A stretch of DNA of 26,579 nt from Pseudomonadota bacterium (lineage in GTDB: Bacteria > Pseudomonadota > Alphaproteobacteria > Caulobacterales > Caulobacteraceae), in assembly GCA_041182125.1 (NCBI GenBank), contig JBEGOG010000034.1, positions 1 through 26,579 of the forward strand, in the 5' to 3' direction. This document shows positions 1-26,579 of this stretch, in pieces; the stretch's first letter is position 1, and the number at the start of each line of letters is the position of its first letter. Position numbers and translations under genes: made by a program. Below the pieces are notes generated by a model. That model did not search any database, was not told the DNA's origin, and saw only the letters and a program-made list of their open reading frames with translations.

Positions 1-550
1 CAGATCAAGAGCGTCGGCGCTCAGGCCCACCCGATCTTTGCTGAGAAGGTCACGGACCAGCCTTGCGACGTCGCCTGTGTCGTCCTCATAGCAGGGTATA
101 ACCACCGCGCCGGTCTTGGCCTGTTCAGCGGCCTTGCGCAGGGCGGAATCCTTGGCCAGCGCTCCGGCTTCGATCAAGAGCATGGCGTCGCGATTGAGCA
201 GGCCCTCGACATGCTGTTTGAGCGCTTCGGCGGCGGCCTTGTCCACCGGACCCTTTTCGCCTGTGAGCTTAAGCCGGACCAGCCGTCGCCCGCCCATGAG
301 CGACATGGCCGCCAACTCATCGACCAGTCGCGCAGAATCGTTAGAAAGGTCGGTTTCGGTCAGGACGGCGACGTCAAAGGGATCGTCAGGATTTTGCGTG
401 GATTTGGCCGCGACCAGATCGGCCCGCTCGCGGACCACGGCGCGGTCCTTGCCATAGAGCAGAACAGCGCGGATATCCGACCCCGGTGCGGATATCCGAC
501 CCCGGTTGGGCCAAAAACCGATCAATATCGGGCTTTTTGGCCAAAATCAT
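1..550 (-). pseudogene. holA: DNA polymerase III subunit delta (clamp loader), 5' part; frameshifted as assembled by a 19-bp tandem duplication; runs off the left edge
   Basis: ATG at 550, 4 bp after the lptE stop. Removing one copy of the 469-506 duplication gives an open frame MILAKKPDIDRFLAQPGSDIRAVLLYGKDRAVVRERADLVAAKSTQNPDDPFDVAVLTETDLSNDSARLVDELAAMSLMGGRRLVRLKL... to position 1, typical of alphaproteobacterial HolA. leuS-lptE-holA synteny is conserved. May be an intact gene with an assembly error. Confidence 0.9.
469..506. repeat. Perfect 19-bp tandem duplication (gcggatatccgaccccggt x2)
   Basis: Directly visible: 469-487 and 488-506 are identical. Confidence 0.97.
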
Positions 551-554
551 GGGT

Positions 555-1079
555 CTAGGGGGCCTTTTTACTGGCGAAATAGCGCGCGATCTCAAGCCGG
601 ATCTGCTGAGCCGCCTCTGACGCCGCCCGCTTTTGACCATCCTGCTGGGCCGCGATGCCGCCATACGGGGCGTCGGCGGAGTCGTAGGTGACGGCGATGG
701 GAACAAGCCCGGAAGTCAAGACCGCCCGGGTCTGGGCGTCGGTCAGGCTATAGGTGACCTTCAGTTGAAGCTCATAGCGGTTGGCGACATTATCGACTCG
801 AAGGCCGCGCGGCAGGCGCTTTTCTTCAACCACGACCTTCAACCGATAGGCGGGCGGGATGGCAGCGTCGCGACCAAAGGCATCGTCCAGATCTTCGCGC
901 AGCAGATAGCCAGCCCGTCCTTGCGCCACATCCGTTGCGATTGCCGACAGCCCCGGAGCCACGCCCGGTGAGGCATAGAGGGGCGTGAAGCCGCAGGCGG
1001 CGACGCAGAGGCAGCTCACCAAGGTCGCCCCGAGCGCTAGCCAGCCCCTGAGCCTTGATGTGACGATCCGATGTTCCAA
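555..1079 (-). CDS. lptE: LPS assembly lipoprotein LptE (RlpB family)
   Basis: Lipoprotein signal ending VAAC followed by GFTPLY; size 174 aa; position between leuS and holA. Confidence 0.88.
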   Translation of the reverse strand: MEHRIVTSRLRGWLALGATLVSCLCVAACGFTPLYASPGVAPGLSAIATDVAQGRAGYLLREDLDDAFGRDAAIPPAYRLKVVVEEKRLPRGLRVDNVANRYELQLKVTYSLTDAQTRAVLTSGLVPIAVTYDSADAPYGGIAAQQDGQKRAASEAAQQIRLEIARYFASKKAP

Positions 1080-1114
1080 GTGATCCCCTTGCCTTGATGG
1101 TCCGCAGCGGTCGT

Positions 1115-3712
1115 TCAGTTGGCGACGATATTGACGATCCGGTCCTTGACGACGATGACCTTGCGAACCGTCAGGCCCTCAAGGTGGCGTGCAACGTCGC
1201 CATCCGCCAGCGCTATTTTCTCGACCTCGGCCTCACCAAGACCAGCGGCCACGGTCACTTCCCCGCGACGCTTGCCGTTGATCTGCACCGGCAAGGTCCG
1301 TTGATCCTCGGCGGCAAGAGCGGGGACATAAACTGGCCAGGGCGCATCGACCACCAGACCCTCGCCGCCCAAACGCGCCCAGCACTCTTCGGCAAGATGG
1401 GGTGTGAAGGGTGCGATCAGCCTCGCCAAGATCGACAGGGCCTCGGCCCTGGCCGCGAGGGCAGTATCGTTTGCCCCCGTGACAGGCAAGCCCTTCAAAA
1501 TATTTAAGAATTCGTACAGTCGCGCAATGCCGCCATTGAAGCGGAAGCCCTCGATGCTGTCAGTCAGGCTGCCGATCAGACGATGGGCAGCCTTGATGAC
1601 CTCGAGTGATTTGGGATCGCCGCTATAGTCGGCCTTGGGCGCGGGACCCTCTGGTTGACTGTCGAACTCGTTCCAGACGCGGTGGACAAAGCGCCAAGCA
1701 CCCTCGACGCCGCCATTGGTCCATTGGACATCGCGCTCTGGCGGACTATCGGACATGACAAAGAGGCGGGCGGCATCAACACCATAGGCGTCAAAAATGT
1801 CCTCGGGAGCCACAACGTTCTTCTTGGACTTCGACATCTTTTCGATATCGCCGATGGTCACAGCATCGCCGCCCTCGATCAGGCGCGCGATCCTTTGATT
1901 GCCCTCATGGACAATATCGACTGCTTGCGGCTCGACCCAACTGCCGTCGGCTAGGCGATAGGTCTCATGCGTGACCATGCCTTGGGTAAAGAGCCCGGCA
2001 AATGGCTCCTCAACGCCCAGTGCGCCCGTATCCTTCAGGGCGCGGGTGATGAAGCGGGCATAGAGCAGATGCAGCACGGCATGCTCTACACCGCCGATAT
2101 ATTGGTCGACCGGCAGCCAATAGTCCGCCGCCGCGCGGTTGACGGGATCAGACGATTTGGGATCGGCAAACCGGGCAAAATACCAAGAACTGTCGACGAA
2201 AGTGTCCAGCGTATCGGTCTCGCGCTCCGCCTTGCCACCGCATGAGGGGCAGGAGACGTGTCGCCAGGTGGGGTGACGAAGCAGCGGATTGCCGGGACGA
2301 TCAAACTCGACATCGTCGGGCAGGACGACCGGCAACTGATCGGCAGGGACCGAGACCGGGCCGCAAGCCTCGCAATGAATGATCGGGATCGGGCAGCCCC
2401 AATAGCGCTGGCGAGAGACGCCCCAATCGCGCAACCGGTAGACCGTCGCGCCCTTGCCTTGGTTCTGCGCCTCAATTTTGTCGATCGCCGCGGCCTTGGC
2501 GGGCTCGATCTCAAGACCGTTTAGGAATTCGGAATTGAAAATCTTGCCGGGGCCGACATAGGCCTCCTTGTCGACCGTGAAGGTCGCGGGATCTTCACCA
2601 TTGGGAAGGACCACGCACCGGACCGGCAGGTCATATTTGCGCGCAAAATCCAGATCGCGCTGGTCGTGTGCCGGACAGCCAAAGATCGCGCCGGTGCCAT
2701 AGTCCATCAGCACAAAGTTCGCGATCCAAACCGGCAATGTCTTCGTGGAATCAAAGGGATGGGCAACGGAAAGGCCGGTATTGAGGCCCTTCTTTTCAGC
2801 CGCTTCAATGTCCGCCGCAGAGGTGCCGCCATGACGACATTCGGCCACAAAAGAAGCCGTCTTAGGATCTGCTGCGGCCAATTGCTCCGCCAACGGATGA
2901 TCGGGGGCGATGGCCAAGAAACTCGCGCCATAGAGCGTGTCTGGACGGGTGGTATAGACCTCTAGGCCGCCCTCAAACCCGGCCGGGGCGGAGCCGGAAA
3001 AGTCAAAGGTCAGGCGCAGGCCCTTGGACCTTCCGATCCAGTTTTCCTGCATCAGGCGGACCTTGTCTGGCCAGCGATCAAGGCCGCCGAGACCTTCGAT
3101 CAGGGCGTCGGCATAGTCGGTAATGCGCAAGAACCACTGGGTCAGCTTGCGCTTTTCAACGGTCGCGCCGGAACGCCAGCCCTTGCCGTCAATCACCTGC
3201 TCATTGGCCAGAACGGTCATATCGACCGGATCCCAATTGACCACGCCTTCCTTGCGATAGACGAGGCCCTTGGCCAGCAGTTCAAGGAACCAGGCCTGCT
3301 GCTTGCCGTAATAGTCGGGATCGCAGGTCGCAAACTCACGCGACCAATCGACCGATAGGCCGAGCAGCTTAAGCTGGCGGCGCATGGCGTCGATATTGTC
3401 GTAGGTCCAACCCTTGGGGTGGATACCCCGCTCCATGGCTGCATTTTCAGCCGGCATACCAAAGGCGTCCCAGCCCATCGGATGAAGGACGTTAAAGCCC
3501 CTCGCCCGCTTGAACCGTGCCACCACATCGCCCATCGCATAGTTGCGGACATGGCCCATATGGATGCGCCCAGACGGATAGGGGAACATCTCAAGCACAT
3601 AGTACTTTGGACGGTCACCAGCAGCTTCGGGCGCGACGGTGGTGAACACCCCCGCCTCATCCCAAGCGGCGCGCCATTTGGGCTCAGCTTCTTTTGGATT
3701 GTAACGGGGCAT
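1115..3712 (-). CDS. leuS: Leucine--tRNA ligase
   Basis: [12 protein letters not shown] (HIGH motif), GWDAFG, CP1 editing domain YTTRPDT...GTG...PAHDQRD, KMSKS motif. Start placed at ATG 3712 (MPRYNPKE). Confidence 0.98.
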
Positions 3713-3809
3713 GACTGTGGCGGCTTTGGCAGAAGGGAAGGGTGGCGGCAACGCGCGAACGGTGCCGGAGGGGATCGAAGGATAAGGGGGAGCGGCTAGG
3801 CCGCCCCGT

Positions 3810-4319
3810 TTAGCCCTTACCGTTAATGGTCGACAGACGCAGCTGACGGGCGCGGGTCAGGATCGCATTTTCCATATCGGTCTCTGTTTGCGCGGCGGTG
3901 GGCGAGTCGGCCCAAGCGCCGGACGCATCCTTCACCTGCTTGAACACCGCAACATTCAGGCCATCGGCGCGAAGGCGGGTGTCGAGGATATAGACTGTGA
4001 CCTTGAAGCGCTCATCAGGCTTTTCCGGGCTGGTGTACCAATCGGTAATGATCACGCCGCCCCAAGGATCGGCCGAGGTCAGCGGAATGAAGGATAGGGT
4101 GTCGAGTGAGGCGCGCCATAGATAGCTGTTAACACCAATCTGGCTGCCCGCTTCAGCGGCCACAGCAGACTTGCGACGGAAGGGGTTAAAGCCACCTTCT
4201 TCTTGGGTTTGGAAGACGGTCGGACCCTTTGATCCCCCGATCTTAAGGGTCGAACAGCCGGCAACTGCCACGAGGGCCACGGCTGCGACCACCACAGACG
4301 CCTTACGCATAAACGCCAT
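3810..4319 (-). CDS. DUF3576 family lipoprotein
   Basis: Lipobox VAGC; [17 protein letters not shown]...[12 protein letters not shown] motif typical of DUF3576, usually found upstream of leuS. GGAG 9 nt before ATG 4319. Confidence 0.85.
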
Positions 4320-4500
4320 ATTCAATCGCTCCACTCATTGGCTAATCCGTACTGTTCGGATTGGCTCTGTCGCCCCCGACCGCCTCAAACTGTCATCATC
4401 GCGGTCTATAGCACGGCGACGCTGCCTCCAAACAGGAATCACGTGACTAAAGGGCCACAGAATGATGTTTAGCGCCCATCAGGCGGATGAATCTTGTGGT

Positions 4501-4545
4501 GGTCAACAGAGTCCGTGTTGACCCCGCGGAAAAGAAGCCTTTAAT
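4501..4545 (+). promoter_or_regulatory. Putative sigma70 promoter (TTGACC-N16-TTTAAT) overlapping a perfect 8-bp inverted repeat GGTCAACA-N7-TGTTGACC
   Basis: -35 at 4518-4523, -10 at 4540-4545, upstream of the ntrZ-like gene; inverted repeat arms at 4501-4508 and 4516-4523. Confidence 0.5.
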
Positions 4546-4625
4546 CAAGGCTGTCGAGGATGATTTGGTTCGCCCTTGATGACGATCAATGCGGTTCAAA
4601 GAATACAGGTTCACTCGGTTTAGTC

Positions 4626-5036
4626 ATGTCTCTCTTGCGCACCATAGCCGTTGGCACGGTCGGGCTGATCCTCTCGGGGATGGCACTGACGGCTCATGCC
4701 GCTGATGCGCCGCGCGGCAAGGCAACCGTGACCACTGAGGTGGCCCCTGGAACCGATGCGTTTGCTAAGGATCAGAACCAGTGGGGCGCTCAATCGACCC
4801 GCCGCTCCTTGCAGTGGGACGATAAGGCCCGTTGGGGCGTCAAGCTGGACCTGACCCAGCCTTCCAGCCGCGACATGCAGCTAAAAGACATTCAGGCGGG
4901 TGCCTATTATCGGCTGTCCCCCTCCTTGCGCGTCGGCGGTGCTGTGGCACTGGGCGACTCAGCCCAACTTAATCGCTACACCGTGCCGCAAGATCGCGCG
5001 CCGCGCGTTCGCCTAGAGACCGCCTTCAAGTTCTAA
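4626..5036 (+). CDS. ntrZ: NtrZ-family exported regulatory protein
   Basis: Signal peptide (MSLLRTIAVG...ALTAHA); SLQWD..RWGVKLDL, AGAYYRLSPSLRVGGAVALG and PRVRLETAFKF resemble Caulobacter NtrZ as recalled; position near leuS and cenR fits. Start moved to ATG 4626. Confidence 0.7.
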   Translation: MSLLRTIAVGTVGLILSGMALTAHAADAPRGKATVTTEVAPGTDAFAKDQNQWGAQSTRRSLQWDDKARWGVKLDLTQPSSRDMQLKDIQAGAYYRLSPSLRVGGAVALGDSAQLNRYTVPQDRAPRVRLETAFKF

Positions 5037-5670
5037 GGCCTTCGATCGCTGCGATCCCCCAGACGCCCGTCCCCGAAAGGAGGCGGGCATTTTTGTGGCC
5101 TATGCCGCCCAGCGCGATGGCAGGCAGCTTGGCGTTGCTGACCCACGCGGCAAGCCGTGTTTGTCCCAGAGGGCGACCGGCTGATGGGCTTTGACTGGCG
5201 AAAACCGGTGAAACCAGTGCCGCATCCAGTCCGAGCTGGGCCGCCTTGGCGATGGCGCGGGGGCTGTGGGCCGCTGTGGTGATGATCCAGCTCGGATGCC
5301 GGGCCCTGACCCGCCTCGCCTCGCCCATCATCCGTTCGGGCAGGTGAACCCCATCAGCCCCAACCTTGCAGGCCAAGGCCTCATCTGCGCCGATCAAGAG
5401 CGTCAGGCCCCGTCGTTTGGCCAAATCGGCTAAGGCCAACGCCTCGGCCAGCGCCTGAGGACGGCCAAAGCTGCGATAGATGATCCCGCTTCCCCTAGGC
5501 AGGGTTAGGGCCGTACCCAAAAGGTCGGGTAACCGGTCTGGATCGGTCATCAGCCAAAGGCGGGGCAGGGCGACAGATCTTGCTCTGAGCCCCTTAGGAG
5601 CCTTTCGCTTTTGAGCCAGACGGCCTAGCTTCGCCGCTTCGGCGATCAGGCCGCGCCGCTTCAGTTCCAT
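5026..5670 (-). CDS. Thiamine phosphate synthase (ThiE/TenI) family protein
   Basis: WLMTDPDR, GADGVHLPE, TTAAHS, ALVSPVF, IALGGI motifs of the TMP-TENI barrel. The ORF-track N-terminal extension overlaps yggS and was trimmed to ATG 5670. Confidence 0.82.
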   Translation of the reverse strand: MELKRRGLIAEAAKLGRLAQKRKAPKGLRARSVALPRLWLMTDPDRLPDLLGTALTLPRGSGIIYRSFGRPQALAEALALADLAKRRGLTLLIGADEALACKVGADGVHLPERMMGEARRVRARHPSWIITTAAHSPRAIAKAAQLGLDAALVSPVFASQSPSAGRPLGQTRLAAWVSNAKLPAIALGGIGHKNARLLSGTGVWGIAAIEGLRT

Positions 5671-5676
5671 GGCATC

Positions 5677-6336
5677 ATGACCGACACTCAAATCTCGCCC
5701 CGTCAAACGATCCTGACCCGAATGGCATCCGCAGCCCGCGCGGCGGGCCGGTCGCCAGAGGATGTGGCGCTTGTCGCCGTCTCCAAGCAACAGCCATGGG
5801 AGGCCATTGCACCGGTTTTGGCAGAAGGACAGCTTATTTTTGGCGAGAACCGGGTTCAAGAGGCCCAAGAGCGTTGGGCCAATCGACGCGAGGGATTGGA
5901 GTTGCGCCTGATTGGGCCGCTACAGACCAATAAGGTCCGCGATGCTGTGGCCCTGTTTGATGTGATTGAGACGCTGGATCGTCCGAAACTGGCCAAGGCC
6001 TTGGCCGAAGAGGCCGCGCGGCAAGGGCGGACGCCGCGCCTCTATGTCCAAGTCAACACCGGCCAAGAGCCGCAAAAAGCCGGGGTATCGCCGACGGTTG
6101 CCGATGGGTTCATCGCCGAATGCCGGTCCTTGGGCCTGCCCATTGAGGGCCTGATGGCTATTCCGCCCGAAGGGGTGCCCCCCGGTATGCACTTTGCGCT
6201 GCTCGCCAAGATCGCGGCGCGTAATGGTCTGGCCAAGCTCTCGATGGGTATGAGCGGTGATTTCGAGACCGCAATTGCCCATGGCGCAACCTCGGTCCGG
6301 GTGGGCTCGGCGCTCTTTGGCGCGAGGACCTATTAA
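5677..6336 (+). CDS. yggS: PLP homeostasis protein, YggS family
   Basis: LVAVSK (PLP lysine), [54 protein letters not shown]. Confidence 0.96.
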
Positions 6337-6343
6337 GCCTCTC

Positions 6344-6847
6344 CTAGAGCTTGATTTCGATGGCTGAGCCCGGCCCGGCAAGGCGTATGACCTCGAGCAT
6401 GTCTTCTAGGCTTAAGGCGATACAGCCCTCTGTTGGCGAGAAACCGGGGCGGGCGAGATGTAAAAAGATGGCCGAGCCCATGCCCGCCATCGGCGGGTCG
6501 TCATTGTGCCCCAAGATGCCGACCAGATCATAGACATGATCCTCGCGCCACATCTGCTCGGCGCTGGCGGGGTAGGGCAGGGTGACGGGTTGATTATAGA
6601 GCGGATCGTCCGCGCCGTCGCACCATCCGTCCTGAGGCTGGGTCGCAGCGATCGGCAATAGAGTCTGCGGTAGAGACAGGCGGTCTGCGCGATAGACAAA
6701 GCGACGAATGGGCCAAATACCAAGCGGACTTGCCCCATCCCCTTCACGCTTGTCGGTTGCTGCAATCATGCCGCTGCGCCCGATCGCGCATGGAACCACG
6801 CGGCCATTGAGGGTAAAGTTCCCATCTGACGAAGCCGTGAAGATCAT
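6344..6847 (-). CDS. L,D-transpeptidase catalytic-domain (YkuD-like) protein
   Basis: KREGDGASPLG, GSAIFLH...TEGCIAL (His/Cys catalytic motif); no signal peptide visible. Confidence 0.85.
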   Translation of the reverse strand: MIFTASSDGNFTLNGRVVPCAIGRSGMIAATDKREGDGASPLGIWPIRRFVYRADRLSLPQTLLPIAATQPQDGWCDGADDPLYNQPVTLPYPASAEQMWREDHVYDLVGILGHNDDPPMAGMGSAIFLHLARPGFSPTEGCIALSLEDMLEVIRLAGPGSAIEIKL

Positions 6848-6898
6848 GGCTCACCTCTGCCCTTTGCCAAACGCCCAGACCGGTGCATGTTCTATCCT

Positions 6899-7585
6899 AT
6901 GGCTCAACATAAGACCCTGCTGATCATCGACGACGATGAGGACCTGCGCTCCGCCCTTGCCGAGCAACTGGACCTACACGACGAATTCAACACCGTTCAG
7001 GCGCAAAATGCCATCGATGGGCTGCGTTTGGCGCAAGAGATTAAGCCAGACCTGATCCTGCTGGATGTGGACTTGCCGGATATGGACGGCCGCGATGCCT
7101 GTCAGCAAATGCGTCTGGTAGGCGTCACGGCCCCCGTGATCATGCTGACCGCTGCCGATACGGATACAGACACGATCCGAGGCCTAGAGTCTGGGGCCAA
7201 TGACTATGTCACCAAGCCCTTCAAGTTTCAGGTTCTGGTGGCCCGTATCCGTGCCCAACTTCGCGTCCACGAACAGTCTGAGGATGCGGTCTATCGGCTT
7301 GGCCCCTATGAGTTTCGCCCGTCTGCCAAGCTCTTGGTGGATGCCAAGCAAAAGAAGATCCGGCTGACCGAAAAGGAAGCCAATATCCTGAAATATCTCT
7401 ATCGCGCCGGGACCAAGTCGGTGTCGCGCGAGGAACTCTTGGCCGAGGTCTGGGGCTATAATGCCGGCGTGACCACCCACACGCTAGAAACCCATGTCTA
7501 TCGTTTGCGTCAAAAGATCGAGCCGGAGACGGGGTCGCAGAAACTGCTCCTGACCGAGCCCGGCGGCTATCGCCTCGCGCCCTAG
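6899..7585 (+). CDS. cenR: OmpR-family response regulator, CenR orthologue
   Basis: Receiver domain (IIDDD, LLDVDLPDMDG, KPF) plus winged helix (LTEKE, VWGY, THTLETHVYRLRQKIE); sequence and neighbourhood match cenR of Caulobacter as recalled. Start ATG 6899. Confidence 0.82.
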   Translation: MAQHKTLLIIDDDEDLRSALAEQLDLHDEFNTVQAQNAIDGLRLAQEIKPDLILLDVDLPDMDGRDACQQMRLVGVTAPVIMLTAADTDTDTIRGLESGANDYVTKPFKFQVLVARIRAQLRVHEQSEDAVYRLGPYEFRPSAKLLVDAKQKKIRLTEKEANILKYLYRAGTKSVSREELLAEVWGYNAGVTTHTLETHVYRLRQKIEPETGSQKLLLTEPGGYRLAP

Positions 7586-8388
7586 ACCATCAAATCGGCC
7601 GTGACGGGCACGTGATCACTGGGTCGTTCCCACTCGCGCACCGTGTCATGGACCATCGAAGAGACCGAGCCTTGCGCAAAGGCGGCGTCTCTTAGGCCCG
7701 GGCTGGCCAAGATGTGATCGAGCCTAAGGCCCCGGTTCGAGGCGCGGAAATCAGCGGCGCGATAGCTCCACCAAGAAAAGAGCTTCTGTGGCTCCGGAAC
7801 CGCTTCGCGGGGCAGGTCCAGAAAGCCGAGTGAGGCCTTGAGCTTGGCCATGGCCTCGATCTCGACGGGCGTATGGCTGACCACCTTGAGCATCTGCTTG
7901 TGGCTCCAGACGTCATTTTCGCCCGGCGCGACATTGAGGTCACCGGTCAGAATCAGGGGAGCCTTGGGGTCACGTTTGGCCATATCTGCGGTCAGGCGCT
8001 CGAAAAAATCCATCTTATGATCGAACTTGGGATTGGCCACGCGGTCAGCCTCGTCACCGCCAGCCGGGATGTAGAAATTGTGGATCTCGACCCCCGCCAC
8101 CTTGACCGCAGCGGTGCGGGCATGGCCCTCACGGCACAGGTCAAGATCCATGCCCTCTTCGAAGGGAAGACGCGAGGCGATGGCCACGCCGTGATAGCTC
8201 TTCTGACCCCGAATAACGAGATGGGGCAGGCCTATGGCCTCAAAGGCTTCGGTCGGAAACTCGCCGTTCTGACATTTGATTTCCTGCAAACAGAGGACAT
8301 CGGGGGCCTGTTCGGCGACAAAGCGCGCGATCTGGTCAAGCCTCAGGCGGACCGAGTTGATGTTCCAGGTGGCGAGGCGAAGGCGCAT
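7582..8388 (-). CDS. xth: Exodeoxyribonuclease III (AP endonuclease)
   Basis: ATWNINSVR, LCLQEIK, GDLNVAP, FSWWSYR, GLRLDHIL, PSDHVPV. Confidence 0.95.
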   Translation of the reverse strand: MRLRLATWNINSVRLRLDQIARFVAEQAPDVLCLQEIKCQNGEFPTEAFEAIGLPHLVIRGQKSYHGVAIASRLPFEEGMDLDLCREGHARTAAVKVAGVEIHNFYIPAGGDEADRVANPKFDHKMDFFERLTADMAKRDPKAPLILTGDLNVAPGENDVWSHKQMLKVVSHTPVEIEAMAKLKASLGFLDLPREAVPEPQKLFSWWSYRAADFRASNRGLRLDHILASPGLRDAAFAQGSVSSMVHDTVREWERPSDHVPVTADLMV

Positions 8389-8440
8389 GGCAAGGGTCCG
8401 GGGTTGGCGGTTGATCCCCTATAGGCCCGTTTGCCACCCG

Positions 8441-8477
8441 AAAAAAAGCCCGGAGCGGGTCAGACCGCTTCCGGGCT
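8441..8477 (-). terminator. Rho-independent terminator
   Basis: Minus strand AGCCCGGAAGCGG-TCTGAC-CCGCTCCGGGCT followed by a U-tract (A7 at 8441-8447 on plus). Confidence 0.85.
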
Positions 8478-8563
8478 AAAAAGTAGACGTTCACACCGAT
8501 GTCGGGAGGGGATGTAATCCGACATAGGATCAAGCGGCACAGGGGAATATGCCGCCGCCTAGT
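8441..8563 (-). ncRNA. Candidate trans-acting small RNA (~120 nt), family not identified
   Basis: Own promoter (8569-8597); hairpin 1 GCGGCA-UAUUCCCCUG-UGCCGC (8534-8555); hairpin 2 AUGUCGG-AUUACAUCCCCUC-CCGACAU (8499-8525); U5 stretch then intrinsic terminator. 5' end estimated from the -10 element. Confidence 0.72.
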
Positions 8564-8568
8564 GTGAC

Positions 8569-8597
8569 CTTATAGACACGCCAGCATATAAAGTCAA
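8569..8597 (-). promoter_or_regulatory. sigma70-type promoter TTGACT-N17-TATAAG
   Basis: -35 at 8597-8592, -10 at 8574-8569, 17-nt spacer; points at the candidate sRNA. Confidence 0.75.
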
Positions 8598-8640
8598 GGT
8601 GAATCACGGTTTTCCTTGCCTGTCGTCAAAATGTCACAGA

Positions 8641-9330
8641 TCAGCGCCGGGTCTTCGCCGATCCTGGCGCGAGGCTGCGAGGGTCGACCAAGACAAACAG
8701 GGCAGGGTCTAGGCCTGAGGCAGCGGAAAACTGTTCCAAATCAATGCGGGTGGTCTGTCCTTGAGCATCGGTGACGGTCCAAGACTTCAGGGCCACGGGG
8801 CTTGATGAGAAGGTCAAAACAATGCGTCCCTCCGCCTCCTTGCGGCCATCCCGGGCCGTAATGGCAAAGCTATCGGCGCTGCGGGTCACCCGGTCGATGA
8901 TCACACCGCGATCAAGGCGGATTTCTCGAGCCAAAAGCAGGGCTAAGGGCGTGGTGCCCAAGGGATAGCGGTCAAAGGTCTTTAGCCGACTGTCCGCGAT
9001 GGAGACATTGAAACCATCGGACACGACGAGCAGCCCCAGCGGCGGGTCATAGGCAAAGCGCATCTTGCCGGGCCGCTTGAGGTAAAGGTCGCCCCGGCTC
9101 TTGGTGCCAAAGGGATCGGTTTGAACAAACCGGCCTCGGGCCTGTCCCAGCGATTGCAGATAGGCGCTGGCCTTTGCGACCAGGGCCTTGTCGTCTGCCG
9201 ATAGGGCCACCGCGCTCGACCGGACTGGCTGAGCGGAAGCGACGGCGGGCGCGCCAAGACATAGGAGCGCAATCAGGCTCACGATCCGGATGGAGCGGCT
9301 CATTGGGCGGTGGGGCGATTGGGTCATCAT
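8641..9330 (-). CDS. lolA: Outer membrane lipoprotein carrier protein LolA
   Basis: Signal peptide, GRFVQT, YLKRPGKMRFAY, VSDG motifs; downstream of ftsK as is conserved. Exact start (9330/9327/9303) uncertain. Confidence 0.88.
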   Translation of the reverse strand: MMTQSPHRPMSRSIRIVSLIALLCLGAPAVASAQPVRSSAVALSADDKALVAKASAYLQSLGQARGRFVQTDPFGTKSRGDLYLKRPGKMRFAYDPPLGLLVVSDGFNVSIADSRLKTFDRYPLGTTPLALLLAREIRLDRGVIIDRVTRSADSFAITARDGRKEAEGRIVLTFSSSPVALKSWTVTDAQGQTTRIDLEQFSAASGLDPALFVLVDPRSLAPGSAKTRR

Positions 9331-9402
9331 GGCCTATCCTCTAACCAGAATGACCCTAACTGCCAATCCGGGCGAGGATATGACCAAAGGTCTAAACCCG
9401 CC

Positions 9403-11759
9403 TTACGGAGGCGGGCCAGCCAAAATATCGCGTTTCCCGGCATGGTTGGCCGCGCCCACCACGCCTTCGCGCTCCATCTTTTCCATTAAGGATGCCGCCC
9501 GGTTATAACCGATCTGCAGGCGGCGCTGGATATAGCTGGTCGAGGCCTTGCGGTCGCGGGTGACCACAGCGACGGCCCGATCATAGAGATCATCGCCGGA
9601 CATGCTGCCTTCGCCGCCTCCGTCGCCGTCACCGCCATCCTCGTCATCGCTGGCGGTGACCTCTTCGAGATATTGCGGCTGGCCTTGACTGCGCAGAAAG
9701 GCCGCGACCGTCTCAACTTCTCCGTCAGAGACAAAGGGCCCGTGAAGGCGCGTGATCCGTCCGCCCCCGGCCATATAGAGCATGTCGCCCTGGCCCAGCA
9801 GTTGCTCGGCACCCTGCTCGCCCATGATCGTGCGGCTGTCGATCTTGGAGGTGACCTGAAAGCTGATCCGGGTGGGGAAGTTGGCCTTGATGGTGCCGGT
9901 AATGACATCGACCGAGGGGCGCTGGGTGGGTGGATACCCGCAGCCCGCGCCATCTGGGCCAGACGCTGAACGGCACCTTCAATGTCCTTGCCCGCCACCA
10001 TCATCAGGTCCGCGACCTCGTCAATGACCACGACCAGATAGGGCATGGGATCGGGGCGCAGCTTTTCTTCTTCATAGACGGGTCGTCCAGCCTCATCGAA
10101 GCCGGTCTGGACGGTGCGCACAAAGTGCTCGCCCTTGGCCAGCGCCTCATTGGCCTTCTCATTGAAGCCGCCAATATTGCGCACGCCGATCTTGGACATG
10201 CGCCGATAGCGGTCCTCCATCTCGCGCACGGTCCATTTGAGCGCGACAATGGCCTTCTTCGGATCGGTCACGACCGGGGCCAAAAGATGTGGAATACCGT
10301 CATAGACCGACAGCTCGAGCATCTTTGGGTCGATCATGATGAATTTGCATTTGTCCGGCGGCAACCGGTAGAGGATCGACAGGATCATAGCATTGACCCC
10401 GACCGACTTACCCGAGCCGGTGGTGCCTGCGATCAACAGGTGGGGCATCTTGGACATGTCGGCAATATAGGGCTCGCCGCCAATGGTCTCGCCCAGCGCC
10501 ATGGGCAGGATCTGGCTCGATTTCTCATATTCGCTCGAGGCCAAAAGATCGCGCAGATAGACGGTCTCCCGATGAGAGTTGGGTAGCTCGATACCAATGG
10601 CGTTGCGCCCTTGAACCACTGCAACCCGGCAGGCTCTGGCACTCATCGAGCGGGCAATATCATCAGACAGGGCCACGACGCGGGCATGTTTGACGCCCGG
10701 TGCGGGGACCAACTCATAGAGCGTGACAACGGGACCAGGACGGATCTGGTCGATCTGGCCCTTAACACCAAACTCGGCCAACACACTTTCCAGCATCCGA
10801 GCATTTTGGCGCAAGGAGCCCTCGTCAAAGGCCGAGGATCTGGGCTTGGGCTTGGCCAACATGGCTAGTTCCGGCAATTGGAACCCACCGGGCTGAACGA
10901 AGTCAAAGGCCTTTTGGTTTTCGCGTTGCTCGCGGTTGGAGGTCTTCGGGGCCTTAATGTTGAGCACCTGAGGCGCGGCCTCTGGCGGCGCATCCAACTC
11001 ATCATCGAGGTTGACCGCCAACCCCTCATCAAGCGCGGCGGCGGACCTGGCGCGTGCCGGCCGCGTCGCACGCGGCTTAGGCGTGGCGAGGACCTTCGTG
11101 GCCGGTTGCTCAGCGCGGCGACGGGCCTGTTCAGCGAGACTGGAGCGCAAGGTCAGAACCGCTCGGCCAACCATATCCTTTGTAATCCCCGAGCCAAAGC
11201 CAAGAGCGGTGATGGCACCGACGCTTAACAGCACAGCCGCTATGATCCTGCCGCCAGGGACATGGATCAGACCAAACAGGTTTCCCAGATGGTGCAAAAG
11301 GCTTTCGCCCCAGAAGCCGCCCAAACCACTGGCAAGGGGCCAAGAGGCGGGTGTTGGCGCGGCCGCGAGGATGCCCGCCAAGGCAAGCGCCCCAATCAGG
11401 CCCACGAGGGAGCGAAGGCGAATGATACCTCGGGTCTCGTCAGGCTCACGCGCGCCGACGCGCCAGAGCCCGGCTGCGACCATCAACAGCGCCCCCGCCC
11501 ATGCGGCGAGACCGAGGGACTGAATGGCGGCGTCGGCAATGCCTGCGCCTAATGTACCCAAAAGGTTGGTCGGCGCGCCCCCTGTGGCCGCATTAAAGCT
11601 CGGATCGGAGGCATTATAGGAGGCAAAGGCAAGGATCAGGGCGAGGCCCAAGGCCATCGTCATGCCGCCCCGAAACCGCGCAGTCAGCGGATGGCTCCAG
11701 CCAAACCTTAGGCCCATAGCAATCAATTGCAGATTGGACCTTTGCGCCACCCGCGCCAT
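9403..11759 (-). pseudogene. ftsK: DNA translocase FtsK, frameshifted as assembled by a ~10-bp deletion at 9929/9930
   Basis: N-terminal TM domain, alpha domain (GPVVTLYE), Walker A GTTGSGKS, IDPKMLEL, Walker B VVIDEVADLM in one frame. [23 protein letters not shown] and the gamma domain ([14 protein letters not shown]) continue in another frame to TAA at 9403. Start ATG 11759 with upstream GGAG. Confidence 0.93.
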
Positions 11760-11803
11760 ATATCGCACTCCACCCAGACAAACTCGCTGTCCATTAGGGC
11801 CTG

Positions 11804-11835
11804 ATTTTACGACAAGAGGGTTAAGGCCTGTTTAC
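11804..11835 (-). promoter_or_regulatory. CtrA-box-like site and -10 element upstream of ftsK
   Basis: Minus strand reads GTAA-ACAGGCC-TTAACC-CTCTTGTCG-TAAAAT; matches TTAA-N7-TTAA(C) at 7/8 positions. Confidence 0.55.
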
Positions 11836-11922
11836 CATGACCTTGCCGCCCGGCCGATTGATCAACCTCGCTGCGTCAAATCCCCTCTGGACGAAGGCCC
11901 GTAACGAACGACATAAGCAACC

Positions 11923-13200
11923 ATGACCCTTAAAGAGCCCGCTTCCGTTCAGACAGGTTTCGATGCGGACGTGATCATCGTCGGTGCCGGAATGGCAGGC
12001 ATGACCCTCGCGCTGGCACTGGATAGTGGCGGCTTGCGTCCACTATTGATCGATCCCCAGACCTTCGACGCCCATTTGGCTCCTGAGTTTGACGGTCGCG
12101 CGTCCGCGATTGCCTATTCGAGCTTTAGGCTGTGGAAAGCGCTTGGCGTTGGTGATGCCCTGGCTCAGCAGGCACAAAATATTGAGCAGATTCTGGTGAC
12201 AGATGGGCGTGCGCCCGGTGCGGCCAACGGCGCGCCCAGCCCGTTCCTGCTGCGTTTTGATTCTGCCGAGATCGCCGACCGCTCGGACGGTGAGCCCCTC
12301 GGCTACATGTTGGAGAACCGCTCCATACGTGCCGCGCTCGCCCAAGCGGTTATCGAGGCGGCTATTCCTGTTTTGGCCCCTGTATCGGTGGTGTCGGCAA
12401 GCGCCGATAGCTCGGCGGCGCAGGTAACGCTCAGCGATGGTCGCGTTCTTCGTGCGCCGCTTGTGGTTGGCGCTGAGGGTCGTCACTCGATCATACGCCA
12501 AGCCGCTAAGATTGGCACTGTAGGGTGGGACTACCAACAGTCCGGCGTGGTCGCCACCGTGGCTATGGCCAAGCCCCATGAGGGTGTGGCCCATGAATAT
12601 TTTCTGCCCTCAGGTCCTTTCGCAATCCTGCCCCTGACGGGCAATCGCGCCAGCCTGGTCTGGACCGAAAAGACCGACCGGGCCGAGGCCTTGCGGGGTG
12701 CCAGACCCGAAGTGTTTGAGGCCCATCTGCGTCGACGCTTTGGTGATTTTTTGGGGGAGATCGAGGTCTTGGGGCCCCGCTTTGTCTATCCCCTGTCGCT
12801 GCAGTTGGCGGAATCCATGGCCGCGCCACGGCTGGTCTTGATGGGCGATGCTGCCCATGGGATTCACCCAATCGCCGGTCAAGGGCTCAATCTGAGCCTC
12901 AAGGACGCAGCGGCCTTGGCTGAGGTTCTGACCGACGCGACCCGCTTGGGCGAAGATATTGGCTCATTGGTGGTCTTAGAGCGCTATGCGGCTTGGCGAC
13001 GGTTCGACAATGTCATGCTGGCGGCGGCGACGGACCTCTTTGTTCGTCTCTTTTCGAACGACAATCCGATGCTGCGATTTGCGCGAGGCGCGGGGATGGC
13101 GGTGGTCAACCTCATTGGCCCGGCCCGCAAGTTCTTTATGCAAGAGGCGGGCGGCGCCGTCGGCGATCTACCCAAGCTCTTGCGCGGCGAGCCGCTCTAG
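11923..13200 (+). CDS. FAD-dependent ubiquinone biosynthesis hydroxylase (UbiH/UbiL/VisC/COQ6 family)
   Basis: GAGMAG FAD motif, LVVGAEG, GPFAILP, LMGDAAHGIHPIAGQGLNL. Confidence 0.92.
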   Translation: MTLKEPASVQTGFDADVIIVGAGMAGMTLALALDSGGLRPLLIDPQTFDAHLAPEFDGRASAIAYSSFRLWKALGVGDALAQQAQNIEQILVTDGRAPGAANGAPSPFLLRFDSAEIADRSDGEPLGYMLENRSIRAALAQAVIEAAIPVLAPVSVVSASADSSAAQVTLSDGRVLRAPLVVGAEGRHSIIRQAAKIGTVGWDYQQSGVVATVAMAKPHEGVAHEYFLPSGPFAILPLTGNRASLVWTEKTDRAEALRGARPEVFEAHLRRRFGDFLGEIEVLGPRFVYPLSLQLAESMAAPRLVLMGDAAHGIHPIAGQGLNLSLKDAAALAEVLTDATRLGEDIGSLVVLERYAAWRRFDNVMLAAATDLFVRLFSNDNPMLRFARGAGMAVVNLIGPARKFFMQEAGGAVGDLPKLLRGEPL

Positions 13201-13556
13201 GGATTGCGGCTCAGGCCCTCAACGGCGAGGCGTTTCAGATAGTCCGTCCAGATCCGGTCTTGGTTGCGGCCCAAATCATAAAGCTGATCCCAGGTGTAGA
13301 GCCCCGACTGGTGGCCGTCTGAAAATTCCAATCGCACCGCATAGCGACCGATAGGCGTCAGGTTGATAATGCCGATATCCGCCTTGCCAAAAACGGTTTT
13401 GCCCGGTCCTGATCCATGGCCGCGATCAGCTGCGCTCTGTGTCATAACCCTTAAGAGCTCCGCGCCAATGCGGTGCTGCTCACCTGTATCATAGGTGACT
13501 TGAAGCTGACCTTCACGGCGCAGCAGGGTCAGGTCGGTGGGCCAGGGGGTGGTCAT
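13197..13556 (-). CDS. DUF971 / gamma-butyrobetaine hydroxylase-like N-terminal domain protein
   Basis: [38 protein letters not shown] motif. Confidence 0.88.
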
Positions 13557-13756
13557 TCGCCCTCGTCGAGGGTCCGGGCCTCTTCGGCGAGCATGACCGG
13601 GACACCATCGCGGATCGGATAGGCAAGCTGCGCCTTGCGGCTGATCAGCTCCCCCTTCTGACGATCATAGTCGAGCGGACCATGGCTGATCGGACAGACC
13701 AAGACCTCGAGCAGGCGCGGATCAACATCATTTTGCAGTGAGGGCGTGGGCGTCAT
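13553..13756 (-). CDS. Trm112-family protein (YcaR-like)
   Basis: [15 protein letters not shown]...ELIS....[17 protein letters not shown]. Confidence 0.92.
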
Positions 13757-13764
13757 GGCGGATC

Positions 13765-14433
13765 CTATTGCAGGGGTGTCGGGGCGTCGTCTTCCCCCTT
13801 GGGCTCGGCGGCATTGATTTGCATGAGGGCGATCAGGACCTCAAGGCGGTCTGAAGCGCTCGGGGCCTCGAGCAGCGCCTGACGTTCAACCGGCGAAAAG
13901 GGAAGGGCTGCGGCAAGGCTCGTAACCAAGGGCTCAGAGGGCGCATTTTCAGCGCCCTTCCAGTCAATCTCCAGCCCATGATGGTCTAGAAAGGCCTTCA
14001 ACACTGTCAGAAATCGAGGGCGATCAAAGCTGGCCTGATCATCAAGATCCCTTAGGTCCCCGCCAAAATCTGTGTAGTCGGCTTGGACCTGACGATAGGG
14101 CGTCATCACCGTAAGCTCAGTATCGATTTTGAAGCGGCAAAGCCCGGTGAGGGTAATCAGATAGCGCCCATCGGGTGTCTCTGAAAAACTCGTAATGCGG
14201 CCCAAGCACCCCACCTTAGCGAGGTTGGGTTGTGAGCGATCACCACCCGGCACGGTCTGGATCATGCCAATGACCCGATCACCCATCATCGCATCGTCGA
14301 TCATATTGAGATAGCGCGGCTCAAAAATATTTAGCGGCAGTTGGCTGTGGGGCAGCATCAGGGCCCCGCTCAGCGGAAAGACCGGAATGGTCGCCGGTAG
14401 GTCGGAAAGCTGCCTAAATTTGCCGCTCGTCAT
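13765..14433 (-). CDS. LON peptidase substrate-binding domain protein (stand-alone)
   Basis: IPVFPL...[40 protein letters not shown]; start trimmed to ATG 14433. Confidence 0.9.
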
Positions 14434-14446
14434 CGGTTCGCTCCGG

Positions 14447-15355
14447 TCACGAAAACAGAATGGAGGACAGCCGCCGCCGACCCTGTTTGGCCACATCGGA
14501 CATTGGCCCGGCGGCCTCAAATACGGTAAGCAGTTGCTTGCGAGCGGCATCATCATTCCATGCCCGCTCTCGCTCAATGATCATCAGCAATTGATCTGCA
14601 GCAGCGGAAAGCTGTCCTTGCGCGGCCAGAGCATTGGCCAAGGCAAATCGGGCCTCATGGTCATTGGGATTGGCTGCGATCTGCTCCTCAAGACCCGAGG
14701 TTTCCGATTTTGGCGCGGAGGCAAGGGCGAGCGCCGCCTTAACACTGTCGAGACTGGCATCCTTGGCCCCAGCCGGGACCATGGCGATCAGTTCAGCTGT
14801 GCGCTCAAGGTCGCCGGTCTGGAGATAGCAGCGGGCGAGACCGGCTAAGGCCTTAACATTTTCGGGATCGATCTCGAGCGCTTGCGCAAAGGCTTGCCCA
14901 GCGCCTGCAAGGTCCTGCTCCGCGAGAAAGGCTGCCCCTTCGGCCAGCAATTCATCAATGTCGGACGGGGCGGCGGGACCTGCGAGCTTTTCGATAAAGG
15001 CCTTCAATTGGCTGTCTGGCACCGCGCCCATAAAGCCATCGACCGGTTGGCCATTCACAAAGGCATAGACCGCAGGAATAGACTGGACGCGCAGCTGGCC
15101 AGCATAGGCGGGGTTCTTATCGACATCGATCTTGACCAACTTCACCGCGCCCTTAGCGGCGATGACGGCCTTTTCGATGGCGGGGGTCAAGGTTTTGCAC
15201 GGACCGCACCAGGTTGCCCAGAAGTCCACTATGACCGGCTGAACCTTGGAGGCCTCAATGACGTCCACCATAAAGCTGGCGTCTGTACCATCCTTAATCA
15301 GGCCGTCGGCCGCGCCGTTAGGCGTGGCGGGGGAGGCGGGTGTCAGTCCCAGCAT
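14447..15355 (-). CDS. cnoX: Thioredoxin-TPR co-chaperone (chaperedoxin CnoX/YbbN)
   Basis: VDFWATWCGPCK thioredoxin domain, then TPR repeats and ARKQLL..FEA.G...GRRRLSSILFS C-terminus; start ATG 15355. Confidence 0.9.
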   Translation of the reverse strand: MLGLTPASPATPNGAADGLIKDGTDASFMVDVIEASKVQPVIVDFWATWCGPCKTLTPAIEKAVIAAKGAVKLVKIDVDKNPAYAGQLRVQSIPAVYAFVNGQPVDGFMGAVPDSQLKAFIEKLAGPAAPSDIDELLAEGAAFLAEQDLAGAGQAFAQALEIDPENVKALAGLARCYLQTGDLERTAELIAMVPAGAKDASLDSVKAALALASAPKSETSGLEEQIAANPNDHEARFALANALAAQGQLSAAADQLLMIIERERAWNDDAARKQLLTVFEAAGPMSDVAKQGRRRLSSILFS

Positions 15356-15395
15356 GGTCCGTCCTTGTCGTCGTTCGTCGATGGGTGAGACCTTA

Positions 15396-15424
15396 AGATG
15401 GTCTCGGTGCGCGGCCAGTGCAAT
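15396..15424 (-). promoter_or_regulatory. Possible RpoH (sigma32)-type promoter for cnoX
   Basis: Minus strand ATTGCA-N16-ACCATCT versus the alphaproteobacterial consensus CTTGAA-N15/16-CC(T/C)ATNT; a GAGACC-N7-GGTCTC inverted repeat (15387-15405) overlaps the -10. Confidence 0.35.
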
Positions 15425-15447
15425 GTCAGCGATCAAGCAAAGCCCGA

Positions 15448-15951
15448 TCAAACCGCCATTTCAAGATCAACGACCATCGGCTCGTGGTTCACCGCCTTGA
15501 GGAACGTCATCAGACCTTCGGTTGAAAGCCCCGTGGTCGCGCCATTGTGCAGCGGATGAAAATTGACCGGCTCCTTCGCCGCCAAAGCGCTATCGAGCAC
15601 GAACCGCACGCGGCCTTCTTTATCATTCATCAGGGCCAGCGCTGTGACTGAACCTGGCCGAACACCCAAGACCTCAAGAAGCAGCGCTTCTGAGCCAAAG
15701 GATAGCCGTCCTGACCCGATGGCCTTTGGCAGGGCCTTGAGGTTAATCTGGGTACTGTCCAGCGCCGAGATCAGCCAGATCTGACCCTTGTGGTCCTTCA
15801 AGAACAGATTCTTGCTGTGGCCACCGGGCAGGGCGGCCTTGATGTGGGCACCCTCCTCAACCCGAAAGACGGGCTCATGGTCAAAGGTGGTGTGGGTGAT
15901 GCCGAGCCCATCAAGCAGTGCGAAGAGATCTTGGGGGGAAGCTTGGGTCAT
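15448..15951 (-). CDS. YbaK/ProX-family aminoacyl-tRNA editing protein (ProXp-ala-like)
   Basis: [52 protein letters not shown]. Confidence 0.9.
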
Positions 15952-16075
15952 AATGTTGATTTAGGGCGGCGGGGGCCGATGCTCAAGACCGATTAGTGCT
16001 TGGCACTGGACGATGGCCTATCGGCCCGGTTAGTCAGTGACCTTGCCCCGATCTGCGCCATGAGAGGCTCACCCG

Positions 16076-16819
16076 ATGGATCTAGAGTGCTTCCCCACCA
16101 TGAGCCGCCCGCCCGAGATCGTGCCGGGACGGCCGAACCGGGATTGGATGGACGCCTTCTCCGAGCGTCACCCCTATCGCTGCCTGCCCCTGACCATGGC
16201 CAATACCAGTGGATGGGAAATTCTTAACCCCGTTGGCTTTACGGCCGAGTGGAATGGCGGCCCCCACAAAGGTGACATCACCTTTCGGCCTGACACGCCC
16301 TATGTCGGCTTCAATGAGTTTGTGGTGTCGCACTTTACCCAAGGCATTATGACCTTCCATCCGGGCTATATGTTCCGCACGCCCCTGAAGTGGTCGATGA
16401 TGGTTCAAGGTCCGCCGAACCTGATCAAGGATGGGATCCAAGCGCTGTCGGGTCTGGTTGAGACCGATTGGCTGCCCTTTCCCTTCACCATGAACTGGGC
16501 CTTTACGCGTCCCGGTAAGGTACGGTTTGAACGCGGGGAGCCCTTTTGCTTCTTTACGCTCGTCCAGGATAAGGCCTTGGAGGCTTTTGAGCCGGTCATT
16601 CGGTCCTTTGACTCGGAGCCGGTCTTGCGCGGGCAATATGAGGCGTGGAACCGCGAGCGGACCGATTTCAACAAGCGCCTGGCTAAGCAAGATCCGGCAG
16701 CGGTCAAGGAGGCTTGGCAGAGATACTATTTCAAGGGGGAAATCCCTGATGATCTAGGAACCGCACCGGCTGACCACGTCAATCGCCGCCGTCTTGCCCC
16801 GACCCGAGTGAAGCTCTGA
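16076..16819 (+). CDS. DUF6065 family protein
   Basis: RDWMD....HPYRCLPLTMAN.SGWEIL.P, LSGLVETDWLPFPFTMNW.FTRPG.V.FERGEPFCF motifs as recalled for DUF6065. Confidence 0.78.
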   Translation: MDLECFPTMSRPPEIVPGRPNRDWMDAFSERHPYRCLPLTMANTSGWEILNPVGFTAEWNGGPHKGDITFRPDTPYVGFNEFVVSHFTQGIMTFHPGYMFRTPLKWSMMVQGPPNLIKDGIQALSGLVETDWLPFPFTMNWAFTRPGKVRFERGEPFCFFTLVQDKALEAFEPVIRSFDSEPVLRGQYEAWNRERTDFNKRLAKQDPAAVKEAWQRYYFKGEIPDDLGTAPADHVNRRRLAPTRVKL

Positions 16820-16860
16820 ACCACCGAGACAAACTTCCGCTCACAAGGGTGAGAAGGGCC

Positions 16861-16889
16861 TTGCAAAGCCTTAGCCCCTCTGTCATAAG
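16861..16889 (+). promoter_or_regulatory. Putative tRNA promoter TTGCAA-N17-CATAAG
   Basis: 17-nt spacer, followed by a GC-rich discriminator-like CCCGCCC, ~30 nt before the tRNA. Confidence 0.55.
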
Positions 16890-16925
16890 CCCGCCCTCGA
16901 CGCGGACATTTTGGTGTCCTGGAGC

Positions 16926-17000
16926 GCGGGCGTAGCTCAGTGGTAGAGCACAACCTTGCCAAGGTTGGGGTCGAGAGTTCGAATCTCTTCGCCCGCTCCA
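16926..17000 (+). tRNA. tRNA-Gly (GCC)
   Basis: Acceptor stem GCGGGCG/CGCCCGC, D arm AGCTCAGTGGTAGAGC, anticodon arm CAACC-TTGCCAA-GGTTG, T arm GTTCGAATC, encoded CCA; 75 nt. Confidence 0.98.
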
Positions 17001-17373
17001 ATGTCGATCTTCTTATAGGGTAAAGTAGAGGCCTTCGGGCCGAACCGGCCAAGGCAAGCCTGGCCGTGCGGCCCATGACCTCTGTGCCTTTTGCAAAAAA
17101 ATCATAGGGACATGCCAATTTGAGGCATGGGCTTAGACCCTTTACCTCAAGGTGTGTCCCCCGCGCCGCAGGCCCCGTGCGCCACAACAACGCATTGAAT
17201 ATATTAAATTTGTTGTCGAAATTTGACTAATTTGTGACACAAACCCCATAAATCACAATAAAATTTACCGATCCCCAAATTTTGGTCAATTGCTGACAGC
17301 AAACCCCGCGAACACGGTTTAAAGTCATTTCGATAACCTTTGGGCGAACCAAAGGATCCAAACGGGGAACAAG

Positions 17374-19992
17374 ATGAAAGCACACCTAATGGTCTCCACC
17401 GCAGCGGCGGTGCTGGTCTCAATGGGGGCAGGAGCCGCCTTCGCAGCCGATGCGCCAGCCGCAGCTGTCGAAAACGATCGCGCGATTGAAGACATCGTCG
17501 TGACGGCAACGCGCCGTGAAGAGGCAGTCAACAAGATCCCCGTAGCCATTCAGGCGCTCGGCGGCGAGTCGCTGCAAAAGCTGAACATCGCTAACTTCGA
17601 AAAGCTGGTTGAATATCTGCCGAACGTCCGCACCGCCTCGCAAGGTCCCGGTACCTCGGCCCTGTATATTCGCGGCCTGTCCACAGACACGCCAGGCCTG
17701 CAAATCACCGGCACCGCCGGCGCTCAGCCCAACGTCGCGCTCTATCTGAACGACGCGCCCAGCTCGATGCCGGGCCGCAACCTCGACAACTACGCTGTTG
17801 ACCTTCAGCGCGACGAAGTGCTGGCCGGTCCTCAGGGCACCCTGTTTGGCGCGAGCGCCATGGGCGGCGCTGTGCGTTACATCACCAACAAGCCAGACCT
17901 GAACAGCTACCGTTGCGATGCCTTCATCAACATCCCTCTGATCGAGGGCAAGTTGGCCGCGCGTCTGGTTATCTATAACGACCAACAGGGCGGCTATATC
18001 GACAACGTCGCAGGCACCTATCAGATGCCATTTGACGGCAAGGTCGGCCAAGCCGGCAAGCTGCCAACCGGCAACCCACTGCTGGTGATCCGCGCTCTGG
18101 AATCCTGCTCGGGCGTCGCAAACTGTACCGGCAGCGGCTATGTCGCGCCGACCCGCCAGACCATCAACAATGCTCGCTTTGTTGAGAACAACTATAACGA
18201 CGCGGCCTACACCGGCGCGCGTTTGGCCCTGGCCTATGAAATCAACGACAACTGGTCCGTCGACCTGATGCATATGCGTCAGAACCTCAAGACCAATGGC
18301 GTCTTCAACTATGAGCCCGGCGTGGGCGACCTGAAGGTCACCCAGTTCAACCCTAACTATCTGCGTGATGAGTTCGACGTCACCACCCTGACGGTGAACG
18401 GTCGTTTGGGCATGTTGGATATGATCTATACTGGATCCTATCTGAACCATACCGCTGTCCAGCAGGCGGACTATGCGTCCTACTCGAATATCGGCCTCTA
18501 CCTGCCCTATTATGAGTGCGATCGCGGCGTCTATTATACCGCTGCCTATAACGGCAACATTGGCAAGACCTGCTACACCCCGAACAAGAGCTACAAGGTC
18601 AAGAACGAGAACACCCGTTCGACCCACGAGTTCCGTGTCACGACGCCTGCCGACAAGCGCCTGCGCGCCACCGGCGGCCTGTTCTTTGATGAAAACACCC
18701 TCTACGACAACACTGACTGGTCCTATTCCCAGCAGGCGGCGGGCTTCATCTATTCACGCGCTCCCGATCCAAGCGTTAACGCGCATGATCCAAGCGTGAA
18801 GCCTGTCAATGTCGGCTTCTTCAACGACGTCACCCGTAAGGACCGTCAGATCGCTGTCTATGGTGAAGCCTCTTACGACATCATCCCAGACAAGCTGACC
18901 ATCACCGGCGGCGCGCGTTATTATGACGAAGAAGCGTCGATGACCGGTTCGTCGAACTCGAGCTTCGGCTACGGTTCGCGCGGCGTCTACAATGCTGCTA
19001 CCGGCACCTATAGCGCCGTCGCCACCCCGCCTAAATATTATGGCGTCAGCGCAAATCTTGCCAATACGCTCAAAGGCCTTTCGCCTGCGAAGTACACAGG
19101 CACGATCTTGAAGGGCAACCTGACCTACAAGCTCGACGACGGTTCGTTGCTCTATGCGACCTATTCGGAAGGCTTCCGTCCCGGCGGCTTCAACCGCAAG
19201 CCCTGTAACGTGGTTAGCCCTGCCTGTAACAGCCTGAAGGCCTATGTGCCCGATACGGTCACCAACTATGAAATTGGTTGGAAGCTGGCCCTGCTCGACC
19301 GGACCCTGCAGTTCAACGCAGCGGCCTACCAGATCGACTGGGAAAACATCCAAATGACGGTGTTCGACCAGAACATCTCCAACCAGACCTTCACCACCAA
19401 CTTCACCGATGCGCGCATCCGTGGCTTTGAAGGTGATGTGGCTTGGCGTCCAACCAAAGAGCTGACCGTCAACAGCGGCTTCTCTTACAACGACTCCGAG
19501 CTGACCAAATATCGCAAGGCCGCCACCGTTCTGGTGCCGCTCGGCAGCCCTCTGGCTCTGAGCCCCAAGTTCCAGGGCAATATCCGCCTGCGTTATGAAA
19601 CCGAAACCGCGTCTGGCCTGCGTCCGTTCGCACAGGGCGGCTTCCACTTTGTCGATTCCAGCATCTCGTCGGACATCGACAATGTCAGCATCAAGCTGCC
19701 CGGCTTCAACGCCACGGCAGGTTATGCGGCGCAAGTGCCAATCACCTATAACGGTGTGACGGTGAAGCCAGGCGACGTGATCGTTCCTCTGCAGGGTTCT
19801 TTGAAGCAAAAGTCCTACACCACGCTTAGCGCGTCGGTCGGTGCTTCTAAGGACAACTGGACCGTGGAACTGTTCGGTGAGAACCTCACCGACGCCCGTC
19901 CCGAACTCTACAAGAGTGGCAATGATGGTGAGCTGCGCGTGACCACGTCGCGTCCGCAAACCTTCGGTGTCCGTATTTCGGTCCGTAACTAA
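17374..19992 (+). CDS. TonB-dependent outer membrane receptor (probable short in-frame deletion near 17910)
   Basis: Signal peptide, TonB box IEDIVVTA, plug motifs (YIRG, NVALYLND.P, EVLAGPQGTLFGA..MGGAVRYITNKP), barrel motifs (YSEGFRPGGFN, NYEIGWK, ELFGENLTD, RPQTFG). Confidence 0.93.
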   Translation: MKAHLMVSTAAAVLVSMGAGAAFAADAPAAAVENDRAIEDIVVTATRREEAVNKIPVAIQALGGESLQKLNIANFEKLVEYLPNVRTASQGPGTSALYIRGLSTDTPGLQITGTAGAQPNVALYLNDAPSSMPGRNLDNYAVDLQRDEVLAGPQGTLFGASAMGGAVRYITNKPDLNSYRCDAFINIPLIEGKLAARLVIYNDQQGGYIDNVAGTYQMPFDGKVGQAGKLPTGNPLLVIRALESCSGVANCTGSGYVAPTRQTINNARFVENNYNDAAYTGARLALAYEINDNWSVDLMHMRQNLKTNGVFNYEPGVGDLKVTQFNPNYLRDEFDVTTLTVNGRLGMLDMIYTGSYLNHTAVQQADYASYSNIGLYLPYYECDRGVYYTAAYNGNIGKTCYTPNKSYKVKNENTRSTHEFRVTTPADKRLRATGGLFFDENTLYDNTDWSYSQQAAGFIYSRAPDPSVNAHDPSVKPVNVGFFNDVTRKDRQIAVYGEASYDIIPDKLTITGGARYYDEEASMTGSSNSSFGYGSRGVYNAATGTYSAVATPPKYYGVSANLANTLKGLSPAKYTGTILKGNLTYKLDDGSLLYATYSEGFRPGGFNRKPCNVVSPACNSLKAYVPDTVTNYEIGWKLALLDRTLQFNAAAYQIDWENIQMTVFDQNISNQTFTTNFTDARIRGFEGDVAWRPTKELTVNSGFSYNDSELTKYRKAATVLVPLGSPLALSPKFQGNIRLRYETETASGLRPFAQGGFHFVDSSISSDIDNVSIKLPGFNATAGYAAQVPITYNGVTVKPGDVIVPLQGSLKQKSYTTLSASVGASKDNWTVELFGENLTDARPELYKSGNDGELRVTTSRPQTFGVRISVRN

Positions 19993-20003
19993 CCAATCTG
20001 TGG

Positions 20004-20039
20004 TGGGCCCCTGTTAATCCAGGGGCCCATTGCTTTTTT
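20004..20039 (+). terminator. Rho-independent terminator after the TonB receptor
   Basis: TGGGCCCCTG-TTAATC-CAGGGGCCCA (10-bp stem) followed by TTGCTTTTTT. Confidence 0.8.
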
Positions 20040-20120
20040 GGTTCTGACCTGATTTCGATTCCGGCTCAGAACGGGATCAAAATAGCGATAAACATCCTTA
20101 CCTTGGCCCACTGAAACGCT

Positions 20121-22154
20121 ATGATTGAGCCGAATGATAAGGATAGACGATTGACCCAAGCTGCACTGTCACCGGCTCAGATTGACGACCTTCTCGGTCG
20201 TGCGCGGGACATGTTGCAACAGACCAAATTCCCGCAAGCCGCCGCCCTGTGCCAACAGGTTCTAGACGCCGATCCGATCCATAAGGATGCGCTCTACACG
20301 CTGGCTGTGACCTATCGCTATCAAGGTGATGTCAAGCGGGCCCTCGCAACGAACGACCATCTGATCTCCATAGATCCCGGATTTGGCCGCGCCTATCAGG
20401 AGCGAGGCCACTGTCTGCGTGACACGGGCGATCGCCATGGTGCGCTGCTCGCCTATCAGGGAGCCGTGGCCAACAATGCTGCCCTTGTGGCCAGCTGGCA
20501 GATGCTATCGGAGCTACAGCGCGCCACAGGCGCGCGCACGGCGGCGGAGTTCTCACAGGATCAATATGACTATCTCAGCAGCCTACCACCTGAGATTTTG
20601 AGTGTCGCGAACCTGATCCAAGAGGGCCGGTTTTTGCGAGCCGAGCAGATTTGCCGACACTATCTCCAGACCAAGGGCCATCATGTTGAGGCCATGCGGT
20701 TCCTGGCCGAGATCGGCACCAAGTTCAATTCCTATGAAGAGGCGGAGTTCTTGCTGGAATCCTGCCTCGTGCTTGAACCTGACAATACCAGCGCCCATCT
20801 GGACTATGTTGACGTGCTCCATAAGCGGCAAAAGTTCGCCAAGGCGCTCGAACAGGCGACCGCCTTGCGCAAAAAGTCCAAAGGCGTGCCGCAGATCGAA
20901 CTGCTCTATGCCAATGAAAATCTTGCGGTTGGCAATTTCGACGAGGCGCTGGGCGTCTACGGGAAATTGGCCAAGGAAACACCGAACAATCCAACCATCC
21001 ACCTGACCCTCGGTCACGCCCTCAAGACCGTCGGCCGCCAGCCCGATGCGATCGCCGCCTATAGCCGCGCCTACCAGATCCGGCCTGATTTTGGTGATGC
21101 CTATTGGAGCCTCGCCAATCTCAAGACCTATCGGTTTTCTGACGACCAGATCGAGTCCATGCGCCAGCGCGAGGCGGACCCTAAGACCGCGCTCGTCGAC
21201 CGCTACCACCTCTGTTTTGCCCTCGCCAAGGGCCTCGAAGATCGCGGGGATTACGCTCAGGCCTTTGAGGCCTACGAGCGGGGGAACCGTCTGAAGCGCG
21301 AAGAGTTGGGCTATGATTGGCGCCGGATCAGCCGTGAAATGGATCTGCAGATCGAGCACTGTAATCCGGCCCTGTTTGACGCCAAGGCGGGTTCAGGCTG
21401 TGCCGCGCCCGATCCCATCTTCATCGTTGGCCTACCGCGCGCCGGATCGACCCTGCTGGAGCAGATCCTCGCCTCGCACAGTCAGGTCGAGGGCACGATG
21501 GAGTTGCCCAACATCTTGGCCCTTGCGCACAGGATCAATGGCCGCCGCCGCGTTGAAGAAGAGCCCGCCTATCCGGCCAATCTTTCGGCCATCCCCCCGC
21601 AAGATTTGACGGCCTTTGGCGAGGCTTTTTTGCGCGATACCCGCATCCATCGCAAGGCGGGCACGCCCTTCTTCATCGACAAGATGCCGAACAATTTCCG
21701 CCATATCGGCCTGATCCACATGATCTTGCCCAATGCGAAGATCATTGATGCCCGACGCGGGGCCATGGGCTGCTGTTTCAGTGGCTTTAAGCAACTGTTC
21801 GCTGAGGGCCAAGAGTTCACCTACGGCCTCGAAGAAATTGGCCATTACTACAAGGACTATGTGGCCCTGATGGACCATTGGGACCGGGTCTTGCCGGGCA
21901 AGGTTCTTCGGGTCAATTACGAGGCGGTGGTGGCCGATCTTGAGCCTCAAGTGCGCCGTCTGCTCGATTTCTGTGGCCTTCCGTTCGAAGAGGGCTGTAT
22001 CAATTTCCATCAGAATGATCGCGCCGTTAGGACCGCCAGCTCAGAGCAGGTCAGGCAGCCGATTTTCACGAGTGGTCTGGATCAGTGGGAGAACTTCTCC
22101 CCCCATCTGGATCCACTGAGACAGGTTCTGGGTTCAGAGCTGGCACAAGGTTGA
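20121..22154 (+). CDS. Tetratricopeptide repeat-containing sulfotransferase (TPST-like / Sulfotransfer_3 family)
   Basis: ~430 aa of TPR-like helical repeats, then PSB loop IFIVGLPRAGSTLLEQILASHS, FIDKMP.NF, AKIIDARR, VRTASSEQVRQPI; no signal peptide. Confidence 0.92.
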   Translation: MIEPNDKDRRLTQAALSPAQIDDLLGRARDMLQQTKFPQAAALCQQVLDADPIHKDALYTLAVTYRYQGDVKRALATNDHLISIDPGFGRAYQERGHCLRDTGDRHGALLAYQGAVANNAALVASWQMLSELQRATGARTAAEFSQDQYDYLSSLPPEILSVANLIQEGRFLRAEQICRHYLQTKGHHVEAMRFLAEIGTKFNSYEEAEFLLESCLVLEPDNTSAHLDYVDVLHKRQKFAKALEQATALRKKSKGVPQIELLYANENLAVGNFDEALGVYGKLAKETPNNPTIHLTLGHALKTVGRQPDAIAAYSRAYQIRPDFGDAYWSLANLKTYRFSDDQIESMRQREADPKTALVDRYHLCFALAKGLEDRGDYAQAFEAYERGNRLKREELGYDWRRISREMDLQIEHCNPALFDAKAGSGCAAPDPIFIVGLPRAGSTLLEQILASHSQVEGTMELPNILALAHRINGRRRVEEEPAYPANLSAIPPQDLTAFGEAFLRDTRIHRKAGTPFFIDKMPNNFRHIGLIHMILPNAKIIDARRGAMGCCFSGFKQLFAEGQEFTYGLEEIGHYYKDYVALMDHWDRVLPGKVLRVNYEAVVADLEPQVRRLLDFCGLPFEEGCINFHQNDRAVRTASSEQVRQPIFTSGLDQWENFSPHLDPLRQVLGSELAQG

Positions 22155-22164
22155 GGAAGACAAG

Positions 22165-23538
22165 ATGACCACCGCAACACCCGCTGAAGAAGGCCAGACC
22201 TACTCTCTAGGGGCGCGCTGGTACGTCCTGTTCATCATGATGTTGGCCTATACGATCAACATTGCTGACAGATATGTCATGTCGACCGTGCTGGAACCGA
22301 TCCGGTTGGAGTTGAAGCTCACCGATGGCGGCGTGGCTTTCTTAACCGGTGTGTCGCTGGCCCTGTTCTATGTGACTATGGGCATTCCCCTATCTTGGAT
22401 CGCTGACCGCTATAATCGCCGCAATCTCTTGGCCATTTCGATCACCATCTGGTCGGCCATGACCACCTTCTGCGGTCTGTCGACCAACTATGTTCAGCTC
22501 CTTCTGGCTCGGATCGGCGTCGGTATTGGTGAGGCGGGCGGGACCCCCTCCTGTAACGCCATTGTCGCTGACTATTTCCCGGCTGACCGTCGCCCCATGG
22601 CCATGACTATCTTCGCCTTAGGTGCCCCTATCGGCGCTTGGCTTGGCGCAGACATGGCCGGCTATGTGGCCAATCGTTTTGGCTGGCACGCTGCCTTTCT
22701 GGTCTTGGGCATTCCTGGGATCTTGCTGGCAGGCGTGATCATGTTGACCGTGAAGGAGCCGAAACGGGGTCGCCTTGATGCCGTCTCCACCGAAAACGCG
22801 CCCAGCTTGGCCACGACCGTGGCCTTCTTCTTCAAGCAGAAGGCCGCCTTCCATGTGATCATGGGCAGTGGCGTTTCGGCCCTTTGGGGCTGGGGCCTGA
22901 TGTGGTTTACGCCAACCTTCCTTCAGCGCGCCTATGGTTTGAATGTGGGCGAAGCCGGGGGGTTGGTGGGACCCATCCATCTGGTGATGGGAATCTTGGC
23001 GTCATTGCTCACCGCTTGGCTCCTGTCGCGACCCGCCTTTGTGGACCCAAGGCGCATTGTGAAGCTGTTGGCGATCGTCACCGGCTTGGCGACCATTCCG
23101 TCATTCATCGCCTATTGGACCCACTCTCTGACCATAGCCACCGCCATGCTGTGGATCTTCATCCCTGCGATCTATTTCTATATCGGCCCCGCCTTTGCAT
23201 TGGGCCAGAACCTCGCGCCGCCCAAGATGCGCGCCATGTTCACGGCCATCGCCCTGTTGATCGCTAATGTGTTCAACCTGATCGTCGCGCCGCAGTGCGT
23301 GGGCTGGCTGAGCGACTTCATCGCAGCCCTGCAGAAGAACCCCGACTTTGCGTCCTTCATTCCGGGCGTCAGTTGGTTGGGTGCCAACCTTGCTGGATTT
23401 GTCGGCGTGGACGAGGCCTCATCCTTGCGGTTCGCCATGCTGGTCTTGGCCCCAACCGGCTTTTGGGCGATGTGGCACTATTGGATGGCTGCCCGTACCA
23501 TTGTTGAGGATCAGAAGACCGCGATCGGTTACGTCTAG
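22165..23538 (+). CDS. MFS transporter, spinster-like
   Basis: About 12 hydrophobic segments, NIADRYVM, motif A-like IADRYNRR, LLARIGVGIGEAG; GAGGA SD, 10 bp after the sulfotransferase stop. Confidence 0.92.
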   Translation: MTTATPAEEGQTYSLGARWYVLFIMMLAYTINIADRYVMSTVLEPIRLELKLTDGGVAFLTGVSLALFYVTMGIPLSWIADRYNRRNLLAISITIWSAMTTFCGLSTNYVQLLLARIGVGIGEAGGTPSCNAIVADYFPADRRPMAMTIFALGAPIGAWLGADMAGYVANRFGWHAAFLVLGIPGILLAGVIMLTVKEPKRGRLDAVSTENAPSLATTVAFFFKQKAAFHVIMGSGVSALWGWGLMWFTPTFLQRAYGLNVGEAGGLVGPIHLVMGILASLLTAWLLSRPAFVDPRRIVKLLAIVTGLATIPSFIAYWTHSLTIATAMLWIFIPAIYFYIGPAFALGQNLAPPKMRAMFTAIALLIANVFNLIVAPQCVGWLSDFIAALQKNPDFASFIPGVSWLGANLAGFVGVDEASSLRFAMLVLAPTGFWAMWHYWMAARTIVEDQKTAIGYV

Positions 23539-23548
23539 CTTCGGCTTA

Positions 23549-23573
23549 GCCCCCACCCTTAGAGGGTGGGGGC
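23549..23573. terminator. GC-rich hairpin after the MFS gene (no U-tract)
   Basis: GCCCCCACCCT-TAG-AGGGTGGGGGC, 11-bp perfect stem, 10 nt after the stop codon. Confidence 0.5.
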
Positions 23574-23665
23574 GATTGCTCCGGCCCAGATCGCCCGAAA
23601 TTTGCCTCAAAATTTCGGCAATGGGACAGACCGATCATCACAGCCTTTGGAGATAGAGTTAAGCG

Positions 23666-24199
23666 ATGAGAGCGTTTGTTATCCCTGGGACCCTTGCTGC
23701 AGTGCTGACGATGGCCTGTCTTGGATCGGCAAGGGCGCAAGAACAGACCCCCGCCGCGCCGCAGGAAAAGCCTGCCGAGGCCGCGGCTCCTGCCGCTTCA
23801 TCCACCCCGGCGGCCGCACCGCCAGCGGCTCCCGTTAAGCGACCGCCCAAAATTTCAAAGAAACTTGAGGCCGAATTTGCGCGCGGCGCAAAGGCATATG
23901 ATCAAAAGAACTTCCAAGAGGCCCTGTCGATCTGGCTACCGCTGACGAAGGCGGGAAATCCGCGGGTTCTGTACAATGTCGGGCTGATGTATGCCAATGG
24001 TCTGGGCATCCCCAAGGATGACTATGTCGAGGCCTACAAGTGGTTCCATATTTCCGCCTCTCGAACCGACGACCCCCGCGAAAAGAAGAAGGCCGAGCGG
24101 ATGCGGGACATGGTCGGGCTGGAGCTAACACCGGAGCAGTTGATGGAAGCCAAGGCGCGCATCAAGGCTTGGCGGCCAAGATGGACCCTCTGGCGCTAG
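23666..24199 (+). CDS. Exported Sel1-like repeat protein with Pro/Ala-rich linker
   Basis: Signal peptide ending SARA, PA-rich low-complexity linker, Sel1 motif GNPRVLYNVGLMYANGLGIPKDDYVEAYKWFHISA. Confidence 0.8.
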   Translation: MRAFVIPGTLAAVLTMACLGSARAQEQTPAAPQEKPAEAAAPAASSTPAAAPPAAPVKRPPKISKKLEAEFARGAKAYDQKNFQEALSIWLPLTKAGNPRVLYNVGLMYANGLGIPKDDYVEAYKWFHISASRTDDPREKKKAERMRDMVGLELTPEQLMEAKARIKAWRPRWTLWR

Positions 24200-24328
24200 G
24201 CGCACTCAGCCGTGATTGACCGCCCTGTGGCATGCGGTGCCATAGCGGGCAGGTCTGAATGGGGCGTTGGATTTGAATTAGAGATCGCGCAGGATCAGGG
24301 CGTACCCGTTCTAAGCCCGGGTCGCTGA

Positions 24329-24363
24329 AGGATCACGCTGACCTGATAGGCCAGCGTGATCCT
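24329..24363. terminator. Long hairpin just after the ompA-family stop (no U-tract)
   Basis: AGGATCACGCTG-(A-CCT-GAT-AGG-C)-CAGCGTGATCCT, 12-bp perfect outer stem. Confidence 0.5.
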
Positions 24364-24372
24364 CAGGCATTC

Positions 24373-24987
24373 TTACTTCAGAACGACGATGACAACGCGG
24401 CGGTTGGCCGCGCGGCCAGCGCGCGTGGCATTATCAGCCGCAGGGGCCTCTTCGCCATAGGTGGTGCTGTACATGCGCGACAGGGGTACGCCCTGCGTGG
24501 CCAGAGAGGCGCGAACTGCATTGGCGCGGTTCAGGCCAACCTGTTCATTGGCGTTGGTCGAACCGGTAGAGTCCGTATGGCCCTGAATTTCGAGATAGAC
24601 GTTTTGATTGTCGGACTTCAGTTGGGCGGCCAGGGCCGAAAGCTTGGCTTGGCTGTCATCTGAAAGGATCGCTTTGCCGCTGGCAAAGGTCATCGAACCG
24701 TCGGTGGTCATGACCACCGAATAGAGGAACTTACCTTCGGCCAACTTGCCAGCAGCGATGGCGCGCGCCAAGGCGTCGCGAGCCGTTTGATCCACCTGAT
24801 TCAGGCGGGTCTCAAGGCCGTCAATACGGCCACCAATCTTGGTGCCCTGATCGGCCAGAGCCGCACCCTGCCGGGACTCAAGACCAGCAACCTGCTGGTC
24901 GACATATTTATGGGTGGCGCAACCGCTCAGGCCGAGCGCGATAGCCAACGCACCGGCTGCGATGCTTGCAGACTTTGAAACGAACAT
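24373..24987 (-). CDS. OmpA-family peptidoglycan-binding lipoprotein with N-terminal helical (alanine-zipper-like) region
   Basis: Lipobox LSGC; OmpA-C motifs F.SGKA.L, IQGHTDS.G, N..VGLNRANAV, YGEEAP.ADN.T..GRAANRRVVI; GGAGAGG before ATG 24987. Confidence 0.9.
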   Translation of the reverse strand: MFVSKSASIAAGALAIALGLSGCATHKYVDQQVAGLESRQGAALADQGTKIGGRIDGLETRLNQVDQTARDALARAIAAGKLAEGKFLYSVVMTTDGSMTFASGKAILSDDSQAKLSALAAQLKSDNQNVYLEIQGHTDSTGSTNANEQVGLNRANAVRASLATQGVPLSRMYSTTYGEEAPAADNATRAGRAANRRVVIVVLK

Positions 24988-25169
24988 GGGACCCTCTCCA
25001 CGAAACTGAACGAAGCGTAGGGTTTGCACCCATGGCGCTGATTAGAAACTGATATCTGTCCGATATCAGAAAATTTCTTCGACCGGAAACCGATCTTATA
25101 ACGCCGTCACCCTAATGAGATGTGACCAAGACCGCAATGTGACCAATCACCCCTTAGGGCCAAAAGGTT

Positions 25170-26579
25170 TCACTTTTTTGACGGTGAACCCGCGTTTGGA
25201 GCCGTTCGGATCTGATCCACGTCCCGGACCGCGCCTCGCGCCGCACTGGTGGTGAAGGCGGCATAGGCGCGAAGGGCGTCGGTCACCTTCCGCTTGCGAC
25301 CATGGGCCATCCAGCCATCGGCCCCGCGTGCGTTCATCTCAGTGCGGCGCTGTTCCAAGATGGTTTCGGAAACAGCCAGAACAATCGAGCGGTTGGGGAT
25401 ATCGATCTCGACCCGGTCGCCCTCGTGAACCAGAGCGATCAGGCCGCCTTCTGCTGCTTCTGGCGACACATGGCCGATGGATAGGCCAGAGGTTCCGCCC
25501 GAGAAACGTCCATCCGTGATCAGGGCGCCTTACCCAAGCCTTTGGATTTCAGATAGCTGGTCGGATAGAGCATCTCTTGCATACCGGGGCCGCCACGTGG
25601 GCCCTCATAGCGGATGACCAAAACGTCCCCGGCCACGATCTTTCCGGTCAGGATGGCGCTGACCGCATCGTCTTGGCTTTCGAACACGCGGGCCGGACCG
25701 GCAAAGGTCAGGATGCTCTCATCCACGCCCGCTGTTTTGACGATACAGCCATCAAGGGCCAGGTTGCCGCTCAGCACCGCCAAGCCACCATCTTGAGAGA
25801 AGGCATGCTCAACATCGCGGATCACGCCCTCGCTGCGGTCCGTATCGACAGCCTCCCAGCGCCGCGATTGGCTAAAGGCGGTTTGGGTCGGCACGCCGCC
25901 AGGGGCCGCGCGGAAGAAGTGATGCACATCCTCGTCTTGGCTTTGGACAATGTCCCAATGCTTGATGGCGTCCCCAAGGGTGGGGGAATGGACGGTGGGC
26001 AGGTGGGTGTGCAGGAGCCCGCCGCGATCAAGCTCACCCAAGATCGACATAATGCCGCCCGCGCGGTGGACATCTTCCATGTGAACATCGCTCTTGGCGG
26101 GCGCGACCTTGCAAAGGCAGGGCACCTTGCGCGACAGGCGGTCAATATCGTCCATGGTGAAGGGCACGCCGCCCTCTGACGCGGCGGCCAGCAGGTGCAG
26201 CACCGTATTGGTCGATCCGCCCATGGCAATATCGAGGCTCATGGCATTTTCAAAGGCCTCAAAGGAGGCGATGGAGCGCGGTAGGACCCGGTCATCATCG
26301 CCTTCGTAATAGCGCTTGGCCAGATCCACGACGGTGCGACCGGCCCGCAGGAACAGTTGCTCGCGGTCGGAGTGGGTGGCGAGGACCGAACCATTACCGG
26401 GTAGGGACAGGCCCAAGGCTTCGGTCAAACAGTTCATCGAATTGGCTGTGAACATGCCCGAGCAAGAGCCGCAGGTCGGACAGGCTGAGCGCTCGATGGT
26501 CGCGACCTCCTCGTCGCTGTAGGAATCGTCTGCTGCCGCGACCATGGCATCGACCAGATCCAGCGCCACTTCCTTGCCC
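25170..26579 (-). pseudogene. ilvD: Dihydroxy-acid dehydratase, 3' part (starts beyond the right edge); frameshifted as assembled by a ~4-bp deletion near 25525
   Basis: [55 protein letters not shown] in one frame; [27 protein letters not shown] to TGA at 25170 in another. Confidence 0.93.

Follow-up and report, generated by a model that had tools for sequence, protein, structure and literature searches.

We are highly confident that the small RNA element on the minus strand of the DNA analysed here, which comes from an uncultured freshwater genus of the Caulobacteraceae, is orthologous to RusT (CCNA_R0199), and that it is transcribed on its own, as a unit of ~120-125 nt located between the genes lolA and xth. 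The whole stretch of DNA, referred to as the window, is 26,579 nt long. RusT was described in Caulobacter crescentus (C. crescentus) by Vogt et al. (2024, mBio 15:e03153-23, PMC11005374), who already reported where the RNA is encoded and that its synteny is family-wide, and who characterised its seed, chaperone, regulator, and targets; thus, the RNA is not new. Briefly, it is sited between CCNA_03820 (lolA) and CCNA_03821 (xth), the lolA-rusT-xth synteny is conserved within the Caulobacteraceae (Figure S4 legend), and the 118-nt RNA has four stem-loops (SL), with the seed at nt 45-57, including C53, and stem-loop 3 at nt 72-87 (PMC11005374). A preliminary description of the same DNA had considered the family of this RNA unassignable; we place it with RusT (CCNA_R0199) and not with AbcR or alpha-r14.

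Locus, promoter, and predicted fold

The intergenic region, read directly, extends from the lolA stop codon (8643-8641) to the xth start at 8388, and the element occupies 8597-8441 on the minus strand. The upstream flanking gene lolA (8641..9330; Pfam LolA, E = 1.9e-30) and the downstream flanking gene xth (exodeoxyribonuclease III, 7582..8388; Pfam Exo_endo_phos, E = 3.3e-27) are both on the minus strand as well, and the Pfam search of the flanking genes placed an FtsK gene beyond lolA, farther upstream of the element. All the parts named in the preliminary description, i.e., a minus-strand promoter, two hairpins with C-rich loops, a linker, and a terminator with a U-tract, were found by direct reading. 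The sole ORF overlapping the element (8336-8533, 65 aa, TTG start) reads across the terminator into xth, and the lengths of the orthologues differ by non-multiples of three. An OmpR-type response regulator gene (6887-7585, plus strand) is convergent with xth (7582-8388, minus strand), their 3' ends overlapping by 4 nt, and this pairing recurs in approximately half of the loci that we fetched, from several genera of Caulobacteraceae.

The promoter consists of a -35 element TTGACT (8592..8597, minus strand) and, after 17 nt, TATAAG (8574-8569). The -10 region as a whole, CTATAAG (8569..8575, minus strand), is aligned opposite the Caulobacter GCATATT region, and this alignment suggests that the -10 element is better taken as CTATAA (8575-8570), with a predicted start near 8564; the latter corresponds to the position in Caulobacter vibrioides (C. 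vibrioides) that gives the published numbering. In 49 Caulobacteraceae genomes, the promoter boxes are conserved (TTGA at least 90%) and the spacer between them is variable, in agreement, at the sequence level, with the own promoter of RusT. Please note that our promoter scan of the window left the rusT promoter unflagged, because the scan demands a T at the last -10 position.

The predicted RusT transcript is ~124 nt long (8441..8564, minus strand), as delimited by a covariance model (CM) match at 8440-8567 (150 bits) and by the alignment to the C. vibrioides locus. Stem-loop 1 (8533..8556, minus strand) has, in the minimum free energy (MFE) fold, the loop UUCCCC at 8547-8542, and all nine of its pairs show compensatory changes among 74 distinct sequences; the preliminary description was right about the C-rich nature of this loop, but its size of 10 nt resulted from two weak closing pairs left open. 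Stem-loop 2 (8499..8525, minus strand), the RusT seed, has the loop AUUACAUCCCCUC at 8518-8506, in which base 8511 is the equivalent of C53. It is followed by the linker ACGUCUACUUUUU (8478..8490, minus strand), which occupies the site of Caulobacter stem-loop 3 with a diverged sequence, is unpaired in the consensus structure, and is mostly open in the single-sequence MFE fold, its ends alone being in a weak helix. The Rho-independent terminator found by the terminator scan (8441..8477, minus strand) ends in a U7 tail at 8447-8441; 12 out of 12 of its pairs covary in the family, with 97% of cells paired. The fold of the 137-nt stretch has an energy of -55.4 kcal/mol, as compared with -41.1 +/- 3.5 kcal/mol for shuffled sequences (z = -4.07), and none of 200 dinucleotide shuffles was as good.

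The hexamer TCCCCT, which both loops had been described as exposing, occurs 12 times in the window as compared with 15.5 expected, i.e., without enrichment, and therefore finding it twice on the same strand at a distance of 34 nt is by itself just mildly unusual. The element is more than a chance arrangement because conservation across the whole family extends to the promoter boxes, to hairpin 2, and to the terminator.

Conservation and identity as RusT

Of the 12 other genomes in the genus, six gave a BLAST match to the element, at 86-92% identity. Among the window and these six relatives, the -35 element, the -10 element, and both loops are invariant, the promoter spacer varies, and one pair of hairpin 1 runs through a G-C, G-U, A-U series. 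A CM was built from these seven sequences, and it gave one match per genome in 66 of 151 family genomes and in 17 of the 27 genera sampled. Loci were fetched for the best CM matches: the RNA is downstream of lolA in all 30 of them, and xth lies 3' of the RNA on the same strand in 29, the 30th locus ending with its contig. LolA is ~50-60% identical in the genomes of these loci. When named genomes were scanned with a degenerate pattern of the conserved core, all the records returned were of Caulobacteraceae type, and all of them score with the CM; the named matches include C. vibrioides DSM 9893, C. segnis, C. henricii, C. endophyticus, C. zeae, Phenylobacterium species, and a Brevundimonas metagenome-assembled genome (MAG). 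Uncultured Caulobacteraceae MAGs are closest to the window, whose DNA is present in freshwater metagenomes.

The covariation analysis used 74 distinct sequences. In their alignment, which was fitted to the CM and hence is biased towards the structure, 88.9% of cells are paired, as compared with the far lower 38-47% in slid controls, and 30 of the 37 pairs show double changes. Hairpin 2 is almost invariant in sequence, and AUCCCCUCCCG is invariant in a further alignment (A5) and nearly so across 76 CM matches. In this comparison, constraint is seen on the SL2 seed and the terminator as well as on the -35 element and the upstream box (see below), whereas SL1, the linker, and the SL3 region evolve freely; such a map of fixed and free parts would be useful for dissecting RusT.

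The link to RusT was made on the C. vibrioides locus (L047). The reverse complement of the Northern probe KFO-0554 for CCNA_R0199, whose sequence is given in the supplement of PMC11005374, matches exactly at L047:5698-5716, within the CM match and on the modelled strand. If the start is set at L047:5634, the published picture is reproduced: a length of 118-119 nt, four stem-loops, nt 45-57 as the SL2 loop with C53, and SL3 at 72-87. The alignment further indicates that the AUCCCCUCCCG seed of the Caulobacter sequences is present in the window, as are their -35 element and upstream box. The probe match, the reproduced numbering, and the shared seed, -35 element, and box together identify the element as a RusT orthologue.

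The likeness extends to the location between lolA and xth on the strand of both genes, to an own promoter with upstream box and -35 element, to the order SL1-SL2-linker-terminator, to the 3' U-tail, and to the homology in sequence and structure with the C. crescentus RNA. The SL2 loop AUCCCCUCCC is unchanged, including the equivalent of C53 (window base 8511). Out of the four stem-loops of RusT, SL1, SL2, and the terminator are present and covarying, whereas SL3 is unpredicted and amounts at most to a 3-bp GAA/UUU helix. With the CM of the window's clade, the Caulobacter sequences score 47-61 bits (E 1e-8 to 1e-11) and C. vibrioides DSM 9893 scores 47 bits (E = 5e-8); these limited scores indicate that SL1 and the linker are strongly diverged. 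The SL1 loop is ACCGACC in Caulobacter and UUCCCC in the window, the sequence after SL2 is GGCAUGAGAGACUAG in Caulobacter and GGUGUGAACGUCUAC in the window, where the SL3 Hfq contact is unrecognisable, and the length is 118 nt in Caulobacter vs ~124 nt in the window.

The same genomic arrangement could be read as a cis-acting element, i.e., a structured 3' UTR or terminator of lolA or a leader or attenuator of xth: lolA, the RNA, and xth lie on one strand, and the terminator is 53 nt upstream of the xth start. In public RNA-labelled runs, the contigs touching the locus span the promoter and continue from lolA through it into the element, although these are assembled contigs without ends or strand, for which DNA or lolA read-through is possible. 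A contig of 183 nt, from a run whose type is uncertain, extends over 8472-8654, and a lake metatranscriptome yielded contigs of a relative that include lolA and xth and span the promoter. However, in 49 genomes the interval from the lolA stop to the RNA contains conserved -35 and -10 elements whose spacer varies, which speaks for a separate unit, as do the own promoter of C. crescentus RusT (PrusT reporter) and the action of the plasmid-borne RNA in trans on fusions (PMC11005374), and the invariant part of the element is a loop sequence, not a sensing structure. We consider a cis-acting element very improbable, and still more so the two other identities that can be proposed. One is membership in another alphaproteobacterial family with C-rich loops, i.e., alpha-r14 ("cuckoo"), AbcR1/2 (alpha-r15), or ChvR. 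CCUCCC-like loops occur both in alpha-r14 and in the window RNA, cmscan gave a weak ar14 match (E = 0.19), and ChvR, too, represses a TonB receptor in Caulobacter; yet the ar14 match, at 18.2 bits, is far short of the gathering score (58.8), and otherwise only terminator-driven matches appeared at E <= 10. Cuckoo (alpha-r14) RNAs and CcsR occur in several dispersed or tandem copies, whereas the window RNA is single-copy. The other is a novel, unrelated sRNA that merely shares the intergenic region of RusT, for which one may cite that no Rfam family matches and that BLAST alone reaches six of the 12 other genus genomes. It is countered by the CM, which ties the element to the Caulobacter RNA at E 1e-8 to 1e-11, and by an invariant 11-nt seed with shared promoter boxes at equivalent positions; moreover, the alignments are not terminator-driven, the invariant columns being in hairpin 2 and the promoter. 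RusT orthology is the reading that we retain.

Several named candidates were rejected individually. ChvR was suspected for the adjacent OmpR-type regulator and for its TonB-receptor target, and it was ruled out by its locus upstream of recF and its specificity to C. crescentus; chvR lies between CCNA_00157 and recF and is C. crescentus-specific, ChvI-dependent, and Hfq-independent (ChvR paper). ChvR and CrfA of Caulobacter resemble RusT in the post-transcriptional control of outer-membrane TonB-dependent receptors; a sequence relation of the window RNA to ChvR or CrfA was not found. AbnZ, which has C-rich loops, was also rejected. Alpha-r14 (Rfam RF02344), at 18.2 bits, stays below its threshold, and AbcR1/2 (alpha-r15) gave no Rfam match either at the gathering threshold or at E <= 10. 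Alpha-r14 RNAs and Rhodobacter CcsR share with the window RNA the C-rich CCUCC-type hairpin loops mimicking an anti-Shine-Dalgarno sequence, but the window RNA is fixed as a single copy at one syntenic locus, and BLAST against its own genome (a 65%-complete MAG) found no further copies of the kind expected for a multi-copy cuckoo RNA.

A cmscan search against Rfam 15 assigned no family to the element at the gathering threshold, the only such match in the window being a tRNA elsewhere. Rfam 15 is without a model for RusT, and Caulobacter RusT is likewise unrecognised, so automated pipelines will keep missing rusT. The region can be annotated as rusT in the window's MAG and in related MAGs.

Upstream box and the proposed Hfq and NtrX partners

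The lolA stop is immediately followed by a box TGTGAC-N6-ACGACA-GGCAAG (8615..8638, minus strand), which precedes the predicted start by ~50-75 nt. Its consensus among 49 Caulobacteraceae rusT promoters is TGTGAC-N6-nnnACA-nGCAAG, with GTG, ACA, and CAA at least 90% conserved, and in some genera it becomes a perfect TGTGAC-N6-GTCACA palindrome. Except for the spacer and the second half-site, the box is common to the window, to the other subtype of the genus (see below), and to C. vibrioides; it is unmentioned in the main text of PMC11005374. We consider it a candidate operator for NtrX or for another regulator, and a concrete place to look for the rusT operator. A GANTC (CcrM) site, GATTC, is located at 8605-8601, between the box and the -35 element.

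In C. crescentus, the rusT promoter is occupied by NtrX in ChIP-seq, transposon insertions in ntrX lead to constitutive expression, and rusT is induced by dipyridyl and by zinc excess (PMC11005374). RusT is >70-fold enriched in Hfq co-immunoprecipitation, is stabilised by Hfq, and needs Hfq for target repression, the Hfq contact being SL3 (nt 73-84) (PMC11005374). Pulse expression of RusT lowered 19 transcripts, eight of which encode TonB-dependent receptors, and fourteen reporter fusions confirm repression by RusT; the C53G change in the SL2 loop weakens regulation, and compensatory changes rescue CCNA_00210 and ompW (PMC11005374). RusT and RyhB/PrrF are alike in being induced by iron limitation, in depending on Hfq, and in repressing mRNAs, but RusT is NtrX-controlled, without Fur control or a Fur box, and most of its targets are transporters, not iron-using enzymes.

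Regulation has been assayed in C. crescentus; for the window host, from an uncultured freshwater genus, we infer expression, Hfq dependence, NtrX and iron control, and targets by orthology. If the orthologue behaves as RusT does, its transcription would be repressed by NtrX and would go up when iron homeostasis is disturbed, and the RNA would bind Hfq. The single-stranded, anti-Shine-Dalgarno-like AUCCCCUCC loop of SL2 would then pair with G-rich ribosome-binding regions of mRNAs for TonB-dependent receptors, OmpW, an MFS transporter, and some metabolic enzymes, i.e., the targets in C. crescentus, where pairing lowers both translation and mRNA level. The net result may be a remodelled set of outer-membrane transporters under iron limitation. 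The trans-acting, Hfq-type sRNA that the preliminary description proposed, with a C-rich loop directed against the ribosome-binding sites (RBSs) of transporter and TonB-receptor mRNAs, has thus been demonstrated for C. crescentus RusT and is expected here by orthology.

The partners appear to be encoded by the window organism. The same MAG has hfq, on a contig with the gene order AAA+/HTH_8 sigma54-activator-type regulator, class IV aminotransferase, hfq, and hflX, which matches Caulobacter ntrX, CCNA_01818, hfq, and hflX; the regulator, inside whose gene the contig (C212) begins, is probably NtrX. On the RNA side, the Caulobacter sequence GAGAG-ACUAGA-CUUUC (nt 72-87) stands against GUGAACGUCUAC in the window, and SL3 is absent from the predicted fold. 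The Hfq-contact SL3 is therefore not conserved in the window, and Hfq dependence could differ. The internal U-run, which the preliminary description took as an Hfq module, did not hold up: it occurs in only two of the seven closest sequences, and Hfq has been mapped elsewhere on Caulobacter RusT.

Seed loops, predicted targets, and diverged regions

The proposal of two anti-Shine-Dalgarno-like loops stands in part. The hairpin-2 loop is conserved and is the validated seed, but the UUCCCC loop of hairpin 1 is found only in the window's subclade, where it is a possible second seed. Both loops were used in a target scan of 1800 ORF start regions of the MAG, based on home-made gene calls and without an accessibility term. 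With either loop, pairing is better for the TonB-receptor genes whose 5' region is complete (14 genes) than for the other genes (Mann-Whitney p ~0.001), the medians being -10.8 vs -8.6 kcal/mol and -9.95 vs -6.5 kcal/mol for the two loops. This excess holds against a Shine-Dalgarno-bearing background, and none of 16 shuffled seeds reached the same p. A GGGG run at -25 to -1 is present in eight of the 14 TonB-receptor genes vs 219 of the 1786 other ORFs (12%). The loop-only seeds were used instead of a 26-nt seed including the stem arms, with which the target scan was uninformative (p = 0.34). Considering the crude gene calls and the 14 receptors, we take the enrichment as supportive only. G-rich ribosome-binding sites look typical of TonB-receptor genes in this MAG.

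The TonB receptor starting at ATG 17374 had been singled out as a local target. It does have a 6-nt GGGGAA match to loop 1, but it ranks 173 out of 1800 for loop 1 and 609 out of 1800 for loop 2, so that it is a possible but unremarkable target. Directly upstream of this receptor gene lies a tRNA gene (16926-16997, plus strand; Rfam tRNA, 71.6 bits). The top three seed-loop complementarities in the MAG fall on the RBSs of three consecutive ABC-transporter genes (contig C10:2785-6002, minus strand), an operon of two paralogous SBP_bac_8 binding proteins and a permease; one of these sites pairs over 13 of 14 nt (GAGGGGAUGAGAUC, -21.9 kcal/mol) and another is a perfect GGGGAGGGGAU match.

Relative to the published RNA, three things remain mildly new: the second C-rich loop, specific to the subclade, the divergence of the Hfq region, and the conserved operator-like box. 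Tentatively, and as a possibility that we ourselves regard as rather doubtful, the subclade may carry a rewired RusT, with SL1 providing the second anti-Shine-Dalgarno-like loop UUCCCC, SL3 replaced, and Hfq engagement possibly changed; separately, and with the same reserve, the upstream box may be the rusT operator for NtrX or another regulator. If such rewiring is true, the RNA would be a dual-seed regulator whose set of targets has shifted, the strongest predicted sites being on the ABC-transporter operon and on several TonB receptors with GGGG-type RBSs.

A second RusT subtype is present in the same GTDB genus, at G003:C46:21538-21655, G004:C144:7492-7607, and G011:C4:83128-83246, with another hairpin 1 and a ACCCCCUU linker. 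With the window-type model its score is as low as ~37 bits, indicating that hairpin 1 and the linker turn over fast and that the seed and the promoter boxes are fixed.
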